From an uncultured cyanobacterium (GTDB taxonomy: Bacteria; Cyanobacteriota; Cyanobacteriia; PCC-6307; Cyanobiaceae): DNA of 64,000 bases. The stretch lies in contig CAVONQ010000011.1 in the NCBI GenBank assembly GCA_963697335.1, forward strand, positions 32,001 to 96,000. The letters run 5' to 3'. Positions 1 to 64,000 of the stretch are shown here, in pieces. The notes beneath the pieces were generated by a model. That model saw only the letters and a program-made list of their open reading frames with translations. It had not been told where the DNA came from and made no database searches. The position numbers and the translations under genes are program-made. Each line of letters opens with the position of its first letter. Within the stretch, counting starts at the first letter, position 1.

Positions 1-2
1 GC

Positions 3-185
3 GGTGTGGTGGTGATCCCCCTGGCCACCCTGGAGGCCCTGGCCGAGCTGCGCCCCCTGCTGGAGCGGGCCGGCCTGGCCGTGACGGTGGCGCAGCACCA
101 GAGCTGGCGGGGGGCACCGCTGGCAGCGGGCACCCGCCTGGCGCCGATGAATCCAGTGCTGGTGCTCAGGGGTGAGCGGCTCTGA
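3..185 (+). CDS. cbiET: C-terminal fragment of precorrin-6Y methyltransferase/decarboxylase (CbiE/CbiT, CobL-like), truncated by window start
   Basis: Hand translation GVVVIPLATLEALAELRPLL...QSWRGAPLAAGTRLAPMNPVLVLRGERL* resembles the CbiT C-terminus (..R.AP.NPV). Confidence 0.7.
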   Translation, partial: GVVVIPLATLEALAELRPLLERAGLAVTVAQHQSWRGAPLAAGTRLAPMNPVLVLRGERL

Positions 186-690
186 ACGGCTCGATGCGCA
201 CCGCTGTGCCCACCCGGATGCCCAGGGCCGCCGCCTGACCTCCCGCCAGTTCCAGCACCCCGTCCACGGGCACGCCCGGGCCGTAGCTGGGGCAGGGCAG
301 GCGCGGGCAGGGGGTGGCGGCCGCTTCGAGGGCCACCACCTTGCCGTTGGCCACAAACAGCATGTCCAGCGGCTCGGGGGTGCGGTGCATCCAGAACCGG
401 GCCGGGGTGGGCTGGGGGAAGGGAAACCACATGCCGCGCAGGGGCGGCAATGGCGGCCGCAACTGCAGGCCCAGGGCCTGTTCCTGGGGGGCATCGGCCA
501 CTTCCAGCAGGATGCAGCGCTCGCTCTCCAGGCACCAGCGGGCTTCCAGGGGCAGGGTCTGGGGTGGTTCCGCCGGCTGGGCCAGGGTCCGCTGGCTGGA
601 GGCCAGATCTGCCGCCGCCAGCCCGATCAGAGCCAGCAGACCAGCACCGCCCACGAGCCGCGTCACCCCCAGCCGCCGCGCCGCCCCCAT
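166..690 (-). CDS. DUF192 domain-containing protein
   Basis: LEVAD..QALGLQLR, GMWFPF, FWMHRTPEPLDMLF, CPSY, VLELAGG motifs; N-terminal hydrophobic signal; ATG at 690 overlaps the upstream stop. Confidence 0.85.
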   Translation of the reverse strand: MGAARRLGVTRLVGGAGLLALIGLAAADLASSQRTLAQPAEPPQTLPLEARWCLESERCILLEVADAPQEQALGLQLRPPLPPLRGMWFPFPQPTPARFWMHRTPEPLDMLFVANGKVVALEAAATPCPRLPCPSYGPGVPVDGVLELAGGQAAALGIRVGTAVRIEPFRAAHP

Positions 691-1352
691 CAGAGTCCTG
701 CCGGGGGCGGCAGCCGCTCGCTGAGGCAGTACCCCTGGCCTCGCACCGTGTGGATCAACCGCCGGGCGCCACCCTGCTCCAGCTTCTGGCGCAGGTAACG
801 CACGTACACCTCGATCACATTGCTGCTGGTGGCCTGGTTGTCGTCCCACACCTGCCGCAGGATCTGATCGCGGCTCACCACGGTGCCACGCCGCTCCAGC
901 AGCAGCACCAGCAGGGCATATTCCCGCGCTGTGAGGGCCACCTGGCGCCGGCCGCGACGCACGTCGCGGGTACTGGGGTTCAGGGTCAGGTCCGCCACCT
1001 GCAGGAGCTGGGTGGGCACCACCAGGCTCTGGCGCAGGCTGAGCTGGAGCCGCAGCCGCATCAGCAGATCGCTGGGCCCGAGGCTGGACAGCCAGAAGTC
1101 GTCGGCGCCGGCGCTGAGGCAGTGGGCGCGGGCCTCCACCGTGTCCTCGCCGATGTTGAGCAGCAGCGGGGTGGAGCCGAACCGTTGCCGCAACGCCGGG
1201 ATCCGGTCCGCCTGGGAAGCCGTGAGCACCACCACATCCGGCCCCGCGCCGCTGGATCCGTCGGGAGGCCACAGGGCGTAACCCGAGGCCTGCAGCCGCG
1301 GACCCAAGGCTTCCGCTTCCGCCCCGAGCAGCCAGACGCTGGCGGGGCTCAT
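690..1352 (-). CDS. OmpR-family response regulator (NblR-like) with atypical receiver domain
   Basis: C-terminal winged helix ([41 protein letters not shown]); GADDF receiver motif. Confidence 0.85.
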
Positions 1353-2308
1353 GACGTGCCGCCCCTGCTGGCCCGCGGTTCGACCCCCGCCAGAGGCTCG
1401 AGCTCGTTGCCGGGCTTGGCCACATGGGGCAGGCCCCAGCCCAGCTTGTTGCGCAGCACCTGGAAGAACTCGTGGTCGTTGAGCCGCACGAAGCGCGCCG
1501 CATGCTCGCTGCGGCGGATCAGCACCCGATCTTCCGGCCAGATGTAACAGCCGGCGCTGCCGTCCACCACCATCATCAGCCGCTCGGGCGTGGCCGGGAA
1601 GATCGTCACCGGTTCCCGGTCGCTGAACACCAGCGCCCGCGAGGCCAGCGAGTGGGGCGCGATCGGCGTGAGTTGCAGCACCGGGCAGTCGGGGGTGATC
1701 ACCGGGCCGCCGGCGGAGAGGGCGTAGGCCGTGGAGCCGGTGGGGGTGGAGAGGATCACGCCGTCGGCGGCGATGTCCACCGGGGCGTGGCGGCCGATGG
1801 CGATCTCGAAATGGCACATCGAGGTGAGCGGCTCGCGGTGCAGGGCCATCTCGTTGAGGCAGAGCACCTCCCAGCGCCGCTGCTCGCTGCGCAGCACGCT
1901 CACCACCTGCAGGGTGCGCTCCTCCACCGTCCAGGTGCCGGAGATCACCTGCTCGAGCACCTCATCGAGCTGGTGCAGATAGGCCTCGGCCAGGAAGCCC
2001 AGGTGGCCGGTGTTGATCGTGAGGATCGGCACGCCGATCGGCGCGGTCTGGCGGGCCGCCGACAGCACGGTGCCGTCGCCCCCCAGCACGATGGCCAGCT
2101 GCAGTTCCTCGCTGAAACTGGCCGGCACGCAGGCCGCATAGCCCTTGGCGCGCATCTGCTGGTCGGGATTGGCGAAGCCCACCATCCCCCCGGAGCTGCT
2201 CACCCGCAGCACCTCGAGCCCGCTGGCGCTCAGGCGCGCCTCGACGGCATCGGCCGTCTTCACGGCCAGGTGTTTGCCGTCATTGACGATCAGTCCGACA
2301 CGGGGCAC
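1349..2308 (-). CDS. nadK: NAD(+) kinase
   Basis: [41 protein letters not shown] motifs. Confidence 0.95.
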
Positions 2309-2379
2309 CGATCGGTGGGCGGGGGGCCGGTTGAGTTTATGGGCGCTGACCCCGGCGGCCGGCGCGGAGCCGTTGGCGA

Positions 2380-3459
2380 TCAGAACTGCTCCAGAAAGCG
2401 CAGATCACTGGTGTAGAGCCGGCGGATGTCGTCGATGCCGTGGCGCACCATGCAGAAACGCTCCACGCCGAGGCCGGCCGCGAAGCCGCTCCAGCGCTCC
2501 GGATCGAGGCCCATGCCCGTGAGCACGGCCGGATCCACCATGCCGCAACCCATCACCTCCAGCCAGCGGCCCCGCCACTGCACATCCACCTCGGCGCTCG
2601 GCTCGGTGAAGGGGAAGTAGCTGGCCCGGAAGCGCACGGGCAGATCGCCGAAAAAGCGCTGCAGGAAGGCCGTCACCGTGCCGCGCAGATGGCTGAAGTC
2701 GAGCCCCTCGTCGATGGCCAGCACCTCCACCTGGTGGAACACCGGCGAGTGGGTGGCATCCACGGCGTCGCGGCGGTAGACGCGGCCCGGGGCGATCACC
2801 CGCACCGGTGGCGGGTTGTTCTCCAGATGGCGGATCTGCACCGGCGAGGTGTGGGTGCGCAGCAGGCGGCCGTCCTGGAGGTAGAAGGTGTCCTGCATGT
2901 CCCGGGCGGGGTGGTGCTCGGGGATGTTGAGGGCGGTGAAGTTGTAGTAGTCGCTTTCGATCTCAGGGCCCTCAGACACCCGGTAGCCGAGGCCGGAGAA
3001 GATGTCCACAATCTCCTCGATCGTGCTGATCAGGGGGTGCCGGTGCCCTGGCGGCACGTAGCTGCAGGGGGCGGTGACATCCAGGCTTTCGCTGGCGATG
3101 CGCTCCGCCATGGCGGCTGACTTGACGGCCCCCAGCCGCTGGGCCAGCAGGCCCTGCAGCTGTTCCTTGAGCACGTTGGCCCGCTGGCCCACCAGGGGGC
3201 GTTCGGCGCCGGGCAGGCGGCCCATGGCGCCGAGCACGGAGGAGAGTTTGCCTTTTTTGCCCAGCAGACCCACCCGCAGATCCTCCAGTTCGCTGGCGTT
3301 GGCGGCGGCGGCGATGGCGGCGGCGGCCTCCGCCTCCAGGGCCTGCAGCTGGCCGTTGAGCTGCTCCAGGCTGACCCCACCGGAGCCTGAGCCGCTGCCG
3401 CCAGCGCTGGATGGGGCGCCGGCGGGGGAGCTGGAGGTGGCGGAGGAGGCGGCGCTCAC
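2380..3459 (-). CDS. pheS: Phenylalanine--tRNA ligase alpha subunit
   Basis: [41 protein letters not shown] motifs; start assumed at GTG 3459. Confidence 0.97.
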
Positions 3460-3519
3460 GGCGTTCGCAGGCTCGGAGGGCAAGGGAGAGACTGTACGGA
3501 GCTGCCCCGACCTGCGCCG

Positions 3520-4341
3520 ATGACCCCCCTGAGGATCCTGATCAGCAACGACGACGGGGTCTTTGCGGATGGCATCCGCACCCTGGCCAACGCGGCCGTG
3601 GCCCGGGGCCATGAGGTCACGGTGGTGTGCCCCGATCAGGAGCGCTCCGCCACCGGCCATGGCCTCACCCTGCAGACCCCCATCCGGGCCGAACGGGCCG
3701 ATGAGCTGTTCGACGACGGGGTGACCGCCTGGGCCTGCAGCGGCACCCCCAGTGACTGCGTCAAGCTGGCCCTGTTCTCCCTGCTGGAGAGCTGGCCGGA
3801 TCTGGTGCTCTCCGGCATCAACCACGGCCCCAACCTCGGCACCGACGTGCTCTATTCCGGCACCGTGAGTGCGGCCATGGAGGGCACGATCGAGGGGCTG
3901 CCCTCCCTGGCCGTGAGCAGCGCCGATTTCCAGTGGCGCCAGTTCGTGCCCGCCGCCGCCATCGCTCTGGATGTGGCGGAGGCGATGCTCGCCGAAGGCT
4001 GGCCCGCGGGCATGCTGCTCAACCTGAATGTGCCGCCCCTGCCGGCGGAGAGCCTGGGCCCCCTCAGCTGGTGCCGCACGGCGGTGCGCCGTTACACCGA
4101 CCAGTTCGACCGCCGCGTCGACCCCCGCGGCCGCACCTACTACTGGCTGGCGGGCGAGGTGGCCAACGACCTGGAGGCCAAGGTGGCGGGCCCCAGCGAC
4201 TGGCCGGTGGATGTGGCCCACGTCCATGGCGGAGGGATTTCACTGTCTCCCCTGCAGCCGGAGCTGTTCTGGCGCGGCGCCACGCTGGATCTGCCCCAGC
4301 TGGAGCTGCCCCGGGATGACCTGCCTCAGGTGGGTCTGTAG
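3520..4341 (+). CDS. surE: 5'/3'-nucleotidase SurE
   Basis: [36 protein letters not shown] motifs. Confidence 0.97.
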
Positions 4342-4907
4342 ATCCGCTGCAGCAGCCAGAGGCTCACGCCCAGGCCGATCAGGTGGGCGAACAGCACCTG
4401 GGTGTTGCCCAGCACCGAGAACATCTCGATCGAGGTAATCGGCAGGCCGATCAGGCGGCCGGCGCCACCGGCCTGGCCCTGGACCTGGGCCCCGAAGAAC
4501 CCCGGCACCTGCTGGGAGGCCTGCACGAACAGGCTGCCGGCCATGGCCTGGTATCCCACGGCGGCCAGCGTCAGGCCGGCCAGGTCGATCAGCAGGCCCC
4601 GTTTCACCAGCCGGCCGGTCTCGCCGCGGCTGGGCCGCACCGGGCTGGCCAGGGCGCGGCCGCAGCGCACCACCAGCCAGCTCTGCCAGAGGCAGCCGAG
4701 CAACAGCAGAAACGAGAGCGTGGTGAGTGAGATCCCAGGCCCCAGCCCGAGGGCGCGGGAGGAGTTGGCGGCGAGCCGTCCGCCGATGTTGTTGAACACC
4801 AGCACCCCCACCACCACCACCGCGAGCACCAGTTGGGCCCAGAACCGCACCCAGCCCACACGCCGAAGGGCGGCGGCCATCTGCTGCAGATCGAGGCGGT
4901 CAGCCAT
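4326..4907 (-). CDS. DUF3611 family membrane protein (Tic21/PIC1-like)
   Basis: [15 protein letters not shown] start, four hydrophobic segments, [22 protein letters not shown] end. Confidence 0.75.
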
Positions 4908-4984
4908 GGGTGCATCGAAACGTGCCACCCAAAGGTGCCATGGGAGGATCGGCGCGGCCTGCTCCGGCGTTGGGATCTGTCGCG

Positions 4985-6007
4985 TTGATACCGCTGCGAA
5001 CCCCCCAGGAGGCCCAGCGCCCCACCGCCATCGCCCTCGGCAGCTTTGATGGTCTGCATCGGGGCCATCGGCGCGTGATCGCGGCCGTGGCCGGCGAAGG
5101 CCAGTCCGACGGGGCCGTGCCGGCCCTGGTGCCCACGGTGGTGAGCTTCTGGCCCCACCCCCGCGAAGTGCTGCATGGCGACACGCGCCTGCGGCTGGAT
5201 CTGCCCTCGGAGAAGCTCGAACTGCTCGGCCCCCTGGGCATCCGTCAGCTGGTGCTGGTGCCCTTTGACCGCCGCCTCGCCGCCCTCGACCCGGAGGCCT
5301 TCGTGGACCAGGTGCTGGTGGCCCAGCTGGATGCCCGCCGTATCGCCGTGGGCAGCAACTTCCGCTTCGGGGTGGGGCGCCAGGGCGACACCGACACCCT
5401 GATGGCCCTGGGGGCGGCCCGGGGCCTGACGGTGACGGTGCTGCCGATGCTCAGTGACGGCGGCGATCGGCTCAGCAGCAGCCGCATCCGCCGGGCCCTA
5501 GCGGCCGGTGATCTCGCCGAGGCGGAGCGGTTGCTGCAGCGGCCCTACCGCTTCAGCGGCCAGGTGGTGTCGGGGAGGGGGTTGGGCAAGGGCCTGGGCT
5601 GGCCCACCGCCAATCTGCGGGTGGACGGGCGCAAGTTCCTGCCGATGGAAGGGGTCTATGCCGCCCGGGTCCAGCTCAATGGCCAGCTGGACGGCAAGCC
5701 CCCTGGAGACGGTCGCTGGCTGCCGGCCGTGATGAACCTCGGGCCCCAGCCCACCGTGGATCCCCAGGCCAGTTCTGCGGTGGAGGTGCACCTGCTGGAT
5801 CAGGAGCTGGAGCTGGGCGGGCGTGAGCTGCGGGTGGAGCCCGTGGCCCTGCTGCGCAGCCAGCAGCGCTTCGCCGACCTGGCCGCCCTCTGCGCCCAGA
5901 TCGGCCGCGATGCCGCGTCGGCCCGCAGCCTGTTAGCCGCCGGGATAGGCGTGGGTCAGGCCCCAGCCCATGAAGGCGGCGATGCCGCCCAGCAGCAGAA
6001 TCCCTGA
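4985..6007 (+). CDS. ribF: Bifunctional riboflavin kinase/FAD synthetase
   Basis: ALGSFDGLHRGH, VGSNFRFG, SSSRIR, GWPTAN, EVHLLD motifs; start assumed at TTG 4985. Confidence 0.95.
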   Translation: MIPLRTPQEAQRPTAIALGSFDGLHRGHRRVIAAVAGEGQSDGAVPALVPTVVSFWPHPREVLHGDTRLRLDLPSEKLELLGPLGIRQLVLVPFDRRLAALDPEAFVDQVLVAQLDARRIAVGSNFRFGVGRQGDTDTLMALGAARGLTVTVLPMLSDGGDRLSSSRIRRALAAGDLAEAERLLQRPYRFSGQVVSGRGLGKGLGWPTANLRVDGRKFLPMEGVYAARVQLNGQLDGKPPGDGRWLPAVMNLGPQPTVDPQASSAVEVHLLDQELELGGRELRVEPVALLRSQQRFADLAALCAQIGRDAASARSLLAAGIGVGQAPAHEGGDAAQQQNP

Positions 6008-6049
6008 CACGAGCACCAGCATCGGGCTGTCAGCACCGCCTTGATCCAT
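5933..6049 (-). CDS. ndhQ: Small single-TM protein resembling NDH-1 subunit NdhQ
   Basis: Hand translation MDQGGADSPMLVLVSGILLLGGIAAFMGWGLTHAYPGG* (38 aa); GADSP...S..L.LG.IA....W.L..AY pattern as recalled for cyanobacterial NdhQ. Confidence 0.75.
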   Translation of the reverse strand: MDQGGADSPMLVLVSGILLLGGIAAFMGWGLTHAYPGG

Positions 6050-6156
6050 CGGGGCCTCGGGATGGGCCAGCAGGCCCCGATCAGGACCTCCAACCTAGAC
6101 AGGCCAGACCGGCCCACCTTCAGCCGGATGTGCTGATTTCACCACGCCGCCGCCCC

Positions 6157-7296
6157 ATGGCCCTTCCCGACTCCCCCCCAGATCCCGCCAGTGCGCCGGT
6201 CCAGCCCCAGGACGGCTGCGGTGCCCTTGGGCCTGCGGATGACCTGGCGGTGCGGCGCCTGATCGACGCCAACCTGGACCGGGCCCGCGAAGGCCTGCGG
6301 GTGCTGGAGGACTGGGCCCGCTTCGGGCTGGAGCGGGCCGACCTGGTGAGCCGCACCAAGGACATGCGCCAGACCCTGGGGCTGCTGCACCGCGACGCCT
6401 ACAAGCTGGCCCGCCACACCGCCACGGATGCCGGGGCGGGCCTCGGCCACCCCGCCCAGGCGGAGCGCCGTCAGCCCGCCCAGGTGGTGGCCGCCAATGC
6501 CGCCCGGGTACAGGAGGCCCTGCGGGTGCTGGAGGAGTTCGGCCGCAGCAGTGATCCCCCCCTGGCGGCCGCGGCGGCGGCGATCCGCTACGGGCTCTAC
6601 GACCTGGAGGTGGCCCTGCTGCAGGGCAGCGGCGACGGGGCCAGCCGCCGCCAGCTGCTGGCCCGTTGCCACCTCTATCTGGTGACCAGCCCCGTGCCCG
6701 AGTTGGAGGCGGTGGTGGCCGGCGCCCTGGCCGGCGGCGTGCGTCTGGTGCAGTACCGGGCCAAGCCCGGCAGCCCCGGCCCCGATGGCGCCCCGCTCAG
6801 CGACGGGCAGCGGCTGGAGCAGGCCCGCAGCCTGCGCCGCCTCTGCGCCGACCATGGCGCCCTGTTCCTGGTGAATGACCGCGTCGATCTGGCCCTGGCG
6901 GTGGATGCCGATGGAGTGCACCTGGGCCAGGACGACCTGCCGCCCGCCGTGGCGCGGCGGCTGCTGGGGCAGGAGCGCCTGATCGGCCGCAGCACCCATG
7001 CCCTGCCCCAGCTGCAGCAGGCCCTGCGGGATGGCTGCGACTACGTGGGCGTGGGGCCGGTGCAGGCCACCCCCACCAAGCCGGGCCGGGCCCCGGTGGG
7101 GCTCGAGTACGTGCGCCAGGCCGCGGCGGCCTGCCCGATCCCCTTCTTCGCCATCGGCGGCCTGGCCCTGGAGACGATCCCCCAGCTGCGTCAGGCGGGT
7201 GCCGAGCGGATCGCGGTGGTGCGGGCGATCACGGCGGCCGCCGACCCCGTCGCCGCCAGCCGTGCCCTGCTCACGGCCCTGGGGCGGCCCAGCTGA
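6157..7296 (+). CDS. thiE: Thiamine-phosphate synthase, cyanobacterial long form with N-terminal extension
   Basis: [20 protein letters not shown]-domain; [36 protein letters not shown] motifs. Confidence 0.96.
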
Positions 7297-7358
7297 TCGG
7301 GTGGCCTGAAGTCCCCTAACTTCAGAGCCTTGAGGCCCGTGGGGCCCAGGCGATCACC

Positions 7359-7589
7359 ATGCCCCTTGAGGATCCCAGCGCCGCCATCACGATTCAGCTG
7401 AACGGCGAAGCCCGCCGGGCACCGGCGGGCCAGAGCATCGAGCAGCTGCTGACCCAGCTGGGCTACCGCCCCCAGCTCGTGGTGGTGGAGTTCAACGGCA
7501 CGATCCTGCCGCGTCAGCACTGGGCTCAGCAGCAGGTGGTGGAATCCGATGTGCTGGAGGTGGTCACCATCGTGGGAGGTGGTTCCTAG
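7359..7589 (+). CDS. thiS: Sulfur carrier protein ThiS
   Basis: IQLNGE start, VVEFNG, C-terminal EVVTIVGGG; directly downstream of thiE. Confidence 0.93.
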   Translation: MPLEDPSAAITIQLNGEARRAPAGQSIEQLLTQLGYRPQLVVVEFNGTILPRQHWAQQQVVESDVLEVVTIVGGGS

Positions 7590-7614
7590 ATTTTTCGTAC
7601 TCGCACCGGCCCTG

Positions 7615-8610
7615 TTGCCGATCTCAGACTCCTCCCTGTCCACCACCCCTGCGCCCACCGGTCGGCCGCCCCAGCGCCGTGGCTTCTGGCGCCGCGCGGT
7701 GAGCCTGCTGGCCCTGCCGGCCCTGGTGATCACCCTGTTGCTCTGGGCGCCTGAACCCTCCATGGCGGCCCGGGGCGGCCGCATCGGTGGCGGCAGCTTC
7801 CGCGCCGCCCCCTCCATGCCCCGCGGTGGCGGTGGTGGCGGTTTCAGTGGCGGCTATCGCGGCGGCGGCGGCATGGGCGGGGGCGGCATCGGCTTCCCCT
7901 TCCTGATTCCGATGTTCGGTTTCGGCGGTGGCGGCCTGTTCGGCTTCCTGATCCTGATGGCGGTGGTGGGTCTGATCGCCAATGCCCTGCGGGGTGTCAG
8001 TGGCGGCAGCCCTTCCCTGCCGGGCGGCTCCGGCTATGCCCCCCGGGTGGATGGCCCTGTCACGATCAGCCAGCTGCAGGTGGGCCTGCTGGCCTCGGCC
8101 CGCGACCTCCAGACCGATCTGCGCGCCATTGCTGGCCGCGCCGACACCGGCTCCAGTGGCGGGCTGCAGACCGTGCTTCAGGAAACCACCCTGTCCCTGC
8201 TGCGCCATCCCGACCTGTGGGTCTACGCCAATGCGGAAGTGGGTCAGGTGCCCTTTGCCAGCGCCGAGTCCACCTTCAACCGCCTCTCGATGGCGGAGCG
8301 CAGCAAGCTCGACGCCGAACTCACCACCAACGTGGCGGGCCGCCGTTCCGACGCTGCCACCACGGCCGCCGGTGACAGCGATGCCGGCAGTGATTTCATC
8401 GCCGTGACCCTGATCGTGGCCTCGCGCCAGAAGCTCACGATCAAAGGGGCCTCCACGGCCGAAGAGCTGCGTCAGTCGCTGCAGGTGCTGGGGGGCATAG
8501 CCAGTGCCGATCTGCTGGCGATTGAGGTGATCTGGCAGCCCGATGGCAGCGGCGACGTGTTCAGCACCGAGGAGCTGCTCACCGCCTATCCCCAGCTCCA
8601 GCACCTCTGA
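7615..8610 (+). CDS. DUF1517 domain-containing membrane protein (FLAP1-like)
   Basis: AARGGRIGGGSF, Gly-rich linker, QLQVGLLASAR, LLRHP, FNRLSMAERSK, EVIWQP motifs; start uncertain. Confidence 0.88.
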   Translation: MPISDSSLSTTPAPTGRPPQRRGFWRRAVSLLALPALVITLLLWAPEPSMAARGGRIGGGSFRAAPSMPRGGGGGGFSGGYRGGGGMGGGGIGFPFLIPMFGFGGGGLFGFLILMAVVGLIANALRGVSGGSPSLPGGSGYAPRVDGPVTISQLQVGLLASARDLQTDLRAIAGRADTGSSGGLQTVLQETTLSLLRHPDLWVYANAEVGQVPFASAESTFNRLSMAERSKLDAELTTNVAGRRSDAATTAAGDSDAGSDFIAVTLIVASRQKLTIKGASTAEELRQSLQVLGGIASADLLAIEVIWQPDGSGDVFSTEELLTAYPQLQHL

Positions 8611-9292
8611 GGATGCGCAGGGCGGCCATGGCAGCCCCGTAGCCGTTGTCCACGTTCACCACGGTGAGCCCCGGCGCGCAGCTGGCCAACATGCCGTGCA
8701 GGGCCGCCATGCCGCCGGTGCTGACGCCATAGCCCACCGCCACCGGAACACCGATCACCGGCTGGGGCAGCAGGCCCGCCAGCACGGTGGGCAGGGCCCC
8801 TTCCATGCCGGCGCAGGCGATCAGCACCCGCATCGATCGCAGCAGGGGCAGCTGATCCAGCAGGCGGTGCAGCCCCGCCACGCCCACATCCAGCACCAAC
8901 TCGGCACCCACCCCATGGCAGTGCAGGGCCAGCAGCGCTTCGCTGGCCACGCCGAGATCACTGCTGCCGGCGCCCAGCACCGCCACCTGGGTGGTTGCGG
9001 TGCCGGAGGGGGCCAGGGCTGTGTCCGCTGATGCCGGCGCCGCGAAGGTGAGGCATCGGGCCTCGGGGTGATAGCGCAGGGCCGGGCTGCTCAGCAGGGC
9101 GTCCACGGCCTCGGCCTTCTGCGGTGACACTCTCGTCACCAGCAGCACCTCGCCGGCTGCCCAGAGCTTGGTGGCGATGGCGGCGATCTGCGCGGCGCTC
9201 TTGTGCTCGCCCCACACCGCTTCCACCATGCCGAGACGCTGGCGGCGCTCCAGATCCAGGCGGTGATCCAGGGGGGGCGAGGATTCGTTCAT
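8579..9292 (-). CDS. larB: LarB/CpmA family protein (AIR carboxylase-like)
   Basis: LDLERRQRLG..EAVWGEHK, DVGVAGLHRL, AGMEGALP, PVIGVP..VGYG, C.PG.TVVNVDNGYGAA. Confidence 0.9.
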   Translation of the reverse strand: MNESSPPLDHRLDLERRQRLGMVEAVWGEHKSAAQIAAIATKLWAAGEVLLVTRVSPQKAEAVDALLSSPALRYHPEARCLTFAAPASADTALAPSGTATTQVAVLGAGSSDLGVASEALLALHCHGVGAELVLDVGVAGLHRLLDQLPLLRSMRVLIACAGMEGALPTVLAGLLPQPVIGVPVAVGYGVSTGGMAALHGMLASCAPGLTVVNVDNGYGAAMAALRILRGAGAGDRR

Positions 9293-9305
9293 GGCCGGGG
9301 TGGTG

Positions 9306-10151
9306 TCAGGGCTGGATCCACACCATCTCCACCAGGGCCGGCGTGATCCACAGGCTGGCGCGCCGCTGGGCCAGCTCCAGCTCGTTCAGCAGGGCCTGCT
9401 GCTCGGCGCTGGTCCACTGGCCGGCGCTGATCAGCTGATGGGGGTAGGAGTGCAGAAAGTCCCGCAGCCAGGCGGCCTTGGGGGCCTCTGCCGGGCAGCA
9501 GGCCATCAGGCTGCGGCAGTGCTGCAGCCGCAGTCCCCGTTGCTCCAGCAGCAGCGGCAGGCGAGCGGCCACATCGGGATCGCAGCCATGCTGGCGCCAG
9601 TGGCTGATGCAGCGCTGCACGAAGCGCTCGAGCATGGGCACCCCGGGCTGAACCGCAAAGGTGTCCCAGCGCACGTACTCGTGCAGCACCAGCCGCCCAC
9701 CGGGCCGGAGGGCGTGCTGCACCAGATCCAAGAGGGGATCCAGCGAGGGTAGAAACATCGCCAGCCAGCGGCACCAGGCCCCATCCCAGCGGGCTGCGCC
9801 CAGGGCGGAAGGGGGCGGCTGGGGCTGGCCCAGGTCGAGCTGAAGCCCCTGCAACTGGTCCAGCTGCTGGCTGCGGGCCTGCTCCTGCAGGTGCTGGAGA
9901 AAGCGCTCGGAGCGGTCAATGCCGAGCACCGTGCCCTGCGGCCCCACCAGCCGGGCCAGATCCACGCTGGCGCAACCAGGGCCGCAGCCCAGATCCAGCA
10001 GCCGATCGCCACGGCTGAACCCGGCCCGCAGCCAGGCCGCCCCGCAGTCGTCGCGCCAGATCGCGTGCTGGCGGCCAAGCCGCTCCACCTCCTCGGGATC
10101 GCAGCCCAGCACGTACTCCTCGCGGAGGGCCGTTGGGAGGGCTTCAGCCAT
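9306..10151 (-). CDS. Class I SAM-dependent methyltransferase
   Basis: LLDLGCGPG motif I, VLGID, LRPGGRLVLHEY. Confidence 0.88.
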   Translation of the reverse strand: MAEALPTALREEYVLGCDPEEVERLGRQHAIWRDDCGAAWLRAGFSRGDRLLDLGCGPGCASVDLARLVGPQGTVLGIDRSERFLQHLQEQARSQQLDQLQGLQLDLGQPQPPPSALGAARWDGAWCRWLAMFLPSLDPLLDLVQHALRPGGRLVLHEYVRWDTFAVQPGVPMLERFVQRCISHWRQHGCDPDVAARLPLLLEQRGLRLQHCRSLMACCPAEAPKAAWLRDFLHSYPHQLISAGQWTSAEQQALLNELELAQRRASLWITPALVEMVWIQP

Positions 10152-10611
10152 CACCAGGGGTGTCGCGCTGGTGTGGGGGCTGAAGTTGCGGCTGGAGCTC
10201 GGCTGCGTACAGCAGCGGAAAGGGATTGGCCGCGGCGCTGCCGGTGAGCTCCCTGGCCAGCCGCTCAAAACGCTCCTGCACCGCGCCCACTTCGGCCATC
10301 GGGATGGCCTTCCACTGCTCCAGGCTGGCCCAGCCGATCAGCAGGGTGCCCTCCTGCCGCTCTGGATCCCAGAACAGCTGCCGCCCCAGAAAGCCCTCCT
10401 GCTGGTTCAGCCAGGGCCCCCAGCTGGCCGCTTCGGCTTCCAGCCAGGCCTCGCGGTGCTGGGCCGGCACCCCCAGGCGCAACAGCTCCATCACGCCAGG
10501 CTCGGCCATGGGGTTTTGGGAGGATGGGCTCATGGGGCCACGGGCCGCGGCGGGGGAGCTGAGTCCGCCGAGCAGTGCGGCCAGCAGCAGCACCAGCAAC
10601 AGCCGCCGCAT
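10144..10611 (-). CDS. TIGR03792-like cyanobacterial protein (dimeric alpha-beta barrel) with signal peptide
   Basis: ELLRLGVP..REAWL.AE...W.PWL..QEGFLGRQLFWD..EG.LLIGW.S.EQWKAI. Confidence 0.75.
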   Translation of the reverse strand: MRRLLLVLLLAALLGGLSSPAAARGPMSPSSQNPMAEPGVMELLRLGVPAQHREAWLEAEAASWGPWLNQQEGFLGRQLFWDPERQEGTLLIGWASLEQWKAIPMAEVGAVQERFERLARELTGSAAANPFPLLYAAELQPQLQPPHQRDTPGDG

Positions 10612-10673
10612 GGCACTCGGCAGGAAGCCCAACCTAGGCAGAACGCCCCTTGGTGCTGGGGGGTAGGGCACGG

Positions 10674-11171
10674 TCATGGTCGCTCCAGCAGGGCCACGGC
10701 GTGGCAGGAGATGCCCTCCTCGCGGCCCTCGGCGCCGAGCCGCTCATTGGTGGTGGCCTTGACGCCCACCTGGTCGTGCTCGAGGCCGAGTCGGCCGGCG
10801 ATGGCGGCCCGCATGGCCGGGATGTGGGGCTTGAGCTTGGGCCGCTCCGCTACCACCACACTGTCCAGATTCACGATCCGCCAGCCCCGCTCCCTCACCA
10901 AGGCCATCACCTGCTCCAGCAGCACCAGGCTGTCGGCCCCTTTCCAGCGGTCGTCCTCCGGTGGAAAGTGCTGGCCGATGTCGCCAAGGGAGAGGGCCCC
11001 TAGCAGGGCATCCATGATGGCGTGCACGAGCACATCGGCGTCACTGTGGCCGTCGAGGCCGAGGCCCTGCGGATGTTGGAGGCTCTGGCCCCCCAGGATC
11101 AGGGGCCGCCCCGGCACCAGGCGGTGGATGTCGTAGCCGTTGCCGATCCGCAGGGCCAGGGGGTTTGTCAT
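10674..11171 (-). CDS. ispF: 2-C-methyl-D-erythritol 2,4-cyclodiphosphate synthase
   Basis: [42 protein letters not shown]. Confidence 0.97.
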
Positions 11172-11249
11172 GGCGTCCACAAGCGGGGCAGGGCGTTGCC
11201 GCGAGTCTGCTCCGACCCCCTGGGGAACGCCCCCTGGCGGCGCACTGGT

Positions 11250-11840
11250 TCAGGCCTTGAGGCGAGACAGCACCTGCTTTTTGAATTTGTCATCACTGAA
11301 TCCAGCCGCCTGATTGACCGTCACCGAGAGGGATGCCGCTGCCTTGGCAGTAGCGCCAGCGGCCTTGGCCGCCGCCAGAGGCTCCGGAACCATGTTGACC
11401 ATCCAGGAGCTGAACGGAATGCCAGCACGAAGCTGATCAAGGATTCCCTTGAGAAACAGCTCACACACCAGCCTCACCTGGGCCTCGGGAAGCTTGGTCT
11501 GCTCAGCAATTTCCTTGCAATAGGAGGCCAGAAACTTTGGTTTTGCGGTAGAAGCCGGGGCCATGAGGGAAGGAGATGGAGGTGTCGGGGATGGTGAACG
11601 CTGCGGTTCAGAGGGAGTGATCGACGCCGCGCTGATGACGATCGGATCACTGATGGGCTTAGGGGCGCTGCCGCTGTTCAGACCATCCGGTTTCGGTGGG
11701 TCTGAAGGGACCTCAGAGGCATGGGCTTCGGGGGGGATGGCTGTTGCTTGCTTTCCGTTGGGAGGTTTCAGAAAGCCCTTGATCAGGAACTTGATTCTGC
11801 TCTTGATTCGGCCAACGATTGATGGCTTGTCGAGGCTCAT
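11250..11840 (-). CDS. Hypothetical protein with Pro/Ser-rich linker and HU/IHF-like helical segment
   Basis: Open frame, lower GC than neighbours; KEIAEQTKLPEAQVRLVCELFLKGILDQLRAG resembles HU helices 1-2. Confidence 0.55.
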   Translation of the reverse strand: MSLDKPSIVGRIKSRIKFLIKGFLKPPNGKQATAIPPEAHASEVPSDPPKPDGLNSGSAPKPISDPIVISAASITPSEPQRSPSPTPPSPSLMAPASTAKPKFLASYCKEIAEQTKLPEAQVRLVCELFLKGILDQLRAGIPFSSWMVNMVPEPLAAAKAAGATAKAAASLSVTVNQAAGFSDDKFKKQVLSRLKA

Positions 11841-11901
11841 CGGTTCATGGCTTCTGCTCTGCAACCCTATCCAGGGCCCTGGTCCAACGCCTGGTTGGGA
11901 G

Positions 11902-12363
11902 TCAGTTCCCTGACCCACCAGGCAGCTCGCCTGGAGCCGCCTCAGCCAGCACCTGCAGACGGTTGCCGTCGCGCCCCATCACGGTCACCGTGCTGCCAGG
12001 CGCCAACGGCCGGCTGGCCTCAAGGTTGGTGGCGGCCCAGCTCTGGCCCTGCCAGCGCACCCTCCCCTCTGCCGCGCCCTCAAAGCCGCTGATCACGGAG
12101 GCCCGCTGGCTGTGGCCGCTGGCCGGGATCGAGCGTTCGCGGCTGCGCCGCTCCCAGCCCCGCAGCGCCAGCAGCCCCAGGCCGCTGAGCAGGGCGAAGG
12201 CCGCCACCTGCAGCAGCGGTGGCCAGGGCAGCAGGGCACTCAGCACCGATACCACCAGGGCCGCGACCGCCGCCTCCAGCAGACCGTCGAATTCAGCACC
12301 CATGCCCTCGAGCCCCAGCAGGGCCAACCCCACCAGCAGCCAGATCACCGATGCCAGTGCCAT
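11902..12363 (-). CDS. NfeD-like membrane protein (short form, C-terminal OB fold)
   Basis: Three TM segments then GRVRWQGQSWAA...PGSTVTVMGRDGNRLQV; adjacent to an SPFH gene. Confidence 0.85.
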   Translation of the reverse strand: MALASVIWLLVGLALLGLEGMGAEFDGLLEAAVAALVVSVLSALLPWPPLLQVAAFALLSGLGLLALRGWERRSRERSIPASGHSQRASVISGFEGAAEGRVRWQGQSWAATNLEASRPLAPGSTVTVMGRDGNRLQVLAEAAPGELPGGSGN

Positions 12364-12500
12364 GGGTCAAGGGCTGGGACAGAACCATGCTGGCCTGTTC
12401 CCGGGTCGGCCGGCGCGCCTAGCCTGGGCAGTGGCAGGTGTGCCTCGGCGTGATGCCTGATCTGGCACGGTGCCCGCCTCTCCTTAGCCCCCTCCCCTCC

Positions 12501-13382
12501 ATGGAAGCCCTGTTCAGCCTGCCGGCCCTGGTGGTGATGGCCTTTCTGGGCTTCAACAGCGTCAAGGTCACGAGCGGCGGCCAGTCGCGGCTGGTGGAGC
12601 GCCTCGGCAAGTACGACCGCCAGCTGCAGCCAGGCCTCTCCTTCGTGGTGCCGGTGGTGGAGAAGGTGGTGAGCCACGAGTCGCTCAAGGAGCGGGTGCT
12701 CGACATCCCGCCCCAGCAGTGCATCACCCGCGACAACGTGTCGATTGAGGTGGATGCAGTGGTGTACTGGCAGCTGCTGGAGCACTCCAGGGCCTACTAC
12801 GGCGTTGACAACCTCCAGGCCGCCATGGTGAACCTGGTGCTCACCCAGATCCGCGCCGAGATGGGCAAGCTCGACCTCGATCAGACCTTCACCACCCGCC
12901 AGGAGGTGAATGAGGCCCTGCTGCGCGAGCTGGATCTGGCCACCGACCCCTGGGGCGTGAAGGTGACCCGGGTGGAACTGCGCGACATCCGTCCCTCCTC
13001 CGGGGTGCAGCAGGCGATGGAGCAGCAGATGACGGCCGAGCGCGAGAAGCGCGCCGCCATCCTGCGCTCTGAGGGGGTGCGCGACAGTGAACTCAACGCC
13101 GCCCGGGGCCGGGCCGAGGCGCTGCTGCTGCAGGCCGAGGCGGAGGCCAAGCAGCAGCGCCTGCAGGCCGAGGCCCGCGCTGCGGCGGCCACCCGGCTGG
13201 CCGAGGCGATCGAGGCCAATCCAGCCGCCGCCGAGGCCCTGCGCCTGCTTCTGGCCAGTGACTGGATGGCCATGGGCGAACAGATGGCCCACGCCAAGGG
13301 CGGCAGCGTGCTGATGGTGGACCCCCAGAGCCCGGCCGCCCTGCTCACGGCCCTCAGGGGTCTCCAGAACGGCCAGGGCTGA
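12501..13382 (+). CDS. SPFH/stomatin-like (band 7) protein
   Basis: VERLGKY, PPQQCITRDNV, DPWGVKVTRVEL, AMEQQMTAEREKRA. Confidence 0.93.
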   Translation: MEALFSLPALVVMAFLGFNSVKVTSGGQSRLVERLGKYDRQLQPGLSFVVPVVEKVVSHESLKERVLDIPPQQCITRDNVSIEVDAVVYWQLLEHSRAYYGVDNLQAAMVNLVLTQIRAEMGKLDLDQTFTTRQEVNEALLRELDLATDPWGVKVTRVELRDIRPSSGVQQAMEQQMTAEREKRAAILRSEGVRDSELNAARGRAEALLLQAEAEAKQQRLQAEARAAAATRLAEAIEANPAAAEALRLLLASDWMAMGEQMAHAKGGSVLMVDPQSPAALLTALRGLQNGQG

Positions 13383-13391
13383 TCCCAGGCC

Positions 13392-14084
<693 letters not shown>

Positions 14085-14089
14085 GGCCG

Positions 14090-14614
14090 TCAGCCGCCGC
14101 TGGCCGGCTGGCTCACCCGGCGGATCTCGGTGCTGAAGCTCGCCTGGCCCGGAGTGCCGTCGGCCTGGCGCTCCACCGTGCTGCGCAGGCGCAGGTTGGG
14201 CTTGGTGAACCAGATGCGCTCGCGCACCTCGCGATCCCCCTGGCTGAACCACAGCTCCAGGCTGCCATCGGGCCACAGTTCCCAGTGGCCCTCCAGGCTG
14301 CCGCCAGAGCCGGCTGTGCCGGAACCGGTTGCAGCCGGGCTGCTGCTGAAGCGGCCATCGGCGCGGAACAGCAGCTCCCGCGATGGCGCGTTCCTGGGCC
14401 CCACCCGCAGGCCGCCGGGGCCGTCGCTGCTTGGCTCCAGGAAGGTCACCAGCAACTCACCGCGCTCGCTGCTGTGCCATTCATCGCCATTGGCTCCTTC
14501 CTCCTCCACAACCTCGCCGAGGGCAAACTGGCTGCGCAGGCCCATCCACTCGCCGGCGCAGAAGCGCAGGAAGGCTCCGATCTCCTCGGGCGGAAAGGCT
14601 GGGGTGTCGCTCAT
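14090..14614 (-). CDS. CpcS/CpeS-type phycobiliprotein lyase
   Basis: GEWMGLRS, ERIWFTKPNLRLRS, SFSTEIRR motifs. Confidence 0.85.
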   Translation of the reverse strand: MSDTPAFPPEEIGAFLRFCAGEWMGLRSQFALGEVVEEEGANGDEWHSSERGELLVTFLEPSSDGPGGLRVGPRNAPSRELLFRADGRFSSSPAATGSGTAGSGGSLEGHWELWPDGSLELWFSQGDREVRERIWFTKPNLRLRSTVERQADGTPGQASFSTEIRRVSQPASGG

Positions 14615-14651
14615 GGATCCATCCTCTCAGCCGCCTGCCCCTGGGTTGCCC

Positions 14652-15722
14652 TCAGTCGCCCCGGTAGCCGAGTTCGGCCAGGCGGGCGGCGTTGCGACGC
14701 CAGCCCGGCACCACCTTCACGAACAGCTCCAGGTAGACGGGGCCGGAGAACACCTTCTCCATCTGCAGCCGGGCCCCCTGGCCGATGGTCTTGAGCATGC
14801 GGCCGCCCTTGCCGATCAGGATGCCCTTCTGGCTGGAGCGCTCCACCAGCACGGTGGCCAGCACCGCGGTGCGGGGGCCGTCGTCCACCACCCGATCGAT
14901 GCTCACGGCCACGGAGTGGGGCACCTCCTCGCGGGTGTGGGTGAGCACCTGTTCGCGGATCAGCTCCGCCATCAGCAGCTGCTCGGGCTGATCGCTCACC
15001 GCATCGGCCGGGTACAGCTGGGGGCCGGGGGGCAGGGCCTGGCTGAGGGCCTCCACCAGCTCCGTGGTGCCCTCGCCGCTGAGGGCGCTCACCGGGTGCA
15101 GGGGCCAGGCGAGCGTTTCGCTTCCCCCGGGGGTGGCGAAATCCCCCCGACCGGCCAGCAGGTCGCGGTAGCTGCCCGCCAGGGCCGCGGCCTGATCGGG
15201 CGGCACCAGATCGTGCTTGTTCAGGGCCAGGTGCACCGGGGCGCGGCAGTGGCGCAGCAGCTCCACGATGAAGCCATCGCCGCGGCCGGCGGGCTGGCTG
15301 CCGTCCACCAGCAGCAGCACCACATCCACCTCGCCGATGGCGCTGCGGGCGGTCTTCACCAGGCGCTCCCCCAGCAGATGGTGGGGCTTGTGGATGCCGG
15401 GGGTGTCGAGCAGCACCAGCTGGGCTGCCGGAGTGGTGAGGATCGCCCGCAGCCGGTTGCGGGTGGTCTGGGCCACCGGCGAGGTGATCGCCACCTTTTC
15501 CCCCACCAGCTGGTTCAGCAGGGTGGACTTGCCCACGTTGGGGCGACCTACCAGGGCCACGAAGCCGGAGCGAAACGGGCCGTCCGCGGGGGAGGGCTGC
15601 AGCATCCGGGCCGACTCGGCTGGATCCGGAATGGGAAGAAGCACCCCCTCGGCTTCAGCCGCGTGAGCAGCCGCTTCAGGGGCGGCGTTGCTGGACTCGC
15701 TGGAGGACACGGTGGCGGGCAT
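14652..15722 (-). CDS. era: GTPase Era
   Basis: GRPNVGKST, QTTR, DTPG, NKHD, SA, KH domain (GKGG..LK.IG); start may lie further downstream. Confidence 0.96.
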   Translation of the reverse strand: MPATVSSSESSNAAPEAAAHAAEAEGVLLPIPDPAESARMLQPSPADGPFRSGFVALVGRPNVGKSTLLNQLVGEKVAITSPVAQTTRNRLRAILTTPAAQLVLLDTPGIHKPHHLLGERLVKTARSAIGEVDVVLLLVDGSQPAGRGDGFIVELLRHCRAPVHLALNKHDLVPPDQAAALAGSYRDLLAGRGDFATPGGSETLAWPLHPVSALSGEGTTELVEALSQALPPGPQLYPADAVSDQPEQLLMAELIREQVLTHTREEVPHSVAVSIDRVVDDGPRTAVLATVLVERSSQKGILIGKGGRMLKTIGQGARLQMEKVFSGPVYLELFVKVVPGWRRNAARLAELGYRGD

Positions 15723-15829
15723 GGTGCCCTCAGTCTGGGCATGGGCCGCGCCCGATGGCCCGGGGCGCGGACCTCGGGCCCGGATTCCATAACCTCAGAG
15801 ACCGCCGCACCCCTCACCTCGCGATCGCC

Positions 15830-16357
15830 ATGGCCACCCCCCCCCTTGAACCGAGTTTCCAGCAGGCCATGGAGATCACGGCCCAGTGGCTGGCGCTCTG
15901 GGACAACGGCGAACTCAGTGATGAGGTGCTCGCCGATCGCCTCGGGGAGCTGGTGGCGAGCCGGGATGGGGCCCGCGGCTTCTTCGTGGTGAGCCTGGTG
16001 GGCGACTGTCCACTGATGGACCGGCTGCCCGAGCCCCTGGTGCTGCAGCTGAGGGCTGCGGGGGCGGGGGTGGTGGATCTCACCGCCCGCAATCTGGCCA
16101 TGAGCACTGCCATGGCCCTCCACCACGGCCGTGCCGACGATGCCGAACAGCAACAGGCCTCGCTGCGGGTGGCCAGCCGCTGCACCGAGCTGCTGCGCCT
16201 GCTGGAGCCCCTCAGTGTCAAGGAGCGGCTGGAAACGCTGCTGGCTGCCGCCGCCGCGGCAGAGGGTGAGGATGTGGCCTTTCTCGATCGCTGGGGTTAC
16301 GACGCCGAGCAGCGCCAGGCCATCGCCGCAGCGGTGGAGGCGGTTGCGGAGCCTTGA
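15830..16357 (+). CDS. Conserved cyanobacterial hypothetical protein
   Basis: PSFQQAMEI, GARGFFV, RNLAMSTAM, FLDRWGYD.EQ; GC3-rich codons. Confidence 0.7.
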   Translation: MATPPLEPSFQQAMEITAQWLALWDNGELSDEVLADRLGELVASRDGARGFFVVSLVGDCPLMDRLPEPLVLQLRAAGAGVVDLTARNLAMSTAMALHHGRADDAEQQQASLRVASRCTELLRLLEPLSVKERLETLLAAAAAAEGEDVAFLDRWGYDAEQRQAIAAAVEAVAEP

Positions 16358-16401
16358 GAGGCGAAGGACCGACTTCCCGAGTTCCTGAGGAGGTTCCCCA
16401 C

Positions 16402-16426
16402 AAAAAAGCGCCCCCTCAGGGGCGCT
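16402..16426 (-). terminator. Rho-independent terminator of the Bax-inhibitor gene
   Basis: agcgcccc-ctca-ggggcgct hairpin preceded by an A-run on + (U-tract on -). Confidence 0.8.
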
Positions 16427-16471
16427 GGAAGCTTGCAAAGCTTGGGCTGAAGTTCAGTCGTGCACTGAGTG

Positions 16472-17206
16472 TCAGTCGCGGCGGCCGCCGCCCTGGAGGG
16501 CGATGATCAGGCGCAGGATGAAGATGAACAGGTTGATGTAGGTGAGATACATCCCCAGGGCACCGGCCAGGTACTGATCGTCGTTGTAGGTGCGGGGCAT
16601 CGTGTAGAAGTCCACGAAGGCCGCGCCGACGAACAGCACGGTGCCGAAGCCGGCGATCAGCAGCTCGAAGCCGTTGCCGCCGAAGCCGGGCACGAAGATG
16701 CCGCCGACGATCTGGACCACCATCGCGATCAGCAGGCCGACAATGCCCAGCCCCACCACGCCGCTGAGGGCCTGGCCGAGGCTGTCGCTCATGTTGCGCC
16801 CCACGATCGAGGCGATCACAAAGGTGATCCCTGTGGCCAGGGCGGCCGTGCCGATGGCTCCGATGCCGGCGGTGCCGATCGCCAACGCCACGATGCCACT
16901 GAGCGTGAAGCCAGTGATCAGGCTGTAGGCCGCAAGGATCGGCAGCGCGGTGGCGTTGTTGCCCTTCATCGCCGAGTTCTGGGCGACGAAGAAGAGGATG
17001 AAGTTGCCGATCAGGGCCACCCAGAAGAGCGGCATGAACAGGGCCTGGTTGGCGGCCATCAGGGCCAGGCCGCCGATCACCCCACCGGCGGTGAGGACCA
17101 TGCCACCACCCACGTAGGGAAGGGCCTTGTTGACCACATTGGGGCCCACCAGGGCGCTGGATTGCGCCTCGCGGATGGCCTCCTGGAAATTGCTGCTGGC
17201 CGGCAT
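16472..17206 (-). CDS. Bax inhibitor-1/YccA family membrane protein
   Basis: Seven hydrophobic segments, C-terminal ALGMYLTYINLFIFILRL. Confidence 0.9.
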   Translation of the reverse strand: MPASSNFQEAIREAQSSALVGPNVVNKALPYVGGGMVLTAGGVIGGLALMAANQALFMPLFWVALIGNFILFFVAQNSAMKGNNATALPILAAYSLITGFTLSGIVALAIGTAGIGAIGTAALATGITFVIASIVGRNMSDSLGQALSGVVGLGIVGLLIAMVVQIVGGIFVPGFGGNGFELLIAGFGTVLFVGAAFVDFYTMPRTYNDDQYLAGALGMYLTYINLFIFILRLIIALQGGGRRD

Positions 17207-17295
17207 GACGCACCGGGAAATCGAACTGGGGTCATCCTGGCAGTGCCGGCGCCCCGGTGCCCGTCCCCCTAGGTCTCTGACAGGTGTGGATCTCC

Positions 17296-18315
17296 CTATG
17301 AGGTCCGCTTGGGAGCAGCTGGGCTCTGGCGGCGGGCATCGCACTGGGCGTAGGCGGTGACCAGCCGTTGCACCAGCGGGTGGCGCACCACATCCGCGGC
17401 CCCGAGGCGACAGATGGCGATGCCCTCGACCCCCTCCAGCACCTCGGCTGCCTCCTTCAGGCCGCTGGTGACCCCGGGCGGCAGATCCAGCTGGGTCGGG
17501 TCGCCGGTGACCACCATGCGCGAGTTCTCGCCCAGGCGCGTGAGCACCATGCGCATCTGGGCGGCGGTGGTGTTCTGGGCCTCATCGAGGATCACGAAGG
17601 CATCGGCCAGGGTGCGCCCGCGCATGTAGGCCAGGGGCGCCACCTCGATCACCCCCTTCTCCAGCAGGGCACTGGTGCGCTCCGTGCCCAGCAGGGCGTG
17701 CAGGGCGTCGTAGAGGGGGCGCAGGTAGGGATCCACCTTCTGCTGCAGGTCGCCGGGCAGAAAGCCCAGCCGCTCGCCGGCCTCCACCGCCGGCCGGGTG
17801 AGGATCAGCCGCTGCACCTTGCGGGCATTGAGCATGCGCACGGCCAGCACCGTGGCCAGAAAGGTCTTGCCGGTGCCGGCGGGGCCCAGGGCCAGGGTGA
17901 GGTCATGGCTCTCCATGGCCTCCACGTAGGCCTTCTGGCGCAGGGTGCGGGGCCGCAGCAGCTGGCCGCTCTGGCTTCTGGCCAGCACCTGCTCGCCCAG
18001 GGCCCGGTGCGCCTCGCCCTGGTTGGTGTCGAGGGCCTGCAGGGCCGTCTGCAGATCCACCGGGGTGATGGCCTGGCCTTCCTGCCAGAGGGGGCGCAGC
18101 ATGTCCACCAGGGTCTGGGCCCGCTCGAGCTGGCGGGGCCGGCCTCCGATCCACAGGTCGAGGCCATGCAGCACCAGCGAGGCCCCGGTGAGGGCTTCGA
18201 GCCTCCGCAACGTGACTTCCGCCTCACCGGCAAGCGCCAGGGCGGCAGCGGCATCAGGCAGGGCCACGGAGGCGCCGGTGCGGCCTCCGGGCTCTGCCGC
18301 AGGGCTGGGGCTCAA
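17296..18315 (-). CDS. phoH: PhoH family ATPase
   Basis: [45 protein letters not shown]. Confidence 0.95.
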
Positions 18316-18710
18316 GCCTCGGCAGCAGGCTCGGCGGCGGCAGCCGCAGCGGCCTCTGCCTCAGCTGCCGCAGCGGCCTTGGCCTCAGCGGCCTCGCGGG
18401 CCTCCTTCTTGGCGGCGGCTTCCCTGGCGGCGGCCTGCTTGGCCTGGCCCACCACGACGGAGGAGCGCACGGTCTTGGTGACCAGGCCGCCCCGCTCCAG
18501 CAGGGTCAGCACGGTGGCGGTGGGCTGGGCGCCCTGGGCCAGACGGGCGCGGATCGCCTCGGTGTCGAGGCGGGTTTCCTTGGTGCGCGGGTTGTAGAAG
18601 CCGAGCTCCTCCAGCGGCCGACCATCCCGACGGGAGGTGCTGTTCGTCGCCACGAGGCGGAAGCTCGCTTCCCGCTTCTTGCCGAACCGCTTCAGGCGGA
18701 GCTTGATCAT
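18312..18710 (-). CDS. rpsP: 30S ribosomal protein S16 with Ala/Glu/Lys-rich tail
   Basis: [32 protein letters not shown]. Confidence 0.97.
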
Positions 18711-18765
18711 CGGGGCTGTGCCGCTAGGTGTCCAAAGAAGCAATGTACCTCCCGGCGTGACCCCC

Positions 18766-20220
18766 CTACAGCTGACCGAAGCCCTTGCGTTTCTTGGGGG
18801 GTTTGTGGGCCTTGCGGCTGCGGCCAGCGGCAGCCGGCGCCCCCATCCCCGGCATGCCGCCGCCCATGCCCGGGAAGCCCCCCATCCCCGGAAAGCCGCC
18901 CATGCCTGGCATGCCGCCGCCCCGGGTCATCTGTTGCATGAAGCCGCGCATCTTCTGGAAATCGGTCAGCACCTTGTCCACCTCGGCGGGGGTGTGGCCG
19001 CTGCCGGCGGCGATGCGGCGGCGGCGCGAGGGGGTGGAGGCCAGCAGGTCGGGGTTCTCGCGCTCGGCGGCCGTCATCGAGCTGATCATCGCCTCGATCT
19101 TGCCCAGTTGTTCTTCGCCCTGGCGGAGCATGCCGTCGTCGATCTTGTTCATCCCAGGAATCATTTTCATCAGCCCGCCCAGGGAGCCCATGCGCTTGAT
19201 CAGGCGCATCTGCTGCACGAAATCGGAGAAGTCGAAGCTGGCTTCCTGCAGCTTCTGCTGCATGCGCGTCATATCGGCCAGCTCCACCTCCTTCTGGGCT
19301 TTCTCCACCAGGGTGAGCACATCCCCCATGCCGAGGATGCGGCTGGCCATGCGCTCAGGGTGGAAGGGCTGCAGGGCCTCCACCTTCTCGCCGGTGCCGA
19401 TGAACTTGATCGGAGCGCCGCTCACCTTGCGGATCGAGAGGGCTGCACCGCCGCGGGAGTCGCCGTCGAGCTTGGTGAGCACCGCTCCGGTGATGCCCAC
19501 CTGCTCGTGGAAGGCGCGGGTGAGCTCGGCGGCCTCCTGGCCGATCATCGAGTCCACCACCAGCAGCACCTCATCGGGGCTGCAGGCCTCCCTGATCCGC
19601 ACCATCTCCTCCATCATCGAGGCGTCGATCTGGAGACGGCCGGCGGTGTCCACCAGCACCGTGTCGAAGCCTTCGGCCTTCGCCTTGGCGACGCCCGCCG
19701 CCGCGATGGCCTCCGGCCGGGCGTCGGTGCCCAGGCTGAACACCTCCACGCCGATCTGGCCGCCGAGGGTGCGGAGCTGCTCGATGGCCGCAGGTCGGTA
19801 GACATCGGCGCCCACCAGCAGGGCCTTGCGCCCCTGCTCCTTGAGGTGCAGGCCGAGCTTGGCGGTGGCGGTGGTCTTGCCGGCGCCCTGGAGGCCGGCC
19901 ATCAGCACCACGGAGGGAGACTCCGCCGTCCCCCCAGCGGCCAGGGGGGCGTTTTCGCCACCCATCACCTCCACCAGCTGCTCGTGCACCACCTGGATGA
20001 ACTTCTGATCGGGGCTGATGCCCCGCACCACCTCGGCGCCGACGGCCTTGCGGCGCACCTCGTCGACAAAGTCCTTCACCACCGGCAGGCTCACATCGGC
20101 CTCCAGCAGGGCACGGCGCACCTGTTTCAGGGCCCCTTCGACGTTGCCCTCGGTGATGGCCGCCTGGCCCCTCAGGTTCTTGACGGCGTCTTCAAACCGC
20201 TGGGAGAGCTCGTCGAACAT
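18766..20220 (-). CDS. ffh: Signal recognition particle protein Ffh
   Basis: [21 protein letters not shown] domain. Confidence 0.98.
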
Positions 20221-20300
20221 CGCGGAAACGGCCTGGGAAGGGGAGGGCGCGGGGGCACCGCTGCCACCGATGGTAAAAACCGGCGTGGTTGGCGCTGGCC

Positions 20301-22364
20301 TCAGCGCATGGGGGAGAAGCTCACCACCCGCCAGGTGTCACCGTCGCGGCCGAACACGTAGCGGTTGCGCAGATCGGCCTGGGCCGCCGGGCCGACAGGT
20401 TGGCCGGCGGCGTCGATCGGCTGGGTGCTGTAGCCCAGACTCACCACGGCGGTGATGCGCCTGGGGGAGCGCTCCTCGATCGTGAGGTTGTTCACGGTGG
20501 TGCTGAGCCTGAGGGTCTGCTGCCTGGCGGCCGAGGCGCGGCGCTGTTGCTGCAGGTAGGCGATCTCCCCCTGGCGGGCCATGGAGTCGAGGGGAGCCGG
20601 GCTCTCGCCGCCGGCCAGTACGGCCGCCTTGGCCGCCAGCCAGGTTTCAAGCAGGGCCTGCACCTGGGCCTGGGAGGGTTCCGCCACCCGCAGGGGCACA
20701 GGCAGTGGGGGCTTCGGGGTGGAGGGGGTGGCGGTGGTGGTGGCCGGCGGCGCCGGGGGCTGGGGTGGCGCAACCTCCACCGGGATCGGCATGGTCTGCG
20801 GCCGTGGCCGCAGCAGGGCCCACAGCCCCGCGCCGAGCACTCCGGCCGCCACCACAGCCACCAGCAGGCGGCCGCGGCGACTGCGCGGCAGCCGCAGGCG
20901 CTTGCTGTGCTGCCTCAGGTTGAGGCCCTTGGATCGCCTCCAGCGCGGCAGGGCGACAGCCGGCAGCCGCAGCGAGGGCAAGGCCATGGAGGGCAGAGCC
21001 GCCCGCAGTCGGGCTGTCCAGGACGGCGTGGCCTCGCTGTCCAACCGGCTGCCGTGATCGCGATCGCTCTCCAGGTCCAGCGACGGGTCGAGCTCAGACC
21101 ACTGACCCTCCAGGCCGTCCTGGGCCGTAGGGCTGTCCGGCCAGCCGGCCGGGCTGAACAGGTCGCCGGTGGGGGGATCGGCCCGGATCAGCGGGGGTGG
21201 CATCCGTTCGATGAAGGCCTGAACATCGCGGTCGGCGAAGTAGGCCTCCAGGTCGGGGTCGGCCTCCAGGTCGCGGTAACCGCGCAACACGTCTCCCTTG
21301 AGCCAGTCGCGGCAGTAGTCGCACAGCTGGGCCAGGGGATCGCCGCTGCGCTGCTCGGCCCACTCCTTCAGGCTGGCGTCCTGACCGGCGCCACGCTTGA
21401 ACGCCTGCTGGGCGGCCTCCACCTGGCCCAGCAGCAGATGCAGGCAGGCCAGCAGGGGCTGGATGCCGTCCTCTCCCGAGACCTCCAGCCGCTGCATGGC
21501 CGCGGCGATCCGCTCCGGTTTGCGCTGGGCGAAGCCGGAGGCGGTGAGGGCGGTGCTGGCCAGGAAGTCGGCCACGGCCGACTGATCGGCCCAGCGGCTG
21601 AACAGGTCCACCTGCTCCTGCACGGTGAGGTAGCCACGGATCTGCAGAAAGAAGGCCTGGAACTCCTGGGGACTCATGCCCGCCGAACTGGTTCCCTCGA
21701 GGCCGCCCCGTTCCTGCACCAGCTCCTCCAGCAGCTTCAGGCCCTCGGCGCGCTCGTCGGCGGCGGAGAGGCTGCGGCTGAGCAGGTCAAGCACGCGGAA
21801 GGGCCGCAGCAGGGCGAGCTCCTCGGCCACCTGCTGCCGCAGGGCCGGGTGCTGGCCCATGCGCTGCAGCAACTGCAGGCCGTCGCGCAGGGTGAGGGCG
21901 GCGGCCTCGTAGCGCCGCTGCCGCTGCAGCTCGGCACCGCTGGCCAGGCAGGCCAGGCCGGCCAGCAGGCTGAGGTCGCTCTCACGGCCGCTGCCGAGGG
22001 TGGGGGCCTGGGGGGGCTGCAGCAGGCGCCGCGCCAGGCTGAAGCACTCCAGCGGTTGATCAGCTTCCAGCAGCAGCAGCAGGCCGCCCAGCTCCCGGCT
22101 GGTGGGAATCTCCAGGCCCGCCTGCAGGGACTGGTCGTCGCCGCCCAGGGCGGTGAGTGCTGACTCGTAGGCCTCCCGGCGGGGGGAGTCGGTGAGCAGA
22201 TCGGCGCTCAGCCGCAGCAGGGCTTCGCGGGCCTGCAGGGTCTCGGTGGTGAAGCCCTGCTCCGGCACCCGGTTGAGGCGCTGCTCCAGGGCCCGCAGCA
22301 CGGACTGGGCATCCGTGGTCGGGCTGACACCGAGCAACCGGAAGTGATCGATCGGCAGTTCCAA
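20301..22364 (-). CDS. ftn2: Cell division protein Ftn2/ZipN (ARC6 family, C-terminal DUF4101)
   Basis: [11 protein letters not shown]-like start, [29 protein letters not shown] segment, [10 protein letters not shown]-domain; TTG start assumed. Confidence 0.88.
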
Positions 22365-22502
22365 CCCGAGCTGGCCGCAGTGGCTGACTGTAGACAGGGA
22401 CTCCGGTTTTGGCAGCGACTCGAACACTTCCTGGGCCCAGACCCCGTACAGTTCACTCCAGGATCCGGCGTTGCCCCTGGCCCGCTTGACGAGCTCTTCC
22501 CC

Positions 22503-23633
22503 ATGACCCAGGCAGACACCAGTCGCAACATCACGGCGGCCTCCGGCCTGGCCGACTCCGGGGTTCCGGGCTGTTCCGCCGAGTCCACCCACGTGGCGGG
22601 TCCCCACGCTGAGCGCCTGGAGAACCTCTATCCGGCCACCCCCGCCACGGTGACGCGGGAGGAAGGGCTGATGCTCTACCGCGACATGACCCTCGGCCGT
22701 CGCTTCGAGGACAAGTGCGCGGAGATGTACTACCGCGGCAAGATGTTTGGCTTCGTGCACCTCTACAACGGCCAGGAGGCCGTCAGCACGGGCGTGATCA
22801 AGGCGATGAAGGCCCAGCACGACTGGTTCTGCAGCACCTACCGCGACCACGTCCATGCCCTCAGCTGCGGCGTGCCGGCCCGGGAGGTGATGAGCGAACT
22901 GTTCGGCAAGGAAACCGGCTGCAGCAAGGGCAGGGGCGGCTCGATGCACCTGTTCTCCCGCGAGCACCATCTCCTGGGCGGCTACGCCTTCATCGGCGAA
23001 GGCATCCCCGTGGCCCTCGGGGCCGCCTTCACCAGCCGCTACAAGCGCGATGCCCTCGGCGATGCCGGCAGTGATTCCGTCACGGCGGCCTTTTTTGGCG
23101 ACGGCACCTGCAACATCGGCCAGTTCTACGAGTGCCTGAACATGGCCTCGCTCTGGAAGCTGCCGATCCTGTTCGTGGTGGAAAACAACAAGTGGGCCAT
23201 CGGCATGGACCACAACCGCGCCACCAGCGACCCCGAGATCTGGCGCAAGGCCGCCTCCTTCGGCATGGCCGGTGAAGAGGTGGACGGCATGGATGTGCTG
23301 GCGGTGCGGGCGGCCGCCCAGCGGGCGGTTCAGCGGGCCCGCGCCGGCGAGGGTCCCACCCTGCTGGAGTGCCTCACTTACCGCTACCGGGGCCACTCCC
23401 TGGCCGACCCGGATGAGTTGCGGGCTGAGGCCGAGAAGGCCTTCTGGGCCAAGCGCGACCCGATCAAACGCCTCGCAGGCCAGCTGGTGGAGCAGCAACT
23501 GGCCACGGCCGAGGAACTCAAGGCCATCGAAAAGGAGATCGACGCCGAGATCAGCGACTGCGTTTCGTTCGCCCTGGCGGCACCGGAACCCAACCCCGAA
23601 GAGCTCACCCGCTACATCTGGGCCGAGAACTGA
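22503..23633 (+). CDS. pdhA: Pyruvate dehydrogenase E1 alpha subunit
   Basis: [34 protein letters not shown]. Confidence 0.97.
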
Positions 23634-23660
23634 GCTGCCCAGCGCTGAGTTGCCGAGCAG

Positions 23661-24584
23661 TCAACAGCCCTGGAGCCCGTGCAGCCTGGCTTGCTCGGCC
23701 GCGGCCCGGAACACCAGGCTGTGGCGCTCCACCAGCTCCGGCAGGCTGCCGTAGCCGCCGCCGATCACGCTGGCCACCGGGATGCTCCGGCGCAGGCAGG
23801 CGTCGAACACGAGGCGATCACGATTGAGCAGGCCTGCGTCACTGAGGCAGAGCTTGCCCAGCCGATCATCGCGGTGGGGGTCGACCCCAGCGTTGTAGAG
23901 CACCAGCTCCGGGCGCCATTGATCCAGCAGATCGGGCAACACATCGCCCACGGCCTGGAGATAATCGCGATCCTCCAGGCCATCGGCCAGGGGGATGTCG
24001 AGGTCGCTGGTCTGCTTGCGCAGGGGGAAGTTGCTGGCTGCGTGGGCGGAAAGGGTGAACACCCTGGGCTCGCCGGCGAAGATGGCCGCGGTGGCGTCGC
24101 CCTGGTGCACATCCAGATCCACCACCATCAGGCGCCGCACCAGGCCTTCCGCCAGCAGCACCCGGGCCGTCACGGCCACGTCGTTGAAGATGCAGAAGCC
24201 GCTGCCCTGGGTGGGGAACGCATGGTGGGTGCCACCCGCCAGGTGGCAGGCCACGCCATGGCGCAGGGCCAGCCGCGCCGTCAGCAGGGTGCCCCCCACC
24301 GACAGCCAGGTGCGGCGCACCAGGGGCGTGGTGGCGGGCAGGCCGATGCGGCGCTGGTCGGCCCTGGGGAGCTCACCGCGGGCGAAGGCCTGGTGATAGC
24401 CGCGGGGATGCACCAGCTCCAGGCTGCGGCGGGGGATGGGCAGCGGTTGGCGCAGGTTGGCGGCCGGGGCCAGATCCAGGGCCCTCAGGCGCTCGAACAG
24501 CAACCTGAATTTGGCCATCGGAAAGCGATGGCTGCTGGGCAGCGGGGCCGAGTAGGCGGGGTGATAGACGAGTGGCGGAAGCAC
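23661..24584 (-). CDS. Histone deacetylase family protein
   Basis: HRFPMAKF, GGTHHA, GFCIFND, DLDVHQGD, AGVD, GGGY. Confidence 0.95.
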   Translation of the reverse strand: MLPPLVYHPAYSAPLPSSHRFPMAKFRLLFERLRALDLAPAANLRQPLPIPRRSLELVHPRGYHQAFARGELPRADQRRIGLPATTPLVRRTWLSVGGTLLTARLALRHGVACHLAGGTHHAFPTQGSGFCIFNDVAVTARVLLAEGLVRRLMVVDLDVHQGDATAAIFAGEPRVFTLSAHAASNFPLRKQTSDLDIPLADGLEDRDYLQAVGDVLPDLLDQWRPELVLYNAGVDPHRDDRLGKLCLSDAGLLNRDRLVFDACLRRSIPVASVIGGGYGSLPELVERHSLVFRAAAEQARLHGLQGC

Positions 24585-24616
24585 CCTGCCGGTTCAGCCA
24601 GGCGTGGACGGCCTTT

Positions 24617-25543
24617 CTAGGGGCTGCTGGGGGTGCGGCGGGTGAGATTGCGCAGCTTGCGCAGGGCCTTGAGCTCCACCTGGCGCACCCGCTCGCGCGA
24701 CACATCCAGCTGGCGGCCGATCTCCGCCAGGGTGTGACGTTCATAACCCTCCAGCCCGAAGCGCAGCTGCAGCACCTGGCGCTCCTGGTCTCCCAGCTGG
24801 TTCAGCCACTGCTCAAGCTGCTCCTGGTTGAGGCCCCGCTCGACCCGGTCGAGGGGCTCCTCCTCGCTGGAATCGGCGATCAGATCGCCCAGAAAACTCC
24901 TGCCCTCGTCGCCGTTCACCGGGGCGTCGAGGCTGGAGGTGGTGAGGGACTGGCGCAACAGGCCGTCGAGTTCGTCGAGGGGCATGGCCATCGCCTCGGC
25001 GATCTCCTGGCGGCTGGGCATGGCCCCGAGCTTGTGGGCCAGCTCCAGGCTCACCTTGCGGATCGCACTCAGTCGCTCACTGAGGTGCACCGGCAGCCGG
25101 ATCGTGCGCGACTGGCAGGCGATGGCCCGGGTCATGCTCTGGCGAATCCACCAGAAGGCATAGGTGGAAAATTTATAGCCGCGGGTGGGGTCGAATTTTT
25201 CCACCGCTCGCTCGAGGCCCAGGGATCCCTCCTGAATCAGATCGAGCAGTTCCAGGCCCTTGCCCTGGTATTTCTTGGCCACGCTCACCACGAGGCGAAG
25301 ATTCGCCTTCATCATGCGCTGCTTGGACCGCTGACCCACTCGCAGCAGCTTTTTGTCGTGCTCGGTATAGCTGGCTGCATCGCTCTCCAGCAGCCGCATC
25401 AAGACCTGCACCTGGTTGCCCAGCTCGATCTCCTCCGCCGGCGTCAGCAGGGGCTCACGACCGATGCTGGTCAGATACCAACTGATCGGGTCGCTGCTGC
25501 GCTTGCGGCTGTGATCACTGGCCCTTTGGGTGGTGGCGTTCAT
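24617..25543 (-). CDS. Group 2 sigma-70 factor (RpoD/SigA family)
   Basis: ANLRLVVSVAKKY, DLIQEG, KFSTYAFWWIRQ, RTIRLPVH, region 4 SRERVRQ; lacks region 1.1. Confidence 0.95.
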   Translation of the reverse strand: MNATTQRASDHSRKRSSDPISWYLTSIGREPLLTPAEEIELGNQVQVLMRLLESDAASYTEHDKKLLRVGQRSKQRMMKANLRLVVSVAKKYQGKGLELLDLIQEGSLGLERAVEKFDPTRGYKFSTYAFWWIRQSMTRAIACQSRTIRLPVHLSERLSAIRKVSLELAHKLGAMPSRQEIAEAMAMPLDELDGLLRQSLTTSSLDAPVNGDEGRSFLGDLIADSSEEEPLDRVERGLNQEQLEQWLNQLGDQERQVLQLRFGLEGYERHTLAEIGRQLDVSRERVRQVELKALRKLRNLTRRTPSSP

Positions 25544-25597
25544 CAGGACGGCCAGTGGCGGGAGTTGACTATCCACGGCTAATGGGTTGATCCGGTG

Positions 25598-27264
25598 TCA
25601 TTTCAGTAACCCTTTAGGTTTTGCTTGCAAAACCACATGGTTGTTGTGGCCGCCTGGTGTCGGATCGAGGCCCGCCAGGGCTGAGGCGATCGCCATCGGT
25701 GTGCAGTGGCCGGGACCAGCGCCTGCTCGCACCTCCAGACCCGCCTGGGCGTGGGCCAGGGCGGCCGCCGCCAGCAGGGCTGGGTCCGCCTGGCCGCTGG
25801 CGGCCATGGCCTGGGCGCCCAGGCCGGCGCAGTAGCCCGCCAGCACGTCCCCGAGGCCGGCGCGGGCCGCCCGGGGCTCAGCCTCGTCCAGCTGCCAGCG
25901 GCGCCCATCGGCGGCGGCCACCACGCTGCGGGCTCCCTTCAGCACCAGGCCCACGCCCGCCTCGCCGGCGGCCCGGCCAGCGGCCTCCAGGGGCGGCAGC
26001 GCCGACCACTGGGGGAAGAGGCGCTCGAACTCCGCCGCATGGGGGGTGAGCCAGGTGGGGCCCTGGCGAAGGCTCAGCCAGGCCGCCGCGCTGCAGCCCA
26101 GGCCCGGGGCCACCGCCAGAGCCAGACGGTTCAGCCCGTCGGCATCCAGCACGAGCAGGCCGGGCAAGCGCTGCAGCCGCTGCCACACCTCCAGCTCGCG
26201 GGCTGCCCCGAGGCCGGCTGCGGCTGGCTCCCCAGCCCCGGCCCCAGCAGCAGGGCATCCAGGCGTTCCAGGGCGGCTTCGGGGAGGTCAGCCAGGCGGA
26301 GGTGGCCCGCCGGGTCGCAGGCCAGCTCGGCGCTCACCACCACGTGGGGCGCCCTGGCCACCAGCTGTGCTCCCACGCCGGCCGCTCCGGCCAGGCGCAC
26401 ACTGCCGCAGCCGCTGGCGCTGGCCCCCGCCACCGCCAGGTGCGCGGCGCCCTGGAAGCGGGCACTGCCGGCCAGCAGCAGCAGCCGCCCCCGGCCGTAC
26501 TTGCCCGCTGCCGCCTCGATCCGGGGCCAGGGCGCGGTGGCCAGATCGGCGGCAGCCAGCAGCAGCGGCGGGCTGGTGGGCAGGGCGTCCAGCGCCTGGG
26601 GGGCCAGCCCCAGGTCGATGCGCTCCAGCCGGCCCACCCAGGGCAGGGCGGCATCCTGCACCAGGCCCTGCTTGATCAGCCCCACCGTGCAGGTGTGCAT
26701 GGCCCTAGCCGCCACGGCGCCGAGACAACGCCCCGTGTCGCTGCACAGTCCGGTGGGCACATCCAGGGCCACCAGACCCCCGGGGCCCTGCTGCTGCCGC
26801 TGCTTCAGCAGGTTTTCGAGCTCGGCGCCTGGGGGGCGGCTCTGGTTGAGGCCCAGCAGGGCATCGATCCAGAGGCTGGCCGCGGCGGGGTCCGGGGGAC
26901 CGGCCAGAGCAGGGATGCCCAGCCAGTGGGCATGGCGGCGGTGGGCGCCGGTGAGGGGCTTGCAGCGCTCGAAGGGGCACCACAGCTGCACGGCGATGCC
27001 GGCCAGGTGGAGTTCCCGCGCCACCACCAGCCCATCGCCGCCGTTGTGGCCAGGCCCCACCAGCACCAGGGCCCCGCAGGCCATCAGCCGGGGCCCGTGC
27101 CGTTGCAGCAGCCGCTGGCTGAGGGCCAGGCCGGCCTTCTCCATCAGCGCCTCCACCGGCAGGCCGCTGTCGAACAGCCTGTGTTCCACGGCGGCCATCT
27201 GGGCGCCGCTCACCAGCAGGTGCCCGGCGTCGCGGGCCGGCCAGGGGGTGGGGCTGGGGGTCAC
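25598..27264 (-). pseudogene. nnr: NAD(P)H-hydrate epimerase/dehydratase (NnrE-NnrD, YjeF) split by a frameshift near 26200; real lesion or sequencing error
   Basis: Frame 1 (26131-27264): [30 protein letters not shown]. Frame 2 (25598-26188): [26 protein letters not shown]. Confidence 0.8.
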
Positions 27265-27319
27265 GGCAGGCGACGGGGCATCGCTTCATGATGGGAGCAA
27301 TCACGCCATTCGCCCTGCC

Positions 27320-28513
27320 TTGCTGAGCTCCGCCCCTGCCGCCACCGAGCCCGGTGCCGCCCCTCAGGCCGGGGCTGCCACCGAGGCCGGTGCCCAGGCC
27401 CTGGAGCGCCTGCGGGCCTGGCCCGGGGAACACCGCGTGGCCGTGGGGCTTTCCGGCGGGGTGGACAGCTCCCTCACGGCGGCGCTGCTGGTGGAGGCGG
27501 GCTGGCAGGTGGAGGGGCTCACCCTCTGGCTGATGAGCGGCAAGGGGGCCTGCTGCGCCGAGGGGCTGGTGGATGCCGCCGGCCTCTGTGAGCAGCTGGG
27601 GGTGCCCCACCACGTGGTGGATTCCCGCGAGCAGTTCCGTGCCCGGATCGTCGACTTTCTGGTGGAGGGCTACGCCGCCGGTGTGACGCCCCTGCCCTGC
27701 TCCCGCTGCAACCGGGAGGTGAAGTTCGGCCCGATGCTCGCCTGGGCCCGGGAGCAGCGCGGCCTGGAGCGCCTGGCCACGGGTCACTACGCCCGTGTCC
27801 GCCCGGCCAGCGGCGGCGGCCGGGATCAGCTGCTGCGGGGCCTGGACCGCCACAAGGACCAGAGCTACTTCCTCTACGACCTGCCCCAGGAGGTGCTCTC
27901 CCGGCTGGTGTTTCCCCTCGGTGAGCTCACCAAGCCCGACACCCGGCTCGAGGCCGCGCACCACGGCCTGCGCACCGCCGCCAAGCCCGAGAGCCAGGAC
28001 CTCTGCCTGGCCGACCACCACGGCTCGATGCGGGCCTTCCTCGATGCCTACCTGCCGCCGCGCCAGGGCGAGATCGTGCTCGCAGACGGCCGGGTGCTGG
28101 GCCACCACGATGGCCTGGAGCACTTCACCATCGGCCAGCGCAAGGGGCTGGGGGTGGCCTGGAGCGAACCCTTGCACGTGGTGCGTCTCGATGGCGCCCT
28201 GAACCGGGTGGTGGTGGCGCCCCGCTCCGAGGCGGCCCGCCCCGACTGTGTGGTGGGCGCGGTGAACTGGGTGTCGATCGAGCCGCCCCAGCAGCCCCTG
28301 GAGGTGGAGGTGCAGGTGCGCTACCGCAGCGCCCCGGAGCCGGCCCTGCTCACTCCCCTGGAGCCCACCGAGGCCGATGGGGCGGCGGGCCGTCCGTACC
28401 GGGTGCAGCTGCGTTTCGCCGAGGAGCAGTTCTCGATCACCCCGGGCCAGGCCGCGGTGTTCTATGCCGGCGACGTGCTGCTCGGTGGCGGGCTGATCCA
28501 GGCGTCCCCTTAA
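27320..28513 (+). CDS. mnmA: tRNA 2-thiouridine(34) synthase MnmA
   Basis: [54 protein letters not shown]; start approximate. Confidence 0.96.
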
Positions 28514-28539
28514 CAGAATCCCCTTGACCAGCCCTCACC

Positions 28540-28785
28540 TCACCAGTAGGGATCGCTGGCCAGTTCCACCGTGAGCGAGCCGGTGCGGCTGGGGGGCACT
28601 GTGGCGATGCAGGCCCGCACCACCCGGCCGTTCACCTCGATTTCGCAGGCGCCGCAGCTTCCCCCCAGGCAGCCGGTGGGGATGGTCACGCCGGCCTCCG
28701 CGGCCGCCACCAGCCAGGAGCTGCCGCTGGTCACCTGGCTGGTGTGGCCGTTGGGCCAGTGCAGGCGAACCGGAGTGGCACTCAT
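28540..28785 (-). CDS. Small 2Fe-2S ferredoxin
   Basis: GCLGGSCGAC...RAC Cys motif. Confidence 0.88.
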   Translation of the reverse strand: MSATPVRLHWPNGHTSQVTSGSSWLVAAAEAGVTIPTGCLGGSCGACEIEVNGRVVRACIATVPPSRTGSLTVELASDPYW

Positions 28786-30338
28786 CAGGGGCGAAGCAGG
28801 GGGGTGAGGTTCACGTGGGCCTCGAAGGCATCGGCCAGGCGATCGAGCAGGGCGTCGCGTTGCTGGGCGTGGTCGCCCTGATGTTCGCTCAGCGGGGGCT
28901 GTCCCCGGCGCTGGCGCAGCTGGTTGAGCCAGCGCCGCCGCCAGGGGCCGCTGTCGAACACCCCGTGCAGGTAGGTGCCGGCCACGCTGCCGCCCCGCTC
29001 TCCGATGGGCCGCCACCATCCCAGGCCGGCCTCGGAGGCGAGGGGCTGGGTGGCCAGGGGCTGGGTGGCGGCTGGCTCGCCCTCCCGTCCTGTGGCCAGC
29101 AGCTCGGTGTGGCCGCGGTGCAGCTCAAAGCCGCGCAGCTCCAGCGGCGACCCGGGCGGCCAGAGGGCCAGGCAGTGCCGCTGGCGTAGGGCCTTGGCCT
29201 CGCCGTAGACGGTGCGCAGCGGCAGCAGGCCAAGGCCCGGCTGCTCCGCCCCCGCTCCCCCCTCGCCCTCCAGGCCGCCGGGATCGCCCAGCACGCGCCC
29301 CAGCATCTGCAGGCCGCCGCAGAGGCCGAACAGGTGGCCGCCGCTGCTCACATAGGCCGCCAGCCGCTCGCCCCAGCCGTGGCGCCGCAGCACCGCCAGA
29401 TCCCGCAGGGTCTGCTTGCTGCCGGGCAGGATCAGGGCATCGGGCTGGCCGAGCTCCTCGCCGGGCTGCAGCCAGCGCAGCTGCAGGCTGGGCTCGGCCT
29501 CGAGCGGATCGAGGTCGGAGAAGTTGCTGAGGGAGGGCAGGCGCAGCACGGCGATCTCCAGCTCGGCCCGGCCCCTGCTGCCGCGACGCTCCAGCAGATC
29601 GAGGGAGTCTTCCGGTGGAAACAGCTCATCCAGCCAGGGCATCACCCCCAGCACGGGCACACCGGTGTGCTCCTGCAGCCAGGTCCTGCCGGCGTCAAAG
29701 AGTTCGCGCCGGCCGCGGAAGCGATTGATCAGCAGCCCCCGGATCAGGGGACGCTGCACCGGCGTGAGCAGCTGCAGGGTGCCCACCAGCTGGGCGAACA
29801 CCCCGCCCCGTTCGATGTCCGCCACCAGCAGGCAGCGGGCCCGCAGGAACTGGGCCAGCCGCAGGTTGGTGAGGTCGCGGGCCTGCAGGTTCACCTCCAC
29901 GGGGCTGCCGGCCCCTTCCAGCACCAGCCGGCCGCCGGCATGGCTGGCCTGCAGGGTCTCGAGCCCCGCCCGGATGGCGGCCCAGCCGGGGCGAAACCAG
30001 TCGCGGTAGTAGTGCTCGGCCCGGGCCGTTCCCACCGAGCGGCCCAGGTGAATCACCTCGCTGGTGCTGTCGCCCTGGGGCTTGAGCAGCACGGGATTCA
30101 TGCTGCAGTGGGGCTCCAGCCCCGCCGCCCAGGCCTGCAGCGCCTGGGAGTAGGCCATCTCACCGCCGCCGCCATCCACCCAGGCGTTGTTGCTCATGTT
30201 CTGACCCTTGAAGGGCAGCGGCTGCTCGCCGCGGCGGCGCAGCACCCGGCAGAGGGCGGCCGTCATCAGCGACTTGCCGGCGCCGCTGCTGGTGCCCAGC
30301 ACCATCAACGGCCTGGGCGCGAGGGCCGGATCCCTCAC
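28785..30338 (-). CDS. cobQ: Cobyric acid synthase
   Basis: [54 protein letters not shown] overlap with the upstream stop. Confidence 0.96.
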
Positions 30339-30709
30339 AGGCGCGGCCGGCTGCGCCGCAGCTGGTGCTGCAGGCGCTCCACCAGGGGCGCCGTGGGAAT
30401 CGCGCCGGGCCACTGCTCCAGCAGGTCGCGCCCCATGGGGGTGAGGCGCACCCGCTCGGTGAGTCCCTGGCCGTCCACCTCCCGGCGCAGCACCCCCACC
30501 TGGATCAGCCAGGTCCAGTGGGCCTCCACCCTCTCGCTGCCCAGGCTGCGGGTGCAGTGCTGGCTGGCATCGGGGCGGCGGCAGAAGGCGCCGCTGCTGA
30601 GGGGGGTGGCGGCCACCAGCTCATAGAACGAGCGCCGGAACGGCAGGCAGCGCATCGCCTGGGAAGCCCGGGCCCAGGAGCGGGCCTGGAGGTGAGGCTG
30701 TCCTTTCAT
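30335..30709 (-). CDS. Npun_F0494 family cyanobacterial protein
   Basis: [28 protein letters not shown]. Confidence 0.8.
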
Positions 30710-30739
30710 GGGGCGATTCTCCCTGACTCGACAACCCAG

Positions 30740-31333
30740 ATGCTGGTGCTTGCCTCCGCCTCCCCAGCCCGGCGTCGCCTGCTGCAGCAGGCCGCCATCC
30801 CCCACCTGGTGCGGGTGAGCGGGGTGGAGGAGGAGGCGTTTGCTGATGCCGACCCCCGGCAGCTGGTGCGCCAGCTGGCCCAGGCGAAGGCGGAAGCGGT
30901 GCTGGCAGAGCTGGAGGCTGAGACGGCGGCAGCCTGGCCGCAGGGGCCTGGGGTGCTGGGCTGTGATTCGCTGCTGGTGTTTGCCGGGGAGACCTTTGGC
31001 AAGCCGCGCGATGCCGAGCAGGCCAGAGCCCGCTGGCGCCGCATGAGCGGCAGTTGGGCCGAGCTGCACACCGGCCACTGCCTCCTGGTCCCGCAGCGGC
31101 CGTCCTTGCAGGAGGTGGTGACCACCCGGGTGCGGTTTGCGGCTGTGGACGACGGGGCCATCGCCGCCTACGTGGCCAGCGGGGAGCCGCTGCAATGCGC
31201 TGGGGGGTTTGCCCTCGAGGGTCGGGGCGGGCTGCTGGTGGAGCGGATCGAAGGCTGTTACAGCAATGTGATCGGCCTCAGCCTGCCCCTGCTGCGCCGC
31301 TGGCTCCAGGACGCCCGCTTCAGCGATCACTGA
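30740..31333 (+). CDS. maf: Maf family nucleoside triphosphate pyrophosphatase
   Basis: [28 protein letters not shown]. Confidence 0.93.
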
Positions 31334-32051
31334 ACAGCTCGCCGATGCCATCACTGGCATTGCGACCGCGCCGCAGGCCGCGGTTCTCGCGGGTGGCGAC
31401 CAGGGTGAGATTGCGCCAGCGGAACACCCCCGTGTAGCCGTGGTCGATGAAGGTCACCGGCGAGGTGCCGGTGGCATCCCTCACTTCCAGGCGTCCGCTG
31501 CGGTCGCTGAAGTTGAAGCGCCGCCCATCCGGCTGGGTCACCACGTAGCGGGTGACGCCGTTGTTGCGCTCCACCAGGCGCAGGGAGCAGTCGCCCTCAT
31601 GAAGCAAGCGAGAGCCTTCCAGCAACGTGCAGCGGCCCTCGTAGGTGGTCACCTCGCGGTCGTTGCGCGCCATCCTGCCAAACAGCACCTGGGTCAGTTC
31701 GCGCTCGACCCGCCTGCGGTCTGAGCCCGCCTCCCAGCAGGTTTCGGCGCGCAGGCTGCAGAGGCTGCCATTGCTGAGCTGGAAATCCTGGGGAGCGGGC
31801 CGGCCGATCAGGGAGGTCTGCAGGCGCCGGGCGGCCTGGCTGCCGAACTGGCGTCGGGTCTCATCCAGGGAGATGCCCTCGCTGCTGATGCAGGTCTGGG
31901 CGCGTTGATCGCAGATCACGCCAGCCTCCGGGCTGGAGAGCCCGCGAGGCATCGCCGTCGCCGGGCCGGCGATGGCCAGCATGCCGACGCCCGCGCTGAC
32001 GGCAATGGCGGCGGTGCTGCTGAGGCGAAAGCTGAGGGATCGCAGGGTCAT
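31320..32051 (-). CDS. Secreted Cys-containing protein with YcgJ/Fels-1-like domain
   Basis: Signal peptide; SP.AGVICD...C.S..GIS...T...FG, F.LSNG..C......CW pattern. Confidence 0.65.
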
Positions 32052-32180
32052 GGCAGGGAACAGGGTGAGGAGAGGCGCTGGGGCAGGACCCGCCGGCAAC
32101 GCATGTCCGCAACGTATCGGCCGGGTGTGAGCCAGCCATGACGGCCTGGAGTGGAGTTCTGACCAGATCGGTCTGGGCGC

Positions 32181-32208
32181 AAAAAAAGCCCCCACCAAGG
32201 GCGGGGGC
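32181..32208 (-). terminator. Rho-independent terminator of the psbDC operon
   Basis: Minus strand reads gcccccgcccttggtgggggc followed by ttttttt, ~30 nt after the psbC stop. Confidence 0.85.
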
Positions 32209-32240
32209 AGGCGGCTGGAGCCGACAGACGACGGAGGGGT

Positions 32241-33629
32241 TCAGTCGAGGTCGGGCATGGCCAGGGTGGGCTCGGCCTGGCGGTCGATGCCTTTCTCGAA
32301 ACCGGCAGCGGCGGCTCGGGCGCGGCCGGCATGCCAGAGGTGACCCACCAGGAAGAAGAAGGCCAGCACGAATTGCGTGGAGGCCAGCCACTGGCGGATG
32401 TTCACGAAGTTCACCGAGTTGGGTTCGGTGATGATGCCGCCCACAGAATTGAGCGAGGCATTGGGGGCGTGGGTCATGTACTCAGCCGCGCGGCGCACCT
32501 GCCAGGGCTGAATGTCGTTCTGGAGCTTGTCGAGGCTGAGGCCGTTGGGGCCGCGCAGCGGCTCCAGCCAGGGGCCACGGAAGTCCCAGAAGCGCATGGT
32601 TTCACCACCGAAGATGATTTCGCCGGTGGGCGAGCGCATCAGGTATTTGCCCAGGCCGGTGGGTCCCATGGCCGAACCGATGTTGGCGCCGAGGCGCTGG
32701 TCACGCACCAGGAACGTGAAGCTCTGGGCCTGGGAGGACTCGGCGTTGGTGGGGCCGTAGAACTCAGAGGGGTAGGCGGTGTTGTTGAACCAGATGTAGG
32801 CCGAGGCGATGAAACTCATCAGGCTGAGCGCGCCGAGGCTGTAGCTCAGGTAGGCCTCACCGTTCCAGATGAAGGCGCGACGCACCCAGCCGAAGGGCTT
32901 GGTGATCACGTGCCAGATGCCACCGAAGATGCAGATCAGGCCGAGCCAGATGTGGCCGCCGATGATGTCCTCCATGGAGTCCACACCGATGATCCAGCCC
33001 TCGCCGCCGAAGGGGGCACGGGTCAGGTAGCCGAAGATCACACCCGGGTTCAGGGTGGGATTGGTGATCATCCGCACGTCACCGCCACCGGGGGCCCAGG
33101 TGTCGTAGACGCCACCGAAGAACATGGCCTTGAACACCAGCAGCAGACAACCCACCCCCAGCAGGATGAGGTGGTAGCCGATGATGTTGGTCATCTGGTT
33201 CTTGTCGCGCCAGTCCTGGGAGAAGAAGGAGGAGTAGTTCTCCAGGATCTCAGGGCCGCGCAGGGCGTGATACAGGCCGCCCACGCCGAGTACGGCGGAG
33301 CTGATCAGGTGGAGCACGCCCACCACAAAGAACGGATAGAGGTTGGTGACTTCACCGCCGGGGCCGACGCCGTAGCCGAGGGTGGCCACGTGGGGCATGC
33401 AGATCAGCCCCTGCTCGTACATGGGCTTGTCGAAGGTGAAGTGGCTCACCTCAAACAGCATCATGGCTCCGGCCCAGAAGACCATCAGGCCAGCGTGGGC
33501 CACGTGGGCGCCGAGCAGGCGACCGGAGAGATTGATCAGGCGGGCGTTACCCGCCCACCAGGCGTAACCGGTGGAGTCGAGGTCCTTGCCCCCGACACCC
33601 ACCAGCCCGGAATTAAAGGGCGTTTCCAC
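32241..33629 (-). CDS. psbC: Photosystem II CP43 protein
   Basis: GTG start (METPFN) overlapping the psbD 3' end; [35 protein letters not shown]. Confidence 0.99.
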
Positions 33630-34668
33630 GGGGCAGTACCTCTTCAGGGAAGACGAAGTTTTCATGCGGCTGGTCAGCCGGCGCCATCCAGGCGCGGATG
33701 CCTTCATTCAGAAGAATGTTCTTCGTGTAGAAGGTCTCGAACTCGGGGTCCTCAGCGGCGCGGATCTCCTGTGACACGAAGTCGTAGGCCCGCAGGTTCA
33801 GCGCCAGGCCGATGATGCCGATGCTGCTGGTCCACAGACCCATCACCGGCACGAACAGCATGAAGAAGTGCAGCCAGCGCTTGTTGGAGAAGGCGATCCC
33901 GAAGATCTGGCTCCAGAAGCGGTTGGCCGTCACCATCGAGTAGGTCTCCTCTTCCTGGGTGGGCTCGAACGCCTTGAAGGTGTTCGACTGCTCCCCGTCC
34001 TCAAACAGGGTGTTCTCCACCGTGGCGCCGTGGATGGCGCACAGCAGGGCACCGCCCAGGATGCCCGCCACACCCATCATGTGGAAGGGGTTGAGGGTCC
34101 AGTTGTGGAAGCCCTGCAGGAACAGCAGGAAGCGGAAGATGGCGGCCACGCCGAAGCTGGGCGCAAAGAACCAGCTGCTCTGACCCAGGGGGTACATCAG
34201 GAAGACACTGACGAACACCGCGATCGGGCCCGAGAAGGCGATGGCGTTGTAGGGGCGGATGCCCACCAGCCGGGCGATCTCGAACTGACGCAGCATGAAG
34301 CCGATCAGGGAGAAGGCACCGTGCAGGGCCACGAAGGGCCAGAGGCCGCCGAGCTGCACCCAGCGCACGAAGTCACCCTGGGCCTCGGGGCCCCAGAGCA
34401 GCAACAGGCTGTGGCCCATGGCGTCAGCGGGGGTGCTGACGGCGGCGGTGAGGAAGTTGCAGCCCTCGAGGTAGGAACTGGCAATCCCGTGGGTGTACCA
34501 GGAGGTGGCGAAGGTGGTGCCGGTCAGCCAGCCGCCCAGGGCCAGGTAGGCCGTGGGGAACAGGAGCAGACCAGACCACCCCACAAAGACAAAGCGGTCG
34601 CGCTTGAGCCAGTCATCGAGGACGTCGAACCATCCCCGCTGCGGCAAGCGTCCTGCAGCGATCGTCAT
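33613..34668 (-). CDS. psbD: Photosystem II D2 protein
   Basis: [29 protein letters not shown] ... [12 protein letters not shown]. Confidence 0.99.
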
Positions 34669-34914
34669 GGAGGAAGCGGAACACCGGGCGATGGTAACAA
34701 TGTTCAGCGGCATCGCGAGGTTGGCCGCAATGGGCTGAAACCCCAGCTCAGGCCAGGCTTTTAAGTATTTATTCTGGTCCTCGCCCCCTGGGTCGCGGCC
34801 GGGCGCCAGGATGAACCGGGCCTCCGCGGTGCCCCTGGCCCAGCCCGGCCCACGGTGCAGCCACCCGGCCCAGCTGCCCCGCACGCCAACCTTTCCTCCT
34901 TCTTGAACCCTGCC

Positions 34915-35487
34915 GTGACGACCGCTGCCAATCCCGAGGGCTTCACCACGGGGACAACCGATCTGCTGGAGCAACCGGTGCTCGGCTCCCGCCGCCCCTC
35001 CAACCTGCTGATGGCCGTGGCGGTGAGCCTCGGTGGGGTGGGCTTCCTGCTCACCAGCCTCTCCAGTTACCTGGGGCGGGATCTGCTGCCGATCGGCCAC
35101 CCCGCCGAGCTGGTGTTCGTGCCCCAGGGACTGGTGATGGGCCTCTACGGCACGGCTGCCGTGTTGCTGGCCATCTACCTCTGGACCGTGATCGGCCTCG
35201 ACGTGGGTGCCGGCAGCAACCGCTTCGACCGCCGCGCCGGTACCGCCACGATTCGCCGCCAGGCGTTCCGTCAGCTGATCGATGTGGAGATCCGGCTGCG
35301 GGACATCCAGGCGGTGAAGGTGGAGGTGCGCGATGGCCTCAACCCCCGCCGCCGCCTGGCCCTGAAGCTGCAGGGCCGGCGCGACCTGCCCCTCACCCGG
35401 GTGGGCGAGCCCATGCCCCTGGCCGACCTGGAACAGTCCGGCGCCCAGTTGGCCCGCTTCCTGGGCGTGCCCCTGGAGGGCGTATGA
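34915..35487 (+). CDS. ycf4: Photosystem I assembly protein Ycf4
   Basis: [29 protein letters not shown]. Confidence 0.95.
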
Positions 35488-36209
35488 GCGGCTTCTCCCG
35501 CCGCCTGGCCACCCGGCTGGCCCTCGGTGCCCTGCTGATGCTCACCCCCCTGGTGCTGGCGGCCTGCACCCCGAGCGGGTCCAGCTCCACCCGCCAGGGC
35601 TGCGCCACCGCCACCACCCCCTGCCTGGAGGGCCCGGCCACGGTGGCCCTGCAGACCAGCCGGGGTGAGGTTCAGCTGCAGCTCGACGGCGACGCCGCAC
35701 CCCTCAGTGCCGGCAACTTCGTGGATCTGGTGCAGCGCGGTGTCTACGACGGCACCGTGTTCCACCGGGTGGTGCGCGAGCCCACCCCCTTCGTGGTGCA
35801 GGGTGGCGATCCGGCCAGCGCCAACCCGGTGGTGCCCCCCAGCCAGTACGGCAGCGGCAGCTATGTGGACCCCGCCAGCGGTGAGGCGCGCCTGATTCCA
35901 CTGGAGCTCAAGCTCAGCCAGGAGCCCGCCCCCCGTTACGGCGAGACGATCACCGCCCCTGGCGTCACCCGGCAGCTGGCGCTGGCCCACCAGCGCGGTG
36001 CCGTGGCGATGGCCCGCTCCGGCGATCCCAATTCGGCCAGCGCCCAGTTCTACGTGGCCCTGCAGGCCCTGCCTGAACTGGATGGCCGCTACGCGGTGTT
36101 CGGCCGGGTGAGCCAGGGCATGGACGTGGTCGACCGCATCCAGCAGGGCGACAAGATCGTCAAGGCCACCGTGGCCTCAGGGGGCAAGCTGGTGAAGCCC
36201 GGCTCTTAG
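35484..36209 (+). CDS. Cyclophilin-type peptidyl-prolyl isomerase (lipoprotein)
   Basis: LAAC lipobox, [32 protein letters not shown]. Confidence 0.93.
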
Positions 36210-36234
36210 GAGGAGCTTCAGTCAGGTTGGGGCT

Positions 36235-36765
36235 TCAGGCGGGGACCCGCTTGTTGGAGGCGGTGACCCGCAGGAAGGCCGTGTTCACTCCGGAGGCCCG
36301 CTCCAGGGCCACCTTGCCGGTGCGGGCGATCTCGAGGATCCCATAGGGGGCCATCACCTGCTCGAGGGCCACCAGCTTGCCGGGATCGCCCACCACCTCG
36401 AGGGTGAGGGCTTCATCGGCCACATCCACCACGTTGGCGCGGAACACCTGCACCAGATCGAGGATGGCGCCGCGGTTGTGGGCCGGGGCGGCCACCTTGA
36501 GCAGCATCAGCTCCCGCTCCACCGAGGGGAGCTGGGAGAGGTCGCTCACGCCCAGCACGTTGACCAGTTTGTCGAGCTGCTTGGTCATCTGGGCCAGGGT
36601 GCGGTCGTCGCCCTCCACCACCATGGTGAGGCGGGACATGCCGCCGCCCTCGGCCGGCCCCACCGCCAGGCTCTCGATGTTGAAGCCGCGGCGGGAGAAC
36701 AGGCCCGAGATGCGGCTGAGGGCACCGGATTCGTCTTCCACCAGCACCGAGAGGGTGTGCTTCAT
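36235..36765 (-). CDS. ilvN: Acetolactate synthase small (regulatory) subunit
   Basis: [42 protein letters not shown]. Confidence 0.96.
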
Positions 36766-36832
36766 GGCTGTGGGATGGGAACCGGGCAGGTGTGACCAAG
36801 CTACCGGTCAGCACTGAAGCTCCCTGGGTTGT

Positions 36833-37891
36833 TCAGGGCTCGCCCGCCACGGGGCTGAGGCTGAGCTGGTGCAGCCAGGGGATCACGGCTGCATGGAAGG
36901 GCTCGGGGGCCTCGTCATGGAGGCAGTGGCCACAGCCCTCCAGGCTGTGCAGCGGCAGGTCGGGGCGCAGCCGCAGCAGGGCCTGCCCCACCTGGATCGG
37001 CACCAGCTGGTCGCGCGTTCCCCAGACCAGCAACAGGGGGCGCCGCAGGCGCGGCACCAGGGAGGGAGCCGTGGCGCCATGGGGGCGCAGGGCCATGGCG
37101 ATGCTCATGGCGCGCAGGCTGCGCACGGCACCGGGCCGGCGGGCCGGGGTGGCGATCAGGCGCCTCAGCTCCCGATCGCCGATCACCGGGATGGCATAGG
37201 AGAGCTGGATGCCCAGGGCCAGCAGGGGCGAGTGGGCCAGCAGCGGCACCAGCAGCTCCAGGGGCAACAGCCGGCAGAGCAGCACCACCACCTGCCGCTT
37301 GAGGCGGCGGCGCCAGGGACGCCGCCGGGGCGGGCGCGGCCGGCTGCGGCCCATCAGGGCCGGGTCGGGCAGGGTGGCGGCCACCACGCCCCGCACCCAG
37401 AGCGGAAAGAAGGTGGCGCAGCTGGTGGCCACCAGGGCGCCGAGGGAATGGCCCACCAGCACCGCGGGGCCTCCCACCACCTCCTGCAGGAAGGCCTGCA
37501 CCTGCCGCGCCCAGAGGCGGTTGTCGAGGCGTCCGGCGGGGAGCAGGCCAGGGCCCGGCTGTTCAGAGGCGCCGAAGCCGATCAGGTCGAGGGCATACAC
37601 CGCCCAGCCTTCAGCGGCCAGGGCGGCGGCGTTGTGGCGCCAATGGCCACTGGCGGCCCCGAAGCCATGCAGCAGCAGCACCGCTCCCAGCACGCCTCCC
37701 TGGCGCTGGAGCACCCCGTCGGGAGGGTCGAGCTGGCGCCAGTGCACCGCCAGACCCCGCCAGATCCAGGTGCCGTGCTCGCCCCAGTCCGCCCCTGTGC
37801 GGGGCGACGGGGACCGGGGGGCCAGCCCTGAAGGCGGCAGTGCCTCAGCCGGGCGGGAAGACAAGGGCGGTGCGGGGGGCCCCGGGGCCAT
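36833..37891 (-). CDS. Alpha/beta fold hydrolase
   Basis: LLHGFGA, DLIGFG.S, GHSLG nucleophile elbow, WGTRD, GHCLHDE. Confidence 0.9.
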   Translation of the reverse strand: MAPGPPAPPLSSRPAEALPPSGLAPRSPSPRTGADWGEHGTWIWRGLAVHWRQLDPPDGVLQRQGGVLGAVLLLHGFGAASGHWRHNAAALAAEGWAVYALDLIGFGASEQPGPGLLPAGRLDNRLWARQVQAFLQEVVGGPAVLVGHSLGALVATSCATFFPLWVRGVVAATLPDPALMGRSRPRPPRRRPWRRRLKRQVVVLLCRLLPLELLVPLLAHSPLLALGIQLSYAIPVIGDRELRRLIATPARRPGAVRSLRAMSIAMALRPHGATAPSLVPRLRRPLLLVWGTRDQLVPIQVGQALLRLRPDLPLHSLEGCGHCLHDEAPEPFHAAVIPWLHQLSLSPVAGEP

Positions 37892-38041
37892 GAAGCGAAG
37901 CTCAAACGTAGGCCGCGCCTGGCGCTGGCCGTGGGGCCGGGACGCCCCAGCCTTCAGGATGGGCCCCACCAGGGCAACGAGACGGGTGAAGGACAGGGGA
38001 TTGGGGCCGGGCCCGCCAGGGCCTGACGGATGAGGCCGGCC

Positions 38042-39226
38042 ATGGCCGATGCCGCGCCCGAGGCCTATCTGGAAGGTGGTGTGAGCCTGCGGCTGGGGCC
38101 GGGGTTCTTCCGGCCTGAATCCCGGCCCAGCCGCGACCTGGGCGTGCTGCTCTGCCGCAGCCTGGTGGCCTGCGGGGAGGGCCGTGGCGCCACCCCGCCG
38201 GTGCGGGTGCTCGATCTGATGGCCGGCTGTGGGATTCGCAGCCTGCGCCTGGCCGTGGAGGGGGGGGCGGCCTCGGTGTGGGCCAATGACGCCGATCCCG
38301 AGCGGCTGCCGCTGCTGCGCGCCAATCTCGCCCAGCTGGCGGCCTTCCCCCACCAGTGCACGGCCCTCACAGCCCAGAAACTGCTGGCGGGGTGCCTGCT
38401 GCGGGAGCAGCGCTTCGAGCTGGTGGATCTCGATGCCTTCGGCTCGGTGGGGGGGCTGCTGCCCCTCGCCCTGGAGGCGGTGGCCTTCGAGGGGGTGCTG
38501 TACCTGGCCAGCACCGATGGCCGCTCCCCCACCGGCCACGACCGCCCCGCCGCCATCCGCTCCCTGGGGGCAGCGGCCCGGGCCCACCCGGCCAGCTGGG
38601 AGTTGGCGCTGCGGCTGCAGATCGGCCAGGTGGCGCGCCTCGCCTGGGCCCAGGGGCGTGGCGTTGAGCCCCTGTTCAGCTTCAGCGAGGGGCGCACCTT
38701 CCGCACGGCGATCCAGCTGCGCCGCCGGCCCCAGGCCGGGGAGGAGCAGCAGCTCGGGCTTCTGGCCCACTGCCACGGCTGCGGCGATCAGCAGCTGCAG
38801 AGCCTGCTGCGGCTGCGCGGCTGGGCGCCGTGCCTCTGCCCTGGGGATCCCCAGCGCCAGGGCGGCCACCCCCTGGCGATTTCGGGGCCCCTCTGGCTGG
38901 GCCCGCTGCAGAACGGGGCCTGGCTGGAGCGCCTGCAGCAGGCTGCCCTGGAGCTGCCACCCGGCTGGCAGGCGCCGGCCAGCCAGCGGTTGTTGCGGTC
39001 GCTGCTGGCCGACCCCGGCCTGCCGGCCCGCTGCTGGCCGATGGCCGAGCTGGGGCGCCGCCTCCCCGGCGGCTCGCCGCGGCTGGCCAGTCTGCTGGAA
39101 GCGCTGCGCCGGGACGGCTGGTGCGCCCACCGCAGCGGCGTGATGGCCGGCATGCTGCGCAGCGATGCCCCCTGGGCCCGGATCCTGGAGCTGGCGTCGG
39201 GGCTGGTACCGCCAGGGCCGAACTGA
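38042..39226 (+). CDS. Trm1-like tRNA (guanine-N2)-dimethyltransferase
   Basis: FFRPES..SRD, LDLMAGCGIR, AND, DLDAFGS, L.STDG, CHGC, GPLWLGPL. Confidence 0.85.
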   Translation: MADAAPEAYLEGGVSLRLGPGFFRPESRPSRDLGVLLCRSLVACGEGRGATPPVRVLDLMAGCGIRSLRLAVEGGAASVWANDADPERLPLLRANLAQLAAFPHQCTALTAQKLLAGCLLREQRFELVDLDAFGSVGGLLPLALEAVAFEGVLYLASTDGRSPTGHDRPAAIRSLGAAARAHPASWELALRLQIGQVARLAWAQGRGVEPLFSFSEGRTFRTAIQLRRRPQAGEEQQLGLLAHCHGCGDQQLQSLLRLRGWAPCLCPGDPQRQGGHPLAISGPLWLGPLQNGAWLERLQQAALELPPGWQAPASQRLLRSLLADPGLPARCWPMAELGRRLPGGSPRLASLLEALRRDGWCAHRSGVMAGMLRSDAPWARILELASGLVPPGPN

Positions 39227-39268
39227 GGCCGCGCCGCGCTAAAACAGGTGCCATAACGCGCCCCCGCC

Positions 39269-39370
39269 ATGGCCTCGGAGATCTTCGGTATTGCAGCTCT
39301 GTTCTGGGTGCTGATCCCCGTGGGCCTGGCCGGCGGCGCCCTGCTGCTGCGCTTCGCCGACGAAGACTGA
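39269..39370 (+). CDS. petM: Cytochrome b6f subunit VII (PetM)
   Basis: Hand translation [33 protein letters not shown]; lies directly upstream of ycf39. Confidence 0.9.
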
Positions 39371-39448
39371 GCCTTCGCCGGCCACCGGTCCCATCGATCT
39401 CGCCCCACTGAACCGCCCCCTAGGCTCTCTGGCGATTGAGCGAGCGGC

Positions 39449-40411
39449 ATGCAGGTCTTGGTGGTGGGCGCAACGGGCACCTTGGGGCGCCAGGTTGCTC
39501 GCCGGGCCCTCGATGCAGGCCACCAGGTGCGCTGCGTGGTGCGCTCCCCCCGCAAGGCCGCCTTCCTGCAGGAGTGGGGCTGTGAGCTCACCCGGGGCGA
39601 CCTGCTCGAACCCGACAGCCTCGATTACGCCCTGGAAGGCCAGGAGGCCGTGATCGATGCGGCCACCGCCCGGGCCACCGATCCCGGCAGCGCCTACGAC
39701 ATCGACTGGGGCGGCAAGCAGAACCTCTTCGCTGCCTGCAGCCGCGCTGGCGTCAAGCGCCTGGTGTTCGTGTCCCTGCTGGATGCGGCACGCCACCGCG
39801 AGGTGCCGCTGATGGACATCAAGGCCTGCACGGAGGAGTGGCTGGAGGCCTCCGATTTCGAGTACACGATCCTGCGCGGTGTGGCGTTCATGCAGGGCCT
39901 GATCAGCCAGTTCGCCATCCCCGTGCTGGAGGGGCAGACCGTGTGGGTGAGCGGATCCCCCACCCCGATCGCCTACATGAACACCCAGGACATGGCCCGC
40001 TTCGCAGTGGCCGCCCTGGACCACCCCGAAACCGTGCGCCGGGCCTTCCCGGTGGTGGGTCCGCGGGCCTGGATCACCGGCGAGATCACCCAGCTCTGCG
40101 AGCGGTTCACCGGCAAGGATGCCCGGGTGTTCCGGGTGCCGCCGGCCCTGCTCTCGATGATGCGCGGCCTCACCAGCTTCTTCGAGGCCAGCCTCAACGT
40201 GGCCGAACGGCTCGCCTTTGATGCCGTCACCGGCGGTGGCGTCAAGCTCGATGCGCCGATGGAGGAGAGCTACGCCGCCTTTGGCCTCGATCCCTCCGAA
40301 ACCACGGGCCTGGAGGCCTATCTGAAGGAGTACTACGACACGATCCTCAAGCGGCTGCGGGAGATGGAAGCCGACCTCGACAAGGACGCCAAGAAGAAGC
40401 TGCCCTTCTGA
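39449..40411 (+). CDS. ycf39: Ycf39/HCF244-like atypical SDR (PSII assembly)
   Basis: VLVVGATGTLGRQV, FLQEWG, PLMDIK.CTE, IAYMNTQD.A. Confidence 0.9.
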   Translation: MQVLVVGATGTLGRQVARRALDAGHQVRCVVRSPRKAAFLQEWGCELTRGDLLEPDSLDYALEGQEAVIDAATARATDPGSAYDIDWGGKQNLFAACSRAGVKRLVFVSLLDAARHREVPLMDIKACTEEWLEASDFEYTILRGVAFMQGLISQFAIPVLEGQTVWVSGSPTPIAYMNTQDMARFAVAALDHPETVRRAFPVVGPRAWITGEITQLCERFTGKDARVFRVPPALLSMMRGLTSFFEASLNVAERLAFDAVTGGGVKLDAPMEESYAAFGLDPSETTGLEAYLKEYYDTILKRLREMEADLDKDAKKKLPF

Positions 40412-40470
40412 GGCCCTGCCCCCAGGATGGCTGGTTCGTCTGTACTATGACCCGCTGAAGCGTCTCGCCG

Positions 40471-40686
40471 ATGTCGGTTGCCCAGATCAAGAACCTGCAG
40501 CGCCGCCTGGCCAATCTCGAGGCCGAGGCCGGTGAGGCCCTCACCAGCGCCTGCGGCCACGAGCTCTGGCAGAGCCTGGGTTTCGATGCCTTTGACAGCC
40601 TGGAGGATCCCGATCGTCGCGCCCGGGCCAACTACTACTACGGCCAGCTGCAGACGGTGCGGGAAATCAGGGACTGCCTGGGCTGA
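40471..40686 (+). CDS. Conserved picocyanobacterial hypothetical protein
   Basis: 71-aa ORF with GC3-rich codons; CGHELWQSLGFDAFD, ANYYYGQ. Confidence 0.7.
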   Translation: MSVAQIKNLQRRLANLEAEAGEALTSACGHELWQSLGFDAFDSLEDPDRRARANYYYGQLQTVREIRDCLG

Positions 40687-40704
40687 GCCCCTGGCCAAAC
40701 CCCC

Positions 40705-41367
40705 TTACCCACCCCCGCCGGCCCGTCCCGATTTCCCGCCGCCGGCGCGGCCGCCCCGACCTGGGGAAGGTCGCCCCAGGCGATTGAGGCGCCCTTGCTC
40801 GGAGGCTGTCAAGACACGCCACTGGCCAGGGGCCAGGCCAAGCAGGTTGAGCGGTTCCTGACCATCCATCAGGTCGATGGCCGCCCGCACCAGGCGCAGG
40901 GTGGGCAGCCCCACCAGGGCGGTCATGCGCCGCACCTGGCGGTTGCGGCCCTCCTGCAGCTGCAGCTCCAGCCAGCTCACCGGAATCCTGGCGCGCTGCC
41001 GGATCGGCGGCTGGCGCGCCGGCAGGGCGGGTTCCGCCAGCAGCCGCACCCGGGCGGGCCTGGTGCGCTGCCCCTGGAGCATCACGCCGCCGCGCAGCTG
41101 CTCCAGGGCGCCGGGATGGTCGCTGGCCTGGCCCTCCACCTGCACCCAGTAGGTGCGCCAGTGGCCAAAGCTGGGATCGGTGAGGCGCCGCTGCAGCTGG
41201 CCGTTGTCCGTGAGCAGCAACAGCCCCTCGCTGTCGGCATCCAGGCGGCCGGCGGCATACACCCGCGGCACGGGGATGAACTCGGCCAGGCTGCGCCAGC
41301 GGCTGCCGGGTTCGGGGCTGAACTGGCTCAGCACCCCGTAGGGCTTGTGAAACAGGAGGGTGGTCAG
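40705..41367 (-). CDS. rluE: RsuA/RluE family pseudouridine synthase
   Basis: FHKPYGVLSQF, AGRLDADSEGLLLLT, EGRNRQVRRMT; probable CTG start at 41367. Confidence 0.9.
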   Translation of the reverse strand: MTTLLFHKPYGVLSQFSPEPGSRWRSLAEFIPVPRVYAAGRLDADSEGLLLLTDNGQLQRRLTDPSFGHWRTYWVQVEGQASDHPGALEQLRGGVMLQGQRTRPARVRLLAEPALPARQPPIRQRARIPVSWLELQLQEGRNRQVRRMTALVGLPTLRLVRAAIDLMDGQEPLNLLGLAPGQWRVLTASEQGRLNRLGRPSPGRGGRAGGGKSGRAGGGG

Positions 41368-41584
41368 TGGACCATCAGGACTGGCGGGCGTTCCAGAGGT
41401 TGACCACGCCGATCGAAATCATCAGCAGGCCCAGACCCAGGCTGAGGGGGGGAAGGATCATGGCGGTGGGGCCTGGTGCTGGGGGCGCGCAGACCCTAGG
41501 CCCTGAACCAGCCCCCCGGCCGGGGGGCGGCCCAGTGACGCCTAAGCTACAGAAAGCTGTTGCTTCGCCTGGCCGCTTCGCTGC

Positions 41585-41854
41585 ATGATTGAGACCTCCG
41601 GTGTGATTGAGAAGGAACAGGGCAACGGGTTCTACCTGGTGACCCTGGAGCAGCCGGCTGGTCACAAGTGCCTCTGTCGGGCGGCGGGCAAGCTCACCAA
41701 GTTCCGGATCAAGCTGCTGGCGGGCGACAAGGTGCTGGTGGAGATCAGCCCCTACGACCTCACCCGCGGCCGCATCACCTACCGGGAGCGCAATGCCGGA
41801 GCCACGGGCCCCCGGGCCGGCGGCAACCGCCCCGGCGGCCCCCGGCGCCGTTGA
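41585..41854 (+). CDS. infA: Translation initiation factor IF-1
   Basis: MIETSGVI, GKL.KFRIKLL.GD.V.VE.SPYDLTRGRI.YR. Confidence 0.95.
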   Translation: MIETSGVIEKEQGNGFYLVTLEQPAGHKCLCRAAGKLTKFRIKLLAGDKVLVEISPYDLTRGRITYRERNAGATGPRAGGNRPGGPRRR

Positions 41855-41881
41855 GCCTGGGCCTGACCAGCGCGAGCCAGC

Positions 41882-43282
41882 TCAGACAGGCACCGCCAAC
41901 AGCCCTTCGATGGCGGCCTTGAATTCGCTGCGCTGTTTCACGCCCTTGAACTGCTGCTGCAGCTCCTTGCGGAAGAACAGCTGCACCGTGGGCGTGCCGG
42001 TGACCCCCGCCTGCACGGCAATCTCCTGATCGGCTTCGATGTCGATCTCCACCCCCTGGGCGGCGCCGCCCAGCTCGTCGAGCACGCGCTTGAGCTGGGG
42101 CTTGAGCACGTGGCAGGGCCCGCAGGTGGGGGAGGTGTACACCACCAGCAGGGGCTTGTCGCTGTCGTGGTAGAGCTTGCGCAGGGCGTAACCGCCCTTC
42201 TGCCAGAGGGCCGCTGGATCGAAGTTGGCCTCGTCGCTCACGGCCGTGCGGCGGGGTTCACCCACCGTTTCGGGGTCCACCGGGGTGTGGCTCACGGTGG
42301 TGGCGAGGTTGTGGTGGGTGAGCCAGCGCTCGGCGGCGAGGGCGGCCTGACAGCCGCTGCCGGCGGCGGTGACGCCCTGGCGCCACTCGGCATCGGCCAC
42401 GTCGCCGGCGGCGAACACCCCCTCGAGGCTGGTTTCGGGCCGGCCGGGCCGGGTCACCAGGTAGCCCAGCTGGTCCACCTCCAGCTGATCCTTCACCAGG
42501 CGGGTGTTGGGGGTGTGGCCGATGGCATAGAAGAGGCCCTTCACGGCCAACTCTTCGCGGCCGTCTCCCCGGGTGTCCTGCAGCGTGAGGGCGCCCAGCC
42601 AGTCTTCGCCGCTGCAATCGAGCACCTGACGGTGCCAGTGCACGGTGATGGCGGGATTGGCCAGCACCCGATCGGCCATGGCCTTGCTGGCCCGCAGCTG
42701 GCCGGAGCGCACGATCAGGTGCACCTGGCTGCCGTACTTGGTGAGATACACGGCCTCTTCACAGGCGGAGTCGCCGCCACCCACCACGGCCACGGGCTCG
42801 TTGCGGAACTGGGGGGTGGCGCCGTCGCAGATGGCGCAGGCGCTGATGCCGCGGCTCCAGAACTGCTCCTCACTGGGCAGGCCCAGCCGGTTGGCGCTGG
42901 CGCCGGTGGCCAGGATCAGGCTGTGGGCCTGGTAGGTGACACCATCGGCGCTCACCCGGTAGGGCCGCTGGCTGAGGTCGATGGCCGTGGCATCGGCGAG
43001 CACCAGCTCGGTGCCCCAGCGCTCGGCCTGGGCCTTCATCCGATCCATCAGGTCTGGCCCCAGGATCCCATCGGGAAATCCCGGGTAGTTCTCCACATGG
43101 GTGGTGGTCATCAGCTGGCCGCCGGGGATGCCGCCGTCCTGAAAGCCGGTGATCAGCAGGGGCCGCAGGTTGGCGCGGGCGGCGTAGATGGCGGCGGTGT
43201 AACCGGCGGGGCCGGAGCCCACGATCACCAGATTCTCGATCTCTGGCCGGCTCGGGACGGCGGGGCTGCTCTCGGCGGACAC
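41882..43282 (-). CDS. trxB: NADPH-thioredoxin reductase with fused C-terminal thioredoxin (NTRC)
   Basis: GSGPAG, CAIC, GGGDSA, FAAGDV, then a thioredoxin domain with CGPC. Confidence 0.95.
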
Positions 43283-43338
43283 GGCTTAAGCGGAGTGACT
43301 ATGACTTGCAGCCTAGGGGACGGGGCGGCCCGCCGCGT

Positions 43339-43575
43339 TCAGAGCTCCAGGATGCCGTCGATCTCGGGATTCACGGCCTTGTTCAGGTTGTTGGGCACCA
43401 TCAGCATGCCCAGCTCCAGCAGCTGCGGATGGTCTTCCACGCCCAGGAGCCATTCGCGGAACTCCTCGGTGAGCGCGTAACTCTCCTCGTAGTGCTCCAG
43501 TGCGTCGAGGGTGGCCCGGCGGGCCAGGGCCCAGCTCACGGCAACGGTCAGTCGGCGGTTCAGTGGAGCATCCAT
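43339..43575 (-). CDS. Conserved hypothetical protein
   Basis: MDAPLNRRLTVAVSWALARRA...EEFREWLL; GC3-rich codons, AT-richer region upstream. Confidence 0.65.
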   Translation of the reverse strand: MDAPLNRRLTVAVSWALARRATLDALEHYEESYALTEEFREWLLGVEDHPQLLELGMLMVPNNLNKAVNPEIDGILEL

Positions 43576-43751
43576 GATCCCGATCCGAATTCCATTTGTG
43601 GCACCACGTTGGCGGCCGCTGCGCCGAATCGAGGTAGTGGTTGACACAACGTCGTGAAGACCTCGCCCCTTTGTCCCATTTTGGCAAGTGTTTTGTCCAA
43701 ATCCGTACAGGTTTGTGGTGAAGGCTCCCTCGGGCGAGTGGCTCACGCGGC

Positions 43752-45260
43752 TCAGGCGGGCCGCCTCAGGAAGCCAGGCAGCTCGGGACCGCGCAGGCGA
43801 AGCATCTCGCCCGCCTCTTCGCGAATCGCCTCCAGGGGCAGCTGGCCCCCCGGGGCCTGGCCCGCCCCAGCCGCTGCCGCCGGCGCGGACCTGGGCCGCA
43901 GCAGATAGGGCTCGCTCAGCGACCAGCTGCGGGCGTAGCTGATCAGCAGGGGATCGGCAGGGGCGAACACATAGGAGGGGTGGCGCGGAATCGCCTCCAG
44001 GGCGGCGCGGCTCGCCTCCATGCGCACGGCCCTGGTGATCGCCTGCACGAAGCGGCTGCGGGTCACCACGGTGGTGAGGTAGGCCACCACCCGCAGCCGC
44101 GGCGCATCGAAGCCCTCGGCGCACATGTCGATGCTCACCAGCCAGTCGGCCTCCCCCGCCTGGAATGCGGCCAGCCGCTCCGCCGCCTGGGGGTCCTGGG
44201 AGTGCACCAGATGCACCCGATCACCCTGTTCCCGCAGCAGGGCACTGAGCTGGCCCGCATGGGCGATGTCCCGGGCGATCACCAGCCCTCCCGCTTCGGG
44301 GTGCTCGCGCCGCACCCGCTCCAGGCGGTCGCGGGCGCGCAGCAGCAGCCGCAGGGCAATGCTGCTGGGATCGCCCAGGCGGATGGCCCGCCGCAGGTTG
44401 CGGGCCCGCCAGCTCTCGCGGGCCTCGGCCGAGAGGGGCGAGGTTTCGGTGTCGCCGTGCTGGAGCGGGTGGGCCTCGATCGGGCGGCCGTGCTCCACCC
44501 AGCCGTCCTGGAAGCGGAACTCCAACGGGCGCACATCGCCGGCGGCGATCAGGGCCCGGGGCTCCACGCTCAGGTCGGGGCGGATGTGTTCCACGGTTTG
44601 ATCGCCCTGGCGCTCCTGAATGCGGCGGGCGGCGCAGAAGGCCAGGTTGTCGGCCCGGAAGGGGGTACCGGTGAGCCCGAGCCGCAGGGCGGCACCGGTG
44701 GTGAGTCGGCTGAAGGCCTGCCCCCAGGCCGCCGCCTCCGGTTCCTCCGGATCGATGCCGAGGTGGTGCACCTCATCGGCGATCGCCAGCCAGCGGCCCC
44801 CTCCGATGGCGCCGGGGCCGCCTGCGCCCCAGGGGTCACTCCAGGCGGCCTCGAGGCGCTGTCGATAGCGGGCGGCGGCCTGGTAGCTGAGCACCAGGCC
44901 CTGCCGGGGCTCCCCGGCCTGGGGGGGCTCCAGCTCCTGGTCGGGGCTCCAGAGCTGCAGCTGCATCCCCAGCCGCACGGCGGCCGCCTGCCATTGGCTG
45001 GCGATCGTGGTGCGGTGGCAGAACACCAGCAGGTGATCCAGCCGGCCCTCCGCCTGCAGGCGCTGGAAGCTGAGCAGGGCCCCGAGGGTCTTGCCGGCGC
45101 CGGGTCCGGCATGGATCAGCACGTCCTGGCCACCGGCGGGCGCCTGCCCCAGGCGGGCACGCAACAGCTGGATCAGCTGGCTCTGCCACTGGCGCGGGCG
45201 GATCGGGCAGGCGGCGGCCGAACCGTTCCCCGCAGGCAAGGTGAAGGAGGGGGGGGCCAT
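43752..45260 (-). CDS. Superfamily 2 (DEAD/DEAH-like) helicase
   Basis: PRQWQ Q-motif, GPGAGKT, IADEVHH, LTGTPFR, MCAEGFD.P, QAITRAVR. Confidence 0.9.
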   Translation of the reverse strand: MAPPSFTLPAGNGSAAACPIRPRQWQSQLIQLLRARLGQAPAGGQDVLIHAGPGAGKTLGALLSFQRLQAEGRLDHLLVFCHRTTIASQWQAAAVRLGMQLQLWSPDQELEPPQAGEPRQGLVLSYQAAARYRQRLEAAWSDPWGAGGPGAIGGGRWLAIADEVHHLGIDPEEPEAAAWGQAFSRLTTGAALRLGLTGTPFRADNLAFCAARRIQERQGDQTVEHIRPDLSVEPRALIAAGDVRPLEFRFQDGWVEHGRPIEAHPLQHGDTETSPLSAEARESWRARNLRRAIRLGDPSSIALRLLLRARDRLERVRREHPEAGGLVIARDIAHAGQLSALLREQGDRVHLVHSQDPQAAERLAAFQAGEADWLVSIDMCAEGFDAPRLRVVAYLTTVVTRSRFVQAITRAVRMEASRAALEAIPRHPSYVFAPADPLLISYARSWSLSEPYLLRPRSAPAAAAGAGQAPGGQLPLEAIREEAGEMLRLRGPELPGFLRRPA

Positions 45261-45375
45261 GGCACTCCTGGAGCCTGCATTGTCCCCCCAGCCGCCCATG
45301 TAAATAGGTGTTCTCGCTGATGGGCAGGTTCTGCAGGCTGCCTAGCTTCCGGGGGACCAGTAGTCGAGCGCGGCC

Positions 45376-45555
45376 ATGGTTCCCCCTCCCCGCCTGCCGA
45401 TCGCCTCGTCGTCGTGGCGACGCCGCCACCTGGAGCTGTGCTGGCTGCTGGAGTGCGACATCGACCCGCTGATCCTGCGGGCCCGCCTGCTGCACCGCTA
45501 CCAGGCCGAGGCCCTGGCCCGCTGCATTGAGCAGGAATTGCTGCCGATCGTGTAG
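45376..45555 (+). CDS. Small hypothetical protein (59 aa)
   Basis: Hand translation MVPPPRL...LECDIDPLILRARLL...IEQELLPIV*; GC3-biased codons; fills the gap before pntA. Confidence 0.6.
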   Translation: MVPPPRLPIASSSWRRRHLELCWLLECDIDPLILRARLLHRYQAEALARCIEQELLPIV

Positions 45556-45677
45556 TGACGCCGATCCGGTGGTGTGTCCAGAGCGTGCCAGGTGGGCATG
45601 CCCGCACATTGCCCCCCGATGCGTTGCCGCCGCAGCCGACTGGCTTCCTAATACAGACAGGACCATGTGCAGCACCG

Positions 45678-46865
45678 GTGTCCCTGTCTCCCCCCCAGCT
45701 CCTGATTCAGCGGGAAGTCCACCCCGGCGAGGCGCGGGTGGCCGCGACTCCCGAAACCGTGCAGCGACTCAGCGCCAAGGGCCTGAGCATTGCCGTGGAG
45801 GCCGGGGCGGGGGAGGCCTCCGGCTACGGCGATCAGGCCTATGCCGCCGCCGGCGCCGCACTCCTGGCCGGTGACAGCCCCAGCTGGGAGCACCTCGATG
45901 GGGTGCTGTGCGTGCAGCCCCCTGCGCAGGAGCGCCTGGAGCAGCTGCGCCCCGGTGCCCTGCTGGTGGGCCTGCTGGCCCCCTACGGCGCCGATGCCCT
46001 GGTGGGAGCCCTCAACCGCCGTCAGGTGTCGGCCCTGGCCCTGGAGCTGTTGCCCCGCACCAGCCGCGCCCAGACCATGGACGTGCTCTCCTCCCAGGCC
46101 AACATCGCCGGCTACAAGGCGGTGCTGCTGGCGGCGGCGGCCCTCGATCGCTATGTGCCGATGCTGATGACGGCCGCCGGCACGATCCAGCCGGCCCGCA
46201 CCCTGATCCTCGGCGCCGGCGTGGCGGGCCTCCAGGCCCTGGCCACGGCCCGTCGCCTCGGTTCGGTGGTGTATGTGAGTGACGTGCGCGCCGCCGCCCG
46301 CGAGCAGGTGGAGTCCCTGGGGGGACGCTTCGTGGCACCGCCCGAGCGGGACGAGGCCCCGGGCGAGGCCGGCGGCTATGCCAAGGCGGCCAGCGAGGCC
46401 TTCCTGGCCGCCCAGCGCCAGCAGCTGGAAGAGCAGCTCGCCCAGGCCGACATGGTGATCTGCACGGCCCAGGTGCCCGGCCGGCCGGCGCCGCGGCTGA
46501 TCAGCGAGGCGATGCTGGATCGGCTGCGCCCCGGGGCGGTGGTGGTGGACCTGGCCGTGGGCCAGGGCGGCAACTGCGCCTGCACCGTGCCCGGCCAGAC
46601 CGTGCTGCGCCACGGCGTGCAGCTGATCGGCGCCGACGCCCTGCCGAGCAGCGTGCCCAACCACGCCAGCGCCCTCTATGCCCGCAACGTGGCGTCCCTG
46701 CTGGAGCACCTGCTCAGCCTGAACCCGCCGCCCGGCGCCAGCTTCGGGTTTGATCGGGAGGATCCGATCGTGGCGGGCTGCCTGATCACCCATGGGGGCC
46801 GCTGCTGGCGCCCCGATGTGGTGGGCGTGGCCGCCGATGAACCCCAGCTGGCGGGGGTGGCCTGA
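45678..46865 (+). CDS. pntA: NAD(P) transhydrogenase alpha subunit, NAD-binding part
   Basis: RVAATPE, PRTSRAQ.MDVLSSQ, GAGVAGLQA, GGYAK, GGNC; start approximate. Confidence 0.95.
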   Translation: MSLSPPQLLIQREVHPGEARVAATPETVQRLSAKGLSIAVEAGAGEASGYGDQAYAAAGAALLAGDSPSWEHLDGVLCVQPPAQERLEQLRPGALLVGLLAPYGADALVGALNRRQVSALALELLPRTSRAQTMDVLSSQANIAGYKAVLLAAAALDRYVPMLMTAAGTIQPARTLILGAGVAGLQALATARRLGSVVYVSDVRAAAREQVESLGGRFVAPPERDEAPGEAGGYAKAASEAFLAAQRQQLEEQLAQADMVICTAQVPGRPAPRLISEAMLDRLRPGAVVVDLAVGQGGNCACTVPGQTVLRHGVQLIGADALPSSVPNHASALYARNVASLLEHLLSLNPPPGASFGFDREDPIVAGCLITHGGRCWRPDVVGVAADEPQLAGVA

Positions 46866-47152
46866 TGGGCAGCCTCTCCGAATCGCTCTGGGTGCTGCTG
46901 CTCGGCAGCCTGCTGGGGCTGGAACTGATCGGCAAGGTGCCCCCCACCCTGCACACCCCCCTGATGAGCGGTGCCAACGCCATCAGCGGCATCACCGTGC
47001 TGGCCTCGCTCACCCTGATTGCCCAGGCCGGGGATGCCCCGGTGCTGCTGTTGCTGGGCTCCCTCTCCCTGGGCTTCGCCCTGTTCAACGTGGTGGGCGG
47101 CTTCCTGGTGACCGATCGCATGCTGGCGATGTTCGCCCGCAAACCGCGCTGA
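46865..47152 (+). CDS. pntA: NAD(P) transhydrogenase alpha subunit, membrane part
   Basis: VPPTLHTPLMSGANAISGI, NVVGGF.VTDRML.MF. Confidence 0.95.
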   Translation: MGSLSESLWVLLLGSLLGLELIGKVPPTLHTPLMSGANAISGITVLASLTLIAQAGDAPVLLLLGSLSLGFALFNVVGGFLVTDRMLAMFARKPR

Positions 47153-47183
47153 ACCGCCTCCCTTTCTCCCCCGCCCGAACCTG

Positions 47184-48611
47184 ATGGACACCCTGAGCGC
47201 CGCGTTTCCCGTGGTGATCGACCTGGCGGCCGTGCTGCTGCTCGCCCTGGGCCTCAAGGGCCTCTCCAAGGTGCGCTCGGCCCGCTCCGCCAACGGCCTG
47301 GCGGCCCTGGCCATGGGCCTGGCGGTGGCCGGGCTGCTGATCCAGCTGCGGCCGGCGCCGATCGCCTGGGCCGGCATCGGCGCCGGCGCCGCGGTGGGTG
47401 GCCTGGCCGGGCTGATCACCGCCCGCCGGGTGCCGATGACGGCCATGCCCGAAATGGTGGCCCTGTTCAACGGCTGCGGTGGCCTCTCCTCGCTGCTGGT
47501 GGCCGTGGGGGTGGCCCTGTTCCGGGCCGATGCCTCCAACCTGGTGTCCCAGGTGTCGATCGCCATCTCGGTGGTGGTGGGCGCGATCACCTTCAGCGGC
47601 TCGATCGTGGCGATGGCCAAGCTGCAGGGCTGGCTCGACACGCCGGCCTGGACCCAGAGCGGCCTGCGCCATGGCGTCAACATCGCCCTGGCGGCGGTGG
47701 CCCTGGGGGCGGCGGTGCTCCTGAGCAGCTCCGGCGGCCCCACGCTGCTGGCGGTGCTGGTGACCAGCTCCTGCCTGCTCGGCATCGGCCTCACCCTGCC
47801 GATCGGCGGCGCCGACATGCCGGTGGTGATCTCGCTGCTGAACAGCTACTCGGGCGTGGCGGCGGCGGCGGCGGGCTTCGTGGTGGGCAGCCAGCTGCTG
47901 ATCGTGGCCGGCGCCATGGTGGGCTCGGCCGGCCTGATCCTCACCCAGGTGATGTGCACGGCGATGAACCGCTCCCTGGTGAGCGTGCTGTTCGGCGGTG
48001 CCCTGGGCGTGGCGCCCAAGGTGGGCGGTGGTGGCAGCGAGGCCGGCTACACCCGCATCACCAGCTGCAGCCCGGAGGAGTGCGCCCTGGCCCTCGAGAA
48101 CGCCGAGCGGGTGGTGTTCGTGCCCGGCTACGGGCTGGCGGTGGCCCAGGCCCAGCACGCCCTGCGGGAGCTGGCCAAGGTGCTCGAGGCCAATGGCACC
48201 GAGGTGAGCTATGCGATTCACCCGGTGGCGGGGCGCATGCCCGGCCACATGAATGTGCTGCTGGCTGAGGCCGATGTGCCCTACGAGCAATTGCAGGAGA
48301 TGGACGCCATCAACCCCGAGTTCCCCCGCACCGACGTGGCGATCGTGCTCGGCGCCAACGACGTGGTGAACCCCGACGCCAAGACCGACCCCACCAGCCC
48401 CCTCTACGGCATGCCTGTGCTGGAGGTGGACCAGGCCCGCCAGGTGTTCGTGGTGAAGCGCAGCCTCGGCGCCGGCTACGCCGGCATTGCCAATGGCCTG
48501 TTCGAGCTGCCCCAGACGGCGATGGTGTTCGGCGACGCCAAGGTGGTGCTCAATGGCCTGCTCTCGGAGCTGCGGGAGCTGGGGGTGGGCCGGCAGAAGG
48601 TGGCGTCCTGA
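47184..48611 (+). CDS. pntB: NAD(P) transhydrogenase beta subunit
   Basis: MTAMPEMVALFN, IGGADMPVVISLLNSYSG, PGYGLAVA, HPVAGRMPGHMNVLLAE. Confidence 0.97.
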   Translation: MDTLSAAFPVVIDLAAVLLLALGLKGLSKVRSARSANGLAALAMGLAVAGLLIQLRPAPIAWAGIGAGAAVGGLAGLITARRVPMTAMPEMVALFNGCGGLSSLLVAVGVALFRADASNLVSQVSIAISVVVGAITFSGSIVAMAKLQGWLDTPAWTQSGLRHGVNIALAAVALGAAVLLSSSGGPTLLAVLVTSSCLLGIGLTLPIGGADMPVVISLLNSYSGVAAAAAGFVVGSQLLIVAGAMVGSAGLILTQVMCTAMNRSLVSVLFGGALGVAPKVGGGGSEAGYTRITSCSPEECALALENAERVVFVPGYGLAVAQAQHALRELAKVLEANGTEVSYAIHPVAGRMPGHMNVLLAEADVPYEQLQEMDAINPEFPRTDVAIVLGANDVVNPDAKTDPTSPLYGMPVLEVDQARQVFVVKRSLGAGYAGIANGLFELPQTAMVFGDAKVVLNGLLSELRELGVGRQKVAS

Positions 48612-48652
48612 GGCGGGGGAGCCAGCATGATGGCGTCAGCAGAGCAGGGTCG

Positions 48653-49816
48653 ATGACCACTGAGGCCTACCGGCGCCAGGATTGGGCCGCCGTGATCCAG
48701 GCACACGCGCTGGAGAGCCATGACCCCGGCGACTGGCTGCGCTACGGCGTGGCCCTGCTGCAGACCATCGAGCCTGGCCCTGAGCAGGGACGCCTGCAGC
48801 AGCAGGCCGCCCTGGCCTTTCTGCGGGCCGGCCAGGAGGGGGCGGCGGCGGAGCAGGTGCGGGCCTACCAGCAGCGCTCGGTGCAGCTGTCCCTGGCCCA
48901 GGCCATGGACCAGCTCGGCCTGGCCCATGAGGCGCTCTCCCCCATCCCCCAGCTGAGCGGGCCGCCGGTGTGCCTCACGGCGATCTCGCGCCGCCTGAAG
49001 ACCCTGCCCAAGGTGGTGGAGTCGCTCAAGAACCAGAGCCTGCGGCCGCGCCGGATCGAGCTCTACCTCTCCAAGGAGGCCCATCTGCTCGATCAGGGCA
49101 TCGATCCGGCCCACCCCGTGGTGCAGAAGCTGGAGCAGGATCCCGCCGTGCGGATTCACTGGGTGCCGAATCTGGGCCCTTACCGCAAGGTGGTGCCCTT
49201 CCTGGAGAGCTTCAAGGGCAAAGCCGCCACGAACGACGACCTGTTCATCACCGTGGACGACGACACCATCTACCCGCCGCGGTTCGTGGAGTACCTCACC
49301 CGCAACCACGAGCGCTACGGCTGCATCGTGGCCCATCGCGGCCGCCGCATCCGGGTGGGTGCACAGGCCGGTGATGGGTTTCTGCCCTATGACCAGTGGC
49401 ACGATGGACTGCACGAACCGCGCCTGGCCAACCTTCCCACGGGCCAGAGCGGTGTGCTTTATCGGCGAGGCTACTTTCCACAAGACCTGGAACTGGAGGC
49501 GGCCTTGGCATTGGCGCCCACCCATGACGACCTTTGGTTGCGATGGCTTACGGCTCGGGAGGGCGTACCGGCTGTGATTCTGCAGCCCAATGCTGCTGCC
49601 CGTACCGACGATCTTGCTTTCCCCACCGCGGACAAGAACTACCTCAAGCGTCGAGAAACACTTTGGCATGCATACAATTCTCCGAATGCCTCTGATGCTG
49701 ATGCGAGCAGTAATACTCCTGCAGTTCATGCGATATCCGCTTACTTTGCTAAGCGTGACTTTGACTTGACCGACATCCTGCGCAGCGAGCAAGAGGCGAA
49801 TGCGGACTTTTACTGA
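48653..49816 (+). CDS. GT-A fold (GT2-like) glycosyltransferase with an N-terminal helical domain
   Basis: LTAISRR...SLKNQS, GPYRK..P, FITVDDD.IY (DxD), PTG..GVLY, APTHDDLW. Confidence 0.8.
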   Translation: MTTEAYRRQDWAAVIQAHALESHDPGDWLRYGVALLQTIEPGPEQGRLQQQAALAFLRAGQEGAAAEQVRAYQQRSVQLSLAQAMDQLGLAHEALSPIPQLSGPPVCLTAISRRLKTLPKVVESLKNQSLRPRRIELYLSKEAHLLDQGIDPAHPVVQKLEQDPAVRIHWVPNLGPYRKVVPFLESFKGKAATNDDLFITVDDDTIYPPRFVEYLTRNHERYGCIVAHRGRRIRVGAQAGDGFLPYDQWHDGLHEPRLANLPTGQSGVLYRRGYFPQDLELEAALALAPTHDDLWLRWLTAREGVPAVILQPNAAARTDDLAFPTADKNYLKRRETLWHAYNSPNASDADASSNTPAVHAISAYFAKRDFDLTDILRSEQEANADFY

Positions 49817-49893
49817 TCAGCGCGCTGATCAAGGTTCAGCTGCTGCAGCCATTGGGACTGGGTGGTTTCCGGGCGCAACGGGTGAGCCAAGGC

Positions 49894-50643
49894 TCAGTGA
49901 ACTCTTTTGATCCACTTTTCTTTCAGGGCGGCAATGGAGTCACCATAAAAGTGTTGAACATATTGTGATGAATAAACGCTATCCAGCTCGCTTTCCGAGA
50001 AGTGGATTCTCTGCTTGAGCTGTTTGCTGATCCTGGACGTGGCCTTAAAATCTGATTCGTTTGAGATGACTAACGCTTCGACCTGAATGCCGAGAAGATC
50101 AAAGAAAGCACGTTGAAAGCAGTTGTTTAAAGACTCCATCTTCATGATGAGAATGTCATACTCTCGCTCGGAAAATACCGTATAACCTGCAGACTGATTG
50201 AAATCGTGCTGATAAACATCAACGCCAGTGTAAGGCAGGAATTCTTGCTCAAACCAGTTCAGGGTGTAGTCATAGCTGTTTTTCTCCTTGTAGATCCTGA
50301 TTAGGTCATCAAGATCAGTGGTGGCGAGCGTCTGTCCGCTCGCGAGATAATTACCGGGATTCTGGAATAGGTCAGAAATGTTCCTTCCAACGGGTTCTCG
50401 CACCAATGAAATAATTTTGATGCGCGCTTCTCCGCTTGCCTTTCTGAGTTGCTCAACCTTGTTTATTTGCTGTCGATGCCACTTGTATTTCTCGAGGCCC
50501 CGTGATCTTTCCTTGAATTTTTCGGATAAGAAATGGAGCTGAATCAGGCGTTCGTCACCATAAATATCCTTAAGAGTAGAGTAGACGGACGAGGATCCAA
50601 CTTTGCCTAATTGATAGATCAAGATGATGTCTGATTGGTTCAT
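49894..50643 (-). CDS. Sulfotransferase-fold protein (NKWYS / putative capsular polysaccharide synthesis family)
   Basis: IYQLGKVGSSSV (5'-PSB-like loop), IISLVREPVGRNIS (3'-PB-like), WFEQE, YSS.Y..HFY; low GC. Confidence 0.75.
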   Translation of the reverse strand: MNQSDIILIYQLGKVGSSSVYSTLKDIYGDERLIQLHFLSEKFKERSRGLEKYKWHRQQINKVEQLRKASGEARIKIISLVREPVGRNISDLFQNPGNYLASGQTLATTDLDDLIRIYKEKNSYDYTLNWFEQEFLPYTGVDVYQHDFNQSAGYTVFSEREYDILIMKMESLNNCFQRAFFDLLGIQVEALVISNESDFKATSRISKQLKQRIHFSESELDSVYSSQYVQHFYGDSIAALKEKWIKRVH

Positions 50644-50845
50644 GGCTAGTCTGCGGATGGAGGCAAGTGGTGACGAAGTAAGATGCGTTGCAATCTCAGG
50701 CTCCAGCGGGAATAGCCATGGTGGGCAAGGCTTGGTATGACGATTTAATCGACCGATTCTAGTTTATTGACAGCCATTGATGGCCTGGGCCGCCTCAGGA
50801 GGCGTGGTTCTGGTATAAGGGTACGGATTAATTGGTGCAAGTCCG

Positions 50846-52246
50846 TTGGCGCCTCGCAATGACTCGTTGGCTCGTCTGGAGCGTGCGCGCAAATCAGGCG
50901 ATCCCCTGCTGGTCGCCAGCACCTGCGAGGACCTGCTCCGCAATCCCCAAGCCAGAGCGCAGCACCTCAACAAGATTCGTCGTAACCATTTCAGTGCACT
51001 CTGCATCCTTGCTGATCCTGGTGCCGATGCCGCTCTGGCCGCTCTCCCCCTGCCAGAGAAGCAGGGGGCGGTGTTGGAGCGGCTCTGGCAAGCGGCCCTG
51101 CTTGCCGATAGCCGCGGCCGCTTCCGGGTGGCACGTGCCCTCTATCAGGCCATCGATGCCCTTTCCCCTGGCATGGAGTTGGTGCCGCACCGGCGTGAGG
51201 CCCTAGAGCGCAGCGAGCGGCTCGCCTATCTTCAGGGTGATCTTCGTGCAGCGGTTGCCACACGCAATCGCTTGCGTGAGTTGTTCCGAGCTGCTCCGAA
51301 GCAGGCGTGGCGCGCAAGGGCTGAGCCCTTGCGCGGGCTCCGGCTCGAGGTGAGTGCCGATCCAGAAGCTCTCGCGGCCCTGCAGAGCACCTATCAGGAG
51401 CTGCCAGACCCCCCACCCCAGCGGATCGCCCCACTGGTGCAGAGGTTTCCCGGCTCCAGCAGCGTGGCTTTCGCATTGGTCCAGGCACTGCGGAACAGCG
51501 GAGTCATCGGATCCTCTGCCCCATTCTTGCCAAGCCCGGCCGATGAAATTCCTAAACGGTTGTGGATGCTACGGCGACATCCCGGGCGAACGGATGCCTT
51601 GGAGAGGCGGGAAGCCTTTTGGCGCAAGCTTCACCCCCAATGGGAGCTGCAGTGGGTCGATCATGACCTGAACCAGGCGCAGCCTGACGCCGTGCTTCCC
51701 GAGCTGCCACAGCTTGTACGCACAGCCTGTGCCTGTGTCAACGACCCTGCCGTTCGCGGGGATCTGCTGCGGCTGGCTCTGCTCTGGCGTTATGGGGGTG
51801 TTGCTGTCGACTGGCGTACGCAACCGCTGCGTTCTCTGGCCCCCCTGGTAGACAGTGGAGTGGGTGGGGTCGTGAGCTTGGATGAGAACTCCTGCCTCTC
51901 GATCGACCTGGCTGCTGCCGTGCCGGGCCAGCCACTGATCCGTAGCATGCTCGAGCAGGCCTGCCACCTTGTGCTTCATGGACAAGGGTATGGCCGCTGG
52001 TTGCTGACGGGATCTTGCACGCTCAGCTTGTGTTTCTCTCGCTGGGCGGCTGAGGATGTCGCGACGACGGGCCTCCTGCCGGTTGGCTGGAAGGTTGTGC
52101 CAAGGCCTGAACTGCGGCGTTTCCTCTGCCTGGATCGGGGCCTGCCACGACCTCAGGGTGTGCCAGAGGATCAGCCTGTGCGGGTTTTATTCAACCATCG
52201 AGTGCGGCTAGGGGCATTACGTCGTTTAGCCGAGAAGCACTGTTAA
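50846..52246 (+). CDS. Helical N-domain fused to a GT32/Och1-like glycosyltransferase domain
   Basis: IPKRLW, W.KLHP.W, RGDLLRLALLWRYGGV.VD, A.PGQPLI, TG; start uncertain (TTG). Confidence 0.7.
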   Translation: MAPRNDSLARLERARKSGDPLLVASTCEDLLRNPQARAQHLNKIRRNHFSALCILADPGADAALAALPLPEKQGAVLERLWQAALLADSRGRFRVARALYQAIDALSPGMELVPHRREALERSERLAYLQGDLRAAVATRNRLRELFRAAPKQAWRARAEPLRGLRLEVSADPEALAALQSTYQELPDPPPQRIAPLVQRFPGSSSVAFALVQALRNSGVIGSSAPFLPSPADEIPKRLWMLRRHPGRTDALERREAFWRKLHPQWELQWVDHDLNQAQPDAVLPELPQLVRTACACVNDPAVRGDLLRLALLWRYGGVAVDWRTQPLRSLAPLVDSGVGGVVSLDENSCLSIDLAAAVPGQPLIRSMLEQACHLVLHGQGYGRWLLTGSCTLSLCFSRWAAEDVATTGLLPVGWKVVPRPELRRFLCLDRGLPRPQGVPEDQPVRVLFNHRVRLGALRRLAEKHC

Positions 52247-52285
52247 GAGTCCCTCAGGCGGCAGTCCCCGAAGCCCTGCTGCAAG

Positions 52286-52307
52286 GGGGTTGAGCGTCCT
52301 CAACCCC
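52286..52307. other. Perfect 9-bp hairpin downstream of the GT32-like gene
   Basis: ggggttgag-cgtc-ctcaacccc; no U-tract. Confidence 0.6.
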
Positions 52308-52757
52308 AACCTCGAGCGCTACCCCGCAACGACCGGTTAGGGCAATGCGATCGAGGGAAAAACGCACTGTTGCGCCAGGGCGCCGGCGCCCCCTCCTGGG
52401 TTACGGAACTGAGCTACGGCGTCGTCAGCAGGCCGCCTGCCGGCAGTGAGCACGGGTTTAGGCAAACGTAGCGCTTGATACGGCACCCCGAAGACGACGG
52501 GAGGACCGAGTGAACCCAACGTCAATCGATAATCGAACAGGGGCCGAAGCAGTGGAAGCCATGTGGGGAGAACCTCCTGTAGCCTCGCCGGGCGGGCACA
52601 TACCATAAACCCAAGCGACTGATCCCTTCCATCATGACTGCTGATGACTAATGCCCTCGACAGGCGAAGCCGTGCAACGGATATGTCAGGACTTCAAGAC
52701 CACGGCAGGTGACCACCGACTGCTTGCGGTATGCTTGCGGAAACTGACTTTGCTGTC

Positions 52758-55190
52758 ATGGCTGGCGTTGTAGCTACCCAAACCTTTGCCTACTCAAACG
52801 ACATCAGTTTTGATGCTGGCGACAACAACTACAAGCTCAAAAATGATTCCAGCCTGGGTACTTTCACCCTAGAAACGTTTAGCCCCACCCTTACTGTCGG
52901 TGCTCCAGTTCGCATCAACGGTGTTGACTACATCTACAAAGGCTTCTTCCAGCCTGAGATAGACAACCAAGGTGGTCAGACAGCCACTGTTCCCTTCTTC
53001 CAAGAGGTCAGCCAGCCTGACAATTTCATTGGTCTCCAAAGCGTCCGCAAGCTCGATGGTGACACCACTGACAACCTGACCCCCAGCACAGGCACTTTCA
53101 CCCCTGTTACGTCGTTCGCTGAAACCGATATCTTCGGTTATTTCAGTGAGAGCAATCTTGATGCCGGTACCGTTGAAATCAAGGACGGCAAAAATGACGG
53201 TGGACCCTTTGATATCGACGGAGGTTATACCGTTCAAGCAGGGGTAGATCCGCTGGTGGTGGGCAGCAAGGTGCTCATCAACAACATTCAATTTACCTAT
53301 ATCGGCAATGTTCCTGTTCCGGTTAACGACACCAGCGGCTTCTTCCAGCCACAACAGTTTGTTTCATCTCCAGCCTTCACGCAGGATGGTGAAAACAATG
53401 CCAATAAGCCATTTGTTCTCTTCGACTTCGAAAAAGTCGAAACGGCAGGCAATATTGATGAACAAACGCTTCTTATAGCCAACTTTGACCTAGCACCCGA
53501 TGCGTTTGTTTCCACTCAAACCTTTGGCTACGCTAATGAAGGTAAAATCGATGGTGGCGGTTTAGTCGATCTCGGCAATGACGGCAAAACCAACGTTGGT
53601 ATTTTTGGTACCGATGGCCCCTACACGCTCCAATCCACCAGCGCAACCCTTACCGCCGGTCAAGTTGTTTATATCAACAATGTAGCCTTCACCTACATTG
53701 GAACTGTCCAGCCGCAGATCAAGGATGGCGGTGGTGCCACCACCACCATCCCCACATTCCGGCAGCTGAGCGACCCGACAGTCATCCTTGGTCTTCAGGA
53801 CGTCGAGAAACTTGAAAGCGGTGACAATCAAACCCTCAATACGGGTACATTTAGCCCGATCAATAACTCCTCGCTTCTCGGTGAGCAGGTATTCCCCTAC
53901 CTGATTGCACTTAAAGATGAGGGCGGCGGCGACTATGAGCTGGATGCAGGCAAGACTTCAGATGGAGGCTTTGAAAGTCCCTTCACGATCAAAGCCACTG
54001 ACGGCACCTTAACGCTCAATGAGCAGGTGCTCATCAATGGCCAAGCTTATACTTATCTGGGTCAACTCACTGCAACGGTCGAAGAAACTGGTGCAACGTT
54101 CCAAGTCCCTGCGTTCCGCAGGGTGGGTGAGCCTGGCAAGATCTACGCACTTTCAAATATCGAAGGTGTTGATAAGCTGGTTGAGCCCATCAGCACGACT
54201 GCTTTCACGATCGGTGATCCAGCCTCGGCCAGCATGGGGTCCTATGCTTTCTACAATGAAGTGAAAGATAACGAGGATGGAACTTACGACATTGACAAAG
54301 ATGGTAAGCAAAGTGCCAATGTGAATGCTCCGGCTGGTGCCTTCCCCTACAAGATCGATGGCTTCACGGCAGCGACAGCTGTCGGCGAGAAGGTGCTAAT
54401 CAACGAGCGTGAGTTCATCTACCTCGGCACTATTGAAGTGGCGGCTGCTGAAGGCGGTGGCACCTTTGATATGCCCATCTTCCAGGAAGTTGGCGATAGC
54501 ACCACCATCCTCGGATTCCAGAATGTTCTCAAACTTGATGATTCTGACGCCAACATCAAGGATCGCACTTTAGACCTAGATGATTACACCCCCTGCTTCA
54601 TGGCTGGGGCCATGGTCGCAACCCCGAATGGACCTGTCGCCATCGAAGATCTCAAGGTTGGTGATCTTGTCTCCACCCCTGAAGGTCCTCGGGCGGTGAA
54701 GTTTGTGGGACGTACCACCCGTCACATCCATACGCTCATGGCCCTTGGCCGTATGCCGGTCACGATTGAAGCTGGTGCCTTCGGCAACAACCTTCCTTCA
54801 GCTCCCCTGCGCTGCACCCCCAGCCATGCGTTTGCCCTGTCTGGCTTGCTGATCGAAACCCAAGCCATGATCAATGGCACTACGATCAGTCAATCCAGCC
54901 ATTGGCCAGAGGCTCTTGTCACGTACTATTCCCTTGAATTAGACAGCCACAGCCTCGTGTGGGTCAATGATGCCCTCACCGAAACCTATTATCCCAACGT
55001 GCGTGGTGCCGGCTTCACCCGTGAGCTCTGGAACAACTATGAGGATTACCTCAGCCTTTACGTCAATGAGCAGCCCTTGGCTGAGCTCGAGATGGTTCGA
55101 GTTCCGTTCAGCCGTCAACTTCCTGCCGACGTGCGTGCTGCTCTGGGGATCCCATCCACAGAAACACCTAGCCTTAGCCTCGTTGACTAA
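52758..55190 (+). CDS. Large repeat protein with a C-terminal Hint (Hedgehog/intein, Hint_2/BIL-type) domain
   Basis: Five ~120-aa repeats, then P-CFMAGAMVATPNG..AIEDLKVGDLV (block A), TPSH (block B), TYY.LELD.H, TETY, and a ~65-aa tail; alternative ATG at 52731. Confidence 0.88.
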   Translation: MAGVVATQTFAYSNDISFDAGDNNYKLKNDSSLGTFTLETFSPTLTVGAPVRINGVDYIYKGFFQPEIDNQGGQTATVPFFQEVSQPDNFIGLQSVRKLDGDTTDNLTPSTGTFTPVTSFAETDIFGYFSESNLDAGTVEIKDGKNDGGPFDIDGGYTVQAGVDPLVVGSKVLINNIQFTYIGNVPVPVNDTSGFFQPQQFVSSPAFTQDGENNANKPFVLFDFEKVETAGNIDEQTLLIANFDLAPDAFVSTQTFGYANEGKIDGGGLVDLGNDGKTNVGIFGTDGPYTLQSTSATLTAGQVVYINNVAFTYIGTVQPQIKDGGGATTTIPTFRQLSDPTVILGLQDVEKLESGDNQTLNTGTFSPINNSSLLGEQVFPYLIALKDEGGGDYELDAGKTSDGGFESPFTIKATDGTLTLNEQVLINGQAYTYLGQLTATVEETGATFQVPAFRRVGEPGKIYALSNIEGVDKLVEPISTTAFTIGDPASASMGSYAFYNEVKDNEDGTYDIDKDGKQSANVNAPAGAFPYKIDGFTAATAVGEKVLINEREFIYLGTIEVAAAEGGGTFDMPIFQEVGDSTTILGFQNVLKLDDSDANIKDRTLDLDDYTPCFMAGAMVATPNGPVAIEDLKVGDLVSTPEGPRAVKFVGRTTRHIHTLMALGRMPVTIEAGAFGNNLPSAPLRCTPSHAFALSGLLIETQAMINGTTISQSSHWPEALVTYYSLELDSHSLVWVNDALTETYYPNVRGAGFTRELWNNYEDYLSLYVNEQPLAELEMVRVPFSRQLPADVRAALGIPSTETPSLSLVD
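52773..54593 (+). repeat. Five diverged tandem protein-level repeats (115-130 aa each)
   Basis: Cores LTVGAPVRINGVDYIYKG / LVVGSKVLINNIQFTYIG / LTAGQVVYINNVAFTYIG / LTLNEQVLINGQAYTYLG / TAVGEKVLINEREFIYLG, each followed by P.F. Confidence 0.85.
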
Positions 55191-55210
55191 TCCCATCTGA
55201 TCATTTCTAT

Positions 55211-55239
55211 AAGCCCGTACTTAGCGTACGGGCTTTTTT
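55211..55239 (+). terminator. Strong Rho-independent terminator of the Hint-protein gene
   Basis: aagcccgtac-ttagc-gtacgggctt perfect 10-bp stem followed by tttt. Confidence 0.92.
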
Positions 55240-55392
55240 ATTGCCCATGGCATCCTTTTCGCATGGCCGTATTCTGGGCCACCATGTCTTGGCTGGCTCC
55301 TTCTCGATCCAGCTGCTAATGCTCAAGACCCTCCGTCAGGGTGTGGCATCTTTTGGCGTCTACTGAGCTAGAATAATAGGTAGAAAACTATA

Positions 55393-56232
55393 GTGCTTGG
55401 CTGCGTGGGCAAGGTCGGTAAACAGGCTCGAGGATTCTCTGCGCCCCAGCCCAGACTCTCCAAACCCCTACGACGAAACTCAACCCCTCGTGCAGCAGCA
55501 TTGCATCGCCAGGCTCTGTCACTCATTGGCCAGAGCAAACTTGTTGAGGCAGAAAAGATTTATAGGGGTCTGATTTCTGATGGCACCATCCACCAGGATG
55601 GCTACTTCAATCTGGCGGCCATTTGCGGCACCACGGGCAGGTATGAGGAGGCCATGGCGCTACTGCGTCATACTCTGGAGCTGCAGCCAGATCTTGCCGA
55701 GGCTCACTACAACCTGGGCAAGGCGCTACAGGCCCAGGGTGACTCTACAGCGGCAATCACCTCCTACCGCGCGGCGATCAAGTTTAAGCCTGACTACTCA
55801 GAGGCTCATCATGCCCTCGGCACATTGATGTTAAGTCTTGGTCATTTGCTCACCGCGGTGACTAGCTTTACCAAGGCCCTTGAGCTTGCGCCATCAATGC
55901 TTGAGGCTCACGTGAATCTTGCTGCTGCCTATGCATCCCTTGGAGATCGAGAAGCAGCTCTGAGGAGCAATACCAACGCCCTAGGACTTAACCCGGATCT
56001 CAGCTACGTTTACATCAGTATGATCCAGCTTTATCTTCAAGATGGCGCCCAGGATGAAGCGCGATCTCTGGCTGTCAAGGCTTTAGGTAAATTTGGTGAC
56101 TCGCTCTCTTTCCTGTCTGAGATATCCGTTTTTGGTTCGGGCTTTGCAGCAGCCGTGTTTGGTTGTGCAGACTTATGCGGAGAGGGAAGCCCTGATCAGC
56201 CGAAGCTCGAAGAAAAGAGTCTGCTTCAGTGA
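55393..56232 (+). CDS. Tetratricopeptide repeat protein
   Basis: Consecutive TPRs (AEAHYNLGKALQAQG, SEAHHALG, EAHVNLA.AY..LG); no C-terminal catalytic domain evident. Confidence 0.88.
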   Translation: MLGCVGKVGKQARGFSAPQPRLSKPLRRNSTPRAAALHRQALSLIGQSKLVEAEKIYRGLISDGTIHQDGYFNLAAICGTTGRYEEAMALLRHTLELQPDLAEAHYNLGKALQAQGDSTAAITSYRAAIKFKPDYSEAHHALGTLMLSLGHLLTAVTSFTKALELAPSMLEAHVNLAAAYASLGDREAALRSNTNALGLNPDLSYVYISMIQLYLQDGAQDEARSLAVKALGKFGDSLSFLSEISVFGSGFAAAVFGCADLCGEGSPDQPKLEEKSLLQ

Positions 56233-57234
56233 AGATGCTGCGTAGCTCGTCTCGCTCTGCAACGTATTCACCAGCTTTTCGCGTGCCACTATGTTCATCG
56301 TCTGAACTTCATGGATTAACTGGGCACTCGCTTGCCGGCTTATCCCATGGCATTCCAAGGTGGATTGAAAGTATTCGCGGGGCAGTTTGCTGGAAATACT
56401 GCCAATCGGTAACGACTGAATCGTAAGGACATCTTCTTTCCTTGTTGCATTCTTCTGTTTGTCGCCAGCTTCGGCGCCACCCTGTTTGCCAACCGTATGC
56501 AAGATAATGCTCGAAGATGGAATCTTGCGTGTAAATGGAAACGAGTAACAGGCGACCTCCTTGCTGCAAAACCCATATGTTCTCCACTGAGCAAGTGGAC
56601 CCTTAAGCAAATTATAACGATGCAGAAACTCTTGTCCATGCATGAGGGATTCCTGTGTTTCCACCCCCTGTTCGGTGGTTCTGAAGCGTGAGGCGAAGCT
56701 GCTGTGGTTGATCAGGTCCCAGATAGGAGCTAGAACAGGGATGTTCTTATGCCTCACAGAACGCCTGGCTTTGTAGAATTGAAAAACCTCTGTCTCCGTC
56801 GGTTTTGTGTTCAGTGTGCGCTCATCAACGATTCCAAGCTTCATCAGCAATGACTTGGCATGCAATGGTAGCAGCCGTAACTCTTCATGAAAGCTGCTGA
56901 GTTCCTGCTGCCCAGATTGTTCGTAGAACAGAGCTTGATAGTAATCCTCAATGAATTGCCTGTGATCACGATTCGGCATGGCGTCCCCATTCACCTCAAC
57001 CTTGCCTGAGCCTGCCGTCACAGCAGCGCTTGGGCTGAGTAAGTTCATCGGGCACTTGACCATCGCTTCCGAGCTGCTTTCAACATAAAACAGGCCCCTG
57101 CCATGTGCTCCTTCGTCGAGCCTGAGATTCTCGATGGTGCCTCCCAGTGCTTTGAAGTCTTTGGCAAGATCTCTCCATTGATCGCGATAATCCGAGTCCA
57201 CCAATGCGCCCAAGCCTCCCCAAAATACTAGCAT
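56173..57234 (-). CDS. SET-domain protein (Rubisco-LSMT/SETD3-like signature), putative protein methyltransferase
   Basis: HGRGLF, P..LL, LAPIWDLINHS, GQEFLHRY, YGF motifs in SET order; start uncertain (57201/57234/57312). Confidence 0.65.
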   Translation of the reverse strand: MLVFWGGLGALVDSDYRDQWRDLAKDFKALGGTIENLRLDEGAHGRGLFYVESSSEAMVKCPMNLLSPSAAVTAGSGKVEVNGDAMPNRDHRQFIEDYYQALFYEQSGQQELSSFHEELRLLPLHAKSLLMKLGIVDERTLNTKPTETEVFQFYKARRSVRHKNIPVLAPIWDLINHSSFASRFRTTEQGVETQESLMHGQEFLHRYNLLKGPLAQWRTYGFCSKEVACYSFPFTRKIPSSSIILHTVGKQGGAEAGDKQKNATRKEDVLTIQSLPIGSISSKLPREYFQSTLECHGISRQASAQLIHEVQTMNIVAREKLVNTLQSETSYAASSLKQTLFFELRLIRASLSA

Positions 57235-57473
57235 GAAGTGTGTAATAGCAAAAGGCAAACCCTGCGCCGCTATGGTCTGTCCGAGGGGGCTGAATCTGAA
57301 GTACGCTCCCATCCCCTAAGGCCTTGGAGACAATCAGACCCATTTGCCTTGCCCTTATCTTTGGGAATGGCTCGAGAATCTGTCCTGCCGAAGCCAGCTC
57401 GGTGATGACAGACTTTCGCTGCAGTCTGGAGATGAGGCCTTGCCGGGATCCCCTCTCCCAATGCCCCAATCCC

Positions 57474-58688
57474 TCAGAGGGGAAGCGATGTCCAGAACTT
57501 TTCAAGGTCGGTGATGAAGGTGCCGGGGCGATAGCGCTGCCACAGTTTCTTCAGCGCCGATCGACGCCGTTCCAGCAGCGCCGGTTTGCTGGCCCAGGTG
57601 CGGCACCGCTGCGGGATGTTCCGTACTCCAGTTGGCGTATCGCGCAGAAAAAACACGGCCTCATCCCAGAGCTCCCGTGGCCCCGGCGGCACCCAGGTGT
57701 CAGAGAGCACCACTGGGATGGCCCCGCTGCCAATCGCTTCCCAGAGCCTGATCGTGTTGGGTCCGGTGCCGGAAGGACACAGGCAGAACACCGAGCGCTT
57801 GAGGCTGTCGATGTAGAGCTGCCGCAGGTGTTCCGGGCCCGTGCCCTGGGCCCGGGGGTCGCTGGGCTTGATCGAGCCGCTGATCTGCACCCCGTAGACC
57901 AGATCGTCATAGAACCAGTTGTCGTTGCCGATGATCAGGGCATCGCTGCAGTGGGCCAGCTCGCTGATGATCAGGTTGCGGTTCTTGGTGAGGTAGTGGG
58001 GTTTGGCCCTGGCGCCGATGAACGAAAACAGGATCGTTCGTTCCGGATCGTCTGGTCCAGGCCGGTGCCACTGCACTGGATACAGAGGGAAGGGATGCAG
58101 GCGAATGCCCGCCAGGTCGTTGTCGGCGGTGGTGTGGGGCCAGAAGATGTCGGTGATGCCCGCCCTCTTCAGGATCCAGGTGTGCTTGGAGAGGTACACC
58201 TGCTGGCACACGGTGATGCGCCGCTGCCGCCCTTCGCAGGCCTCGGTGATGGCGTCCAGGGCACTGAGCAGCCCATTCACCTTCGGGTTGCCCTTGTTGA
58301 GATGGTCGATCAGGGTGGCCCAGGGAAAGCCGATGTACACAGCTCCTGGTCGTGGTTTCAGCGCTTGCCGGGCACGACTGAAGGCATGGCGTTCCGTCAC
58401 CGCTGGGAACTGCCACTCGCCATTGAAGGCCACCACGGCCTTCTCCTTGATCAGCCTCCCCTCCAGGCCTGGAACAACCTCGTGCTGGCCTGGTTGCCTG
58501 GTGACAGCGGTGGCCGCCCCCTCTGGCTTCTTCGTGCTCGCCTGCTTGGCGTCGGGTCGTTGCGCGGCTGGCTTGGCGGCGGGTTTGCGGGAAGCCGGTT
58601 GGCTACCAGCGGGCTTGTCGGGCTTGGCTTGTCGTCGCTCAGGCTGATTGGCGGGGCTCAAGGGGCATGAATCCTGGACCCATCGCAC
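57474..58688 (-). CDS. Exostosin-family (GT47-like) glycosyltransferase
   Basis: LFSFIGA, Y..SL.RSVFCLCPSGTGPNTIRLWEAI..GAIPVVLSD; K/P/A-rich N-terminal leader, start uncertain. Confidence 0.85.
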   Translation of the reverse strand: MRWVQDSCPLSPANQPERRQAKPDKPAGSQPASRKPAAKPAAQRPDAKQASTKKPEGAATAVTRQPGQHEVVPGLEGRLIKEKAVVAFNGEWQFPAVTERHAFSRARQALKPRPGAVYIGFPWATLIDHLNKGNPKVNGLLSALDAITEACEGRQRRITVCQQVYLSKHTWILKRAGITDIFWPHTTADNDLAGIRLHPFPLYPVQWHRPGPDDPERTILFSFIGARAKPHYLTKNRNLIISELAHCSDALIIGNDNWFYDDLVYGVQISGSIKPSDPRAQGTGPEHLRQLYIDSLKRSVFCLCPSGTGPNTIRLWEAIGSGAIPVVLSDTWVPPGPRELWDEAVFFLRDTPTGVRNIPQRCRTWASKPALLERRRSALKKLWQRYRPGTFITDLEKFWTSLPL

Positions 58689-58811
58689 TCTCCCACAGGC
58701 TGAAGGAGGTCCTGCGCAGCTCTCCTAACGTTCTGAGCAATCAAGAGATCCTCCCTGCCTGAGCCCACGCCCGCCGCCGGCGACTCCCGTGCCGCCCTGC
58801 TGCTACAGCCG

Positions 58812-59852
58812 ATGGACGGCACGGTGTGTCCCCCCTGGCCCGGTGGCCGCTGGCCCTGGTGGGGCGCCGATCTGCAGACCCTGCGGGACACCCTGCGCCC
58901 CGTGCGGCTGCCTGACGCTGGCGCCACTCCGCTGCACTTTGCGCTGGACCCCTCCCCTGCTGGCTCCGGGTTGGATGCAGGCAAGGTGGCTGAGGCTCTG
59001 CTGGGTCTGCACCTGCCGCCGAGCCAGGGCACGGGAGCCGTGGCGGGAACGGTGGTGGTGCTCCACGGCCTGGGGGGCAGCAGCGAAGCGCTGGGGGTGC
59101 GGCGGCTGGGGCTGGCCCTGGCCCGGGGCGGCTTCGGTGTGCTGCGCCTCAATCTGCGCGGGGCGGGGCCCGGGCGGCCCTGGGCAGCGGGCACCTATGC
59201 GGCCACCTGTAACCGCGATGTCTTGCCGGTGCTGCGCCAGATCAAAGCCCTGGCGGCGCCGGCACCGCTGCTGGCCGTGGGGCTGTCGTTGGGGGGCACG
59301 GTGTTGCTGAATGCCGCCCTGGCCGAGCCCGAGCTGCTGGCCGGCCTGGTCTGCGTCAGCAGCCCCCTGGATCTGGCGGCCAGCTCGGCCCAGATCGATC
59401 GACCTCCGCAACCGCCTCTACCAGCGCTGGTTGCTGCGCCGCCTGATCAGCCTCACCCTGGCCGACCCCTTCGGCCTCGACAGGCTGAGCAGCGGCAGCG
59501 ACTGCAGGGCGCCGCCGCTCCCCGCTCCATCCGCGCCTTTGACGCCGCCGTCACGGCGCCCCGCTGGGGCTACGCCAGCGCCGAGGCCTACTACCGCGAC
59601 GCCTCCCCGCTGCAGCGGCTGCTGGCGGGTGCGCCCCTGCCGCCCACCCTGCTGGTGCACTCCCTGGATGATCCCTGGGTGCCCGCCACGGCCACCCAGC
59701 AGCTGGCTGCCGCCGCTCCAGCGTCTTCTGCTGCAGAGGTGGTGTTGACGGCGGGGGGCGGCCACAATGGCTTCCATGGCCGCGGCGATGGCCCTTTGGC
59801 CACCTGGGCCGATCAGCTCACGCTGGGCTGGCTGCAGCAGCTGCTGAACTGA
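58812..59852 (+). CDS. YheT-like alpha/beta hydrolase with an apparent pair of compensating frameshifts (~59406-59482)
   Basis: DLQTL, LHGLGGS, NLRGAG, GLSLGG, YY..ASP, DDPWVP, GGHNGF. Confidence 0.85.
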   Translation: MDGTVCPPWPGGRWPWWGADLQTLRDTLRPVRLPDAGATPLHFALDPSPAGSGLDAGKVAEALLGLHLPPSQGTGAVAGTVVVLHGLGGSSEALGVRRLGLALARGGFGVLRLNLRGAGPGRPWAAGTYAATCNRDVLPVLRQIKALAAPAPLLAVGLSLGGTVLLNAALAEPELLAGLVCVSSPLDLAASSAQIDRPPQPPLPALVAAPPDQPHPGRPLRPRQAEQRQRLQGAAAPRSIRAFDAAVTAPRWGYASAEAYYRDASPLQRLLAGAPLPPTLLVHSLDDPWVPATATQQLAAAAPASSAAEVVLTAGGGHNGFHGRGDGPLATWADQLTLGWLQQLLN

Positions 59853-60192
59853 AGGGCTGGCGCCGCAGGATCCAGGCCTCGATCGGCACGCCCCCCACCA
59901 CGTGCTCCCGCACGATCCGCTCGATCCGCTCCGGCGTGACGGCCCCATACACAATCCCCGCCGGCCAGAGCAGCAGGATCGGCCCTTCGCTGCAGATGCG
60001 CAGGCAGTCGGCCTTGGTGCGCAGCACGATGCCGCCGGGGCGGGCCGGATCCTCCAGGCCCAGCTCCCGCACCAGCCGTTTGAGCGTGTCCCAGCTGGCG
60101 GCACCGAGGGCGGGATCGGGGCAGCAGAGCGCCTTGGTGGGGGTGGCGCAGAGCAGCAGGTGATGGGCGATCGGGGCTTGGGCCACGGGCAT
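59818..60192 (-). CDS. Thioredoxin-like (2Fe-2S) ferredoxin
   Basis: HLLLC...CC, RTKADCLRIC..GP, WP.GIVY, RIV.EH. Confidence 0.88.
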   Translation of the reverse strand: MPVAQAPIAHHLLLCATPTKALCCPDPALGAASWDTLKRLVRELGLEDPARPGGIVLRTKADCLRICSEGPILLLWPAGIVYGAVTPERIERIVREHVVGGVPIEAWILRRQPFSSAAAAASPA

Positions 60193-60200
60193 GGCAGCGA

Positions 60201-61451
60201 TCAGGCGGGCAGGGCGGCGGGGGTGCGGGCGCTGAGCTGGGCGGCGGCCTCGCGCACCGCCTGGCGGGCCCAGGCGTCGATCGCCAGCACGTCGTCCAGG
60301 GACGGCTTGGCTGTGAGGTCGGCCCGGTGGCGGTCACACACCCGCTCGATCAGGCGCGGAATGTCGAGGAAATGCACCTGCTCCTCGAGGAACAGGGCCA
60401 CGGCCTGCTCGTTGGCGGCGTTCATCACGGCCGGCATCGTGCCGCCGGCCCGGCCGGCGGCGTAGGCCAGGGCCATGCAGGGGTATTTGGCGGGGTCGGG
60501 GGCCCGGAAGCTGAGCTGGCCCACCTCCGTGAGGTCGAGGCGGCGCCAGGGGGTCTCCAGCCGGCCCGGCCAGCTGAGGCAGTAGAGGAGCGGCAATTTC
60601 ATGTCTGGCCAGCCCAGCTGGGCCAGCACCGAGGAATCGGCCAGCTCCACCATCGAGTGGATGATCGATTGCGGGTGGATCACGATCTCGATGTGGTCGT
60701 AGTCGAGCCCGAACAGGTAGTGGGCCTCGATCACCTCCAGGCCCTTGTTCATCAGCGAGGCCGAATCCACCGTGATCTTGCGGCCCATGCTCCAGTTGGG
60801 GTGGCTGGTGGCATCGGCCACGGTGGCCCGGGCCAGGTCGGCGGCGGGCCAGTCGCGGAAGGCGCCGCCGCTGGCGGTGAGCTGGATGCGGCGCAGGCCC
60901 GGGGTGGGCACGCCGGTGGAGAGGCGGGCGGTGTCGGCCCAGGGGGTGCCCTGCAGGCACTGGAAGATGGCGGAGTGCTCGGAATCGGCCGGCAGCAGTC
61001 GGCTGCCGGATTTGGCCAGCTCCGGCAGCACCACCGGTCCGGCGGCGATCAGGGTTTCCTTGTTGGCCAGGGCCAGGTCCTTGCCGGCGCGGACCGCCGC
61101 CAGGGTGGGCAGCAGGCCGGCGCAGCCCACGATGCCGGTCACCACCAGGTCGGCGCTGGGCCAGGCGGCCACGGCGCAGAGGCCGTCGAGCCCCCCCAGC
61201 AGCTCGGGCAGCCGCGCCGGCTGGCGGGCCGGATCCAGGGCCGCCAGGCGCTGGCGCAGCTCCGCCACCCGCTCGCCATCGGCCAGGGCCACCGCCTCGG
61301 GCGCATGGCGCAGGATCTGCTCCAGCAGCAGGTCGAGGTTGTTGCCGGCGCTGAGGGCCACCACCTTGAAGCGGTCGGGAAACTCGCAGGCCAGCTGCAG
61401 CGTCTGGGTGCCGATCGAGCCGGTGGACCCCAGCACGCTGATGGCTTTCAC
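60201..61451 (-). CDS. dxr: 1-deoxy-D-xylulose 5-phosphate reductoisomerase
   Basis: [52 protein letters not shown]. Confidence 0.98.
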
Positions 61452-61502
61452 GGCAGGGCTCCCTAAGGTTGCGGCGCTCCAAGTGTCCCACTGATTCCCC
61501 CC

Positions 61503-62426
61503 ATGGCCCGCGCGCCCTCCCTGCCCTACGTGCTGCTGTGTGGCCTGGCCATGGGCGCCGCCGATGTGGTGCCCGGGGTTTCCGGGGGGAGCATGGCCTT
61601 CATCCTCGGCATCTACGGCCGCCTGCTCGAGGCGGTGGCCGGCTTCGACCTCACCTTTCTGGCCCTGCTGCGCCGCGGCGCCTGGCGGGAGGCGGCAGCG
61701 CGGGTGCAGCTCGGCTTCCTGCTGCCCCTGCTGGTGGGCATCGGCGCCTCGGTGCTGCTGCTGGTGCGGCCGATCACCTGGCTCTATGCCGACCACCGGG
61801 TGCTGCTGTTCGCCTTCTTCTTCGGCTTGATCGTGGGCTCGATCGTGCTGATCGCCCGCCACGCCCACTGGGGCGTCTCCGGCCTGATCGCCATGGCGGC
61901 CGGGGTGCTGGGGGCGCTGCTGTTCGTCACCCGGGTGCCGGTGACCATGCCCCACGACCCCTTCACCATCTACTGGAGTGGCGCCGTGGCGATCATGGCG
62001 ATGATCCTGCCGGGGGTGTCGGGCTCCTTTCTGTTGCTGGTGCTGGGCCAGTACCAGCACGTGATGGAGGCCGTGAAGGGGCTGCAGTTCGGCACCCTGG
62101 TGCCCTTTGCCCTGGGCTGCATCACGGGCCTGCTGCTGTTCGTGCGCCTGCTGCGCTGGCTGCTGCAGCGCTGGCACGGGCAGACCGTGGCCCTGTTGGT
62201 GGGCGTCATGGCCGGCTCGCTCTGGAAGATCTGGCCGTTTCGTGTCGTGCTCGAGAGCGTCACCAACGCCAGCGGCAAGCTGGTGGTGTTGCGCGATGCC
62301 CTTGCCTGGCCCAGCAGTGGTCAGGCCCTGGTGGCCGCCGCCCTGCTGATGGCCGTGGGTGTCGCCCTGGTGGCGGCTCTGGAGCAGCTGCAGGCCCGCG
62401 CCGGCGGCCAGGAGATGGGCGCCTGA
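61503..62426 (+). CDS. DUF368 membrane protein (undecaprenyl-phosphate translocase family)
   Basis: [20 protein letters not shown] and the internal repeat [16 protein letters not shown]. Confidence 0.88.
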
Positions 62427-62466
62427 TGGCCGGATGCCGGACACTGGGGCGATCGTCCTGTGCCCC

Positions 62467-63846
62467 ATGACCTCTCCTCGCCCCGGCGACCGCGGCCAGC
62501 CTCCTGAACACTGGAGTTCGGCCCTGGGGTTCGTGCTGGCGGCCTCGGGCAGCGCCGTGGGCCTGGGCAACCTCTGGGGCTTCGCCTACCGGGCCTCCCA
62601 GGGGGGTGGCGCCGCCTTTGTGCTGCTGTACGTGCTGATCGTGCTGCTGGTGTGCCTGCCGGTGCTGGTGGCCGAAATGGTGCTGGGGCGCAGCACCGGC
62701 CACGCGCCGCTGCTGGCGCCGGTCACGGCGGGGGGCCGCCGCTGGGCACCCCTGGGCTGGCTCTACATGGTCGCCGCCACGGGGATCCTCTCCTATTACG
62801 CCGTGCTGATGGGCTGGACGGGCCGCACCCTGCTGCATGCCCTGGCCGATGGGCTGCCGAGCGACATGGCGGCGGCCGAGGCCTACTTCACGGCGATCAG
62901 CAGTGGTGGCGATGCCGTGCTGGGCCACCTGCTCAGCCTGGCCCTCACCGGTGTGGTGGTGGCCGCGGGGATCCGGGGCGGCATCGAGCGGCTCAGCCGC
63001 TGGGGCATGCCGCTGCTGTTCCTGATGCTGCTCGGCCTGCTGCTGTGGGCCACCACCCTGCCGGAGACGGCCGCCGGCTACCGCACCTTCCTGCTGCGCT
63101 GGGATGCCGCCAAGCTGCTCGACCCGGCCACGATCCGCAACGCCTTCACCCAGGCCTTCTTCTCGATCGGCACCGGCATCGGCGCGATCCTGGCCTACGC
63201 GGCCTACCTGGAGCGGCGCAGCCCCATCCCCCGCGAGGCCGCCAGCGTGGTGGCCATGGACACGGCCGTGGGGCTGATGGCCGGCTGTGTCACCTTCCCG
63301 GTGGTGGCGAGCTTCGGGTTGGGCGACGTGGTGAGCGGCAGCACCGTGGGCACCCTGTTCATCGCCCTGCCCACCGGCCTGGCCTCCCTGGGCCTGAGCG
63401 GCCGGCTGGTGGCGGTGGTGTTCTTTGCCCTGGCCTACATCGCCGCGATCACCTCCGCCGTGTCGTTGCTGGAGGTGCCCACCAGCTCCCTGATGGACCG
63501 CCTCGGCTGGAGCCGCCGCCGCACCACCTGGTTGCTGGTGCTGCTGATCGCCGTGCTGGGGCTGCCCTCGGCCCTGGATGTGGGCGTGCTGGAGCGCATG
63601 GATGCGGTGTTCGGCGGGGTGGTGCTGATCAGTGGCGGCCTGGGGCTGGCGCTGCTGCTGGGCTGGGGTGCCCCGGCGCGCTTCCTGGAGGATCTGCGCC
63701 AGTCCGGCAGCCCTGATGCCCTGGTGCGGCCCTTGCTCTGGGCCCTGCGCTGGCTGTCGCCGCCCGCCATCACGCTGGGCCTGGTGGTGTCGGTGCTCGA
63801 CCTGGCCCGCAGTGGCGCGGCTGAACCCAGCCCGCCAGGGGTTTGA
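62467..63846 (+). CDS. Sodium-dependent transporter (NSS/SNF family)
   Basis: [44 protein letters not shown]. Confidence 0.93.
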
Positions 63847-63856
63847 CTGGCGCCAG

Positions 63857-64000
63857 TTGACCCATGAACGATGGCTGCCACGGCCGGGCTGGCTGCAGCG
63901 CTGGAATTTCATTGAGCGGGCCCGGCTGGAGCGCAAGCTCTGGGATGCCTTCGAGGCCCGCGAGGACATCGAGGCCATGGTGCGCGCCTGCCGCGAGGCC
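63857..64000 (+). CDS. N-terminal part of a hypothetical protein (runs off window)
   Basis: Hand translation from TTG: MTHERWLPRPGWLQRWNFIERARLERKLWDAFEAREDIEAMVRACREA; GC3-rich codons. Confidence 0.55.
   Translation, partial: MTHERWLPRPGWLQRWNFIERARLERKLWDAFEAREDIEAMVRACREA

Follow-up and report, generated by a model that had tools for sequence, protein, structure and literature searches.

The B-type bacterial intein-like (BIL) domains were reportedly described by Amitai et al. in 2003 and by Dassa et al. in 2004. Sections of three reviews present them as domains without block G similarity in which cleavage is uncoupled from splicing, so that N- and C-terminal cleavage but no splicing is reported (PMC4031507, PMC7765530, PMC5874633). 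A-type BILs, according to a passage in the first of these reviews, retain His-Asn at the C-terminal end and are capable of splicing (PMC4031507), and part of a report on Tetrahymena BIL2 indicates that a BIL domain can pass its N-fragment to an outside nucleophile (PMC8616854). In the window, by which we mean the whole stretch of 64,000 nucleotides analysed here, a gene was found whose C-terminal module belongs, judging from profile matches, as an ordinary member to a large and already described family of self-cutting intein-like domains of bacteria rather than representing an element of a new kind. The earlier note had treated the feature as unusual; this emphasis was not sustained, as the same architecture is standard in a family of about 14,000 representative clusters. 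The encoded protein may also start at Met10, which gives an 810-aa form (P0002). The features referred to below are the following.

50846..52246, + strand: upstream neighbour, a TPR and DXD glycosyltransferase (Gly_transf_sug)
52731..55190, + strand: Hint_2 gene, 819-aa protein composed of a 621-aa passenger and a 198-aa Hint_2-plus-tail module
52761..54593, + strand: passenger, five tandem repeats of ~120 aa
54594..54596, + strand: TGC, Cys622 (module Cys1), predicted nucleophile; putative scissile bond Pro621-Cys622
54594..54995, + strand: Hint core, module 1-134, HINT fold according to Pfam and the model
54816..54827, + strand: block B TPSH, Thr696-Pro-Ser-His699 (module T75, H78), ACCCCCAGCCAT
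54936..54950, + strand: block-F-like E-L-D-S-H with Glu736 and His740 (module E115, H119)
54978..54989, + strand: TETY, aa 750-753
54981..54989, + strand: Glu751-Thr752-Tyr753 (module E130-T131-Y132), where inteins carry His-Asn-(+1 nucleophile)
54996..55187, + strand: C-terminal tail, module 135-198, aa 756-819, 64 residues past the Pfam match
55020..55136, + strand: conserved core of the tail, Arg764 to Arg802, including Asn769, Tyr777, Glu785, Arg790, Arg795, Gln796 and Pro798
55211..55241, + strand: terminator-like hairpin of 10 base pairs, 6 being G-C, and then a T run; it starts 21 nt past the stop codon's last base

Most of what had been read by eye from the letters was reproduced. The earlier note had placed Cys1 after a Pro at 54594, and TGC at 54594-54596 indeed encodes Cys622 with Pro621 before it; block B TPSH (54816-54827) corresponds to aa 696-699, the domain does end in TETY (aa 750-753) without the intein His-Asn and +1 residue, and the tail, estimated there at ~65 aa, comprises the 64 residues 756-819 beyond the Pfam match. 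Since the whole protein contains two Cys only, at positions 622 and 695, the claimed absence of Cys upstream holds for all 621 residues preceding Cys622, for which the chance probability is ~0.002 at 1% Cys. The end coordinate 55190 of that note coincides with the third base of the stop codon.

Pfam Hint_2 (PF13403) was matched over aa 621-755, i.e. positions 1-145 of the 147 in the profile, with 103 bits and E 2.5e-29 at a curated gathering cut-off of 28.4 bits, and a profile scan of the own genome gave 106.4 bits; measured on this scale, the match of the 819-aa protein is far beyond chance. The AF2 model of the 198-residue module was obtained with pLDDT 94.6 and pTM 0.89. Its alignment by VIA-align to the A-type BIL 2lwy gave Z 12.7 (rmsd 2.2, 116 aligned residues), followed by Tetrahymena BIL2 6y75 (Z 12.3), inteins (Z ~11) and Hedgehog structures 1at0 and 6tyy (Z 9.4-9.6), and the similarity to BILs, inteins, Vint and Hedgehog (Z 9-12.7) spans model residues 4-140. 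Foldseek registered 18 chains at E <= 0.001, and among the matches listed all are Hint proteins. As modelled, the module has the HINT fold. Sequence searches of the PDB with the module detected similarity in block A only, and the sole match, 2lwy, was found there with the family profile at E 7.2e-4. Because intein chains end at model residue ~137, which corresponds to Thr752, Glu751-Thr752 can be regarded as the replacement of His-Asn.

Conservation was counted over 143 aligned modules (142 relatives and the window's own). Cys1, His78 and Glu115 are each present in 143/143 modules, Glu130 in 142 and His119 in 141; position 75 is S or T in all 143, position 131 is T or S in 141 and position 132 is F or Y in 139. 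The window module retains every family-invariant residue (Cys1, Thr75-x-x-His78, Glu115, His119 and Glu130). Pro at -1 was found in 15 of the 143 modules, so that a Pro/Cys junction is nothing unusual in the family. As a point against efficient cleavage, such a Pro is reported to slow the reaction in canonical inteins. The absence of the intein His-Asn and +1 nucleophile together with the C-terminal site of the domain makes cleavage without splicing the expected chemistry, which agrees with the earlier suggestion that the domain would be competent for the former and not for the latter.

Based on these data one can suppose, with a probability of about 0.6, that a self-processing module of the B-type BIL kind, consisting of Hint_2 and the tail, forms a thioester at Pro621/Cys622 and frees the passenger by hydrolysis. 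In this scheme the thiol of Cys622 would attack the carbonyl of Pro621 (N-to-S acyl shift) with the assistance of Thr696 and His699, water or a small thiol would then resolve the thioester, and the 621-residue passenger would be parted from the 198-residue fragment containing Hint and the tail. This copy is presumably active, and hydrolysis is probably the outcome; hydrolytic release is a simpler reading than transfer of the passenger to another molecule.

The passenger consists of repeats with bounds at aa 11-135, 137-259, 260-379, 380-503 and 504-621. It is acidic (pI 4.05), contains 98 Ser and Thr residues and has no Cys, His or Trp. The fifth repeat ends in the conserved Pro immediately preceding Cys622, and the fusion lies at a repeat boundary. 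A single repeat was modelled as all-beta with pLDDT 70, and since no chain in the wide VIA search reached Z 5 (top value 4.6), no fold is assignable to it. A word-index search for relatives with residues 1-621 (lengths 450-1434) returned the window's own protein only, and no usable match to the passenger was obtained in the Atlas. The five-repeat HMM recognised, among 150 proteins, the N-terminus only of P0014 (E 5.9e-6) and, marginally, P0031 (0.027); none of 18 locus proteins scored below E 0.07. As far as their sequence goes, the passenger repeats are orphans. No hydrophobic N-terminus indicative of a signal peptide was seen in this protein; by the crude measure of a 12-residue Kyte-Doolittle mean, its first 35 aa peak at 1.45.

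Matches to the 198-residue module were found in 13,939 representative clusters. Hint_2 was above the cut-off in 59/59 and 16/16 of the relatives scanned, where it stands behind unrelated passengers, and in 135 of the 150 best relatives the aligned module is followed by <=30 residues. Passengers of the relatives have a median pI of 4.05, 104/121 of them are Cys-free, and a signal-peptide-like start (12-residue Kyte-Doolittle mean >= 2.0, a crude measure) was found in 2 of 121. According to Pfam scans they are often adhesin-like, with cadherin, Calx-beta, VWD, PATR, Big and FG-GAP domains, and no beta-barrel or other anchoring domain was reported by these scans; fusions of the module to Hcp (P0042) and to RHS repeats (P0024) were also registered. 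The family is abundant in Alphaproteobacteria, its members being common in plasmids of Rhodobacterales, and rare in cyanobacteria, where a full-length match was obtained in 3 of 301 genomes. The protein is probably exported by a non-Sec route.

The gene lies in an island that is low in GC and carries glycosyltransferase genes, in a picocyanobacterial host of high GC. A homologue of its Gly_transf_sug neighbour adjoins the Hint_2 gene in another Cyanobium-type genome (L013), and glycosyltransferase genes flank the Hint_2 gene here and in 3 of the 12 related loci, which were retrieved with an 11-sequence alignment. An association of the Gly_transf_sug neighbour with the Hint_2 gene is possible. 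No shared neighbour is conserved across the 12 loci, where neighbouring genes are heterogeneous. Among the sequencing runs listed for this sequence there is no RNA run, and three DNA runs contain small shares (0.06-0.09).

The tail deserves separate consideration. A conserved extension of ~50 residues (50-64) follows the Hint core, in which Arg143 (141/143 modules), Asn148 (142/143) and Arg174 (137/143) are near-invariant whatever the passenger, while the last ~17 residues are variable. The pattern R..W.NY..YL.LY...E...R....LP picked out from the letters alone consists of exactly the family-conserved positions, and the prediction of the tail structure proposed at that time gave a confident result within the AF2 model of the module. 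AlphaFold models the tail as part of the module, where it presumably packs on the Hint core. Both the alignment and the model indicate that the tail is a real, family-conserved element belonging to the module. Among Pfam and NCBIfam models searched none covers it, and neither PDB sequence search gave a matching chain to it. With neither the protein nor the module did the Pfam scan report PF01079 (Hedgehog Hint/SRR) at E <= 0.1. In the Atlas the tail alone scored 0.89 and 0.88 to unnamed clusters, 0.84 to Vint and 0.77 to Hedgehog Hint; scores <0.9 are leads only, and the last one is below the usable level. The tail is hydrophilic (top 12-residue Kyte-Doolittle mean 0.84). Of the suggestion that it resembles the Hedgehog tail, the real conserved extension stands, but sequence similarity to PF01079 was not detectable and the hydrophilic composition does not fit. 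Sections of the B-type BIL reviews (PMC4031507, PMC7765530, PMC5874633) make no mention of an extension past the Pfam model.

Strong conservation of many charged residues suggests a role of the tail beyond the needs of plain hydrolysis. By analogy with Hedgehog, a specific nucleophile held by the tail (for instance an envelope amine or the hydroxyl of a sugar or lipid) might resolve the thioester at Pro621, so that the passenger would become covalently anchored or modified; we consider this unlikely, though deserving attention. Conservation of Arg143, Asn148 and Arg174 regardless of the passenger and the confident modelling of the tail within the module are in line with such transfer, as are the flanking glycosyltransferase genes, the scarcity of signal-peptide-like N-termini and the adhesin-like passengers for which Pfam reported no anchoring domain. 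Precedents are described in parts of two papers, for Hedgehog with cholesterol (PMC5874633) and for Tetrahymena BIL2 with Lys amines (PMC8616854). It is opposed by the dissimilarity to the Hedgehog Hint/SRR model, by the hydrophilic tail and heterogeneous neighbour genes, and by the sections of reviews in which cleavage only is reported for type B BILs (PMC4031507, PMC7765530). Quite unlikely is its extended version, according to which Hint_2 and the tail would be a self-contained device for cleavage and attachment, whose Arg/Asn/Glu-rich tail would bind an envelope glycan, a lipid head group or a peptidoglycan amine, tying signal-less, Cys-free, adhesin-like passengers covalently to the cell surface. 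If true, Hedgehog cholesteroylation would have a prokaryotic counterpart across ~14,000 protein clusters, with no need for a sortase, exosortase or type IX C-terminal-domain system.

Conservation of the tail may instead serve recognition by some machinery and not chemistry, if Hint with its tail is, or carries, a C-terminal non-Sec signal that removes itself after export. Type I secretion substrates, whose signals are C-terminal, are typically acidic, Cys-free and devoid of a signal peptide, and the passengers of the family share these properties; the position of the module at the extreme C-terminus of relatives (135/150), the RTX/Calx-beta protein beside the L013 gene and the fusions to Hcp and RHS repeats point in the same direction. 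However, neither the window nor any of the 12 related loci scanned has type I secretion genes (ABC/HlyD/TolC-type) beside the Hint_2 gene. Conservation of type I signals is usually poor, in contrast to this highly conserved tail predicted to fold within the module, and Hint active in the cytoplasm would remove its own signal before export. This explanation seems rather improbable.

Compared with the >=85% consensus, the window module departs at seven positions (T6A, I8V, D71P, A89T, L92M, A124V and P168V), one of which lies just before block B (D71P) and one in the tail (P168V), and its activity could be reduced as a consequence. The paralogue on contig 14 keeps T6, D71, A89, A124 and P168, as read by eye. 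This might mean that the copy is degenerate and the domain persists as a structural C-terminal cap after loss of cleavage, but with all invariant polar residues kept, an intact frame followed by the terminator-like hairpin and a confident model such degeneration appears very unlikely. A true intein or other protein-splicing element can be dismissed, since despite the HINT fold, Cys1 and TxxH the site of His-Asn-Cys/Ser/Thr is occupied by Glu-Thr-Tyr and the tail alone follows the domain, making splicing impossible, while the module terminates unrelated proteins instead of being inserted in a conserved host protein and a homing endonuclease was not found.

Returning to cleavage with hydrolytic release as the preferred reading, the gene of the window may be annotated from its sequence as a putative self-processing surface or secreted protein with a Hint_2 (B-type BIL-like) domain on a low-GC glycan island. 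Three traits mark this very large family: the integral, highly conserved C-terminal extension, the C-terminal position of the module and the acidic, mostly Cys-free passengers, mostly without signal peptides. If the tail governs resolution of the thioester or exit from the cell, it would define a new way of sorting or anchoring proteins, and a compact tag capable of self-cleavage or self-ligation could be derived from it.

With class 1 inteins the module shares the HINT fold, Cys1 and the block B His, but it lacks the terminal Asn, the +1 nucleophile, a conserved host gene and an endonuclease, and is terminal instead of inserted. Vint is a eukaryotic or viral family found after VWA domains. 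Its Pfam model PF14623 was matched weakly over positions 1-59 (20.3 bits, short of the cut-off at 27), and structure 8r2c produced the longest VIA-align alignment, 131 residues up to model residue 163 (Z 10.2, rmsd 3.5), which may cover the first helices of the tail. Hedgehog/Hog proteins have the same fold (1at0/6tyy) and the same order of a passenger, a C-terminal Hint with Cys1 and TxxH and an extension of ~60 residues, also without splicing; they differ in being eukaryotic and not bacterial, whereas the module has no PF01079 match, its protein no signal peptide, and its tail is hydrophilic, Arg/Glu/Asn-rich and not lipid-binding. The best structural matches, the A-type BIL of Clostridium thermocellum (2lwy, Z 12.7) and BIL2 of Tetrahymena BUBL1 (6y75/6tmm, Z 12.3), have no tail, and the A-type His-Asn is opposed to Glu-Thr here. 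From B-type BILs this copy is distinguished by its picocyanobacterial host, the orphan five-repeat passenger and the extension of ~50 residues past the Pfam model. It shares with them the N-terminal Cys, block B TxxH, a block-F-like motif and the lack of the block G His-Asn, as well as abundance in Alphaproteobacteria and variable bacterial host proteins of secreted type. The module follows the description of B-type BILs, and matching descriptions together with taxonomy suggest its link to the tested BILs of Rhodobacter.

One long ORF carries the Hint domain in its 3'-terminal part; the landmarks of this ORF were located by a scripted check of the translation:

52731..55190, + strand: ORF of 819 aa with the Hint_2 domain at its 3' end
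54594-54596 (TGC), + strand: Cys622, directly preceded by Pro621
54816-54827, + strand: Thr-Pro-Ser-His, aa 696-699
aa 750-753 of the 819-aa protein: TETY

According to the same script, the whole protein contains cysteines only at positions 622 and 695, so the 621 residues upstream of Cys622 have none, which at a Cys frequency of 1% would happen by chance with a probability of ~0.002. Pfam Hint_2 (PF13403) matched aa 621-755 with 103 bits and E 2.5e-29 (cut-off 28.4), leaving 64 residues on its C-terminal side. The Hint domain, the Cys after Pro, TPSH, TETY, the lack of upstream cysteines and the C-terminal extension, all proposed in the earlier note, were therefore borne out, and the Hint_2 pattern is not a chance one. 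A terminator-like hairpin is present 3' of the gene.

The residues preceding Cys622 (the passenger) consist of five ~120-residue repeats with 23–43% identity to the first one. Each unit ends with a conserved Pro and the Hint Cys directly follows that of the last unit, so that cleavage at this point would free all five units intact. An all-beta structure is predicted for the repeat (model pLDDT 70); a structural search with it gave no significant match (best Z 4.6), and sequence relatives of the passenger were not found beyond a weak match to the N-terminus of P0014, a small family member. The best-supported reading, with a probability of about 0.6, is N-terminal autoproteolysis with hydrolytic release of this passenger: a thioester would be formed between Cys622 and Pro621 with the assistance of Thr696 and His699, and its hydrolysis would set the five repeats free.

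When the last 198 residues (the module, with Cys622 as Cys1) were scanned with HMMER against the complete set of 1.84 billion representative proteins, 13,939 clusters matched at E <= 0.001, and 6,063 of them reached E <= 1e-10. The element belongs to the already known Hint_2 family, and this domain scored above cut-off in all 59 representative relatives and all 16 proteins from related loci. Among the 150 best relatives of the 13,939 clusters the best stretch reached at least query residue 180 in 137 (in eight of the other 13 an insertion splits the alignment), so the tail belongs to the family module; at most 30 residues (median 14) follow the aligned region in 135 of the 150, which places the module essentially always at the extreme C-terminus.

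The tail is thus an integral part of the Hint_2 module. Its motif, R-x-x-(F/W)-D-N-Y-x-E-Y-L-x-L-Y...E-L...P-R...R-Q-L-P, recurs in the same-genome paralogue, in freshwater picocyanobacterial relatives and in Rhodobacterales plasmid proteins of Antarctobacter; Roseomonas and Gallionella proteins have a weaker form, and two Phyllobacterium proteins share its first Arg only, the rest of their extension being different. The AlphaFold2 model covers the C-terminal 204 residues, which are the module and the six passenger residues before it (alignment of 100 relatives; mean pLDDT 94.6, pTM 0.89). In it the tail is confidently placed, with block means of 85–97, and presumably packs on the Hint core; it is made up of two short helices (model residues 148–151 and 155–161), a strand (174–176) and a helix (184–189). 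It is hydrophilic (maximum 12-residue Kyte-Doolittle mean 0.84). No Pfam-A or NCBIfam model covers its residues, a profile search of PDB sequences matched at block A only, and no PDB chain extended past model residue 163 in the fold comparison. A tail-only language-model look-up, from which Hint_2 clusters were excluded and in which shuffled sequences reach 0.8 one third of the time, gave only sub-threshold leads (unnamed clusters 0.89 and 0.88, Vint 0.84, Hedgehog Hint 0.77). Such a conserved tail might direct the passenger onto some other nucleophile, as the earlier note had suggested, and the cited portion of PMC8616854 describes isopeptide bonds formed by Tetrahymena BIL2 to substrate lysines; for the window's protein we consider such a transfer unlikely.

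Passengers are wholly different between the Hint_2 proteins scanned (59 representative relatives and 16 locus proteins). Among other things they contain VWD, Calx-beta, NIDO, RCC1 repeats, RHS repeats, four Hcp domains, DUF4082, DUF4347, PATR, cadherin-like, FG-GAP, Big domains, LTD or an Exo_endo_phos nuclease, and many relatives have short N-termini of ~100 aa without assigned family. Two representative relatives carry unusual fusions to Hint_2 plus tail, P0042 downstream of four Hcp domains (the type VI secretion tube) and P0024 downstream of RHS repeats, which hint at a link to contact-dependent secretion systems. Among 121 relatives with an initial Met and 40 or more passenger residues, only two possess a hydrophobic signal-peptide-like N-terminus by a crude Kyte-Doolittle test, the passenger is Cys-free in 104, and median pI is 4.05 for passengers versus 5.30 for modules. 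The window's passenger fits this picture, with pI 4.05, 86 Asp+Glu versus 32 Lys+Arg, 98 Ser+Thr and no Cys, His or Trp. The C-terminal position of the module and the signal-less passengers would be compatible with a self-removing cassette for export or sorting; no type I secretion genes were found among the neighbours at 12 related loci, and we regard this possibility as unlikely.

The G+C content of the Hint gene is 51.8% versus 68.6% for the window. It resides in a low-GC island (~49.3–58.7 kb, 0.49–0.60 G+C versus ~0.72 in the flanks), bounded on one side by pntB and on the other by an alpha/beta hydrolase gene, next to which lies dxr. Besides the Hint gene, the island encodes a weak GT2-type match (below the Pfam cut-off), an NKWYS capsular-polysaccharide protein, a TPR + DXD glycosyltransferase, a TPR protein, an orphan 379-aa ORF and a GT47-like protein, and has the appearance of a cell-surface island gained by horizontal transfer. 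The orphan ORF (56173-57312, - strand) has no Pfam or NCBIfam match and shares 60 nt at its 3' end with the 3' end of the TPR gene (55393-56232). Neighbours are heterogeneous across the 12 related loci, with a glycosyltransferase within the scanned 6-kb flank at three of them. The following genes deserve separate listing:

50846-52246, + strand: TPR + Gly_transf_sug (DXD) glycosyltransferase adjoining the window's Hint gene on its upstream side
L013:2807-4957, - strand: TPR + Gly_transf_sug (DXD) glycosyltransferase adjoining the Hint_2 gene of related locus L013
contig 14 of the window's genome (G000), L002:1273-2532, - strand: second Hint_2 protein, DUF4082-Hint_2-tail, 419 aa

The two enzymes, 31% identical over 276 aa (E 2e-23), thus stand beside Hint_2 genes in two different Cyanobium-type genomes, and the window's one may be a protein glycosyltransferase with the passenger, which has 98 Ser+Thr, as its substrate.

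The contig 14 gene is the only further Hint_2 gene in this 2.58-Mb genome. The closest relatives (44–48% identity over the module) come from Cyanobium, Synechococcus and Prochlorococcaceae genomes, often in several copies per genome and with G+C below the surroundings. A full-length Hint_2 match was registered in only three of 301 sampled genomes of the phylum, the window's own included, and in one of the 14 other same-family genomes of this sample. Plasmid matches are nearly all alphaproteobacterial (Sinorhizobium 43, Acetobacter 40, Paracoccus 33, Phaeobacter 16, others), with at least 80% of the module covered in 61 of 210 matching records. On alphaproteobacterial plasmids of Phyllobacterium and Antarctobacter, Hint domain-containing genes stand in tandem pairs (L021:2407-4955 and L022:2626-5198), with IS6 transposase genes 0.9–2.6 kb upstream of the Antarctobacter pair. 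Contigs labelled Chitinophaga pinensis (L004, L005) have Hint_2 genes and neighbours (PP-loop, DUF561, UvrB, IGPD, secretin, PilN) mirroring those in a Prochlorococcaceae MAG (L007, L009); the label of this bin is probably wrong.

Residues were counted over 143 aligned modules, the window's and those of 142 relatives; five hits whose alignment began elsewhere than at the Cys, two with long C-terminal parts and the entry of the window itself (P0002) were left aside.

Conserved residues of the Hint_2 module (module numbering; modules of 143)
Core Cys1, Pro55, Ser/Thr75, His78, Glu115: each 143
Core Glu130: 142
Core His119, Thr/Ser131: each 141
Tail Asn148: 142
Tail Arg143: 141
Tail Arg174: 137
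Tail Arg169: 127
Tail Leu155, Glu164, Pro168, Pro177: each 126
Tail Gln175: 125
Tail Tyr156: 124
Tail Arg181: 122

Pro precedes Cys1 in 15 of the 143 modules, so the Pro/Cys junction is normal for the family. Seven residues of the window's module differ from the >=85% consensus (T6A, I8V, D71P, A89T, L92M, A124V, P168V), and the contig 14 paralogue, compared by eye, keeps T6, D71, A89, A124 and P168. This could be taken as a sign of an inactive copy, which is quite improbable; all invariant polar residues of the family are present.

Both Foldseek and VIA-align assigned the HINT fold to the model. The best VIA-align match was the A-type bacterial intein-like domain (BIL) of Clostridium thermocellum (2lwy, Z 12.7, rmsd 2.2 Å, 116 residues), along with Tetrahymena BIL2 (6y75, Z 12.3), many inteins (Z ~10–11.7), Vint (8r2c, Z 10.2) and Hedgehog (1at0/6tyy, Z 9.4–9.6), all limited to about model residues 4–140. 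Intein chain ends align opposite model residue ~137 (Thr752), and block F of the gp41-1 intein aligned with the family's E-L-E-x-H...A motif (HMMER, family profile); Glu751-Thr752-Tyr753 therefore stand at the places of intein His-Asn-(+1 nucleophile), these equivalences being approximate since they are based on where the aligned ranges end and on a local alignment that is weak. The chemistry predicted in the earlier note, N-terminal cleavage without splicing, is probably right, and splicing is most improbable.

In the literature searched no description of the conserved tail, or of what Hint_2 proteins do, was found. The conserved tail of the family, its strict C-terminal position and its signal-less Cys-free passengers lend the element some wider interest. 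The primary BIL papers (Amitai 2003, Dassa 2004) reportedly used Rhodobacter proteins. The likeness to Hedgehog holds for architecture, the Hog domain being defined in the cited part of PMC2362128 as Hint plus SRR/ARR, and does not extend to homology or shown function. B-type BILs, in the cited part of PMC7765530 and, briefly, of PMC5874633, have every splicing motif of inteins apart from the C-terminal one, are cleaved at the N-terminus as inteins are and at the C-terminus by an atypical reaction, and occur within hypervariable parts of bacterial proteins that are not conserved. The features of the window's domain fit this published description, and its relatives abound in Rhodobacterales; on these grounds Hint_2 may correspond to the B-type BILs.
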